Source: Flavobacteriales bacterium (lineage in GTDB: Bacteria > Bacteroidota > Bacteroidia > Flavobacteriales_D > Parvicellaceae). From it: a stretch of DNA of 37,645 nucleotides. Below the pieces are notes generated by a model, which made no database searches, was not told the origin of the DNA, and saw nothing but the letters and a program-made list of their open reading frames with translations. The stretch is taken from NCBI GenBank assembly GCA_026993705.1, contig JALWSJ010000405.1, positions 1 through 37,645 of the forward strand, read 5' to 3'. This document shows positions 1 through 37,645 of the stretch, piece after piece. The first letter of the stretch is position 1. Each line of letters begins with the position of its first letter. The translations under genes and the position numbers were made by a program.

Positions 1-23
1 AATTTTTGTAATTACAAAATTGA

Positions 24-72
24 GGTTTAGGTGCTTTCGCTTGTCGAAAAGTGCCTAAACCCTTTTGTGTTT
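24..72 (+). terminator. Long hairpin plus T-tracts; probable terminator/attenuator of the off-window upstream gene, ahead of rpoB
   Basis: GGTTTAGGTGCTTTCG (24-39) pairs with CGAAAAGTGCCTAAACC (45-61), allowing G-U pairs and one bulge, and is followed by CTTTTGTGTTTT. It lies about 160 nt upstream of rpoB, where an rplL-rpoB attenuator is common. Confidence 0.4.
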
Positions 73-228
73 TATAGAGATGCTGTTTATCTCATTGGGA
101 TAGATGTGTTTAGAAACACACCATTATTATGCTTTTTAACTTTAATTTCTGAAAATTAGTAATATTTTCATTTTATAAGTTTAAAAAGTATTTGAATTAA
201 CTATTTGTTTAATTTAAACATTTAAGCC

Positions 229-3200
229 TTGGCAAACGAAACTAATATTCCAAAAAGAATCAATTTTGCATCAAGTATGTACAAAGTTGATTATCCCGAT
301 TTTCTTGAACTTCAGTTAAAATCTTTTCAAGAGTTTTTTCAACTGGAAACAACACCGGAAAATCGATCAAATGAAGGTTTATTTAAGGTTTTCTCTGAAA
401 ACTTTCCAATAACCGATACAAGAAACCAATTTGTTTTGGAGTTTCTTGATTATTTTGTTGACCCTCCACGTTACACTGTAGATGAATGTGTTGAAAGAGG
501 TTTAACGTATGCTGTACCTTTGAAAGCTGTTTTAAAGCTGTATTGTACAGATCCTGAACATGAAGATTTTGAAACAATAGTACAAGAAGTTTATCTTGGT
601 ACTATTCCTTATATGACGCCTAAAGGCTCTTTTGTTGTAAATGGAGCTGAAAGGGTAATTGTGTCACAATTACATCGTTCACCCGGTGTATTTTTTGGTC
701 AAAGTAGACACGCTAATGGTACAAAATTGTATTCTGCAAGAGTTATTCCTTTTAAAGGCTCTTGGATTGAATTTGCTACAGATATAAACGGAGTAATGTA
801 TGCTTACATTGACCGCAAGAAAAAATTGCCTGTTACGACTCTTTTTAGAGCGATTGGTTATCAAAGTGATAAAGAAATTCTTGAAATATTTGATTTGGCT
901 GATGAAGTTAAAGTAAATAAAACGAATTTAAAGAAAGTTATTGGACGTAAATTAGCTGCAAGGGTTTTAAAAACTTGGATAGAAGATTTTGTTGATGAAG
1001 ATACAGGCGAAGTTGTTTCTATTGAAAGAAATGAAGTCTTAATTGATCGTGAAACAGTACTTGAAAAAGAACATATCGACCTTATTTTAGAGGCTGGTGT
1101 TAAATCTATTATCTTACATAAAGAGAATATAAATGCCGGAGATTTTGCGATAATTTATAATACACTTCAAAAAGATACTTCCAATTCTGAAAAAGAAGCT
1201 GTTGAGTTTATTTATCGTTTGTTAAGAAATGCTGAACCACCTGATGAAGAAACTGCTAGGGGTGTTATCGATAAATTGTTCTTTTCTGAACAACGATATG
1301 ATTTGGGAGAAGTTGGTCGTTATAGAATTAACAAAAAGTTAAATCTTGATGAACCTCTTACTCAAAGGGTTTTAACTAGAAATGATATCATTTCTATTGT
1401 CAAATATCTGATAGAATTAGTCAACTCTAAAACAGATGTTGATGATATTGATCACTTGAGTAATCGACGTGTACGTACGGTAGGAGAGCAATTATACAAT
1501 CAGTTCGGTGTTGGACTTGCTAGAATGGCACGTACGATTAGAGAAAGGATGAATGTTAGAGACAATGAAGTCTTTACTCCTATAGATTTAATTAATGCGA
1601 AAACTCTCTCTGCTGTAATAAACTCATTCTTTGGGACAAACCAATTGTCTCAATTTATGGATCAAACTAACCTCCTTGCAGAAGTTACTCATAAACGTAG
1701 GCTTTCTGCCTTAGGGCCAGGGGGATTATCTAGAGAAAGAGCAGGATTTGAGGTGCGTGATGTCCATTATACTCACTATGGAAGGCTATGTACAATTGAA
1801 ACTCCCGAAGGTCCTAATATTGGTCTTATTTCTTCATTAGCGGTTTATGCAAAAGTTAATAAACTAGGATTTATTGAAACTCCTTATAGAAAAGTTATAG
1901 AGGGTAAAATTGATATAAAAAATGACCCTGTTTATTTAACTGCTGAGGAAGAGGATAACAAGAATATTGCACAGTCTGTCTCTAAAACTGATGGGAAAGG
2001 TAACTTTGTTACAGAGCGAGTTAAAACTCGTTTTCAAGGTGATTATCCTATGTCTAATCCGGAGGACATTGATTTTATTGACGTCGGGGCAAATCAGATT
2101 GCTTCTATTGCAGCCTCTTGTATTCCTTTCTTAGAACATGATGATGCAAACCGTGCTTTGATGGGGTCTAATATGCAACGTCAAGCTGTACCATTGCTAA
2201 AACCTAATTCTCCAATTGTAGGTACTGGTATTGAAGAGTTAATTGCTCGTGATTCAAGAGCTTTACATCACGCAGAAGGTAAAGGTGAAGTTGTTTATGT
2301 AGATGCAAATGAAATTCACGTTAAATACGAACTTTCAAAAGAAGAAAAGTTAATTCGTTTTGAGGATGATATTAAGGTATATAAACTGATAAAAAACAGA
2401 AAGACAAATCAAGGAACTTCAATCACTCAAAAGCCTGTTGTAAAAAAAGGTCAGAAATTAGTGAAAGGAGATATTCTTGTTGAAGGTTATGGTACTCAAA
2501 TGGGGGAACTCGCTTTGGGACAAAATCTAAAAGTTGCCTTTATGCCATGGCAAGGGTATAACTTTGAGGATGCGATTGTTATTTCTGAAAGAATAGTGAA
2601 AGAAGATATATTCACGTCAATTCATATTGATGAATATTCTTTGGAAGTGAGAGATACTAAAAGAGGGATTGAAGAATTAACTGCGGATATTCCAAATGTA
2701 AGTGAGGAAGCTACCAAAGATTTAGATGAAAACGGAATTATTAGAATAGGTGCAGATGTTAAGCCTGGTGATATTCTTATTGGAAAAATTACACCTAAAG
2801 GTGAAAGTGATCCTTCTCCTGAAGAAAAATTGTTAAGAGCTATTTTTGGTGATAAAGCTGGTGATGTTAAAGACGCTTCATTGAAGGTTTCTCCTTCTAC
2901 TAGGGGTGTGGTTATTAATAAAAAATTATTTGCTCGTTCGGTTAAAGATAGAAAATCTAAAGCCGCTGATAAACCTTTATTAGAGCAAATAGAAAAAGAA
3001 ATGAATGTTGAAGTTAATGAGTTGAAAAGCATATTAATTTCTAAGTTAATTGAAATTACCGGAGATAAAAAATCAAAGGGAGTTTTCAATAATTACAAAG
3101 AGGAAGTTCTTAAGAAAGGGGTTAAGTTTACTGAGAAAAATCTAAAAGATTTAGATTTTATGCATATTAACCCTAAAGGATGGACAGGAGATGCTAAAAT

Positions 3201-4041
3201 TGATGCTTTAATTGAAAAAGTATTACATAATTTTAGTATGAAAGCTACTGAAATTATTGGTAAGCACAAACGTCGCCAATTTAGAATTTCTGTTGGAGAT
3301 GAATTACCAAACGGTATTATTCAATTGGCTAAGGTGTATTTGGCTAAAAAACGTAAATTGAAAGTTGGTGATAAAATGGCAGGTCGTCACGGGAATAAAG
3401 GTATCGTTGCACGTATCGTACGTGAAGAAGATATGCCATATTTAGAAGATGGAACTCCTGTTGATATTGTTTTGAATCCATTAGGTGTGCCTTCTCGTAT
3501 GAACCTTGGTCAGATTTACGAAACAGTATTAGGTTGGGCTGGTGAAAAATTAGGTAAAAAGTTCGCTACACCAATCTTTGATGGTGCGAGTATGGATCAG
3601 ATTGATGCTTTGACAGATGAAGCGGGTTTACCACGTAATGGTAAGACTTATTTATATGACGGAGGTACGGGTGAACGTTTTGATCAACCAGCTACTGTAG
3701 GTGTTATTTATATGATTAAATTGAGCCATATGGTTGATGATAAGATGCATGCTCGTTCTATCGGTCCTTATTCATTAATTACACAACAACCACTTGGAGG
3801 AAAAGCTCAATTTGGAGGTCAACGTTTTGGAGAGATGGAGGTTTGGGCTCTAGAAGCTTTTGGTGCATCAAATATTTTACAAGAGATTCTTACTGTGAAA
3901 TCTGATGATGTTATTGGTAGAGCTAAAGCTTATGAAGCTATAGTAAAAGGTAAAAATTTACCCGAAGCCGGAACTCCTGAATCATTTAATGTATTATTAA
4001 ATGAATTAAGTGGTTTAGCATTGAATATCACTTTAGATTAA
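229..4041 (+). CDS. rpoB: DNA-directed RNA polymerase subunit beta
   Basis: 1270 aa with canonical RpoB blocks ([66 protein letters not shown]). TTG start at 229 follows an in-frame TAA at 223-225. The conserved N-terminal block ([14 protein letters not shown]) precedes the first in-frame ATG. Confidence 0.97.
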
Positions 4042-4050
4042 TAAGATTAA

Positions 4051-4141
4051 AATGAGTAATGAGGTAATCCTCATTACTCATTGAAGTTATGTTTAGCATA
4101 ACTTCAATAAAAATAAATTTTAAATGTTGTTGATACAACAA
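4051..4141 (+). other. Three consecutive perfect hairpins in the rpoB-rpoC spacer (possible attenuator or processing site)
   Basis: AATGAGTAATGAGG/CCTCATTACTCATT (4051-4082, 14 bp). GAAGTTATG/CATAACTTC (4083-4105, 9 bp). TTGTTG/CAACAA (4127-4141, 6 bp), ending 15 nt before the rpoC ATG. Confidence 0.4.
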
Positions 4142-4155
4142 AAAAATACGAGTAT

Positions 4156-7100
4156 ATGGCTTATAGAAAAGAATCGAAACCTAGAAGTAGATTTAGCAAA
4201 ATAACTATCAGTCTTGCCTCTCCTGAAATGATTTTAGAAAAGTCTCATGGAGAAGTATTGAAGCCTGAAACAATCAATTATAGAACATACAAGCCTGAGC
4301 GTGATGGATTGTTTTGTGAAAGGATTTTTGGTCCTGTTAAGGATTATGAATGTCATTGTGGGAAATATAAAAGAATCCGTTATAAAGGAATTGTTTGTGA
4401 TAGGTGTGGAGTTGAAGTAACAGAAAAGAAAGTCAGGAGAGAGAGAATGGGACACATTTCACTTGTTGTTCCTGTAGCACATATTTGGTATTTCCGTTCT
4501 TTACCTAACAAAATTGGTTATTTATTAGGTCTTCCGACAAAGAAATTAGATCAGATAATTTATTATGAAAGATATGTAGTTATTAACCCTGCTGGTGTTA
4601 CAAAACCTGACGGAGAAGCTGTTGAATATCTTGATTTTCTAACAGAGGAAGAGTATTTAGATATACTAGATACTTTACCAAGAGAGAATAGAGCTTTAGA
4701 AGATTCTGATCCAAATAAATTCATTGCAAAAATGGGAGCAGAAGCTCTTTATGATTTATTACAACGTTTAGAATTAGATAAATTATCTTATGAATTGCGT
4801 CATAAAGCCAATACTGAAACTTCTCAGCAAAGAAAAAATGAAGCCTTAAAAAGACTTCAAGTAATTGAAGCTTTTAGGGATGCTAATTCAAGAATAGAAA
4901 ATCGTCCGGAATGGATGATTGTTAAAACTGTTCCGGTAATTCCACCGGACTTGAGACCTCTTGTCCCTCTAGATGGTGGGCGTTTTGCTACTTCTGCTAT
5001 GAATGACTTATACAGAAGAGTTATTATCAGAAATAACAGATTGAAAAGATTAATTGAAATCAAGGCTCCAGAAGTAATTCTACGTAACGAGAAGCGTATG
5101 TTGCAAGAGTCAGTTGATTCATTGTTTGACAACTCTAGGAAATCTAGTGCTGTAAAAACAGATAAAAACCGTCCTTTAAAATCTCTTTCTGATAGTCTTA
5201 AAGGTAAATCCGGACGTTTTCGTCAAAACTTATTAGGTAAACGTGTTGATTATTCTGCTCGTTCTGTTATTATTGTTGGGCCTACTCTGAAGTTACATGA
5301 GTGTGGTTTGCCTAAAGATATGGCAGCGGAACTGTTTAAACCTTTTATTATTCGTAAAATAATTGAGAGGGGAATTGTAAAAACAGTAAAGTCAGCTAAA
5401 AAGATAGTAAGTAAAAAAGAATCTATCGTTTGGGATATATTAGAGAACGTGATAAAGGGGCATCCTGTTTTATTAAATAGGGCTCCTACACTTCACCGTC
5501 TTGGTATTCAGGCTTTCCAACCTAAATTAATTGAAGGTAAAGCGATTCAATTACATCCACTTGTATGTACTGCGTTTAATGCGGATTTTGATGGGGATCA
5601 AATGGCGGTTCATTTACCTCTAGGTAATGCTGCTGTTTTAGAGGCTCAAATGTTAATGTTGTCTTCTCATAATATTTTGAATCCTGCCAATGGTGCACCT
5701 ATTACGGTTCCATCTCAGGATATGGTTTTGGGTCTTTACTATATGACAAAACTTAAAAAATCTACTCCTGAAGAAAAAATAAAAGGAGAGGGAATGTCTT
5801 TCTATTCTCCGGAAGAAGTTAAGATTGCATATAATGAAGGTGTTGCAGATTTACATGCACAAATCAAAGTGAAAACTGAAGATTTTGTGAACGGTGAGTA
5901 TGTTACCAAACTAATTGAAACTACTGTAGGTAGAGTCTTATTTAACGAGTTAGTCCCTCGTGAGGCCGGGTATATAAATGATGTTTTAACGAAAAAAGCA
6001 TTAAGAGATATTATTAGTGATATTTTGAAAGTAACCAATGTTCCTACTGCTGCTAAATTTTTGGATGACATTAAAAATTTAGGTTATTATATGGCGTTTA
6101 AAGGTGGTCTTTCTTTTAATTTGGGTGATGTTGTTATCCCTGAAGAAAAAGATGAGATGATTAAAAAAGCCGAAAAACAGGTTGAAGAAGTGATGATGAA
6201 CTATAGTATGGGACTTATCACCAATAATGAGCGTTATAATCAAATTATTGATATTTGGACACATACGAACTCTCGTTTGACTCATATTTTGATGGAAAAC
6301 TTGAAAAAAGACCAACAAGGTTTTAATTCTGTTTATATGATGATGGATTCCGGAGCAAGGGGGTCTAAAGAACAAATTCGTCAGCTGTCAGGTATGAGGG
6401 GCTTGATGGCGAAGCCACAAAAATCAGGAGCAAATGGTGGTCAAGATATTATTGAGAATCCAATTTTATCGAATTTTAAAGAAGGGTTATCAATTTTGGA
6501 ATACTTTATCTCTACTCACGGAGCTCGTAAAGGTTTAGCGGATACGGCATTGAAAACAGCAGATGCCGGTTATTTGACTAGAAGGTTGGTGGATGTTGCT
6601 CAAGATGTTGTTGTTAATGATGAAGACTGCGGAACATTAAGAGGTCTTACGGTAACAGCTTTAAAGAAAAATGAAGATATTGTAGAGAGTTTGTTTGATA
6701 GAATCTTAGGGCGTGTAGCTCTGAATGATATTGAACACCCTGAAACAGGTGAGGTTATTGTTGCAGAAGGAGAAGAAATAAAAGAAGAACACGCTAGAGC
6801 TATTGAGACTGCTGAAATTGAGGAAGTAGAAATACGTTCAGTTCTTACTTGCGAAAAAGAAAGAGGAGTTTGTGCAAAATGTTATGGTCGAAACCTAGCT
6901 ACTGGTCGTCTTGCTGTAAAAGGTGATTCTGTTGGTGTTATTGCTGCTCAGTCTATTGGTGAGCCTGGTACACAGCTTACACTTCGTACGTTCCACGTTG
7001 GTGGTACGGCATCTAATATTGCTGATGAATCTAGTATTAAATCTAAATTTAATGGTAAATTAGATATAGAAGGGTTAAAAACAATTACAAAAGTTGATGA

Positions 7101-8457
7101 AGAAGGAAATGAGGTAGAAGTAGTTATTGGTCGAGCTGCTGAAATGAAAATTTTAGACAAAGAAAACGGCCAAGTTTTAGCAACCAATAATATACCTTAC
7201 GGTGCTCATATGGTTGCGAAAAATAAACGAGTGATAAAGAAAGGAGATGTTGTTTGTACATGGGATCCTTATAATGCCGTTATTATTTCGGATGTTGAAG
7301 GTACTGTTCAATTTGAACATCTTATTTCTGGTGAAACTTACCGTGAAGAGGTAGATGAAGCTACGGGATTCTCTGAAATTGTGATTAAAGAGAATAGAAA
7401 TAAAAAGACAGTTCCAACAATTAATATTGTTGATAAAGACGGAACAATTCTTAAGTCATTTAATTTACCGGTTGATGCCCATGTTATCGTGAAAGAAGGA
7501 GATACAATCACGGGAGGTGATATTCTTGTGAAAATACCTCGTAAATCTGGTAAAACCGGAGATATTACAGGTGGTCTTCCTCGTGTAACGGAGATGTTTG
7601 AGGCTCGTAACCCATCTAATCCGGCTGTTGTGGCTAAAATTGACGGAGTTGTTTCTTACGGTAAAATTAAAAGAGGAAACAGAGAGGTTATTATCGAAGC
7701 CAAAACCGGTGAAGTAACGAAATATTTAGTTCCATTGTCTAGACACTTATTGGTACAAGAAAATGATTTTGTTAAGGCTGGTCAAAATTTATCGGAAGGA
7801 GCAACAACTCCTCAAGATATTTTGAGCATAAAAGGACCTACTGCTGTTCAAGAATACATTGTAAATGAAATTCAAGAAGTATATCGTTTGCAAGGTGTGA
7901 AAATTAACGATAAGCACTTTGAGGTTATTGTACGTCAAATGATGCGTAAAGTTGAAATTGAAGATGCAGGAGATACTTTGTTCTTGGAAAAATCATCTGT
8001 GAATAAATGGGAATTTATCCAAGAGAACAATAAACTTTGGGGTAAAAAAGTGGTTGAGGATGCTGGTGATTCTACTAATCTTATGCCAGGACAAATTGTC
8101 TCTGCTCGTAAGTTGAGAGATGAAAATGCAATGCTAAAAAGAAACGGAAAGAAACTAGTTGTAGCTAGAGATGCTGTTCCTGCTACGGCAATTCCTTTAT
8201 TACAAGGGATAACTAAAGCTTCTTTGCAAACGGATAGTTTTATTTCTGCTGCATCTTTCCAAGAAACGACAAAAGTATTGAATCAAGCCGCTGTAAATGG
8301 TAAGGTTGATTACTTGTTAGGGTTGAAGGAAAATGTAATTGTAGGTCATAAAATTCCAGCTGGTACCGGTTTGTCTGATTTCCAATCTTTGGTAGTTAAA
8401 CCTAAAGAGGAAGTGATTGAAGATATAACTGAAACGGAAGAAGAAATAGCAGAGTAA
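4156..8457 (+). CDS. rpoC: DNA-directed RNA polymerase subunit beta'
   Basis: 1433 aa with zinc-binding [14 protein letters not shown], the catalytic NADFDGDQM motif and the trigger-loop/bridge-helix regions typical of RpoC. Confidence 0.97.
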
Positions 8458-8476
8458 TACTTTGCATATACTAAGC

Positions 8477-8508
8477 AAAAAAGTCTTCCATTTATGGAGG
8501 ACTTTTTT
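8477..8508 (+). terminator. Rho-independent terminator after rpoC, lying between convergent rpoC and radA
   Basis: AAAAAAGTCTTCCA-TTTA-TGGAGGACTTTTTT: 8-bp stem with one G-U pair, flanked by an A-run and a T-run. The stem is weaker on the minus strand (one C-A mismatch). Confidence 0.6.
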
Positions 8509-8535
8509 GTTATATAAGTAATACTACATTGAAAT

Positions 8536-9900
8536 TTAGCTAAATAATTCTTTTAATACATCTTCAACTTTTTCTACAAAAATTAGTTGTATCTGGTGTT
8601 TATCTTGTACAACACCTTTATTATGTCTGGATAAAAACATTCGTTTATATCCTAATTTTTCAGCTTCAGAAATTCTATGTTCTATTCTTGGCACGGGTCT
8701 TATTTCTCCCGATAGTCCAACTTCTGCAGCAAAACAAGTTTTTGAATCAATTCCTAAATCTACATTGGAAGAAAGTATAGCGCAGACAACCGCTAAATCA
8801 ATGGATGGGTCATCCACCTTAATTCCCCCGGTAATGTTTAAGAATACATCTTTTTGTCCTATTCTAAAACCACATTTTTTTTCCAGTACCGCAAGTAACA
8901 TGTTTAAGCGTCTTAAATCAAATCCTGTTGCTGAACGTTGAGGGGTTCCGTATGCGGCAGTGCTTGCCAGGGCTTGAATTTCGATAAGTAGGGGACGTGT
9001 CCCTTCCATAGTAACAGCGATAGCTATTCCACTTAATTCCCCGTTGTTGTGTGTAATCATAATTTCGGAAGGGTTTTCTACTTCTTTCAGTCCTTCTGCC
9101 GTCATCTCATAGATGCCAAGTTCATTGGTGCTACCAAATCTGTTTTTGATACTTCTTAGTAATCGGTATAAGTGATTTCTGTCTCCTTCAAATTGTAAAA
9201 CGGTATCCACCATGTGTTCCAAAACCTTTGGTCCGGCTATTGTTCCGTCTTTAGTAATGTGTCCGATAAGTATTATTGGTATTCCTGTTTCTTTTGCATA
9301 ACGCATCATCTCGGCGGTACACTCTCTTACTTGTGAAATGCTTCCCGGAGAGGATTCGATGGTCGGAGTTTGGAGTGTTTGGATAGAATCAATAATAAGT
9401 AAATCGGGGGTAAGGTTTTTGGCGTGCTGAAAAATATATTGTGTGTTTGTTTCGGTAAGCAAGAAACAATTGCTTTCCGTATGTTTTATTCTGTCAGCTC
9501 TCATTTTTATTTGCTCTTCACTTTCTTCACCCGATACATAGAGAACTTTTAAATTGCTGTTTAGTGCTATATCCAGTAATAAAGTTGATTTTCCAATTCC
9601 GGGTTCTCCGCCTATTAATGTGAGCGACCCAACTACAATCCCACCTCCCAATACGCGATTAAATTCATTGTTTGAAAGTTTGTACCTTCTATTTTCTAAA
9701 GGTTTAATTTCATTAATATGATGTGGTTTTGTGTTTTTTTTGAATGAGTCTCCGTGTAGTATCTTTGTTTTGCTGTCCTCTTTTTGTACAATTTCTTCAA
9801 CAAAAGTATTCCATTCGTTACAGTTTGGACATTTTCCCAACCATTTTGCTGACTCTTTGCCACAGTTTTGGCAGAAGTATGCTGATTTTATTTTAGCCAT
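8536..9900 (-). CDS. radA: DNA repair protein RadA/Sms
   Basis: N-terminal CxxC..CxxC zinc finger (CQNCGK..CPNCNEW), Walker A GEPGIGKST, the KNRFG motif and a Lon-like C-terminal domain. Confidence 0.95.
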   Translation of the reverse strand: MAKIKSAYFCQNCGKESAKWLGKCPNCNEWNTFVEEIVQKEDSKTKILHGDSFKKNTKPHHINEIKPLENRRYKLSNNEFNRVLGGGIVVGSLTLIGGEPGIGKSTLLLDIALNSNLKVLYVSGEESEEQIKMRADRIKHTESNCFLLTETNTQYIFQHAKNLTPDLLIIDSIQTLQTPTIESSPGSISQVRECTAEMMRYAKETGIPIILIGHITKDGTIAGPKVLEHMVDTVLQFEGDRNHLYRLLRSIKNRFGSTNELGIYEMTAEGLKEVENPSEIMITHNNGELSGIAIAVTMEGTRPLLIEIQALASTAAYGTPQRSATGFDLRRLNMLLAVLEKKCGFRIGQKDVFLNITGGIKVDDPSIDLAVVCAILSSNVDLGIDSKTCFAAEVGLSGEIRPVPRIEHRISEAEKLGYKRMFLSRHNKGVVQDKHQIQLIFVEKVEDVLKELFS

Positions 9901-10306
9901 TGTTTTGAATTTTTTGTCCGATGAATAGAATGATAAACAGAGATGCTATTCTTGCTATTGTTTTTAATAATATAAATTCAGCATTTCTTTTATCTCGAAT
10001 TATTTCATCTGCAAATTGTTTACAATTGTACTGATTATAATCGTATTTTATTCCTATTTTCTTATTAATACTTTTAAGTATTTCCTGTTGTTTTTCTTTT
10101 TTAAATCCGTAGTGTATAACTTCTATTTTATTTCCGGTATTTATAAAGTTGATAAGAGGAGAATAGACTACTCCCTTTTGTTTTGTGTTTTCGGCAATGG
10201 ATAGTCTTCCGTTGATTACCCCTACATAAATTGCATGGCTTTTTGTTAGACTTTTTCTATTTGTTCGTATTAATCTGTCTCCAATGGTTAACTCTCTAAC
10301 ATTCAT
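9893..10306 (-). CDS. Small LRAT / NlpC-P60-like papain-fold protein with a C-terminal TM helix (hypothetical)
   Basis: 137 aa. His in SHAIYVGV and the NC dyad in YNQYNCKQFADE resemble the LRAT-family catalytic His/Cys arrangement. Hydrophobic C-terminus IARIASLFIILFIG. The stop overlaps the radA start by 8 nt. Confidence 0.5.
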   Translation of the reverse strand: MNVRELTIGDRLIRTNRKSLTKSHAIYVGVINGRLSIAENTKQKGVVYSPLINFINTGNKIEVIHYGFKKEKQQEILKSINKKIGIKYDYNQYNCKQFADEIIRDKRNAEFILLKTIARIASLFIILFIGQKIQNNG

Positions 10307-10328
10307 AAGCTGTGTGTTTTGTTTGACA

Positions 10329-10336
10329 CAAATATA
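10329..10336 (-). promoter_or_regulatory. Candidate Bacteroidetes -7 promoter box (TAnnTTTG) for the LRAT-like/radA pair
   Basis: Plus strand CAAATATA equals TATATTTG on the minus strand, 22 nt upstream of the start codon at 10306. No clear -33 TTTG seen. Confidence 0.3.
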
Positions 10337-10381
10337 GAGTATAGCTCCGTAAAATATTTACGGATGTAATTTAAGGAGATA

Positions 10382-10586
10382 GAGAAAGAATTTTTTCATT
10401 GTCTAAGAAAACTAAATTCCATTTTCTTTGCACTTACCTGACCCGCGTTAGGGATAGGAACGGCATCCTTTTGCCTGCTTGCCTTTATGGCAGGCAAAAG
10501 ATATAGTGGATAGCCCGACCTTTCAAGAGTAAAAAAAATAGTGAGTGTAACGACTATTTTTTTATTCTTGAAAGGGAACGCCCAAA
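10382..10586 (-). repeat. Structured intergenic element, copy A
   Basis: Reverse complement reads TTTGGGCGTTCCC, hairpin 1 (TTTCAAGAAT...ACTCTTGAAA), GGTCGGGCTATCCACTATAT, hairpin 2 (CTTTTGCCTGCC..GGCAGGCAAAAG), GATGCCGTTCCTATCCCTAACGCG, then the tail GAAAATGGAATTTAGTTTTCTTAGAC. The box-1 end lies 9 nt past the stop of the co-oriented CDS 10595..10825. Confidence 0.85.
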
Positions 10587-10594
10587 TACTGATT

Positions 10595-10825
10595 TTACAG
10601 ATTTTTATTCTTCAATACGTTGTTGATGACTTCTTGAGCAGACAGAGCTTCGTTTAGTTTAACGCTTTTTTTTTCGGCATCTTCAATTAGTTGGAGCATC
10701 TCTTGAAATCGGGGCTCGTCTATATTGTCGAAACCTAAATATAAAAGCAAATCGTTTAGTAAATTTTCCCTATTTAAGTGAATAGCCTCTCGTAAGGCAT
10801 CTATTTCCGGTGAATGATCTTCCAT
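10595..10825 (-). CDS. Hypothetical small acidic helical protein
   Basis: 76-aa ORF starting 3 nt after the stop of the upstream ORF 10829..11488 (coupled pair). No recognisable motif. Confidence 0.5.
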   Translation of the reverse strand: MEDHSPEIDALREAIHLNRENLLNDLLLYLGFDNIDEPRFQEMLQLIEDAEKKSVKLNEALSAQEVINNVLKNKNL

Positions 10826-10828
10826 GGC

Positions 10829-11488
10829 TTAATGTTTCAGGTATTGCGTAACTTCCGTAAATCCTTGTTCCTGTATAAAACGGTTGATTTCACTGCTGTT
10901 GGGACGAGCTAAATAGGTTTTTATATTATCAATTTGTAATGAATCTAACGTATTAAATTGTTGAATCTTATCTAAAACTTCTTCGTGGTCAAGGGCAAAA
11001 ATCAAAATTCCTTTCGCTGTTGGATAGAGCAAATACGTTGTGAAATATCCATTGCCTTCCTTCTCGTTCAAGTAGTAAATAATATTTTGTTTTTTCAGTA
11101 CATTTCCGCCGGAAGGTTTATAATAAAGGTCTTTTTGATTGTATATAGCATAGGTTGTATCATTGCTTTTGATATAAGTTAACCCCTCATTTGCCACAAT
11201 TCCATGCAGTTTATTATTCTTAAAAAAGTACTTTCCCTTAGATTTTCGAATGTCTTTTTTGGTTAGTGTAAAGAGCAAACTTTTTTGGGTGTAAATACTA
11301 TCCGAGGTAATCACAAAACGGAATAACGTATCTTTTTCAGCGTAATATTCTCCAATAATAGAAGAGTCAAATTGTAAAGTTGGAGCTACATTGTTGGGTT
11401 GAGGCTCGGCAAAATAAAACGAAGTAAAATCACTTTGTCCGTAGGCAACAAGGGTGAAACAAGTAAATAGAAAAAATAAATAGTTCAT
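10829..11488 (-). CDS. Hypothetical secreted protein
   Basis: 219 aa with an N-terminal signal-like segment MNYLFFLFTCFTLVAYGQ. No recognisable family. Confidence 0.6.
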   Translation of the reverse strand: MNYLFFLFTCFTLVAYGQSDFTSFYFAEPQPNNVAPTLQFDSSIIGEYYAEKDTLFRFVITSDSIYTQKSLLFTLTKKDIRKSKGKYFFKNNKLHGIVANEGLTYIKSNDTTYAIYNQKDLYYKPSGGNVLKKQNIIYYLNEKEGNGYFTTYLLYPTAKGILIFALDHEEVLDKIQQFNTLDSLQIDNIKTYLARPNSSEINRFIQEQGFTEVTQYLKH

Positions 11489-11508
11489 AATTATAAGGTT
11501 TATTATTA

Positions 11509-11699
11509 GGGCGTTCCCATTACGGCATAAAAAAGCGGTTACGTTGCACTACACCACTTTTCAACGCCGTAATGGTCGGGCTATTACTACTCACTCTTTT
11601 TGCCCTCAAAAGGAGGAGGGCAAAAAGGAGTTCAGACACGCCGTTCTATCCCTAACGCGAGTGAAATTGGCGGATAGAAAGTGAGTTTTAGTTTTCATC
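11509..11699 (+). repeat. Structured intergenic element, copy B
   Basis: GGGCGTTCCC, hairpin 1 (ATTACGGC...GCCGTAAT), GGTCGGGCTATTACTACTCACT, hairpin 2 (CTTTTTGCCCTC..GAGGGCAAAAAG), GAGTTCAGACACGCCGTTCTATCCCTAACGCG, then the tail GAAAGTGAGTTTTAGTTTTC. Box 1 begins 21 nt from the start codon of the divergent ORF 10829..11488. Confidence 0.85.
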
Positions 11700-11717
11700 A
11701 AAAAAAGTTCAACAAAT

Positions 11718-12047
11718 CTAACTAAACAATTTTCTCAATACCACTTTTTCAAACTCTCGTTGCAACACCAATTTCGCCAACAAAAATTGTGGCTTTCCAT
11801 CACTGCCGTAAATCTTATTTTGATTCACGTCAATTCGATATAACAAGTTATATAGCTGGGCATCGTTTTCGTTCAATAATTCTTCAAAAAAAAGTACGCA
11901 CTCATGAATCAATTCGTCAATAGTTAAATCCGTAGCAAATAAATTATCAAAGCCGGTCATTTGCAAATCCTTATTCAGTTGACTAATAATTTTAGGCAAT
12001 AATTCAGTACTAAAAGCAACACCTTGATACGGAGAAATAGAAAACAT
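11718..12047 (-). CDS. Hypothetical protein
   Basis: 109-aa ORF with coding-like composition and no recognisable motif. Confidence 0.5.
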   Translation of the reverse strand: MFSISPYQGVAFSTELLPKIISQLNKDLQMTGFDNLFATDLTIDELIHECVLFFEELLNENDAQLYNLLYRIDVNQNKIYGSDGKPQFLLAKLVLQREFEKVVLRKLFS

Positions 12048-12072
12048 AAACGGATTTGAATGACAACAAATA

Positions 12073-12080
12073 CAAAAATA
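12073..12080 (-). promoter_or_regulatory. Candidate -7 promoter box (TAnnTTTG) for ORF 11718..12047
   Basis: Plus strand CAAAAATA equals TATTTTTG on the minus strand, 26 nt upstream of the start codon. Confidence 0.3.
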
Positions 12081-12188
12081 TCATTTTATCGTATAGAAAC
12101 AACTCGATTTGATTAATTTAGTAGCCGTAAGTAAAGAGAAAAGGATGATTTTTATAATCAATCACTCAAAAGAACGAGGAAAAACAAA

Positions 12189-13739
12189 ATGAGTAAGCTA
12201 AAAAAACTTGCAGGGCAAACAGTTATTTACGGAGCGAGTAGCATCATCGGTCGCTTCCTTAACTATATGCTTACTCCGCTGTTTACTTACGATAAAGTCT
12301 TTTCGCCCGACCAATTTGGTATCATAACCGAAATGTATGCGTATGTAGCTTTCTTATCGGTTATGCTTACTTACGGAATGGAAACAACTTATTTTCGTTT
12401 TTCCAGTCAACATGGGCAAGAGGGAAGAAAAGTGTATAAAAATGCTCTTACTGCATTGCTTTCCACAACCTCTCTTTTTATTCTTTCGGCAGTAGTATTT
12501 TCGCAAGAAATAGCCGATTGGCTCAAATATCCCAATCATTCGGAATACGTTATTTGGTTTGCTATCATCGTTGGTTTAGACGCTTTGGGAAGTATTCCTT
12601 TGGCTCGATTAAGAAAAGAAGGCAGAGCCAAAAAATTTGCTTTGGTAAACTTAGCGAATATCGGTGTTTTTATCAGTGTAAACCTTTTCTTTTTGGTGTA
12701 TTGCAGAATCAACTACCAAGATCATTCAAACTGGCTAATCGATTGGCTATATAATCCAGAAATCGGTGTAGGTTATGTCTTTATTGCGAACCTTATCGCC
12801 AGCATCGTTAAGTTTTCACTATTAGCTCCCGAACTGAAAATAAAATTGGGTTTTGATAAAGATTTAACAAAACAAATGTTAGCCTATACTTATCCATTGT
12901 TTTTTGTCGGAGTAGCCGGAATCATCAACGAAACATTGGATAGAACTATGATAAAAGAGATGTTGTTTAACAAGTATGTTGCTAGTGGTATCAATACACA
13001 GGAAGCACTTAAAATGGCACAAACCCAACTAGGAATTTATGGTGCAAACTACAAAATCACAATGATTATTGCCATGGCAATTCAAGCTTATCGTTATGCA
13101 GCAGAACCATTTTTCTTTAAAGAATCTAAAGGAAAAAATGCAAAACAGACCTATTCTTTGGTGATGAATTATTTTGTCATTATCGTTTCATTCTTATTTC
13201 TTGCAATAGCTCTGAATTTACAAATATTCAGGTATTTCACGCCGAATAAAGTGTATTGGGTAGGGCTGAAAATTGTTCCGATTTTGTTGTTTGCAAATTT
13301 GTGTTTGGGAATATATTACAATCAATCTATTTGGTATAAATTGTCCAATAAAACGATATACGGAGCTTTAATTTCCATTTTAGGAGCTTTAATAACAGTC
13401 GTAGTTAACTATAATTTTATTCCGGAGTATAGTTATGTTGCTTCCGCTTGGGCAACGTTGTTGTGCTATGCTAGTATGATGATTCTGTCTTATTACCTAG
13501 GTAAAAAGTTTTACCCGATTAGCTACAATTTAAAGAAGGCTTTTTTGTATCTGTTTTCAGCCTTGCTTTTATTTTTTCTACGCTACCGTCAAGATTTAAC
13601 AGGCGATTTTAGTTGGGGAGTTTTTATATATCATTCTTTCTTGATTGTATTATTTCTTGGACTTGTCGCTTTTATGGAACAAAGAACCATAAAAAGACAA
13701 TTTCCGAAATTATTTAAGCAAGTTCAATCAGCTTCTTGA
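12189..13739 (+). CDS. Polysaccharide/oligosaccharide flippase, MOP (Wzx-like) superfamily membrane protein
   Basis: 516 aa, polytopic (about 12-14 hydrophobic segments). The N-terminal KLAGQTVIYGASSIIGRFLNYMLTPL pattern is typical of polysaccharide biosynthesis/flippase proteins. Confidence 0.65.
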   Translation: MSKLKKLAGQTVIYGASSIIGRFLNYMLTPLFTYDKVFSPDQFGIITEMYAYVAFLSVMLTYGMETTYFRFSSQHGQEGRKVYKNALTALLSTTSLFILSAVVFSQEIADWLKYPNHSEYVIWFAIIVGLDALGSIPLARLRKEGRAKKFALVNLANIGVFISVNLFFLVYCRINYQDHSNWLIDWLYNPEIGVGYVFIANLIASIVKFSLLAPELKIKLGFDKDLTKQMLAYTYPLFFVGVAGIINETLDRTMIKEMLFNKYVASGINTQEALKMAQTQLGIYGANYKITMIIAMAIQAYRYAAEPFFFKESKGKNAKQTYSLVMNYFVIIVSFLFLAIALNLQIFRYFTPNKVYWVGLKIVPILLFANLCLGIYYNQSIWYKLSNKTIYGALISILGALITVVVNYNFIPEYSYVASAWATLLCYASMMILSYYLGKKFYPISYNLKKAFLYLFSALLLFFLRYRQDLTGDFSWGVFIYHSFLIVLFLGLVAFMEQRTIKRQFPKLFKQVQSAS

Positions 13740-13867
13740 AGAGATTGAGCATTTCTCAATTTTGAAAACTAAATTTTTTGTATATATTTACATAAGGTAA
13801 GCACATATTTCCTTGAGTATAATGCTTAAAAGCAATCACTTCGCCAATAAATACGTTACGATAGTAG

Positions 13868-16800
13868 ATGTTTAAAAATGTATATATAATTTTTCTTTTG
13901 ATTGGGTTGTCTTCCTATGCCCAATTGGTAGATTACGAGATAAAGATTGTGGAGATAATGGCTACGGCGGATGCCTCTGATTTGCAGGGACAAGATCCTA
14001 CATGGTATATTTGGTTTAAAGATAATGGAACGAATGGTTCAGCTATTACCTCATGGGTGCCGACAGGTTGTATTTATTTAGCTGACAATAATTATGGTTC
14101 ATGGTTTTCAGGTACGCCTAATCAAGGTCCGTCAATTCCTTTTTCGTGGCAAATTGTAACAGGTACAGATGCGACTCAAATCCAAACTCAAATAGAAGGT
14201 TTTGAAAAAGATTGCCCCAACGATTGTAGTTACGACGGTTCGTGTTATTGGGGTACGATAAATGATGATAATCACGATAATCGAGCAAATTCTGGTAATA
14301 TAGATTTTACACTAGATTCTCCTTGTCAATGGAATCAATACGAGATAGCAAATGACGATTATCACGCAAGAGTAGAAATTTATTGGACGTTTAATGCCTT
14401 AGATGCAGGTGAAATAGATGGAGAACAATATGTTTGTATGAATGGCGACCCAACAGTATTGGGTTCTGTACAGGACGGAGAACCGGCAACGTCTAATTTT
14501 GCTAGCTACCAATGGCAACAGTCTTTGGGTTGTACAGGTGCTTTTGTAGATATTCCCGGAGCAACAAATTCCACTTATGACCCTCCGCTGGGTTTGATTC
14601 AAAATACGTGTTTCCGAAGAAAAGTTTTAACTCCTTGTGATGAAGCTATTTCCAACGGAGTTGTAGTGGGGATAGAAGTTCCTTCAGTTGCTGCAACATC
14701 TATAACCGCAACACCGGCTAGTCTTTGTGGAGCGGGTAATGTTACGCTTTCTGTCAATGGCGGAACACTTGGGTCAAATGCCGATTGGTATTGGTATGAT
14801 AACGACCCCAACTCAAACGGAAACCTTATTGGAACGGGAGACCCGTTTACAGTAAATGTTTCTTCTACTTCTACATTTTATGTAAGAGCAGAAGGAAACT
14901 GCTCGGTAACACCTTCAGTTAGTAAGTTAGTAGTCGTAGAAAACCCGTCTAATCCACCAACAACGTTAACACCTTCCAGCTCATCTATTTGCTTAGGTGG
15001 AGGCACAGATTTAACCGCCACCGGAGGAGTGTTGGGCACAAATGCCGTTTATGCATGGTACGACCAAGACCCAAATTTAGGAAGTCCATTGCCTATTCAC
15101 ACGAGTTCTATTCCAACGTATATTGGGGTAAGCCCCGCAACCACGACAACCTACTATGTGCGTATTGAAGGGTGTGATACTACTGCATTGGCTTATACAA
15201 CGGTTTTTGTAACACAACCTTCAACAGCACCGACAGGCATTACCGCTAGCAATACTACGGTTTGTCCTAACGATATGGTTTCTTTAACGGTAACTGGAGG
15301 AAGTTTGGGAGATGGAGCAGATTGGTATTGGTATGAAAACGGCTGTGGAGCTGGTGCAGCCATAGGTACAGGAGCTACAATAAATGTCAATCCTTTAGTA
15401 ACGACTAACTATTTTGTACGTGCCGAAGGTACTTGTAATATGACGAATTGCATGAACATTACCATTGTTGTAGATGATGAGTCAACTCCGCCTGCATCCG
15501 TTGTATCTTCAGCTACAAATGTTTGTCCAGGTGATGTTAGTGTATTATCGGTTGTAGGTGGGAATTTAGGTACAGGGGCAGATTGGTATTGGTATGCATC
15601 TTCTTGTGGAGGAACTCCCGTAGGCACGGGAAGCAGTATAAGTGTAAACCCCACAGTAACGACCGATTACTTCGTTCGTGCAGAAGGTAGTTGTAATACT
15701 ACTTCTTGTGCAACCGTAACTATAAATGTCAAAACTATTTCAACAGATGCTACGGGGATAACTGTATCAAACAATAATATTTGTTCAGGAACCGCTACAA
15801 CATTAAATGTTTCAGGAGGTAGTTTGGGAGCCGGAGCAACGTGGGAATGGTACACAGGTTCTTGCGGAGGTGCTTACTTAGGGAGTGGTGCAACTCTTTC
15901 TGTTTCTCCTACGGCTACAACTATATATTACGTGAGAGCTGAAGGAGATTGTAATACTTCAGGTTGTGTAAATGCAACGGTAACAGTTCTGCCGACTTCC
16001 ACATTGCCGACCTCTATTTTAGTTTCTAATCCCAATGTTTGCCCTAATTCTTCAACCGATTTGACCGTTGTAGGAGGGAATTTAGTTAACGGGGATAATT
16101 GGACGTGGTATGAGGGAGGATGTGGTTTAGGAACGCCTATCGGAACAGGAAACACTATAAGCGTTTCTCCTTCATCTGCAACAGAATATTTTGTAAGAGG
16201 AGAGGGGACATGTGGGTTTACAAATTGTGCAAGTGTAATGGTGAATACAGATGAAGTATCTACAGCACCAAATGAAATAGTAGCTACAAGCACAGCTCTT
16301 TGTGTGGGACAATCTACTGTATTGTCTGTGTCGGGAGGGAATCTTGGTTCGGGAGCTACATGGCAATGGTATTCTGGTTCGTGTGGCAGTAATCCTGTAG
16401 GAAGTGGTAATTCTATAAGTGTAGCCCCAAGTGCTACAACAACCTATTACGTGCGAGGTGAAGGGAATTGTGGAAACTCTTCTTGCGTAAATATCACAAT
16501 TGATGTGGGGGCAGGAGTAGATGCTCCTACTTCAGCAAATGTTTCTACCGATAATATTTGTCCAGGAGCAACAACAACACTAACAGTGGTAGGCTCTACC
16601 TTACCAAGTGATTACACTTGGGTATGGTACACAGGTGCTTGTGGTGCTGTACCGGTGGGAGTGGGAACTTCATTAGACGTTTCTCCTACATTTACCGAAA
16701 CTTATTTTGTTCGTGCAGTCGGAACGTGTGGAGCAACATCATGTCAAAGTGTTACTGTAAATGTTCAAAATGGAAGTGTAGCAGCAACAGGAGTACAAGT

Positions 16801-17755
16801 GTCGAATAATAATTTCTGTCAAGGAGAAACAACAACATTGACCGTAGTCGGAGGAAATTTAGTATCAGGAGCCGATTGGATGTGGTACGAAAACAGTTGC
16901 GGAGGTAGTCCGCCGGTAGGAACAGGGACAAGTGTAACACTTACCCCCAATAACTCAACTACCTATTATGTAAGAGCCGAAGGAGGAACATGTGGAAGTA
17001 CCGAATGTGCAAGTGCTTTCGTAAGTGTAATTGAAACAATCGTACATTGTAATCCGTTTGATACGCTCTGCGGAATAGGATTGCCGTTTGCTTTGGAAGG
17101 AGGAGAACCCGATGGAGGTGTCTATTCAGGAACAGGAGTAGCAAATGGAATTTTCAATCCGGAGGTTGCGGGAGTTGGCACGCATACAATTACTTATACC
17201 TATATTTCTCCAATCAGTGGTTGTACCAATTCTGTCGATAAAGAAATAGTCGTAAAACCCTCGGACTTAACTGCAACAATAGTTACGGAAGAGTTCCCGT
17301 GTTCACAAGGAGGAATAACATTAAGTGTCCTAGCAAAAAATAATAAGGGGTTTTTAGATTACTTGTGGTCGAACGGTTCTTATGAAGAAAGTATCAATTT
17401 TGTAGAAGCAGGAACATATTCTGTGCAAATCAGAGACAACGAAGGTTGTGTAGCTAAATCCGATGAAGTAGTAATTACCGATGAAATGGAATGTATCGAT
17501 ATACCTAACACATTTACACCAAACGGAGATGGAAAAAACGATACATGGAATCTTGATTTCGCCGATTATGAAAGTGCCTCGCTAACCGTATTTTCCAAAT
17601 GGGGAAGAGAAGTCTATAAAACATCTTCTTTAGAAATTCATTGGAACGGTACAACAGCATCGGGAACTCATTTGCCTGCAGGAGTTTATTATTATGTGTT
17701 AGAACTAAACGGAGGCGAAAGAAAACAAAACGGAACAATAACATTACTGCGATGA
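13868..17755 (+). CDS. Large cell-surface adhesin-like protein with nine Ig-like (CHU_C-associated type) repeats and a T9SS type-B C-terminal sorting domain
   Basis: 1295 aa. It has a signal peptide and a Cys-rich N-terminal region. Nine repeats of about 87 aa follow, with the pattern C..G....L.V.GG.LG.GA.W.WY.G.CGG..VG.G.S..V.P..TT.Y.VRAEG.C. The C-terminus IPNTFTPNGDGKNDTW...GVYYYVLEL...GTITLLR matches the gliding-motility-associated (CHU_C / type B) CTD pattern. Confidence 0.85.
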   Translation: MFKNVYIIFLLIGLSSYAQLVDYEIKIVEIMATADASDLQGQDPTWYIWFKDNGTNGSAITSWVPTGCIYLADNNYGSWFSGTPNQGPSIPFSWQIVTGTDATQIQTQIEGFEKDCPNDCSYDGSCYWGTINDDNHDNRANSGNIDFTLDSPCQWNQYEIANDDYHARVEIYWTFNALDAGEIDGEQYVCMNGDPTVLGSVQDGEPATSNFASYQWQQSLGCTGAFVDIPGATNSTYDPPLGLIQNTCFRRKVLTPCDEAISNGVVVGIEVPSVAATSITATPASLCGAGNVTLSVNGGTLGSNADWYWYDNDPNSNGNLIGTGDPFTVNVSSTSTFYVRAEGNCSVTPSVSKLVVVENPSNPPTTLTPSSSSICLGGGTDLTATGGVLGTNAVYAWYDQDPNLGSPLPIHTSSIPTYIGVSPATTTTYYVRIEGCDTTALAYTTVFVTQPSTAPTGITASNTTVCPNDMVSLTVTGGSLGDGADWYWYENGCGAGAAIGTGATINVNPLVTTNYFVRAEGTCNMTNCMNITIVVDDESTPPASVVSSATNVCPGDVSVLSVVGGNLGTGADWYWYASSCGGTPVGTGSSISVNPTVTTDYFVRAEGSCNTTSCATVTINVKTISTDATGITVSNNNICSGTATTLNVSGGSLGAGATWEWYTGSCGGAYLGSGATLSVSPTATTIYYVRAEGDCNTSGCVNATVTVLPTSTLPTSILVSNPNVCPNSSTDLTVVGGNLVNGDNWTWYEGGCGLGTPIGTGNTISVSPSSATEYFVRGEGTCGFTNCASVMVNTDEVSTAPNEIVATSTALCVGQSTVLSVSGGNLGSGATWQWYSGSCGSNPVGSGNSISVAPSATTTYYVRGEGNCGNSSCVNITIDVGAGVDAPTSANVSTDNICPGATTTLTVVGSTLPSDYTWVWYTGACGAVPVGVGTSLDVSPTFTETYFVRAVGTCGATSCQSVTVNVQNGSVAATGVQVSNNNFCQGETTTLTVVGGNLVSGADWMWYENSCGGSPPVGTGTSVTLTPNNSTTYYVRAEGGTCGSTECASAFVSVIETIVHCNPFDTLCGIGLPFALEGGEPDGGVYSGTGVANGIFNPEVAGVGTHTITYTYISPISGCTNSVDKEIVVKPSDLTATIVTEEFPCSQGGITLSVLAKNNKGFLDYLWSNGSYEESINFVEAGTYSVQIRDNEGCVAKSDEVVITDEMECIDIPNTFTPNGDGKNDTWNLDFADYESASLTVFSKWGREVYKTSSLEIHWNGTTASGTHLPAGVYYYVLELNGGERKQNGTITLLR
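14678..17035 (+). repeat. Tandem coding repeats (nine Ig-like units of about 261 nt)
   Basis: Protein-level periodicity. The exact 16-mer GATTGGTATTGGTATG recurs at 14783, 15320 and 15581, and the last two are exactly 261 nt apart. Confidence 0.8.
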
Positions 17756-18717
17756 TGAACAATAAATTCTTCATATTGATAATGTTATTGATAAGCCTTA
17801 ACTGTAAACAACAAAGCTATGCACAGCAAATCGTAATGAATAGCCAATACATGATTAACAGTTTTGTCTTAAATCCGGCTGTAGCAGGAACAAAAACCTA
17901 CGCCCCGTTAGTGTTAAGTGCTCGTCGTCAATGGATGGGCATACGTGAAGCACCGGTGGCACAACATCTCTCTTATCACACCTCTATTAATAAATACTTA
18001 GGAGTAGGCGGAGCAATTTTTAATGATGTTGCCGGGCCTGCAAGAAGAACAGGATTATTGGTAGCACTTTCAACACAAGTAGAAACATCAAAATACGACC
18101 GTGTTTCATTTGGGTTGGCAACTTCAATGAGCCAATATATGATAAGAAAACAGTATTTAATTACGGAAGAAGATAACGACAACACCGTACTGAATTATAC
18201 TTCTAACAGGCTCATACCAGACATAGCATTCGGAATAAAATTCTACGGCGACCGCTACCAAGTAGGGTTATCCGGATTTAATATCATACAATCAAAAGTA
18301 GATTTAACCGATATAATGACCACTGTAACCAATAAGCTCGAACGAACGTTTTATCTAAACGGAAGTTACATTATCCCCCTTGGAAAACATAGCCCTCTAA
18401 TCACATTAGAACCGTCAGCCGTTCTACGCTATATGTCTACCGCACCCTTGCAATTTGATATAAACCTAAGAGCTATATACAACAAAAGGCTGTGGGCGGG
18501 TATATCCTATCGCTTTAAAGATGCAACAGCCTTGATGGTTGGATTCTCTACCTCAAAAATAGGAATCAGTTACTCTTATGATATCAGTATGTCCGGTTTG
18601 TCAAAGTATAATTCAGGTTCACACGAAGTAACATTAACCTTACGTCACAAAAATAAAAGAGGGAACTTTCCTGCAGGAGGTCAACGTTTTAATACGTATG
18701 ATTGTCCAACATTTTAA
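17752..18717 (+). CDS. PorP/SprF-family type IX secretion system membrane protein
   Basis: Signal peptide, then QQIVMNSQYMINSFVLNPAVAG (the PorP/SprF N-terminal signature) and a beta-rich C-terminus. The ATG at 17752 overlaps the adhesin stop (ATGA). The upstream ORF extension from 17641 is Arg/Lys-rich junk overlapping the adhesin. Confidence 0.8.
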   Translation: MMNNKFFILIMLLISLNCKQQSYAQQIVMNSQYMINSFVLNPAVAGTKTYAPLVLSARRQWMGIREAPVAQHLSYHTSINKYLGVGGAIFNDVAGPARRTGLLVALSTQVETSKYDRVSFGLATSMSQYMIRKQYLITEEDNDNTVLNYTSNRLIPDIAFGIKFYGDRYQVGLSGFNIIQSKVDLTDIMTTVTNKLERTFYLNGSYIIPLGKHSPLITLEPSAVLRYMSTAPLQFDINLRAIYNKRLWAGISYRFKDATALMVGFSTSKIGISYSYDISMSGLSKYNSGSHEVTLTLRHKNKRGNFPAGGQRFNTYDCPTF

Positions 18718-18948
18718 TGAGAATGATTTGGGCGTTCCCATTACAGCATAAAAAAGCAGTTTCGTTGCACTACACTACTTTTTAACGCCGTAATGGTCGG
18801 GCTATCCGCTATATCTTTTGCCCTCCAAAAGGAGGGAGGACAAAAGGATGCCGCTCCTATCCCTAACACGGAACAGGTGAATGCAAAGAAAACGGAGTTT
18901 AGTTTTCTTAGACGATGAAAAATTCTTTTGCATAGCCCCAGCTATGGG
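18716..18948 (+). repeat. Structured intergenic element, copy C (longest, with extended tail)
   Basis: AATGAGAATGATTTGGGCGTTCCC, hairpin 1 (ATTACAGC...GCCGTAAT), GGTCGGGCTATCCGCTATAT, hairpin 2 (CTTTTGCCCTCC..GGAGGACAAAAG), GATGCCGCTCCTATCCCTAACACG, then the tail GAAAACGGAGTTTAGTTTTCTTAGACGATGAAAAATTCTTTTGCATAGCCCCAGCTATGGG. It starts on the stop codon of the PorP/SprF gene. Confidence 0.85.
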
Positions 18949-19003
18949 AAATAATTTTGAAGAAGTATAAGGCAAATAAAAGCGTTTTATTGTGCTCAGA
19001 TGT

Positions 19004-19034
19004 TCCGTGTTAGGGATTGTATCCCTAACACGGA
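19004..19034. repeat. Perfect 31-nt palindrome built from the element's terminal box
   Basis: TCCGTGTTAGGGAT-TGT-ATCCCTAACACGGA. The 14-mer ATCCCTAACACGGA also ends copy C at 18859-18872. Confidence 0.9.
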
Positions 19035-19128
19035 TACAGAAGAATTATCAATACAAAAAAAACATAGGGATTATTCTACAAGCAACCAAAAATAATTAAC
19101 TTCGTCTTTTCTAAAAATTAATATACAT

Positions 19129-21630
19129 ATGAAGAAGTATCTTTTAATATTGAATATACTGTTTATAAGTTTGGTCTCGTTGGGTCAGAATCTAGTTCCT
19201 AATCCTAGTTTTGAAACAATAAGTAACTGTAACGACACTGTTTCGCCTAGTGTAGCCACTAGTAAAATAACTCCATGGGTTATCCCGACAGATGGTTCAG
19301 CTGATTCTTTTCATTCTTCTTGTGGTTCGGGTTGTATGGGAACGTCAACTCCATGTAATATGATATCCTATCAACCGACACATTCAGGAGTTGGTTATGC
19401 AGGTTTAATAGCTGCATCAGGAGCTTTTGGAACGATTGATAATAATAGAGAATATTTGCAAGTTCAATTGACTTCTCCTTTGGTAGCAGGACAAGATTAT
19501 TGTGTGGAGTTTTATGCTTCTTTAGCAGCTAACCCTGCTGCGGTTATTATTGCAATTAATTCACTTGGAGCATATTTGTCATCTACCCCCGTTACAGCTA
19601 GTGGAACTAATCCTCTTAATGTTACTCCGCAGGTTGTTTCTAGTTCCTATGTGTCCGACACGGTAGGATGGACATTGATTCAGTCCACTTTCACAGCGAC
19701 TGGAGGAGAACAATATATAACAATAGGGAATTTTAATGATGCTAGTTCTACTTCTACACAAACTGTTTATTCTCCCCAACCGGGAGGTCCAATGTTAAGT
19801 TATTATTTTATTGATGATGTTTCTGTTACTTCCGGAGCTTGTTCATCATCACCAGCCTGCGATTCAACCATAAACCCGTTCGGTCCTTTTTGTTCTACAG
19901 ATGTTCCTAGTAACCTAACGGCGGTAACACCTAATGGAACATGGAGTGGAACAGGTATAACTGATGCTAACGCAGGAACATTTGACCCTGCTACAGCAGG
20001 TATCGGGACGCATCAAATTACTTATACGGCACCTTGTGGTTCGTCGAATACAATTGATGTGGTTGTAAATGATTGTTCCACTATTACGGCTAGTTTTACG
20101 GCATCCAATACAAACTTATGTGTTGCCGATTGTATTAGCTTTACCAATACAAGCTCCGGTGTTGGTAATAGTGCAACGTACAGTTGGTCGTTTGCAGGAG
20201 CAACTCCAAGTACTTCAACCGATGTCAACCCGACCAATATTTGTTATCCTGCTACAGGAACGTATGACGTTACGTTGACCGTTACGGAAAATGGAAACTC
20301 CGATGATTCAGTGATGACGGGCTATGTTACCGTTGTTTCTTGTTCAACACCAATAATAGATTTTACCCCTTCGGATGATACGATTTGTCAAACCAATTGT
20401 ATCACGTTTACTAACAATAGCGGAGGTGGTTCAATCGGTAACTTTGCGTGGAGTTTTACAGGTGGAACACCATCTAGTGCTTTAGGAGCAAATCCTCCAC
20501 AAGTTTGTTATGATACACCAGGTAATTATACCGTTACATTGGTGGCAGTTGATGCTTCAAACAATGTGTTAGGGCAAAAAGATACAACCATTGTAGTAGA
20601 ATCTTGCCCGTTACCAACGGCTAATTTTACCGTAAACAATCCTAATATATGCGAAGAAGGGTGTGTAAGTTTTACCGATCAAAGTTTTGGTATGGTTGGA
20701 ACAGCGACTTATGAGTGGCAGTTCCCAGGGGCAAACACAACAACAAGTAATGCTCAAAACCCTTCGGGAATTTGTTACACCAATATAGGAACTTACGATG
20801 TTACATTAAGTGTAACCGATAATAATGGGACAGCTACAATAACAATAACCGATGCGGTAGTTGTTAGTGAGTGTGACCCTCCTGTTCCGGTGTTTACATT
20901 GCCGAGTAATGTAATCTGTACAGGGCAATGCATTAATTTTACCAATGAAAGCACCAATGCAGATTCTTATGAATGGATTTTTGAAGGAGGTTTCCCTGGT
21001 GGTTCAACCGATGAAAATCCAACCAATATTTGTTTTGAGTCAGAGGGAACTTTTGATATTCAATTGATTGCTTTTAATACGTTGACTTCCGATACGCTTC
21101 ATCATACGCTTACAGTTGCTCAACCTCCTTCTGTAACGGCTAGTGATGATGTTACAATATTTGAAGGAACAAACACCTTATTAACAGTTGAAACCGATGG
21201 CAGCACTTATCTATGGAGTCCCTCAGAAACTTTATCTTGCGATGACTGTATGTCAACGGTTGCAGAACCCGATTCTACTACCTTGTACACAATAACAGTT
21301 ACTGCAGATAACGGTTGTGCAGTAACCGATAGTGTGTTGGTTACAGTTGTTGAGGTAACGGCAATTGGAGTTCCTTCAGCTTTTTCTCCAAATGGAGACA
21401 AAGTGAACGATGTTTTGTATGTAGAAGGGGCGGGTATAGAAAAAATGAACTTTATAGTCTATAACCGATACGGAGAAAAAATATTTGAATCGAGTAAAAA
21501 ATCCTTTGGTTGGGATGGTAAGTACAAGGGGAAACCCGAAAACCCGGGAGTTTTTGTCTATACGTTGGAATATGTATTAAGAAATGGCGAAACAGGAGTC
21601 TTAAAAGGAAACGTAACACTTGTTAAGTAA
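19129..21630 (+). CDS. PKD-repeat cell-surface protein with a T9SS type-B C-terminal sorting domain
   Basis: 833 aa. It has a signal peptide and the N-terminal NLVPNPSFE... domain common in Bacteroidetes secreted proteins. Four PKD-like units follow (F..S....C....C..FTN.S.....Y.W.F.G..P..S...NP..ICY...G.Y.VTL). The C-terminus VPSAFSPNGDKVNDVLYVEG...GVFVYTLEY...GNVTLVK is type-B CTD-like. Confidence 0.85.
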   Translation: MKKYLLILNILFISLVSLGQNLVPNPSFETISNCNDTVSPSVATSKITPWVIPTDGSADSFHSSCGSGCMGTSTPCNMISYQPTHSGVGYAGLIAASGAFGTIDNNREYLQVQLTSPLVAGQDYCVEFYASLAANPAAVIIAINSLGAYLSSTPVTASGTNPLNVTPQVVSSSYVSDTVGWTLIQSTFTATGGEQYITIGNFNDASSTSTQTVYSPQPGGPMLSYYFIDDVSVTSGACSSSPACDSTINPFGPFCSTDVPSNLTAVTPNGTWSGTGITDANAGTFDPATAGIGTHQITYTAPCGSSNTIDVVVNDCSTITASFTASNTNLCVADCISFTNTSSGVGNSATYSWSFAGATPSTSTDVNPTNICYPATGTYDVTLTVTENGNSDDSVMTGYVTVVSCSTPIIDFTPSDDTICQTNCITFTNNSGGGSIGNFAWSFTGGTPSSALGANPPQVCYDTPGNYTVTLVAVDASNNVLGQKDTTIVVESCPLPTANFTVNNPNICEEGCVSFTDQSFGMVGTATYEWQFPGANTTTSNAQNPSGICYTNIGTYDVTLSVTDNNGTATITITDAVVVSECDPPVPVFTLPSNVICTGQCINFTNESTNADSYEWIFEGGFPGGSTDENPTNICFESEGTFDIQLIAFNTLTSDTLHHTLTVAQPPSVTASDDVTIFEGTNTLLTVETDGSTYLWSPSETLSCDDCMSTVAEPDSTTLYTITVTADNGCAVTDSVLVTVVEVTAIGVPSAFSPNGDKVNDVLYVEGAGIEKMNFIVYNRYGEKIFESSKKSFGWDGKYKGKPENPGVFVYTLEYVLRNGETGVLKGNVTLVK
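20074..21123 (+). repeat. Four tandem PKD-domain coding repeats
   Basis: Protein periodicity of about 88 aa across roughly aa 316-665 of the 833-aa product. Confidence 0.7.
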
Positions 21631-21637
21631 AATAGTA

Positions 21638-22645
21638 ATGAGAGGAATAATAATATTTTTATGGGTGTTGTTCATTTGTTTAGGACAAGTTGACGCACAA
21701 CAAGATAGGCACTTTAGTATGTTTAATGCTTCTCCTATAATGCTAAATCCTGGGGCGGCAGGTCTTTTTCCTGGAAATGTGCAATTGTTTACAAATTATA
21801 GAAGTCAGTGGTCGTCTATTTCCCCCAACTTGTTTACAACTACGTCGGGAACGGTAGATGCAAAATTTTATAAAAAGAAAGGTTATTATTTTGCTGGAGG
21901 GTTAAATTTTTTTAACGATGTTGCAGGTACTAGTTTAATGAAAACAGGTGTATATAATTTAAGTTTGAGTTATGGCATAGAGGTCAATGAAAACCAATAT
22001 TTAGCTTTCGGTGTTCAACCTTCGTATTTTCAACGTTCCATGGAAATGGGAACGCTGACCTGGGGAAATCAATGGACGGGAGAGCAGTTTAATATTTTAC
22101 AATCATCCGGGGAAGCTAAATTTGCCCAAAGCATAGGTAAATTTGATTTGAATACCGGCGTGTATTATTATGGGCAAGTTCAAGATAATATCCTTATTTC
22201 TGTTGGTGGTTCTGTCCATCATGTAACCAGACCGAATGTTGGTTTGTTTACCACGGACGAGAAATTATATAGAAAGTATTTGGTGAACGCATATATGGAA
22301 TATGGTGTAAGTCATACCAAGTTTTATATCGACCCGAGTATGTATGCTTTTTTTCAAGGACCTAACAAATCGATTGCCGTGGGTACGGATTTTAAATATA
22401 TGATAAAGGAAAGTTCTAAATATACAGGTTATTATGATGAGACTTCATTCTTAGTGGGTATGTATTATCGTTCAAATGATTCTTTTTATACTAAGGTGGG
22501 TCTTAATTGGAGCGGTTTTTCTTTTGGTGCTGCTTACGATATTAATATTTCTTCTCTTTCTATTGCAACCAATGGATTGGGAGGAATGGAATTTTTCCTT
22601 CGATATAGGATTGGTTTTAAAGGGCGTTATAGTGGATTTAAGTAA
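21638..22645 (+). CDS. PorP/SprF-family type IX secretion system membrane protein (second copy)
   Basis: MRGIIIFLWVLFICLGQVDAQQDRHFSMFNASPIMLNPGAAG matches the PorP/SprF N-terminal signature. The ATG at 21638 is preferred over the TTG at 21620, which overlaps the upstream stop. Confidence 0.8.
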   Translation: MRGIIIFLWVLFICLGQVDAQQDRHFSMFNASPIMLNPGAAGLFPGNVQLFTNYRSQWSSISPNLFTTTSGTVDAKFYKKKGYYFAGGLNFFNDVAGTSLMKTGVYNLSLSYGIEVNENQYLAFGVQPSYFQRSMEMGTLTWGNQWTGEQFNILQSSGEAKFAQSIGKFDLNTGVYYYGQVQDNILISVGGSVHHVTRPNVGLFTTDEKLYRKYLVNAYMEYGVSHTKFYIDPSMYAFFQGPNKSIAVGTDFKYMIKESSKYTGYYDETSFLVGMYYRSNDSFYTKVGLNWSGFSFGAAYDINISSLSIATNGLGGMEFFLRYRIGFKGRYSGFK

Positions 22646-22648
22646 GAT

Positions 22649-23077
22649 ATGTACTCAAGAGTTTTTTTTCGTTTGATTTTATTGTTTTTATTGTTGGTTT
22701 CTGTTTCGTCACTTTATGGAGGAATAGACTATTTTTCTCAGTATGACACTCATCCAGTACACGTTGTTTCGGTTGTAAAACCAAGTTTGGATACTTTACC
22801 TGTTAAGATTTATGTTTCGTTTACGATAGGATCACAAGGAGAGGTATACAACGTTAAAGTAGCCAAGATAAAGTGTATGTCTTGTGGGGAGAAAAAGAGT
22901 AAAGAAGAAAAGGAAATGATAAAACAACTAAAAAAAGAGTGTGTTAGAGTAGTAAAGAATATGCCGAATTGGGAGCCTCGCGATACTCCAGTTAGGTACA
23001 TTGTGCCTATAAGCTTTGTGTATAAAGACGGGGATTCTTCTCCTGTTTATTTAGATCAAAGTGATTTTATGAAGTAA
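22649..23077 (+). CDS. Hypothetical exported/membrane-anchored small protein
   Basis: 142 aa with a hydrophobic N-terminus, starting 3 nt after the PorP/SprF stop. The motif-level resemblance to a TonB-C-like fold is weak and unverified. Confidence 0.5.
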   Translation: MYSRVFFRLILLFLLLVSVSSLYGGIDYFSQYDTHPVHVVSVVKPSLDTLPVKIYVSFTIGSQGEVYNVKVAKIKCMSCGEKKSKEEKEMIKQLKKECVRVVKNMPNWEPRDTPVRYIVPISFVYKDGDSSPVYLDQSDFMK

Positions 23078-23130
23078 TCTAATTTTATTTTTATTCCCAA
23101 ACTGTAAATAACTTTTTCAAAAAATATTTT

Positions 23131-23305
23131 CATAATGGGAGCTATGCAAAGATTTTTTTTTATTCTGCGTTAGGGATAAGAACGGCATCCTTTTGCCCTC
23201 CCTCCTTTTGGAGGGCAAAAGATATAGTGGATAGCCCGACCCTCATTTGCAGATGAAGTGTTTCGCGTGAGCGATATTCTTCATTTGCAAATGAGGGGAA
23301 CGCCC
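23131..23305 (-). repeat. Structured intergenic element, copy D
   Basis: Reverse complement reads TTTGGGCGTTCCC, hairpin 1 (CCTCATTTGCAAATGAAG..CTTCATCTGCAAATGAGG), GTCGGGCTATCCACTATAT, hairpin 2 (CTTTTGCCCTCC..GGAGGGCAAAAG), GATGCCGTTCTTATCCCTAACGCA, then a short tail with TCTTTGCATAGCTCCC. Confidence 0.85.
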
Positions 23306-23315
23306 AAAAAATAAT

Positions 23316-23323
23316 TAACTTTG
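23316..23323 (+). promoter_or_regulatory. Candidate -7 promoter box (TAnnTTTG) for rarA
   Basis: TAACTTTG lies 27 nt upstream of the rarA ATG, inside a 21-23 nt motif also found upstream of the CDS at 19129. Confidence 0.35.
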
Positions 23324-23349
23324 TCCTACACAAATTTAAGACCGATATA

Positions 23350-24627
23350 ATGAATACTATTCCTCTTGCCGAACGGATGCGTCCCACTTCTTTGAACGAT
23401 TATTTTGGGCAACAACATTTAGTAGGAGAGGGGAAACCTTTGAGAAAGGCGATTGAAAGCGGTAGTCTTCCTTCTATGCTTTTTTGGGGGCCTCCGGGAG
23501 TAGGTAAGACAACATTGGCTCAGATTATCTCGGAAACACTTGACCGTCCGTTTTATACGCTGTCGGCTATTAATAGTGGGGTAAAGGATATTCGAGAGGT
23601 AATCAATAAGGTGCAAAATCAAGGAATGTTTGGGGGTAGAAATGCGGTGCTTTTTATTGATGAAATTCATCGGTTTAGTAAGTCGCAACAAGATTCTTTG
23701 CTGAACGCCGTAGAAAAAGGAATTATTACGCTGATTGGTGCTACGACTGAAAATCCTTCTTTTGAAGTGATTTCGGCTCTTTTGTCGCGTTGTCAGACGT
23801 ATATTTTGAAACCGCATACTAAAGAAGATTTGGAAGCCTTGTTGTACAGAGCATTGGAGCAGGATTCGTTTTTGAAATCGAAGCAAATTGTACTAAAAGG
23901 AACGGATGCTTTACTTAGAATATCGGGTGGAGATGCTCGTAAATTGTTGAATAGTTTGGAGATTGCCGTATTGGCTTTGCCTGAACATCAAAATGAAATT
24001 ACAAATGATTTTGTGTTGGAGAATGTACAGCAAAGTTTGAGTAATTATGATAAAGCGGGTGAACAGCATTATGATATTGCTTCGGCTATGATTAAGTCGA
24101 TACGAGGTAGTGACCCGAATGGTGCTTTGTATTGGATGGCTAGAATGATTGAGGGCGGAGAAGAACCTAAATTTATTGCTCGAAGGTTACTGATTTTAGC
24201 ATCGGAAGATATTGGGAATGCTAACCCTACGGCTTTGGTTATTGCCAATACTTGTTTTGATGCGGTGTCTAAAATCGGATGGCCGGAAAGTCGTATTATT
24301 CTATCGCAGTGTGTTACTTATTTGGCGTCTTCTCCCAAAAGTAATGCTTCTTATATAGCAATCAATAAAGCACAAGAGGTGGTTAGGCAAACGGGTGATT
24401 TACCGGTGCCGATTCATCTTAGAAATGCTCCAACGAAGTTGATGAAGGATATTGGCTATGGTGCTGATTATCAATATTCACACGATAATCAAGATAAATT
24501 ACACGAACAAGAGTTTTTGCCTAAAGGATTGGAAAATTCTGTGTTTTATCAACCGAAATTAAACAGACGAGAACAGGACTTAAAAAAATATTTGCATTTC
24601 GTTTGGAAAGGAAAATATGGGTATTAA
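23350..24627 (+). CDS. rarA: Replication-associated recombination protein A (AAA+ ATPase)
   Basis: 425 aa with Walker A GPPGVGKTT, Walker B LFIDEIHRF and the MgsA C-terminal block (HYD..SA..KS.RGSD..A..YW..RM). Confidence 0.92.
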   Translation: MNTIPLAERMRPTSLNDYFGQQHLVGEGKPLRKAIESGSLPSMLFWGPPGVGKTTLAQIISETLDRPFYTLSAINSGVKDIREVINKVQNQGMFGGRNAVLFIDEIHRFSKSQQDSLLNAVEKGIITLIGATTENPSFEVISALLSRCQTYILKPHTKEDLEALLYRALEQDSFLKSKQIVLKGTDALLRISGGDARKLLNSLEIAVLALPEHQNEITNDFVLENVQQSLSNYDKAGEQHYDIASAMIKSIRGSDPNGALYWMARMIEGGEEPKFIARRLLILASEDIGNANPTALVIANTCFDAVSKIGWPESRIILSQCVTYLASSPKSNASYIAINKAQEVVRQTGDLPVPIHLRNAPTKLMKDIGYGADYQYSHDNQDKLHEQEFLPKGLENSVFYQPKLNRREQDLKKYLHFVWKGKYGY

Positions 24628-24689
24628 AAGATAAAAAACGGTGTAGGTGTTTTAAATTTTAGTATTTTTAAAACCACCGAAGGGATATT

Positions 24690-26648
24690 ATGCTCATAGT
24701 GTTGAATGTTAATGGTATAACGAAAAAATTGATTTCATATAATTCATATAAGTTTGTGAAAATTATCCTTTTCTTTTGTGGGATACTCATTTATGTGTCG
24801 GGTACTTATGCACAAGAATATACGTTTGACAAGTTAAAACCAGTTATTAACAAGCTCATCAAGGAGGATATTGATTCAGCGTTTGTGCTTTCTAAACGTT
24901 TGGAAGAAGATGCGATAAAAAGAGGTGATTCTTTGGATTTAATGGAAGCTTATAACTACTTGGGGTTTATTAATATAGAGAAAGGAGACTATTATCTTGG
25001 TCAGGATTTTTTGAAAAAGGCGATAGAACTTCGCGAAAAATTTGCTACGCCTTGCGAAACGGCTATTACTTTTGCTACATTAGGTAGGGCTTATCATAAA
25101 ACGCGTGATTATGATGAAGCTATTGCATATTATATCAAAGCGATAGAAATTCTCGGAGCAGATACGTCTTATGAGTGTATTTATTCTCCGATGATAAATC
25201 TTACGAAATTGTATTTGGATGTCGGAAAGTATGATAAAGCAAAAGAGATGATAGGTAAAACAAAATTTGTTTTAATACATATTGCTGATACTTTGGCGAA
25301 ATATCGTTATCAAAATTTACAGGGCTTGTATTATTTGGATGTCGGAGATTTGGATTCTGCAACGTATTATTTTAATCATTTTTTAGATTATAGTTTGGAT
25401 TATGGAACCCAAAATGATTTGGCTAATGCTTACAATAATTTAGCTATTGTCTATTTTAATATAGGTGATTACGGAAAATCGAAATATAATTTTGATAAAG
25501 CTTTTGAGGTAAGACAAAGTCAAGGGGATACGTCAAAAATTATGGAAAGCCTGTTGAATTTGGGTTTTTATCATCAGTCATTAAATCATCCGAAAAAAGC
25601 ACTTTTTTATTACACGGAAGGACTAAAACTTGCAAAAGCTACACATTCTATTTTTGATTTAAGGGATTTTTATAGTGGTTTGATTGATGTGTATAAGATG
25701 CTGGGAGACAAGGATGAAATAATAGAGATGTATGTGAATTATGTTGATTATTTTCAGCAAGCATTAAAAAAATCGAATGAAGATAAGATAGAGGAATTAT
25801 CTGCAAAATATAAGTATCAACAACAAAAACAAGAGATTGAACTTAGTAAGGAAAATAATAAGAAATTACAAGCCTTGAATGCTCGGATTTTGGAAGAGAA
25901 AAATCATATAAAAAGACAAAATTATATGTTGTGGGGCTTGTTGGTATTACTGCTGATAAGTGCTGATTTTATATATAGATATTTGAATAAAAATAAAAAA
26001 TTGGAAACAGATTTAGAAATTACTACGCTGGATAATGAGGAAAAGACTATTTTAATAAAAGAAATTCATCATCGGGTAAAAAATAATCTTCAAATCATAA
26101 CGAGTTTACTTCGCCTGCAGGCTTCTACGATTGAGGATACTTCTGTTGCTAATCATTTTATTGATTGTCAACAAAGGGTTGCGGCTATGGCTTTGGTGCA
26201 TGAAAAATTATATATGAGTAATGATTTGAGTGCGGTTAATCTTCCGGAATATGTCAATGAGCTTATTCGGAATTTAGTGGCTTCTTACGCTACGGGGCAA
26301 AGAGTTGCTGTAAAAACAAACCTTGAGATTGAACGGCTTGAACTAGATACGGTTATACCGTTAAGTTTAATTGTCAATGAAACAGTTACCAATTCTTTTA
26401 AGCATGGTAAACCAAACTTTCAGCAGGATGATTTTACAATTTATTGTGAAATGACCTTAAAGGATAATGTGATAACTATGATAATTGGCGATAACGGCGT
26501 TGGTTTTCCTGAAGGATTTAGTTTGAAAAATAATGGAACGCTAGGAACAGAATTAATAGATACATTGATAGAACAAATAGATGGCGAAGTGGAGATATTA
26601 AACGATAGAAAAGGAGCGTTTTATAAAATTGTTTTTCCGTTTGAATAG
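24690..26648 (+). CDS. TPR-repeat sensor histidine kinase (HisKA_2 type)
   Basis: 652 aa with an N-terminal TM segment, multiple TPR-like repeats, a coiled coil and a second TM segment. It carries the H-box EIHHRVKNNLQIITSLLRLQ and an HATPase_c domain with GDNGVGFP. Confidence 0.85.
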   Translation: MLIVLNVNGITKKLISYNSYKFVKIILFFCGILIYVSGTYAQEYTFDKLKPVINKLIKEDIDSAFVLSKRLEEDAIKRGDSLDLMEAYNYLGFINIEKGDYYLGQDFLKKAIELREKFATPCETAITFATLGRAYHKTRDYDEAIAYYIKAIEILGADTSYECIYSPMINLTKLYLDVGKYDKAKEMIGKTKFVLIHIADTLAKYRYQNLQGLYYLDVGDLDSATYYFNHFLDYSLDYGTQNDLANAYNNLAIVYFNIGDYGKSKYNFDKAFEVRQSQGDTSKIMESLLNLGFYHQSLNHPKKALFYYTEGLKLAKATHSIFDLRDFYSGLIDVYKMLGDKDEIIEMYVNYVDYFQQALKKSNEDKIEELSAKYKYQQQKQEIELSKENNKKLQALNARILEEKNHIKRQNYMLWGLLVLLLISADFIYRYLNKNKKLETDLEITTLDNEEKTILIKEIHHRVKNNLQIITSLLRLQASTIEDTSVANHFIDCQQRVAAMALVHEKLYMSNDLSAVNLPEYVNELIRNLVASYATGQRVAVKTNLEIERLELDTVIPLSLIVNETVTNSFKHGKPNFQQDDFTIYCEMTLKDNVITMIIGDNGVGFPEGFSLKNNGTLGTELIDTLIEQIDGEVEILNDRKGAFYKIVFPFE

Positions 26649-26675
26649 GTTGTTGCTTCTTTGTAGCTCAACAAG

Positions 26676-26703
26676 AAAAGCCCAACACTTAGTGTTGGGC
26701 TTT
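26676..26703. terminator. Bidirectional rho-independent terminator between convergent genes
   Basis: AAAAGCCCAACAC-TTA-GTGTTGGGCTTT: perfect 9-bp GC-rich stem flanked by an A-run and a T-run. Confidence 0.65.
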
Positions 26704-26707
26704 GCAA

Positions 26708-27535
26708 TTATTTGTAATTTTTAATTTCTGTTTTTACATCTAAAAGTGTCAATTTTGCTTCATCTATATCTTTTCGGATATTTTTCTTTTTTTTCTTGAT
26801 GGTTTCAAGAAACTTTTTTCGAAGTTCTTTTTCGGCTTTTAGCTCATCTATCTTTTCATTGTTTCTTGCTATGTGATCTCTCAAGTTTTCAATCTTAAAA
26901 TTGATGTCATTTTTTTTAATGGAGTCTTGACTAGCTTCAGCTTTTATACTTAGTTTTTCATTTTTCTTTTCAATGCTTCTAACTCTTTTTTGATTAACTA
27001 AAATTTTATTTCTACTCTTGTTTACTTTTTTATTAGCTCTTTTTTCTTCTTTTTTGAGCATCTTCAAATCCTTTGTCCTGCTTTTGATATACACAGGTAA
27101 AAAGTCATTGTAATAATTATAAACGAAAAACTGAGTAAATTTTTCTAAGCGTTTAAAATCTTCGGGATAATGATTGCTTGTTAGATAAACATCATACCCC
27201 AATTTGTAGGCTATATTAACAGAAATCTTGTTATCTGTACGATAAATAAAAGTGATTAAATCACCTCGCTTATCGGTGATTTGATTTACAACGACTTTTT
27301 TTACTGTGTAAATATTTTTTTTGCGGTGAACTCGTCTATGGGTTTGTTTTTTGATAAAGTTCGCCCAAGATTTCTTTATTTGTTTTTCGTTTCCTTTTAA
27401 AACGGTATTTCCCACATTGATTTCAATGCCATCAACTAATAAATGGGTTTCTTTAAAATTAACTAATGAGTCTTGTGCCTTAATGGTTAAGACATTGATA
27501 AAAATTAATAATGTTACTGCTGTAAATGTTTTCAT
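26708..27535 (-). CDS. Hypothetical secreted protein with a Lys-rich coiled-coil C-terminal half
   Basis: 275 aa with the signal-like N-terminus MKTFTAVTLLIFINVLTIKAQ. The C-terminal half is extremely K/E/N-rich with heptad-like character. Confidence 0.55.
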   Translation of the reverse strand: MKTFTAVTLLIFINVLTIKAQDSLVNFKETHLLVDGIEINVGNTVLKGNEKQIKKSWANFIKKQTHRRVHRKKNIYTVKKVVVNQITDKRGDLITFIYRTDNKISVNIAYKLGYDVYLTSNHYPEDFKRLEKFTQFFVYNYYNDFLPVYIKSRTKDLKMLKKEEKRANKKVNKSRNKILVNQKRVRSIEKKNEKLSIKAEASQDSIKKNDINFKIENLRDHIARNNEKIDELKAEKELRKKFLETIKKKKKNIRKDIDEAKLTLLDVKTEIKNYK

Positions 27536-27650
27536 AATTCTAATTTATTATTGTGTTACCACTTAAAAAAATTGGAACTAGGGTATTCGCTTTCAAATAC
27601 CAAAAACAAAAAGAAGATAACACATTGTTTACTTTATCTGTTTTTATTTC

Positions 27651-27684
27651 AAAAAAAAGTCGCGTCCGAAAGGACACGACTTTT
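27651..27684 (-). terminator. Rho-independent terminator of the peroxiredoxin gene
   Basis: The minus strand reads AAAAGTCGTGTCC-TTTC-GGACGCGACTTTTTTTT (one G-U pair), 44 nt downstream of the stop. Confidence 0.6.
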
Positions 27685-27727
27685 ATCCTAATTTTATTTT
27701 AATGACTTTTAAATGATAGTCTTTCTT

Positions 27728-28357
27728 TTAGTGTGTAGCTAAATATTCTGCAACGCCTTCGTGTGTAGCTTTTAGTCCTTCTGCACCTTGGTTCCAGTTT
27801 GCCGGACAAGCCTCACCATTTTCTTCTACAAATTGAAGAGCATCTACCATTCTTAACGCTTCTTCAACACTTCTACCTAGAGGTAAGTCGTTAACTAGTT
27901 GATGTCTAACAATTCCTTCTTTATCAATAAGGAATAAACCTCTGTAAGCGATTAATTCGCCGGTAGCTGACCAATTACCTTCTTCATCCCAATCATACTC
28001 ACCAGCAAGTACATCATAGTTCATAGAAATGGTTTTGTTGGTATCTGCAACCAATGGATAAGTTATACCTTCGATTCCACCTTTGTTTTTAGGTAATTGT
28101 AACCATCCCCAATGCGATTGTTCTGTATCTGTTGACACAGCAATAACCTCAACATTTCTATTCTTAAATTCTTCTAATTTTTCTTGGAATGCAAACAATT
28201 CAGTAGGGCATACGAAAGTAAAATCTTTTGGATAAAAGAATAATACCACATATTTCCCTTTGAATTGTTCTAACGAAAAGTTTTCTACTATTTCGTTGCC
28301 GTTTATTACTGCTTGTGCAGTAAAATTAGGTGCTTTTCTTCCTACTAATACTCCCAT
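27728..28357 (-). CDS. Typical 2-Cys peroxiredoxin (AhpC/Tsa family)
   Basis: 209 aa with the peroxidatic Cys motif DFTFVCPTE and a resolving Cys in GEACPANW. Confidence 0.92.
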   Translation of the reverse strand: MGVLVGRKAPNFTAQAVINGNEIVENFSLEQFKGKYVVLFFYPKDFTFVCPTELFAFQEKLEEFKNRNVEVIAVSTDTEQSHWGWLQLPKNKGGIEGITYPLVADTNKTISMNYDVLAGEYDWDEEGNWSATGELIAYRGLFLIDKEGIVRHQLVNDLPLGRSVEEALRMVDALQFVEENGEACPANWNQGAEGLKATHEGVAEYLATH

Positions 28358-28393
28358 TTTATTTGTTTTTTAGTTTATTGATATAATGTGCTA

Positions 28394-28401
28394 CAAAATT
28401 A
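28394..28401 (-). promoter_or_regulatory. Candidate -7 promoter box (TAnnTTTG) for the peroxiredoxin gene
   Basis: Plus strand CAAAATTA equals TAATTTTG on the minus strand, 37 nt upstream of the ATG. Confidence 0.3.
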
Positions 28402-28478
28402 ATACTTATTATTTATAATTATTCTAAAAACAAGTTCATTTTTTCATAAACATTGTTAAAAATAATCAGTGTTATGAG

Positions 28479-29852
28479 TTACTTTCCGATACAGAAATTA
28501 GCAAAAATATTTCCTAGTAAATCGTCGCTAGTTACTTCTCCTGTGATACTTCCAATATGGTGAAGTGCTTGGCGAATGTCCATAGCGACAAAATCTCCTG
28601 AAACGTTTTGTTGTAGCCCTTCTAATGTTTTTAGTAAATCTAATTCAGCTTGTTCTAATGCCTGCACATGGCGAGCGTTGGTTATGATAATATCACCTGA
28701 GTTTAATTTATCAGCATCAATTACGTTTAGTAATTTGTTTTTTAATGTTTGAGTTGAGTTGTTTTCTTTTGCAGAAATCAGTAGTAAATTATCTCCAAAG
28801 TGTTGTATTAACTCCTCTTTTCTTTCTTGTGAGATCAAATCCGTTTTGTTGGCTACAATAATGTTGGAAATTCCTTTAGGGAATTGGTTTAAATCTTTTT
28901 CTACGTCTTTAATTTTCGTGTTTTTTGCATCAAAAAGATAAATATATATGGCTGACAAGTTAACTTTTTCCAGTGCCTTTTCTACTCCTTGTTTTTCAAT
29001 TTCATCAGAGGTTTCCCTTAGTCCGGCAGTGTCGATAAAGCGGAATAGAATACCATTTATATTTAGCGTTTCTTCAATGGTGTCGCGAGTTGTTCCTGCG
29101 ATATCGGAAACAATTGCACGTTCTTCATCCAATAAGGTATTTAAAAGTGTGGATTTTCCTGCATTTGGACGACCTACAATAGTTGTCTGTACTCCATTTT
29201 TTATAGCGTTTCCCAGTTTAAAGGTGTTTTTTAGTTTTTGTATAAAATCGATGGTTTCGGAAACTAAAGAAATCAATTCTTTTCTATCGGCAAATTCTAC
29301 ATCTTCTTCAGAAAAATCCAATTCTAATTCTATGAGAGAAGCAAAGTCCATTAATTTTTGACGAAGTTCTCGAAGTTGATTACTAACACCTCCTTTCATC
29401 TGTTGCATAGCAAGACGATGAGTTGCTTCACTTTGTGCATGTATTAAATCTGTGATAGCTTCGGTTTGAGTTAGGTCAAATTTTCCATTAAAGAAAGCAC
29501 GTTTCGAAAATTCGCCGGGTGAAGCCAATTTTGCTCCATTTTTTAATAATAATTCAATGATTTTTTGCTGAATATAGTTTGAGCCATGACAGGCTATTTC
29601 TACGCTATTTTCACCCGTAAAGGAATGTGGTGCTCTAAAAACAGTTACCAGAACATCATCTACCACTTGTTGGTTTTCTGAAATTGTACCGTAGTGAACA
29701 CTATATCCCTTAACGTTTGTTATTTCTTTTGAGAATATTTTGTTTACTATTTTAATCGCATTTTCACCGGATAACCGGATGATTGCAATAGCTCCAATAC
29801 CTCTTGGTGTGGCAATTGCACAAATAGTATCAGTTGTGTTTTTATGATTCAT
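28479..29852 (-). CDS. mnmE: tRNA modification GTPase MnmE (TrmE)
   Basis: DTICAIATP N-terminus, G domain GRPNAGKSTLLN / DTAGLR / NKTD, and the C-terminal FCIGK. The start is set at MNHKN (29852), because the longer ORF to 29906 overlaps the patatin gene 3' end. Confidence 0.93.
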   Translation of the reverse strand: MNHKNTTDTICAIATPRGIGAIAIIRLSGENAIKIVNKIFSKEITNVKGYSVHYGTISENQQVVDDVLVTVFRAPHSFTGENSVEIACHGSNYIQQKIIELLLKNGAKLASPGEFSKRAFFNGKFDLTQTEAITDLIHAQSEATHRLAMQQMKGGVSNQLRELRQKLMDFASLIELELDFSEEDVEFADRKELISLVSETIDFIQKLKNTFKLGNAIKNGVQTTIVGRPNAGKSTLLNTLLDEERAIVSDIAGTTRDTIEETLNINGILFRFIDTAGLRETSDEIEKQGVEKALEKVNLSAIYIYLFDAKNTKIKDVEKDLNQFPKGISNIIVANKTDLISQERKEELIQHFGDNLLLISAKENNSTQTLKNKLLNVIDADKLNSGDIIITNARHVQALEQAELDLLKTLEGLQQNVSGDFVAMDIRQALHHIGSITGEVTSDDLLGNIFANFCIGK

Positions 29853-29859
29853 GAAGGTC

Positions 29860-30765
29860 TTATTCGGGTTGTATAATGGTAGATTCTGAGCGTACTCGCT
29901 TGGCATATTCGCACCCTTCCTTCCACCATCGTTTCATTCTGTTGGCATTGAATACCAAAGAGTTTTCTGTGAGTTTTCTCGGAGTATGATAGATATTGAT
30001 TTTTACTTCTCTATTTTTTGCCCGTAATTTTGATAATTCCAAACGACTAGCTGTTGTTTGATCTAATAAGTAATCAAACACATTGAAAAGTAAATCTATT
30101 GCATTTGCAGAGTGCATCCTATTTGATAAGGATTCGATTGGGTCAAGAACAATAACGTCTATCTCGGTAGCTCCGGCATCAATGGCAGATTGAATAGGAA
30201 TATTATTCCCGAATCCACCATCTCCGTATTCCATACCGTTTTTTGTTACTAAACTCATAAAAGGAAGAAAATTTGCAGAAGCCCAAACCCAGTCGCAAAA
30301 ATCTTCATAGCTGTGTTCTTTTAATGACTTGTACTCTACGATGTTTCTGGAAATGTTTGATACAGTAACGATAACATCTTTTTTACTAAGCTTTATCGCT
30401 TCAAACTCTGTTTTTGTAAAAAATTTACCAATGGTTTTTCTTAATTTTTTTGAACTGCCAAAGGTTTTATTCCCACGAAGAAATGACCGCAAGATATTGA
30501 GGTGATGTATCTTTATATTAACGACCCCTTTTTTTATTTTGACTTTGTAGGGGTTGATGGTAAAAATATCTTTTTCCGTTATATGTGTATATATCTCTTT
30601 CGCTTTAGCTAAGTTTCCGGAAGCAAGCAAAGGGATTAATAAACTACCGGTAGATGAGCCTGTGAAAACATCATACTCAATTCCCAAGTTGTTGATGAAG
30701 TGTTCTGCCATTCCTCCGGCAAAGGCTCCTTTACTTCCTCCTCCTGATACAACTAAAGCTCTCAT
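29860..30765 (-). CDS. Patatin-like phospholipase
   Basis: 301 aa with the oxyanion motif GGGSKGAF, the nucleophile elbow GSSTGS (GxSxG) and the catalytic Asp motif DGG. Confidence 0.85.
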   Translation of the reverse strand: MRALVVSGGGSKGAFAGGMAEHFINNLGIEYDVFTGSSTGSLLIPLLASGNLAKAKEIYTHITEKDIFTINPYKVKIKKGVVNIKIHHLNILRSFLRGNKTFGSSKKLRKTIGKFFTKTEFEAIKLSKKDVIVTVSNISRNIVEYKSLKEHSYEDFCDWVWASANFLPFMSLVTKNGMEYGDGGFGNNIPIQSAIDAGATEIDVIVLDPIESLSNRMHSANAIDLLFNVFDYLLDQTTASRLELSKLRAKNREVKINIYHTPRKLTENSLVFNANRMKRWWKEGCEYAKRVRSESTIIQPE

Positions 30766-30769
30766 TTTA

Positions 30770-31549
30770 TTAATATTTTATTACAAGGTGTTGTTTGGGT
30801 AGTTCTTTTCTAAAAAAGACAATTCCCATTTGAAAGATATCTACTGTTGTTGTTACTTTATTGTGGGTTTTTATTTCTTTCCACGCTTTGGTCATTCCTT
30901 CCGACCAATAAATATCATCAAAAACAAAGATAGTGTTATTATGTGTTTTTGATAGACATTGCTTGAAGTAATTTAACGTTGATTTTTGAGTATGGTTACC
31001 ATCAAAAAAGACAAAATCAATTTTTTTTTTATCTTTAACAAAGAGGGGTAAAGTTTCATCAAAATTACCTTTGACTAATGTTACATTGTTTAACTTTAGT
31101 TTATTGAAATTTTCTTTAGCAATCTGAGCGATATTGGAATCGCCTTCTAAAGTTGTTATATCAGCTATTTTTCTTGCTTTGGCTATGTATGCAGTGCTTA
31201 TCCCTAGAGATGTGCCTATTTCCAAAGCATTGGTAACTTGAAAGTAATTAGCCAAACGAAAGAGTAATTGTCCGTATTTAGGTGGTTTAGAAGCTGATTT
31301 TACAATTTTAGAAACCGTTTTTGTCTTGTTGTTTCCTTTTTTAGAACCGGCTCCTAAATCATTAATTTCTATTTTTCGATTATCCAGTATGAGTTGTTTT
31401 CTGATTAACTCAATTGCTTCAAAGGCATAGAATCTATCTTTAGTATCGAAAACTTGCCGCATTAAATCAAACACAAACGGGGAATGAACTCCGTGAGCTC
31501 CTTTTGCCTTTTTTAGGTAGCGAAAATAAGATTTTGTTTGATGTAACAT
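30770..31549 (-). CDS. Class I SAM-dependent methyltransferase (O-methyltransferase-like)
   Basis: 259 aa with motif I-like ALEIGTSLGIST and the downstream acidic and FFDGNH / FDDI blocks typical of the Rossmann MTase fold. Confidence 0.65.
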   Translation of the reverse strand: MLHQTKSYFRYLKKAKGAHGVHSPFVFDLMRQVFDTKDRFYAFEAIELIRKQLILDNRKIEINDLGAGSKKGNNKTKTVSKIVKSASKPPKYGQLLFRLANYFQVTNALEIGTSLGISTAYIAKARKIADITTLEGDSNIAQIAKENFNKLKLNNVTLVKGNFDETLPLFVKDKKKIDFVFFDGNHTQKSTLNYFKQCLSKTHNNTIFVFDDIYWSEGMTKAWKEIKTHNKVTTTVDIFQMGIVFFRKELPKQHLVIKY

Positions 31550-32386
31550 TTAATGAGCAATAGCCTCTTGTTTAGTTGGTTTATTTGTTATATCGTCTAA
31601 TTCCATACTGGTTAATCCTCTTAATCCTTTTGCTAATTTTCTGAAGTATTTTGCCAAGGAAGTTGTTTCCAACGGAATATCGACAGGAATATTAAGTGAA
31701 ATAGGAATCATTGCATCTACCGGCATTGGTCCGTTGAAGGTGATTCTAGCTTGCTGTTTGATTGGTATTTTTACCGGAACCATCACATCTACCGGGATTC
31801 TCATTTCAATACCGATAGGTAACGTGTCAATGATTAACATATCTACGGGAATAGTGCTTTTTACAGGTAAAGGACCGTTGAAATCTACATGCAAATCTTG
31901 TTTTAATGGGATTTTAGATTTGATAGGGATGGAAGGTCCTCTGTCTTTTCCGAAAATGGTCATTTTCATTTTTTGGTCAAGTGGGATGGTGTCATCTACA
32001 GAAATAGAAATGGGTTCTGTTACCCAAATTAAGGTGTCTAAAGATATGTAGTCGTGAACGCCCATTCTGATTGGTACGAGCATTTCTTCGGTAACGGGTA
32101 TCTCTGCTGTAAACGGGATTTCTGTATTAATAAACATATCAATATTAACGATAAGTTCATCGGTTACCGATATGGCAGAGTTTAATGGTATTTCTTGGTT
32201 GACTTCAACTTCTGTTTGTATGTGTTGAATAGCCATTTCTTCCATGGTGTCGCCTATGCCGTTTAATCGTATGCCCATAACATTTAATGCGACAAGTAAT
32301 ACTACAATGATTCCCAAGCTCAGAATAAAGGCAAGGATTAAAAAGAGCATCGTTCTTTTTTGGAATTTTGTAAGGTTTTTGAACAT
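31550..32386 (-). CDS. Hypothetical single-pass membrane protein with repeated I/L-P-V/I motifs
   Basis: 278 aa with the N-terminal TM segment LFLILAFILSLGIIVVLLVAL. The ectodomain is full of short IPV/IPI/LPV/MPV motifs. Its stop abuts the MTase start with no gap. Confidence 0.55.
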   Translation of the reverse strand: MFKNLTKFQKRTMLFLILAFILSLGIIVVLLVALNVMGIRLNGIGDTMEEMAIQHIQTEVEVNQEIPLNSAISVTDELIVNIDMFINTEIPFTAEIPVTEEMLVPIRMGVHDYISLDTLIWVTEPISISVDDTIPLDQKMKMTIFGKDRGPSIPIKSKIPLKQDLHVDFNGPLPVKSTIPVDMLIIDTLPIGIEMRIPVDVMVPVKIPIKQQARITFNGPMPVDAMIPISLNIPVDIPLETTSLAKYFRKLAKGLRGLTSMELDDITNKPTKQEAIAH

Positions 32387-32389
32387 AGT

Positions 32390-33043
32390 TTATTTTTTAT
32401 AAAAATTCATCTCGTCAATATACTTTAGTACGGGTTTCGTCAGTAAGTAACGAACATCTTTACCTTCTTTAATTGATTGGCGGATAAAACTTGCTGAGAT
32501 ATCCATTGTGGGAACATTCTTTAGCACTTGTATTTTATCGCTTTTTACTTGTATGGGTTTTACCTCTTTTTCTTGTATGGTTTTGTTTCGCGGATAAACT
32601 AAAATGGGGGTGTATTTTAGTATTTCTTCGTAATTTTTCCATTTGTGTAATGACCGAAGATTATCTTCTCCCATTATCAATGCAAATTCTTTCTTGGGGT
32701 ATTTCTCACGAAGATGAACGAGGGTGTTTACCGTATATGAAGGTTGAGGTAAATGAAATTCTATATCGGATGCTCGAAATTTAGGGTTATCGTCTATGGC
32801 TTCTTTTACTAAGTTTAGACGATGATGGTCGGCTAGTAGTGTTGCTTTTTCTTTGTGAGGGTTGTGTGGTGATACCACAAACCATACTTCGTCCAATGGA
32901 GTAAACTCCACGAAATGATTGGCTATGATTAAATGCCCAACGTGTATAGGGTTAAACGTGCCAAAATACAGCCCTATTTTTTTTGAGTACTCGCCAGGGT
33001 CTCCCCAAATTAGCCGATTGACATCGATTGAAAAATCTTCCAT
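32390..33043 (-). CDS. nadD: Nicotinate-nucleotide adenylyltransferase
   Basis: 217 aa with GTFNPIHVGH (the (H/T)xGH nucleotidyltransferase motif) and the ISASFIR (ISSTxxR-like) motif. Confidence 0.9.
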   Translation of the reverse strand: MEDFSIDVNRLIWGDPGEYSKKIGLYFGTFNPIHVGHLIIANHFVEFTPLDEVWFVVSPHNPHKEKATLLADHHRLNLVKEAIDDNPKFRASDIEFHLPQPSYTVNTLVHLREKYPKKEFALIMGEDNLRSLHKWKNYEEILKYTPILVYPRNKTIQEKEVKPIQVKSDKIQVLKNVPTMDISASFIRQSIKEGKDVRYLLTKPVLKYIDEMNFYKK

Positions 33044-33047
33044 TGAG

Positions 33048-33719
33048 TTATTTACAAACTTTTTTTAACTGTGCTGTTATATAGACTTCAACATTTGGCC
33101 ATAATTTGCTTACGCCATCTTCTCCTGTGTGTTTTTCTAAACAAACTTCGTGTAGGTTGTCTAATGATTGGTGAGCATTCCAATCGTCAACTGTGAGTTC
33201 TGTTTTGAAAATTATTTTGTTATCTGCGTCTAATTTCCATGAGAAGTTTTGTTCTTTTTCTACGCCATTCATACCAATAACTACTACTGCAACTCCTTCG
33301 TTGTCGCCTTCGATGGATTTTACTGTTCCGGTTATAAACTCAGTATTTTCCATTGTGCCAAAGAAATTGTTTTTTAGTTTTACATCTCTTCCTTCGTTTC
33401 CTGAATTTACAGATTGAGTAGAGATTTTAACTGTTGCTCCTTTAAATAATTCTGCTGGAGTATCTGCGTGTTCTGGTACTGTTATTTCTACGTTATCAAA
33501 GACTCCTTTTACTGGTGTTTTTGCTGTATGTTTAAATGATGTCCATTCTAATTCTATAGAGTTTTTGTCCAAGGCTAATGAACAATGTTCTTTTTCTTCG
33601 TGTTTTTGTTCTTGTGTTGCATGTTCTTGGTGTTCTTCGTGTGATTTTTCTTCGTTTCCACATGCGTTAAATGCTACGATTGTTCCTGCTGTTAAAAAGC
33701 TGATAATTATTTTTTTCAT
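33048..33719 (-). CDS. YceI-like lipoprotein (putative polyisoprenoid-binding protein)
   Basis: 223 aa with the lipoprotein-like signal ...TIVAFNAC followed by a His/Glu-rich linker. The YceI-like blocks are LEWTSFKHTAKTPVKGVF and NSGNEGRDVKLKNNFF. Confidence 0.5.
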   Translation of the reverse strand: MKKIIISFLTAGTIVAFNACGNEEKSHEEHQEHATQEQKHEEKEHCSLALDKNSIELEWTSFKHTAKTPVKGVFDNVEITVPEHADTPAELFKGATVKISTQSVNSGNEGRDVKLKNNFFGTMENTEFITGTVKSIEGDNEGVAVVVIGMNGVEKEQNFSWKLDADNKIIFKTELTVDDWNAHQSLDNLHEVCLEKHTGEDGVSKLWPNVEVYITAQLKKVCK

Positions 33720-33787
33720 TTTCTTTTTTTTGTTAATCTGTTTATATTTTTTTATTTCAATTCTTCTGAGTAAAACTTATATATTGT

Positions 33788-33969
33788 TCAAGAAAACTAA
33801 ACTCCGTTTTCTTCTCGCTCATTTTCTCCGCGTTAGGGATAGGAGTGGCATCCTTTTGGGTTGTTGCGTATATGCAACCCAAAAGATATAACGGATAGCC
33901 CGACCTATTTTTGCAAAACAAACGTTTCGCGATAGCGATATGTTTGTTTTGCAAAAATAGGGAACGCCC
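33788..33969 (-). repeat. Structured intergenic element, copy E
   Basis: Reverse complement reads TTAGGGCGTTCCC, hairpin 1 (a perfect 20-bp stem CCTATTTTTGCAAAACAAAC/GTTTGTTTTGCAAAAATAGG), TCGGGCTATCCGTTATAT, hairpin 2 (CTTTTGGGTTG..CAACCCAAAAG), GATGCCACTCCTATCCCTAACGCG, then the tail GAAAACGGAGTTTAGTTTTCTTG. Box 1 lies 11 nt past the stop of the co-oriented CDS 33981..34475. Confidence 0.85.
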
Positions 33970-33980
33970 TAATTAGTTTC

Positions 33981-34475
33981 TTATTCAAACTCTATCAATA
34001 CTTTGTTCTTTTCTACCGTATCTCCTTTGTTAACCAATAGACTTTTTATTTTTCCATCTTTGGGTGATTTTAGTATGTTTTCCATTTTCATAGCTTCCAA
34101 AATCAAGACGGGGTCATCTTTGGCTACGGTGTCGCCTTCGGCTACTTTTATATCGAATACAACGCCGGGCATTGGTGCTTTTACTTCGTTTATTTTTTGT
34201 CCTGCTCCAACGGTCATATTCAATGATTTTAGCAATTCATCGTACTCATCCGTTAGGTTTACTTCAAAGCGATTTCCGTCTATTTTCAGGATGACGTTTT
34301 TCTTGTTAATATCGTATTTGAGTAAGCGAGTAGTGTACTTTTTTCCGTTGTAAGAAACGCGTAGTTCATTGTCTTTTTCGTCAACAATTTCTATAAAGAA
34401 ATCTTTTCCCTTTAGTGGATTTTCGTTGTTAGGATAAAATTCTATGCTTTCTTTTTGGTTGATTAATGCTTTCAT
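33981..34475 (-). CDS. Biotin/lipoyl-carrier domain protein (acetyl-CoA carboxylase biotin carboxyl carrier-like subunit)
   Basis: 164 aa with the C-terminal biotinyl domain and the LEAMKMEN motif. Confidence 0.8.
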   Translation of the reverse strand: MKALINQKESIEFYPNNENPLKGKDFFIEIVDEKDNELRVSYNGKKYTTRLLKYDINKKNVILKIDGNRFEVNLTDEYDELLKSLNMTVGAGQKINEVKAPMPGVVFDIKVAEGDTVAKDDPVLILEAMKMENILKSPKDGKIKSLLVNKGDTVEKNKVLIEFE

Positions 34476-34500
34476 TTCAAAAGGCGATTGTTTATTCGCT

Positions 34501-34508
34501 CAAATATA
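34501..34508 (-). promoter_or_regulatory. Candidate -7 promoter box (TAnnTTTG) for the biotin-carrier gene
   Basis: Plus strand CAAATATA equals TATATTTG on the minus strand, 26 nt upstream of the ATG at 34475. Confidence 0.3.
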
Positions 34509-34550
34509 AAGCATTTTTAAAGTTTTGCCTTATTTTTTCTTAAAAAAGGT

Positions 34551-37277
34551 TTAGTCTTCGTCAAATTCTATTGAAATATTGTGCTTTTGTGGTTGTGCTG
34601 AGTCTTGTGCTTCGAGTTTTTGTAGCCACTTGCTTTTCTTTTTGGGTTTCTCTTTGTCTTTTGCTTGTTCCTCCTCTTTTTCTGGATAAGTATCGTCTTC
34701 TTCCCAGCTTTCTATTTCAAAAGTAGGTGTGGGTTTGGGTGGAGGACTGTATTTTAAAGAACTGTCTTGTTTAAATAATCCGAATTCATCTTTGAGGATG
34801 CTTTTTACATTTTTCTTTTCCTCTTCTTTGAGTTGTTTTTTTAGGGCTTTCTTTTCTGCCTTATCTAAACTATATTTTATTTCGGTATCTAAATTTCCGT
34901 AAACGCGGATAAATAAACGTTTTCCTAATCCATCGTTTTGTACAACGCCAAATTCGTTTTCTTTTTTCTTTTTGATAAAATTTCGAACATCAAAATTGAA
35001 ATGGTAATCAATATCGTTATTGAAGGTGTGCGTACCATAAAAACCAATTTCGGCGATATTGGTTTTTATGGTGGTTCGCGGGAAACTAATGGTTTGGTTG
35101 CTGATAAGCACGGTGTGATTGAAGTCGCTAAATTTTACACGTTTGATTTTTTGTGATAATTCTTCGGTATTGACGACTGCTTTTACTAATTTATTACTAT
35201 TAAGATACTCTACTAATTCGATTAAGGTGGGTTGATTTATGAGTTCACCATTTTTTATGTTAATGTTTGATTTCACGGTTATTGATGGTGTGATTAAATA
35301 AAATCCGGGGGTGTAGAGAAAAGCAAAATCCATCTTTAGTCGCCCTTTGCCTTTGATGTTTTTATCGGTTAAATAGTTTTGCCCGAAATTATCCACTGAG
35401 GCGAAAAATTTTGGGATATTGACATTGTCTAGTACGGCTTTTCCATTCCAAATAAAATGGTTATTTTGCAGTTGTTCGAGTTCGGATTTAAAGACAACAT
35501 TTCCTTCACTTGTTGAAAAATGAATGTTTTTGGATTTTAATATTTTATTATTGAGTTGAATCAGAGCCTTAAAATTATTTGCGGTAAAGTGTGAATAACG
35601 AATTTCACCAACCGAGGCATCTAACTTTAGTCTTATTCTTTCGGGGAATTTTAAGGAGTCTGTTTCGCTATTGGTTTGATTTTCTTCTGTGCCTTTGAGT
35701 TGGTTAATGAATTGTTCCAAGTCTATTTCCGGCGATTTAACGGATGCAGAAACAACGAGCGTTTCGGTTCCGGTGAACAGATAGGGAAAAAAGTTGCGTA
35801 ACGAAGCGGTTACTTCAACATCAGAACGAGCAATTCTTCCTGAAAAGGATTTTACCAGCAGGTTTTTGTTGTTTAATACGGTTACACCGGTTAAGTTCTC
35901 AAATGTTACTTCAGTTAAATTTGTTTGCAGGTTTACTTCCGAAAAGCGAAATGTTCCGGAAGAGTGGTCAACATTAAAGTGGTTACCTCTCATAATCCCA
36001 TTGATTGTATAATCAACATTAATAGTTCCGTTTAGGTTTGTGATTTCTTTACGATTTAAAAAGCCGTTTAGTATATGTAAATCAAATTGACCTTTTAGAT
36101 TGGCATTAACGATAGGGTTAGCCAAGTTTTGTATTGTTATTCCTCCGGTAAAATCCCCTCCGTTTCCCGATAGTTTTCCTTGTATGTCTTTCAAGGTTAA
36201 AATGGTATTGACTTTTTTGTTCAGGTTTGAGTATTTCCCCGAGAAAGACAAGCCGTTTAAGGTTATATTGTTTGTCTTTTCCGTAAATTCTCCGTTTTTT
36301 AGATTAAAATCAATAACTGTTCGAGGGGTTTTATCTTTTGAAAGTTTACCTTTTATATTGGCCGTAAAACTAAAGACACCTTTAGAGTTGTAGTAGTGTA
36401 AATCTGCCAAAAGTTCTTTTGGGAAAACCGTCAAAGCAGCAGCTAAATTTATTTTTTTGCCTTCAATAGACAAATCTACCATAGAAGGAGTATTTCCATT
36501 ATACTCTCCCGTTACGTTAAATCCTAAATTTTCAATACTAACATCTCCTTTTTTAAATTGATATGTATTGGTTAAATTATCCACCGCTAAGCTAATATTC
36601 AGCGAAGTGTTTTTTTCTTTCAAATACGAAACACCACCACTAACAACCGAAGTATATTTTAAATCACCGTCAGATATTAATGTATATTGCTCGTCCGAAA
36701 AGTTTCCTCGCAGGTTTATTCTGGCAGTAGAAAAGTCAATGTATTGTTGTTGTAGAGCATTTCTATAAGTAAAAACAAGATTTTTTAACACTACTTTTTT
36801 TAAGTCAAAAGAAAATTTTGAGTTGCTGTTTTTGGTTGTATCACTCTTCCAAATAGTGTAATTTTCCTGCCCTTTTTCGTTTATTCGGGGTTTTAAAACA
36901 CAGTTTTTTGCTTTTATGGTTTGCACTGCATAATTTCCTTTCAGTACATCAACAACATCTATATTCAAGTAAAGCTGTTTTGTGTAAAAAAGCGTATCTA
37001 TTCTATCAGTATCAAGATTATCCTCAATCAAAACATTAGAAAAACGAAGTGAAGCCATTGGAAATTGGTCTATCAACGTCAGTTCAATATTCTTGACCTG
37101 TACTTTGGTAGAAAGATGTTCATTCAGCTTTTGAACGGCAAATTGTTTGATTTCCTTCTCGTAAAGTCTGACAATGATTGTCGAAATCACTAGAAACAAA
37201 GCCACTAAAGCAACGGCGGAAAGAACAAACCTCTTTACCCAAGTAATCCAAACCGATATTTTTTTTTCTTTTTTCAC
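34551..37277 (-). CDS. AsmA-family-like large envelope protein (N-terminal TM anchor, Lys/Glu-rich C-terminal tail)
   Basis: The long ORF's maximal extent is 34551..37331 from a TTG. It has a basic N-terminus plus the TM segment FVLSAVALVALFLVISTIIV, a long beta-rich body and a charged tail. A GTG at 37277 is preferred because a TAnnTTTG box lies inside the longer extension. The start is uncertain, and the family call rests on architecture only. Confidence 0.55.
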   Translation of the reverse strand: MKKEKKISVWITWVKRFVLSAVALVALFLVISTIIVRLYEKEIKQFAVQKLNEHLSTKVQVKNIELTLIDQFPMASLRFSNVLIEDNLDTDRIDTLFYTKQLYLNIDVVDVLKGNYAVQTIKAKNCVLKPRINEKGQENYTIWKSDTTKNSNSKFSFDLKKVVLKNLVFTYRNALQQQYIDFSTARINLRGNFSDEQYTLISDGDLKYTSVVSGGVSYLKEKNTSLNISLAVDNLTNTYQFKKGDVSIENLGFNVTGEYNGNTPSMVDLSIEGKKINLAAALTVFPKELLADLHYYNSKGVFSFTANIKGKLSKDKTPRTVIDFNLKNGEFTEKTNNITLNGLSFSGKYSNLNKKVNTILTLKDIQGKLSGNGGDFTGGITIQNLANPIVNANLKGQFDLHILNGFLNRKEITNLNGTINVDYTINGIMRGNHFNVDHSSGTFRFSEVNLQTNLTEVTFENLTGVTVLNNKNLLVKSFSGRIARSDVEVTASLRNFFPYLFTGTETLVVSASVKSPEIDLEQFINQLKGTEENQTNSETDSLKFPERIRLKLDASVGEIRYSHFTANNFKALIQLNNKILKSKNIHFSTSEGNVVFKSELEQLQNNHFIWNGKAVLDNVNIPKFFASVDNFGQNYLTDKNIKGKGRLKMDFAFLYTPGFYLITPSITVKSNINIKNGELINQPTLIELVEYLNSNKLVKAVVNTEELSQKIKRVKFSDFNHTVLISNQTISFPRTTIKTNIAEIGFYGTHTFNNDIDYHFNFDVRNFIKKKKENEFGVVQNDGLGKRLFIRVYGNLDTEIKYSLDKAEKKALKKQLKEEEKKNVKSILKDEFGLFKQDSSLKYSPPPKPTPTFEIESWEEDDTYPEKEEEQAKDKEKPKKKSKWLQKLEAQDSAQPQKHNISIEFDED

Positions 37278-37294
37278 AAACAATCTTAATCGCA

Positions 37295-37302
37295 CAAAAT
37301 TA
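37295..37302 (-). promoter_or_regulatory. Candidate -7 promoter box (TAnnTTTG) for the AsmA-like gene
   Basis: Plus strand CAAAATTA equals TAATTTTG on the minus strand, 18 nt upstream of the GTG at 37277. Confidence 0.3.
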
Positions 37303-37375
37303 CATTCATTAATATTCGTTAGATAAGTCAAACGTAAAAGATACGCTAATATACATGTTGATAAACTATCCGTTC

Positions 37376-37520
37376 AATGATGATTTGGGCGATTCCATTA
37401 CGGCATTAAAAAGTAGTTTCGTTGCACTACACCACTTTTTAACGGCGTAATGGTCGGGCTATCACTACTCGCTTTTTTTGCTTGCAAACAGCAAGCAAAC
37501 AAAAAAGAGCTCAAACATAC
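37376..37520 (+). repeat. Structured intergenic element, copy F (3' part missing)
   Basis: AATGATGATTTGGGCGATTCC, hairpin 1 (ATTACGGC...GGCGTAAT), GGTCGGGCTATCACTACTCG, hairpin 2 (CTTTTTTTGCTTGC-AAACA-GCAAGCAAACAAAAAAG), AGCTCAAACATAC. It then breaks off before box 3, and GTAAGCG... follows. Confidence 0.8.
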
Positions 37521-37645
37521 GTAAGCGTACGGTAAAGTACATGTTATTCGTTATTGAGTTCTTTCCAATTTTGAGGAAATAACTCAAATAATTTATTTGC
37601 TTTATGTTCTGGAATACGGTTCAATACATCAAGTAGCCATTTATA
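37521..37645 (-). mobile_element. Terminal part of an IS66-family-like insertion sequence running off the window
   Basis: The outer end reads GTAAGCGTACGGTAAAG; IS66-family inverted repeats characteristically start with GTAA(GCG). The 3' end of a transposase-like ORF stops 23 nt inside this terminus. Confidence 0.5.
37544..37645 (-). CDS. C-terminal fragment of an IS66-family-like transposase (partial, continues beyond the window)
   Basis: Minus-strand translation is YKWLLDVLNRIPEHKANKLFELFPQNWKELNNE*. It resembles the conserved IS66 TnpC C-terminus (Y...L.DVL.RI..H....I.ELLP.NW). Confidence 0.5.
   Translation of the reverse strand, partial: YKWLLDVLNRIPEHKANKLFELFPQNWKELNNE

Follow-up and report, generated by a model that had tools for sequence, protein, structure and literature searches.

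What are the hairpin-bearing repeats that occupy the intergenic spacers of this locus, and what keeps them there? In the window (the whole 37,645-nt stretch of DNA analyzed here), six copies (A to F) align with one another and all carry the same ordered boxes, in agreement with a preliminary description that had proposed six modular elements with a fixed order of parts. The boxes are far more frequent than in shuffled sequence: box3 (TATCCCTAACRCG) has 10 matches against 0.94 expected, box2 (GGTCGGGCTAT) 7 against 0.15 and box1 (TTGGGCGTTCCC) 7 against 1.44, and none of 100 shuffles reached the observed count for any of them. With spacers delimited using the ORF table and Pfam, each complete spacer longer than 200 nt (10307-10828, 11489-12188, 18718-19128, 23078-23349 and 33720-33980) holds one copy, as had been claimed, and the cut spacer running from 37332 to the end holds copy F. 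The orientation of the copies is mixed 3:3 within 37 kb, and we propose that they are passengers lengthening the spacers.

The preliminary description had found no named family for these elements and had suggested an Rfam search, in which a described family would speak against that view. This search returned Flavo-1 (RF01705), which matches copies A, C, D and E with scores of 58-62 bits, above the gathering score of 42 (E ~1e-10 to 1e-11), in each case over the full model (1-76); the matched core corresponds to box2, hairpin 2 and box3. Copies B (27.5 bits) and F (no match) individually fail the gathering score. Flavo-1 was defined as a motif of Flavobacteria with no function assigned, on the basis of 239 representatives (Weinberg et al. 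2010, PMC2864571), and is among the most abundant 'sRNA' families in Rfam (PMC9029176). Flavo-1 was the sole family returned when one element was scanned permissively against Rfam, and derivation from a structural RNA was therefore dropped. The window elements are thus Flavo-1 copies in a lineage-specific, enlarged mosaic form, with the following layout:

10372 to 10585, plus strand (the Rfam Flavo-1 strand): copy A, 60.8 bits with Rfam at 10436-10524 and 58.9 bits with the extended model R1; truncated tail (about 10372-10443), box3 (10444-10456), P2 and hairpin 2 (10457-10509), box2 (10510-10520), long P3 arm or hairpin 1 (10521-10573) and box1 (10574-10585).
11507 to 11697, minus strand: copy B, 27.5 bits with Rfam, below the gathering score of 42, and 30.3 bits with R1 (E = 3e-6); box1 (11507-11518), box2 (11574-11584), box3 (11647-11659) and a tail truncated at about 11697.
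18728 to 19034, minus strand: copy C, the full composite, 60.1 bits with Rfam at 18791-18871; box1 (18728-18739), P3 arm (18740-18794), box2 (18795-18805), P2 and hairpin 2 (18806-18857) and box3 (18858-18870).
18871 to 19005: tail of copy C, about 135 nt, lineage-specific, holding hairpin 3 and the hairpin CATAGC-CCCA-GCTATG.
19006 to 19032: box3 palindrome of copy C, CGTGTTAGGGAT-TGT-ATCCCTAACACG.
23080 to 23307, plus strand: copy D, 57.7 bits with Rfam and 59.2 bits with R1; tail remnant with an internal deletion (about 23080-23165), box3 (23166-23178), box2 (23231-23241), P3 arm (23242-23295) and box1 (23296-23307).
33775 to 33971, plus strand: copy E, 62.5 bits with Rfam and 57.8 bits with R1; truncated tail (about 33775-33828), box3 (33829-33841), box2 (33895-33905), P3 arm (33906-33959) and box1 (33960-33971).
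37385 to 37530, minus strand: copy F, apparently decayed, identified by alignment and sequence and matched by neither Rfam nor R1; box1 variant TTGGGCGATTCC (37385-37396) and box2 (37452-37462), followed by the 5' arm of a type-b P2.

The P2 helix of copy B is a variant, 'type b' (CACTACTCACTC ... GGAGTTCAGACACGCCGTTC), and both this copy and 'class G' variants are missed by the Rfam threshold; one class G variant (L072) scores 37.5 bits with Rfam compared to 105 bits with the extended model, which in copy D also recognizes P1 and P3 across a 52-nt insert. Copy F has a P3 arm of the sequence type common to B and C, lacks about 12 nt, including CTATCCC of box3, and from its sequence looks decayed. 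The AT-rich tail that had been counted as part of the element is present in the window copies, complete in C, truncated in A, B and E and internally deleted in D, but it forms a unit of its own, found in this lineage alone and not phylum-wide; together with the box3 palindrome it is conserved in at least 10 MAG copies. Because the tail is longer than had been described and ends in the box3 palindrome, copy C runs to about 19034 and not to 18948.

The window copies share with the family as described its internal loops, taxonomic range and multi-copy habit, and differ from it in their tail unit and box3 palindrome, which are absent from the family description. The published alignment starts at GCGUUA and ends 4 nt after GCCCGACC (PMC2864571), and box1, the P1 closing helix and the P3 arm are consequently missing from it. 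Box1 belongs to the Flavo-1 family: of 115 copies drawn from many genera, 109 have it. The Flavo-1 core was already known; box1, the P1 closing helix, the P3 arm and the lineage tail with its palindrome go beyond the Rfam model.

From box1 to box3 the unit folds as a three-way junction, best on the Rfam strand. Its closing helix, P1, pairs box1 GCGTT with box3 AACGC; P2 is the hairpin already published for Flavo-1, whose internal loops are rich in purines and conserved in sequence; and P3 is hairpin 1, which measures 3-7 nt in most genera compared to 50-56 nt in the window lineage. P3 is an expandable arm, and the arms act as expandable cassettes. RNAalifold recovers this junction unguided, and across 116 copies 95.0% of cells are paired, compared to 78.4% in shuffles, with both-sided changes at 18 of the 22 pairs. 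Pairing within P1 reaches 98.6%, and 3 of its 5 pairs have changed on both sides; in P2, GC, AU and CG replace one another, as at pair 37:200, where 57 copies have AU and 53 have UA. The copies therefore present the long covarying hairpin with conserved internal loops and a tip of variable length by which Flavo-1 is recognized. Single-sequence folds of copies A, B, D and E yield the same junction, with z between -6.4 (B) and -9.8 (E), the minimum-free-energy fold of copy A having z = -7.2. The earlier statement that the two ends are not inverted repeats of each other is accurate for long terminal inverted repeats, of which there are none, but overlooks the 5-bp helix between box1 and box3, which shows compensatory changes.

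The two strands are not equivalent. The Rfam strand is the more stable in 92 of 109 cores, the pairs of hairpin 1 include 74 G.U on this strand compared to 10 on the other, and those of the extended model 55 G.U compared to 33 A.C. Mutational bias was rejected as the source of this asymmetry, since C-to-T change on the coding strand would bias it the opposite way. We argue that structural selection favors the Rfam strand independently of local transcription; the strand that the preliminary description took as canonical is its complement.

Strong covariation, a bias of G.U and purine-purine pairs toward one strand and internal loops conserved in sequence could also reflect a structured noncoding RNA family expressed from the Rfam strand and acting in trans, or in cis in 5' leaders, with the DNA copies as paralogous genes. 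The Rfam strand of copies B, D and F has its 3' end 19-54 nt upstream of a start codon, and in F. psychrophilum array data the Rfam-strand signal of several copies rises jointly on agar and in late growth. The expression clusters of these co-rising copies also include a tRNA, and the joint signals could be cross-hybridization among repeats. Either strand, or neither, is transcribed in these data, many copies are silent on the Rfam strand, and the stop-abutting features 0001, 0006 and 0011 show it at array background, the mRNA at stop-abutting copies carrying the other strand. Furthermore, no TAnnTTTG promoter is positioned upstream of the Rfam strand (107 copies gave 11 scattered matches), a U-tract terminator is missing downstream of the structure, and orientation relative to flanking genes is random (30 in the same direction, 25 opposite). 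Copy C has TTTG-N21-TAATTTTG in its tail, but other tails do not conserve this sequence, and it was rejected as a Rfam-strand promoter along with the scattered matches. With no positioned promoter, no U-tract and many array-silent copies, the elements do not look like independent genes for trans-acting small RNAs, and the authors of the F. psychrophilum transcriptome paper likewise held this view against a noncoding RNA. We consider this explanation unlikely.

The placement of the copies points to the 3' ends of genes. Box1 lies within 35 nt of a stop codon in 26 of 44 copies, compared to 6 of 38 for the box3 side; it often begins 0-15 nt after the stop, with 23 of 39 stop-proximal copies having box1 within 15 nt, and 20 copies lie between convergent genes compared to 9 between divergent ones. 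In the window, box1 GGGCG begins 12 nt 3' of the PorP/SprF stop codon in copy C and 11 nt 3' of the accB stop codon in copy E; in copy B, 19 nt separate the box1 side from the start codon of the minus-strand gene 10829-11488, and in copy D the box1 side is 43 nt upstream of the rarA start codon. Position and orientation are kept across genera after an M20 dipeptidase gene and upstream of a saccharopine-dehydrogenase-like gene, and within Flavobacterium after a LolE-like gene, and hairpin tips differ in sequence yet pair. Since 3'UTR and intra-operon transcripts of F. psychrophilum run through copies, and REPs provide a precedent, a host-selected cis element working in either orientation behind stop codons, whether by protecting mRNA 3' ends, insulating cistrons from one another or modulating translation termination, has to be weighed. 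Against it, stop-proximal copies put the less well-paired strand in the mRNA, many copies on the published arrays are in divergent promoter regions or untranscribed, copy number varies widely, and inserts within a lineage are near-identical, indicating recent amplification rather than site-by-site selection. As the primary reason for the existence of the family, such a role appears improbable.

The pattern was found in many Flavobacteriaceae genera, in Sphingobacteriales and in Chitinophagaceae, the nearest relative of the window being a Flavobacteriales MAG, and the boxes are identical across classes of the phylum Bacteroidota. F. psychrophilum has 128 Flavo-1 copies, and the genome scan listed at least 103 stretches, at least 26 contigs of one MAG and 14 stretches of one Aquimarina genome among them, and copy number differs widely among genomes; 1.16 Mb of other Bacteroidota loci gave no matches, and neither did plasmid, phage and IMG/VR searches. 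Gain or loss is seen in a spacer that holds a copy in L086 and lacks it in L037 and L095, and in trp operons with a copy at differing positions. Homology ends exactly at TAACGC in two comparisons (L027 with L049, and L064 with the window); the L064 ortholog of copy D is 98% identical and its homology stops exactly at the end of box3. No clean pair of filled and empty sites was found between close relatives, nor any target duplication. A metagenome scan with RarA returned only relatives 60-65% identical, none with copies, which are unusable as empty sites, as is the single 3.4-kb contig found by exact look-up of the accB protein, which ends at the repeat. Copies break metagenome assemblies and mark synteny breakpoints.

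Sharp boundaries, together with short length, non-coding content and high copy number, are also expected of a classical miniature inverted-repeat element moved by the DDE transposase of an insertion sequence elsewhere in the genome, and many copies have ends (TTTG(GG)CGTT ... AACGCAAA) that form a weak, interrupted inverted repeat. However, the ends are perfectly complementary over 5-6 bp only, where a MITE would have terminal inverted repeats of some 10 bp or more and a target-site duplication, and no direct repeats flank the core or the composite. The ORF table and Pfam reveal no transposase gene in the window, whereas the preliminary description had excluded one at five of the six copies, correctly in that none is linked. 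Similarly, no transposase or Y1-type gene lies beside about 116 copies, the 339 neighboring proteins cluster into housekeeping families only, with no recurrent neighbor gene, and about 0.7 Mb around copies contains neither a transposase nor a longer element bounded by box1 and box3. Sequence identity across the phylum is likewise unlike MITE families. Taken together, these results make such an element very unlikely and uphold the earlier judgment that it is not a classical MITE and lacks flanking direct repeats. No TnpA(Y1) or TnpB gene was found near copies, and their 3:3 orientation within 37 kb may count against IS200/IS605-type transposition, which is tied to the replication strand. Hardly credible is a SINE-like element whose master copies are transcribed on the Rfam strand and reinserted at A/T-rich sites by a host reverse transcriptase, as folding selected on one strand whatever the local transcription, an A-rich 3' flank on the Rfam strand (CCCAAA...) abutting T-runs and terminators and a precise 5' end at GCGTTAGGG are set against the lack of a reverse transcriptase linked to any copy and of target duplications, a poly(A) whose variable length is not demonstrated, A/T-rich flanks that are normal in host genomes and, to our knowledge, no precedent for a retro-mobile element of this type in bacteria.

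Among known repeat systems, Flavo-1 most resembles the REP/BIME elements and REPINs of Proteobacteria: both are high-copy extragenic imperfect palindromes with strand-specific mismatches, form mosaics with other motifs, occur in both orientations and are inherited vertically with long persistence. E. coli REPs often lie within 15 nt of a stop codon, and Flavo-1 copies are likewise often close behind stop codons. Flavo-1 is thus a set of high-copy extragenic palindromic units in mosaics, often near stops, and its mosaic character bears out the likeness to BIME/BOX-type elements suggested previously. In contrast to REPs, its foot reads GCGTTAGGGAT / ATCCCTAACGC, without the GT[AG]G or CGTC head, and, at about 95-150 nt and branching at a three-way junction, the element far exceeds a REP in size. 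In REPIN-RAYT systems a single-copy Y1 (RAYT) transposase gene is flanked by cognate copies; no such gene was found among the neighbors of about 116 copies or between paired copies, which enclose ordinary genes. RAYT subclass 2.6 of Bacteroidetes has published REP-like flanking hairpins, but these do not resemble the Flavo-1 boxes and the subclass was rejected as a partner. BOX, ERIC and Correia repeats also combine conserved boxes with variable modules and are co-transcribed with neighbors, yet they have no sequence relation to Flavo-1 and are confined to a genus or family. Integron attC sites have R'' (RYYYAAC) 5' and R' (GTTRRRY) 3' in a cassette array beside intI; Flavo-1 has the reverse box order (GCGTT... 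then ...AACGC), housekeeping flanks and no integrase. A terminator was rejected because the T-run is on the wrong side, and a tRNA-like element with a CCA tail because about a quarter of the copies end in CCCT and not CCCA.

Flavo-1 is therefore best read as a repeat located between genes on the chromosomes of Flavobacteriia and some other Bacteroidota, present in many copies and constrained in its structure. Our leading explanation, to which we assign a probability of roughly 0.45, is a REP/BIME-like dispersed repeat whose maintenance passes through a folded single strand and which affects mRNA as a side effect. The invariant foot (GCGTTAGGGAT/ATCCCTAACGC), which the window lineage also carries as a bare palindrome, could be the site recognized by a conserved trans-acting protein; working on one folded strand as an intermediate, this protein would copy or homogenize the elements, and hairpin tips and flanking modules would be free to vary, giving rise to mosaics. 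In copies C and E, where box1 lies 11-12 nt past the stop, the structure probably influences how stable the mRNA 3' end is or how translation terminates, by analogy with what has been shown for E. coli REPs. Counting against this reading, boxes identical phylum-wide and the positions that some copies keep amount to more conservation than is usual for selfish repeats, which fits a host function.

A bolder version of this dispersed-repeat reading, which we put forward tentatively and with considerable doubt, is that Flavo-1 is the substrate of a Bacteroidota-wide enzyme recognizing the folded single strand (the three-way junction with its GCGTTAGGGAT/ATCCCTAACGC foot), and hence an ancient, vertically inherited replicator. 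The enzyme-substrate relationship would be comparable to that of REPIN-RAYT, with another fold and another protein partner. If true, a folded-strand enzyme would explain why selection on structure is strand-specific and does not depend on local transcription.

For the family as a whole, these results indicate that the real Flavo-1 unit extends beyond the Rfam model to form a closed three-way junction with box1 as part of it, and that its copies prefer sites just past stop codons, where the mRNA carries the non-Rfam strand, yet selection favors the Rfam strand. Given this larger unit, its cassette arms, its placement behind stops and the selection on its Rfam strand, annotating Flavo-1 copies as small-RNA genes is probably misleading. 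In the genomes that carry them, Flavo-1 repeats inflate spacers, break metagenome assemblies at the copies and mark synteny breakpoints.

Alignment of the six intergenic elements (copies A to F) bore out the single shared order of parts proposed in the preliminary description, and all three conserved boxes were enriched in the window relative to shuffled-sequence controls (box1, 7 matches found vs. 1.44 expected; box2, 7 vs. 0.15; box3, 10 vs. 0.94), with none of 100 shuffles attaining the observed count of any box. The ORF table and Pfam assignments likewise upheld the claim of one copy per complete spacer longer than 200 nt (5/5 spacers), copy F lying in a spacer cut off by the window end; if the element is subtracted, the spacers of C, D and E measure ~65-105 nt. 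The genes assigned include rpoB, rpoC, radA, a C92-like peptidase gene, two T9SS cargo/PorP pairs, rarA, a histidine kinase gene, a peroxiredoxin gene, mnmE, a YceI-like gene and accB, and no transposase gene was found among these assignments in the window. Copy C separates the two tandem CHU_C cargo-PorP/SprF pairs (13868-22645):

13868-17755, Ig_7-CHU_C cargo of type IX secretion, a large protein in tandem pair 1 with PorP/SprF
about 17751-18717, PorP/SprF of pair 1, directly after the Ig_7-CHU_C cargo
19129-21630, PKD-CHU_C cargo of type IX secretion, a large protein in tandem pair 2 with PorP/SprF
21620-22645, PorP/SprF of pair 2, directly after the PKD-CHU_C cargo

The TTG start listed for the first PorP/SprF ORF creates a 115-nt overlap (17641-17755) with the preceding 1295-aa gene; the ATG at 17751, giving a 321-aa product, is more likely the better start.

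The proposed comparison with Rfam identified the family. The Flavo-1 model (RF01705; gathering score 42) matched from end to end in A, C, D and E, with 57.7-62.5 bits, and copy B with 27.5 bits, under the gathering score; copy F had no match to this model. The element had been described correctly; its family was already known, and the match, which spans box3, hairpin 2 and box2, falls on the complement of the strand taken as canonical. Flavo-1 was defined by computation alone, with 239 representatives listed and taxonomic range as the sole remark (Weinberg 2010). A transcriptome study of F. psychrophilum reported 128 copies, sense to transcripts, antisense or untranscribed, and offered no conclusion about function. 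The six elements represent a mosaic form of Flavo-1 that is enlarged and specific to the lineage.

A scan for the box2...box3 pattern in one genome per species returned at least 103 stretches, and the matches listed came from many Flavobacteriaceae genera, Sphingobacteriales, Chitinophagaceae and one 'Fibrobacter' MAG. Box1, (T/A)GGGCGTT(A/C/T)CC, lay just upstream of box2 in 109 of 115 copies, the other six being contig-end cuts or slightly divergent. Hairpin 1 (the P3 arm) is a variable-length insert flanked by box1 (its CC) and box2 (its GG); it measures 3-7 nt in most genera (e.g., ACAAG) but reaches 50-56 nt in the lineage of the window. The GCGTT of box1 pairs with the AACGC of box3 as helix P1, with compensatory pairs CCGTT/AACGG (once) and GTGTT/AACAC (twice). 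Unguided RNAalifold analysis of 45 short-insert copies predicted a three-way junction of P1, P2 (hairpin 2) and P3, and a covariance model built from this alignment (the extended model) finds A to E in the window and 116 copies in loci fetched from other genomes, nearly all end to end. The 116-copy alignment was fitted to this model, and its pairing counts thus favour it: 95.0% of cells paired, vs. 78.4% when shuffled and 33-51% in slid controls, with double changes at 18 of 22 pairs, and P1 paired in 98.6% with double changes at three of its five pairs. Folded singly, A, B, D and E independently adopted the same predicted junction (z -6.4 to -9.8).

Because the published Flavo-1 alignment starts at GCGUUA and ends 4 nt past GCCCGACC, it is extended here by box1, P1 and P3, and the Flavo-1 unit exceeds the Rfam model in size. 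The L072 copy, which carries a common P2 variant and falls below the Rfam threshold, scored 37.5 bits with the Rfam model vs. 105 with the extended model. A divergent copy (L086, 6380-6499) has its first P2 pairs flipped, CCC...GGG for GGG...CCC, in agreement with the Rfam consensus. The 'Fibrobacter sp.' MAG contig (L011; e.g., rc 3105, rc 5007) holds three G+C-rich elements bearing box1, two of them with another box2 (e.g., GGCGGGTGCT); either the family reaches more widely across the FCB group, or the contig is mis-binned.

In other lineages, similarity goes no further than TAACGC. In the window and its nearest relative, MAG JALTUD01 (95-98% identity over rarA), a conserved unit of ~135-165 nt continues beyond box3, so that the AT-rich tail previously described is present, yet longer than described and confined to this lineage. 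The unit contains the small hairpin 3 of that tail and a CATAGC-N4-GCTATG hairpin, closes with the palindrome CG(T/C)GTTAGGGAT-N3-ATCCCTAAC(G/A)C, a pairing of box3 with its own complement, and can be repeated in tandem (L034). With this unit and its closing palindrome, copy C therefore extends to about 19034; A, B and E have truncated tails, and D one with an internal deletion. Other modules accompany the core in the genus Flavobacterium, where the palindrome CTTTGTCAAAGTTTnAAACTTTGACAAAG and a terminator-like hairpin join it at non-orthologous loci, homology stopping exactly at TAACGC. At the non-orthologous Flavobacterium loci L027 (about 5210-5310) and L049 (reverse strand), a genus-specific perfect palindrome, CTTTGTCAAAGTTT(T/C)AAACTTTGACAAAG, and a AATCCGTT...CGGATTTTT hairpin directly upstream of Flavo-1 look like a second, accompanying repeat family. 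Overall, a conserved core is joined to lineage-specific modules in a BIME-like manner.

Several observations speak for amplification: genomes differ widely in copy number, the long hairpin-1 insert seen in B, C and F recurs almost unchanged in many JALTUD01 copies, modules are reshuffled from copy to copy, homology between the window and L064 breaks off exactly where box3 of copy D ends, the spacer that holds the divergent L086 copy lacks one in L037 and L095, and copy position varies in trp operons. Others speak for persistence: the copy after a LolE-like gene keeps its position and orientation in three Flavobacterium species (73-78% nucleotide identity), and copies recur in different genera near an M20 dipeptidase gene and a saccharopine-dehydrogenase-like gene, with boxes intact and tips that differ in sequence yet pair. 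No transposase adjoins any copy among the neighbour genes examined, and no copies were found in plasmids, phages or IMG/VR. At L054 (about 5712-6990), a TonB-like gene is inserted between two copies of the M20 dipeptidase 3' end and terminator, the second of these terminators being followed by the Flavo-1 element. Metagenome contigs of the window's lineage, among them L104 and many from JALTUD01 (e.g., L023, L033, L044, L076), end inside or beside copies; the repeat therefore fragments the assemblies.

The strand first taken as canonical runs with the flanking genes in 30 cases and against them in 25; 20 copies lie between convergent and nine between divergent genes. Contact with a gene end is usually made by the box1 side, which lies within 35 nt of a stop codon in 26 of 44 cases, vs. 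six of 38 for the box3 side (tail-bearing copies left out). Among the 39 copies that closely follow the end of an ORF, GGGCG begins no more than 15 nt past the stop in 23; the distance is 12 nt for C and 11 nt for E, and in five copies the stop codon TAG comprises T and the AG of an AGGGCG variant. The F. psychrophilum tables agree with this placement, box1 adjoining a stop codon in six of 13 sampled copies; for features 0001, 0006 and 0011, three of these six, values are about 10-11 on the operon strand and about 4-5, near background, on the Rfam strand. A cis-element under host selection, which this placement and the persistence near particular genes would fit, is a possible reading, though less likely than a REP/BIME-like repeat.

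For 92 of 109 whole cores, the Rfam strand gives the better fold, and all five intact window copies are more stable on it by 7-18 kcal/mol. G.U pairs number 74 on the Rfam strand vs. 10 on the other in hairpin 1 arms, and 48 vs. 28 in the hairpin 2 tip; model pairs contain 55 G.U vs. 33 A.C (19 of the latter share a single position in one subfamily), and the remaining mismatches are mostly purine-purine on the Rfam strand. Copies sharing descent inflate these strand counts, the direction of which is consistent throughout. The better-structured strand often differs from the transcribed one, a conflict that would be expected if selection acted on single-stranded DNA or a master-copy RNA and not on local transcripts, and in the copies examined the Rfam strand is not preceded by a positioned TAnnTTTG promoter. 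That the elements are RNA genes is likewise a possible but less likely reading. In F. psychrophilum table S3 (PMC9723704), the Rfam-strand array signals of several copies (flavo-1_0002, 0003, 0007, 0010, 0012 and 0013) climb together on agar and in late growth, within expression clusters B546/C143, which also contain a tRNA, and could reflect stable RNA species or cross-hybridisation between repeats.

The defining features of MITEs, integron attC sites and independent sRNA genes did not fit the element. REP/BIME elements are its closest functional analogue, sharing high copy number, extragenic location, structure with strand-specific mismatches, mosaic assembly and frequent location within 15 nt of stop codons, a distance at which E. 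coli REPs stall ribosomes according to the summary of Liang et al. (2015) in PMC12306157. However, the element belongs outside the REP/BIME family: neither a GT[AG]G nor a CGTC head is present, and its sequence bears no relation to the REP-like hairpins that are listed as neighbours of the Bacteroidetes-specific RAYT subclass 2.6. Taken together, these data tentatively suggest, with a probability of roughly 0.45, that Flavo-1 is a REP/BIME-like repeat whose maintenance depends on a single strand in folded form and which affects mRNA as a by-product.

Follow-up and report, generated by a model that had tools for sequence, protein, structure and literature searches.

A Flavo-1 three-way junction in a lineage-amplified, mosaic intergenic repeat of Flavobacteriales

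Short, non-coding intergenic repeats such as BOX of Streptococcus pneumoniae, BIME/REP, ERIC and Correia occur in high copy number, are modular, have stable predicted RNA folds and cause breaks in assemblies. The integron attC site is a folded element of another kind, in which structure is conserved and sequence is free; one strand folds into a single bulged hairpin with the core GTTRRRY, and the sites end the cassettes of an array that lies beside an integron integrase, all in one orientation. The closest described family to the locus presented here is Flavo-1, which has been an orphan since 2010 and ranks with the most numerous 'sRNA' families of Rfam. Weinberg et al. 2010, who defined the motif, took it for a probable RNA, strongly covarying and with stems of variable length; nearly all of its 239 members came from Flavobacteria and a few from Spirochaetes (PMC2864571). 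In the transcriptome of F. psychrophilum, Flavo-1 matches were sense or antisense to transcribed regions, many were untranscribed, and no functional clue emerged (PMC9723704). That so many matches are untranscribed is a poor fit to a stand-alone RNA.

We have analyzed a 37.6-kb stretch of DNA (37,645 nucleotides; hereafter the window) in which positions 33788-33969 are one copy of a lineage-amplified, non-coding, interspersed mosaic repeat. The repeat is about 190 nt long and intergenic, and an nhmmer profile of its core recovered exactly six copies (A-F) in the window. The centre of 33788-33969 belongs to the Flavo-1 family (RF01705), a fact overlooked by an earlier, sequence-only reading of the window, as was the third helix, P1, that closes the fold. 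Against a curated gathering score of 42 bits, RF01705 matched copy E at 33822-33909 with 62.5 bits (E = 1.7e-11), and copies A, C and D also lay above threshold (60.8, 60.1 and 57.7 bits, respectively); copy B reached 27.5 bits, below threshold, and copy F gave no match. Compared with Rfam at a permissive cutoff (E up to 1), the window showed Flavo-1 alone and no ribozyme, riboswitch or omega/bridge-type RNA. In keeping with the family, pairs 16/63, 17/62 and 30-34/46-50 of the hairpin change on both sides while its loop nucleotides are invariant. Flavo-1 is a motif of Bacteroidota, mainly Flavobacteriia, and the window is 95% identical over 2 kb to JALTUD01, a 'Flavobacteriales bacterium' MAG; type IX secretion genes flank the copies. 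The outer scaffold also occurs in Arenibacter, Myroides, Hyunsoonleella, Lentimicrobium and a Saprospiraceae MAG. We observed the scaffold CGUUAGGGAU ... AUAGCCCGACC ... GGGGAACGCCC beyond Bacteroidota as well, in Fibrobacter (L060, L062, L074) and Treponema (L053). The Fibrobacter form, about 230 nt long, has a middle arm that branches, hardly differs among three species and does not reach the Rfam threshold. We encountered no further name for the repeat in the Flavobacteria literature on MITEs and REPs. While the core is already known, we found no description of its closure by P1 and P3 into a three-way junction, of a second scaffold type, of the 5' modules or of the dense recombining form.

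The RNAalifold consensus of 24 copies is a three-way junction composed of P1 (GCGUU/AACGC), P2 (the Flavo-1 hairpin) and P3. In every intact window copy, GCGUU lies 5' of P2, and P2 is followed by GA, P3 with its CC/GG closure, G, AACGC and CCC(A/U)AA. Across the 24 aligned copies, 96.5% of the cells of this structure are paired and 23 of its 52 pairs have changed on both sides, as compared with 39-52% paired and 3-7 such pairs in a slid-partner control; none of 500 shuffles reached the observed covariation. Within P3, changes on both sides affect 17 of 27 pairs. The z-score of copy E against dinucleotide shuffles is -7.9 for sense RNA, -7.0 for antisense RNA and -8.2 for DNA. Together with the tests on 24 copies, the sense score puts the structure far beyond chance, and the strong covariation in all helices bears out the proposal of the sequence-only reading that the secondary structure of a single strand is what is conserved.

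P1 is invariant within the window lineage. Its pairing was examined in metagenomes, which were scanned with a 14-mer of the P2 3' strand, and 41 members were chosen on P2 features alone. The exact complement of the member's own 5' 5-mer, and then CC, followed downstream in 39 of the 41, compared with 2.9% when members were mismatched; the two exceptions are G.U pairs. Six versions were encountered, namely GCGUG/CACGC in 17 members, GCGUU/AACGC in 12, GCGUA/UACGC in 5, GCAUG/CAUGC in 2, and GCAAU/AUUGC and CCGUG/CACGG in 1 each. The flanks of Weinberg's alignment repeat this covariation, as in F. johnsoniae (GCGUG...CCCGUAGGG-A-CACGC). P1 closes P2 and P3 into a three-way junction.

In copy E (core 33830-33969, plus strand), the 5' strand of P1 (GCGUU, 33830..33834) pairs with AACGC at 33963-33967, after which comes the conserved CCCUAA, the 3' strand and tail together covering 33963..33973. 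P2 (33836..33901) is the published Flavo-1 hairpin with its purine-rich internal loops GGGAUAGGAGUGGCAUCC ... GAUAUAACGGAUAGCCC, and its variable tip (33853-33885) had been described earlier as hairpin 2. P3 (33904..33961), the former hairpin 1, is a 27-bp helix with the CC/GG closure, a GAUA loop and a conserved G.U and U.U close to the apex. A leader hairpin, AAGAAAAC-UAAACUCC-GUUUUCUU, precedes the core at 33790..33813 (plus strand); variant forms of this module are common to A, B, C and many MAG copies, as seen in an alignment of the 5' regions of 73 copies and by blastn of the 5' extension of copy C against the window. Copy E is flanked by a yceI-like gene (33048-33719) and accB (33981-34475), both on the minus strand, and stops 9 nt short of the accB stop codon.

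The remaining copies were delimited by nhmmer and from their sequence. Copy A (10385..10589, plus strand; core 10445-10583) comprises a leader and the three-way-junction core, with a type 1 P2 scaffold, the tip GCCTGC and a P3 that has a AGUGUAACG loop and a stem of its own. Copy B (11500..11700, minus strand; core 11509-11658) carries a type 2 P2 scaffold with the insertion CGUGUCUGAAC and a class I P3. The longest composite is copy C (18725..19036, minus strand; core 18730-18869), which is made up of a short palindrome (19004-19034), a spacer with CCAUAGCUGGGGCUAUGCAAA, the leader and the core. Copy D (23111..23310, plus strand; core 23167-23305) has a partial spacer and no leader hairpin; the full leader is present in its orthologue in a related MAG (L016). 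Copy F (37387-37514, minus strand) is decaying, with a truncated 5' end that lacks the P1 5' strand and the first ~20 nt of P2 and a 3' box mutated to GGAAUCGCCC; thus, not every copy is maintained.

All that the sequence-only reading had described in these copies stands, apart from two minor points in hairpin 2. Hairpin 1 occurs in the three versions that it listed, each with the CC/GG closure, the stem in E includes the perfect 20 bp, and copy C does join a B/F-type hairpin 1 to an A/D/E-type scaffold. Read on the opposite strand, its 'box 2' of B and F, CTAT(T/C)ACTACTC, becomes GAGTAGT(A/G)ATAG, which is the 3' strand of the second P2 scaffold type. The hairpin-2 base CTTTTG/CAAAAG, said to be kept in all copies, is exact in A, C, D and E, but the T/A run is one or two bases longer in B and F. 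Above this base, the distal stems are GCCTGC/GCAGGC in A, GCCCTC/GAGGGC in B and D, GTCCTC/GAGGGC with one U.G pair in C, GGGTTG/CAACCC in E and GCTTGC/GCAAGC in F.

Several further sequences accompany the cores. The palindrome at 19004-19034, GCGTTAGGGAT-TGTA-TCCCTAACAC, is perfect, lies also upstream of ~30 MAG copies (e.g. L002, L010, L026), and equals P1 and the P2 base closed as a simple hairpin; many cores follow it at a distance of ~170 nt. In 20 of 32 cases, the second pair of this palindrome is C.A when read in sense and U.G on the other strand, so the module may act in reverse orientation. Another small palindrome, GAGACCTAGTAGGTTTTGAAAACCTACTAGGTCTG, sits between the leader and P1 in three MAG copies (L016 at about 390-430, L044, L058) and looks like a nested repeat of another kind. 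The spacer module, found at 18925-18960 (minus strand) and 23125-23150 (plus strand) of the window and in MAG copies, consists of the hairpin CCATAGCTGGGGCTATG followed by CAAA. Its opposite strand carries a conserved TTTGCATAGC, which resembles the 3' half of the Bacteroidetes -7 box TAnnTTTG; judged by this likeness, a divergent promoter within the composite is possible. Elsewhere in the window, tandem repeats of ~258-261 nt (repeat families D1, D3, D5 and D7) at 14747-16887 lie within a large ORF (13868-17755) and look like repeated domains of a large surface protein.

Two P2 scaffolds were distinguished, T1 (...GGCAUCC / GAUAUAGYGG) and T2, which has an 11-nt insertion and the 3' strand GAGUGAGUAGUG, and P3 falls into at least three loop classes. 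Every combination of scaffold and P3 class is present (T1/II in 24 copies, T2/I in 18, T2/II in 15, T1/I in 9, T1/III in 4 and T2/III in 2) among copies that come mostly from short-read metagenome assemblies breaking at repeats, where a few chimaeric joins are possible. The two variable helices differ in diversity: 73 copies hold 25 distinct P2 tips, with 41 of the 73 accounted for by the top four alleles, and 70 distinct P3. An identical 23-nt P2 tip was found in 14 copies, accompanied by 14 different P3. That modules assort independently, as had been suggested from the six window copies, is confirmed by this set and by the full range of scaffold and P3 combinations.

Orthologues of E reveal module replacement in place. 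In L209, whose accB is 96.2% identical at the nucleotide level, the element occupies the same junction (TAA + 9 nt, an adjacency inside a single k = 141 contig path) and has P3 arms identical to those of E, whereas its P2 is T2 with a GTGTTG tip in place of E's T1 with GGGTTG. L210 and L211, in which accB identity falls to 90.1% (76% at third codon positions), keep this junction; 9 of the 21 arm positions of P3 have changed, each with compensation, and P2 is represented by a further allele. From these orthologues, P3 stays with its locus and drifts or is occasionally replaced, and P2 is overwritten from other copies. The mosaic patterns point to gene conversion between copies at the conserved boxes as the means by which P2 is replaced, and copying of P2 and leader alleles between copies would produce the apparent shuffling of modules.

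Pairing is selected on one strand only. From the window and JALTUD01 we collected 79 copies with P3, of which 75 P3 were unique, using a pattern that required intact boxes and thereby under-sampled decayed copies like F. On the sense strand, the 75 unique P3 contain 1744 Watson-Crick, 127 G.U and 2 A.C pairs, compared with 47 A.C and 2 G.U in the antisense fold, and the sense fold is the better one in all 75. The variable positions of 34 gap-free class-II P3 hold 819 Watson-Crick, 15 G.U, 1 A.C and 15 other combinations, and the 18-nt arms of these P3 are 35% different pairwise, 33 of the 34 being distinct. These pair counts and this arm diversity rule out descent from a few clones and indicate selection on the single-stranded sense form. 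The earlier concern that the stems might be a few clonal subfamilies is likewise answered by the 33 of 34 class-II arms and 70 of 73 P3 that are distinct. Plain junk repeats, whose stems would be inherited from few founders under no structural selection, might be suspected from the concentration of P2 tips in four alleles and from the decay of copy F. This explanation is already contradicted by the pair counts, by the P1 covariation with its six complementary versions across metagenomes, and by the variable positions of P3, where 96% of pairs are Watson-Crick and G.U outnumbers A.C by 15:1 in spite of the divergence of the arms. The scaffold is, moreover, conserved from Flavobacteriia to Treponema and Fibrobacter, and we consider junk repeats scarcely credible.

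Which nucleic acid folds is a separate matter. G.T wobbles, GNA triloops and sheared G.A pairs are tolerated or stable in single-stranded DNA as they are in RNA, and the strand asymmetry is therefore no proof of RNA. We favor RNA as the most likely folded form, with confidence somewhat better than even. The apex loops of P3 (NNNA) supply no RNA signature, as a GNRA preference is not clear (~16 GNRA vs 21 other by our own count). By eye, the 5'-region alignment contained no convincing Bacteroidetes-type promoter upstream of P1, and the leader no conserved TTG...TAnnTTTG in the sense direction.

The main rival is that the element acts as single-stranded DNA and that its three-way junction is recognised by a DNA enzyme specific to one strand, such as an HUH/Y1 transposase (as at REP/RAYT and IS200/IS605 ends) or a recombinase (as at attC), or is a priming signal; amplification would then be the transposition of a non-autonomous element. 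Strand asymmetry suits G.T as well as G.U wobbles, and the short P3 forms found elsewhere are often C-GNA-G mini-hairpins, which are unusually stable in DNA. The many untranscribed Flavo-1 matches of F. psychrophilum (PMC9723704) also speak for DNA. We regard a single-stranded DNA substrate as unlikely, though its probability is not negligible, and the genomic behavior of the copies bears on it from both sides.

Copy E is an insertion, since the accB-yceI gap measures 20 nt in the relative L087 (GCA_030426105.1) and 261 nt here, with E in between. Copy density also varies by lineage, with 1 and 0 copies per 20 kb in two relatives vs 6 per 37.6 kb in the window. Both facts would suit transposition, as would the breaks in contigs and synteny at copies. 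We observed that short-read contigs of the lineage end inside the element (L078, L080, L209-L211 and numerous contigs of JALTUD01); metagenome assemblies of this lineage are broken up by the repeats, which may also be sites of rearrangement. L016 shares with the window only the D copy and downstream DNA, the upstream synteny being broken with no clean empty site. Against transposition of single-stranded DNA, the six window copies are divided into three plus and three minus, without the replication-strand bias of IS200/IS605 and REP, and terminal inverted repeats are absent. No direct repeat or target duplication is visible around E, the sole empty site (L087) being too diverged for base-by-base alignment. 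Pfam annotation of ten genes flanking the copies returned ordinary genes only (PorP/SprF, PKD/CHU_C, MgsA, YceI, AccB and C92 peptidase) and no transposase or integrase. Copies were absent from viral contigs, and orthologous copies are stably kept, beside tmRNA in Arenibacter and after accB in three relatives. In three Arenibacter species (L056, L059, L077), the copy precedes the tmRNA gene by 180-240 nt and shares its strand; the conserved sequence upstream of the copy includes TTGACT, which makes co-transcription with tmRNA conceivable in that genus.

None of the copies in the window, MAG and metagenomes lies inside an ORF, both orientations occur, and the 3' ends are often 8-50 nt from a gene boundary. 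These positions, and the coincidence of some F. psychrophilum 5' regions with Flavo-1 (PMC9723704), would be expected of a cis element of neighboring mRNAs, whether a 5'-UTR regulator, a terminator or a REP/BIME-like 3'-end stabiliser. As is known of Flavo-1, however, there is no consistent 5'-UTR position: 31 co-directional gaps hold the element antisense and 14 sense (21:9 in the window and MAG, 10:5 in metagenomes), with 14 convergent and 9 divergent gaps; the antisense excess reaches nominal significance (~0.02 by our own binomial estimate, on crude ORF calls). Neighboring genes have unrelated functions in housekeeping or type IX secretion, neither P3 nor P1 is followed by a U-tract, and pairing is selected on the sense strand only. 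Weinberg et al. 2010 also classed the motif as not cis-regulatory (PMC2864571), and a cis element appears to us quite improbable.

The sequence-only reading had further suggested that the variable stems are specificity determinants, that is, guides or addresses that match other loci or are processed into small RNAs. P3 is nearly unique to each copy, and its long perfect duplexes would suit RNase III. Across the family, however, the conserved function does not depend on P3: between CC and the P1 3' strand lie 8-62 nt (8-24 in most) in 39 metagenomic members, against 55-70 nt in the window lineage, and in most other lineages P3 is a 2-4 bp stem with a triloop or tetraloop, typically CCC-GAA-GGG. 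A helix that is able to shrink to two or three base pairs is unlikely to carry a conserved function. In addition, each arm is tied up with the other in a near-perfect duplex, the arms vary around a single AT-rich consensus and are not acquired sequences, and orthologous P3 drifts with species divergence. In 436 kb of masked related DNA, no class-II arm had an exact match outside the elements and one arm had a single match with 1 mismatch; other matches to P3 arms were unmasked partial copies only. The 19-nt arm of E had 4 unrelated, chance-like matches among 2.9 million viral contigs, in which the whole-element pattern had no match. With P3 so short elsewhere and its arms unmatched in the DNA searched apart from these few hits, a guide or specificity role of P3 is unlikely; as a full explanation of the element, we hold guides or small RNAs to be very improbable. 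To us, the variable stems have the look of structural filler, drifting or exchanged among copies, rather than of an address code. As a separate observation, three class-I P3 (L035:6005, L044, L076) carry a 10-nt apical-loop insertion, GGGGGTAGTG, which brings P3 to 70 nt.

The explanation to which we incline, at a little better than an even chance, is that an interspersed repeat carries a three-way junction that binds a protein and folds from one strand only, probably as RNA; the peripheral helices of the repeat would drift, and gene conversion would homogenise its modules. In the sense strand, P1 closes the domain, P2 presents invariant purine-rich internal loops beneath a free tip, and P3 is a peripheral helix whose length is free to vary. 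The functional surface would consist of the unchanging parts, namely the junction, the internal loops of P2 and the CCCAAA tail, and would presumably serve either a conserved protein or a tertiary fold; in the P2 tip and P3, base pairing alone would matter. P3 is specific to its locus. Compensatory changes that pass through tolerated G.U intermediates would let it drift at a roughly neutral rate, with hairpin-templated (quasipalindrome) mutation possibly speeding the process. P2 and the leader modules exist as few discrete alleles, which gene conversion, or else recombination at the conserved boxes, would spread among the numerous copies in the genome.

More speculatively, and probably wrongly, the Flavo-1 junction could be the recognition module of a new kind of DNA-segment copying in Bacteroidota, or a protein-recruiting RNA handle. 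As a copying module, the element would be non-autonomous and bacterial-SINE-like, and would spread and overwrite its relatives through an intermediate, either RNA or single-stranded DNA, on which a conserved host enzyme would act; if true, this would explain the cross-phylum conservation, the bursts to hundreds of copies in some lineages and the rapid replacement of P2 in place. As a handle, the junction would recruit proteins generally in a phylum that lacks Hfq and ProQ. The closed three-way junction with two free peripheral helices is a defined construct for probing and pull-downs, and selection on one strand gives experimenters better-defined material. The dense recombining mosaic in some uncultured Flavobacteriales also offers a natural system in which to ask whether such a repeat is a selfish element or a host tool.

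The repeat was compared with known types of element. A MITE would have terminal inverted repeats, which are absent; the sole inverted sequence common to both sides is the 5-nt P1, and the 5' end varies in modules. Membership in REP/BIME with RAYT does not fit a unit that is a 140-190 nt three-way junction rather than a 20-40 nt palindrome, and no RAYT was found among the copy-flanking genes. Integron attC sites are resembled in that structure is conserved with free sequence and one strand is folded, and GTTAGGG here recalls GTTRRRY; however, the copies are scattered in both orientations between unrelated housekeeping genes, not in a cassette array beside an integrase, and the fold is a three-way junction with two long conserved strands as opposed to a single bulged hairpin. 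Guide RNA and spacer systems have a variable segment complementary to a target elsewhere; such complementarity was not seen here in 436 kb of related DNA, one hit with 1 mismatch aside, and hits in viral contigs were chance-like.

The repeat is like BOX, BIME/REP, ERIC and Correia in being short, non-coding, intergenic, modular, high-copy and assembly-breaking, and in its stable predicted RNA fold. It has no sequence relationship to BOX-type repeats, and instead of a lineage-specific palindrome its core is an ancient three-way junction, phylum-wide and invariant at the junction; it is without terminal inverted repeats, and its pairing is under strand-specific selection. With Flavo-1, it shares the conserved strands GGGAUAG.AG.GG ... 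GG.AUAGCCCGACC, a covarying stem of variable length, occurrence in Flavobacteriia and the lack of a fixed place relative to genes. It differs from Flavo-1 as published in that the Rfam model has 76 positions, ends at ...GCCCGACC, is unpaired at both ends and contains neither P1 nor P3. In the window lineage, P3 is expanded to 22-27 bp, extra 5' modules are carried, copies reach a density of ~6 per 37.6 kb, and a second P2 scaffold type, exemplified by copy B, falls below the Rfam threshold and is missed by the current Rfam model.
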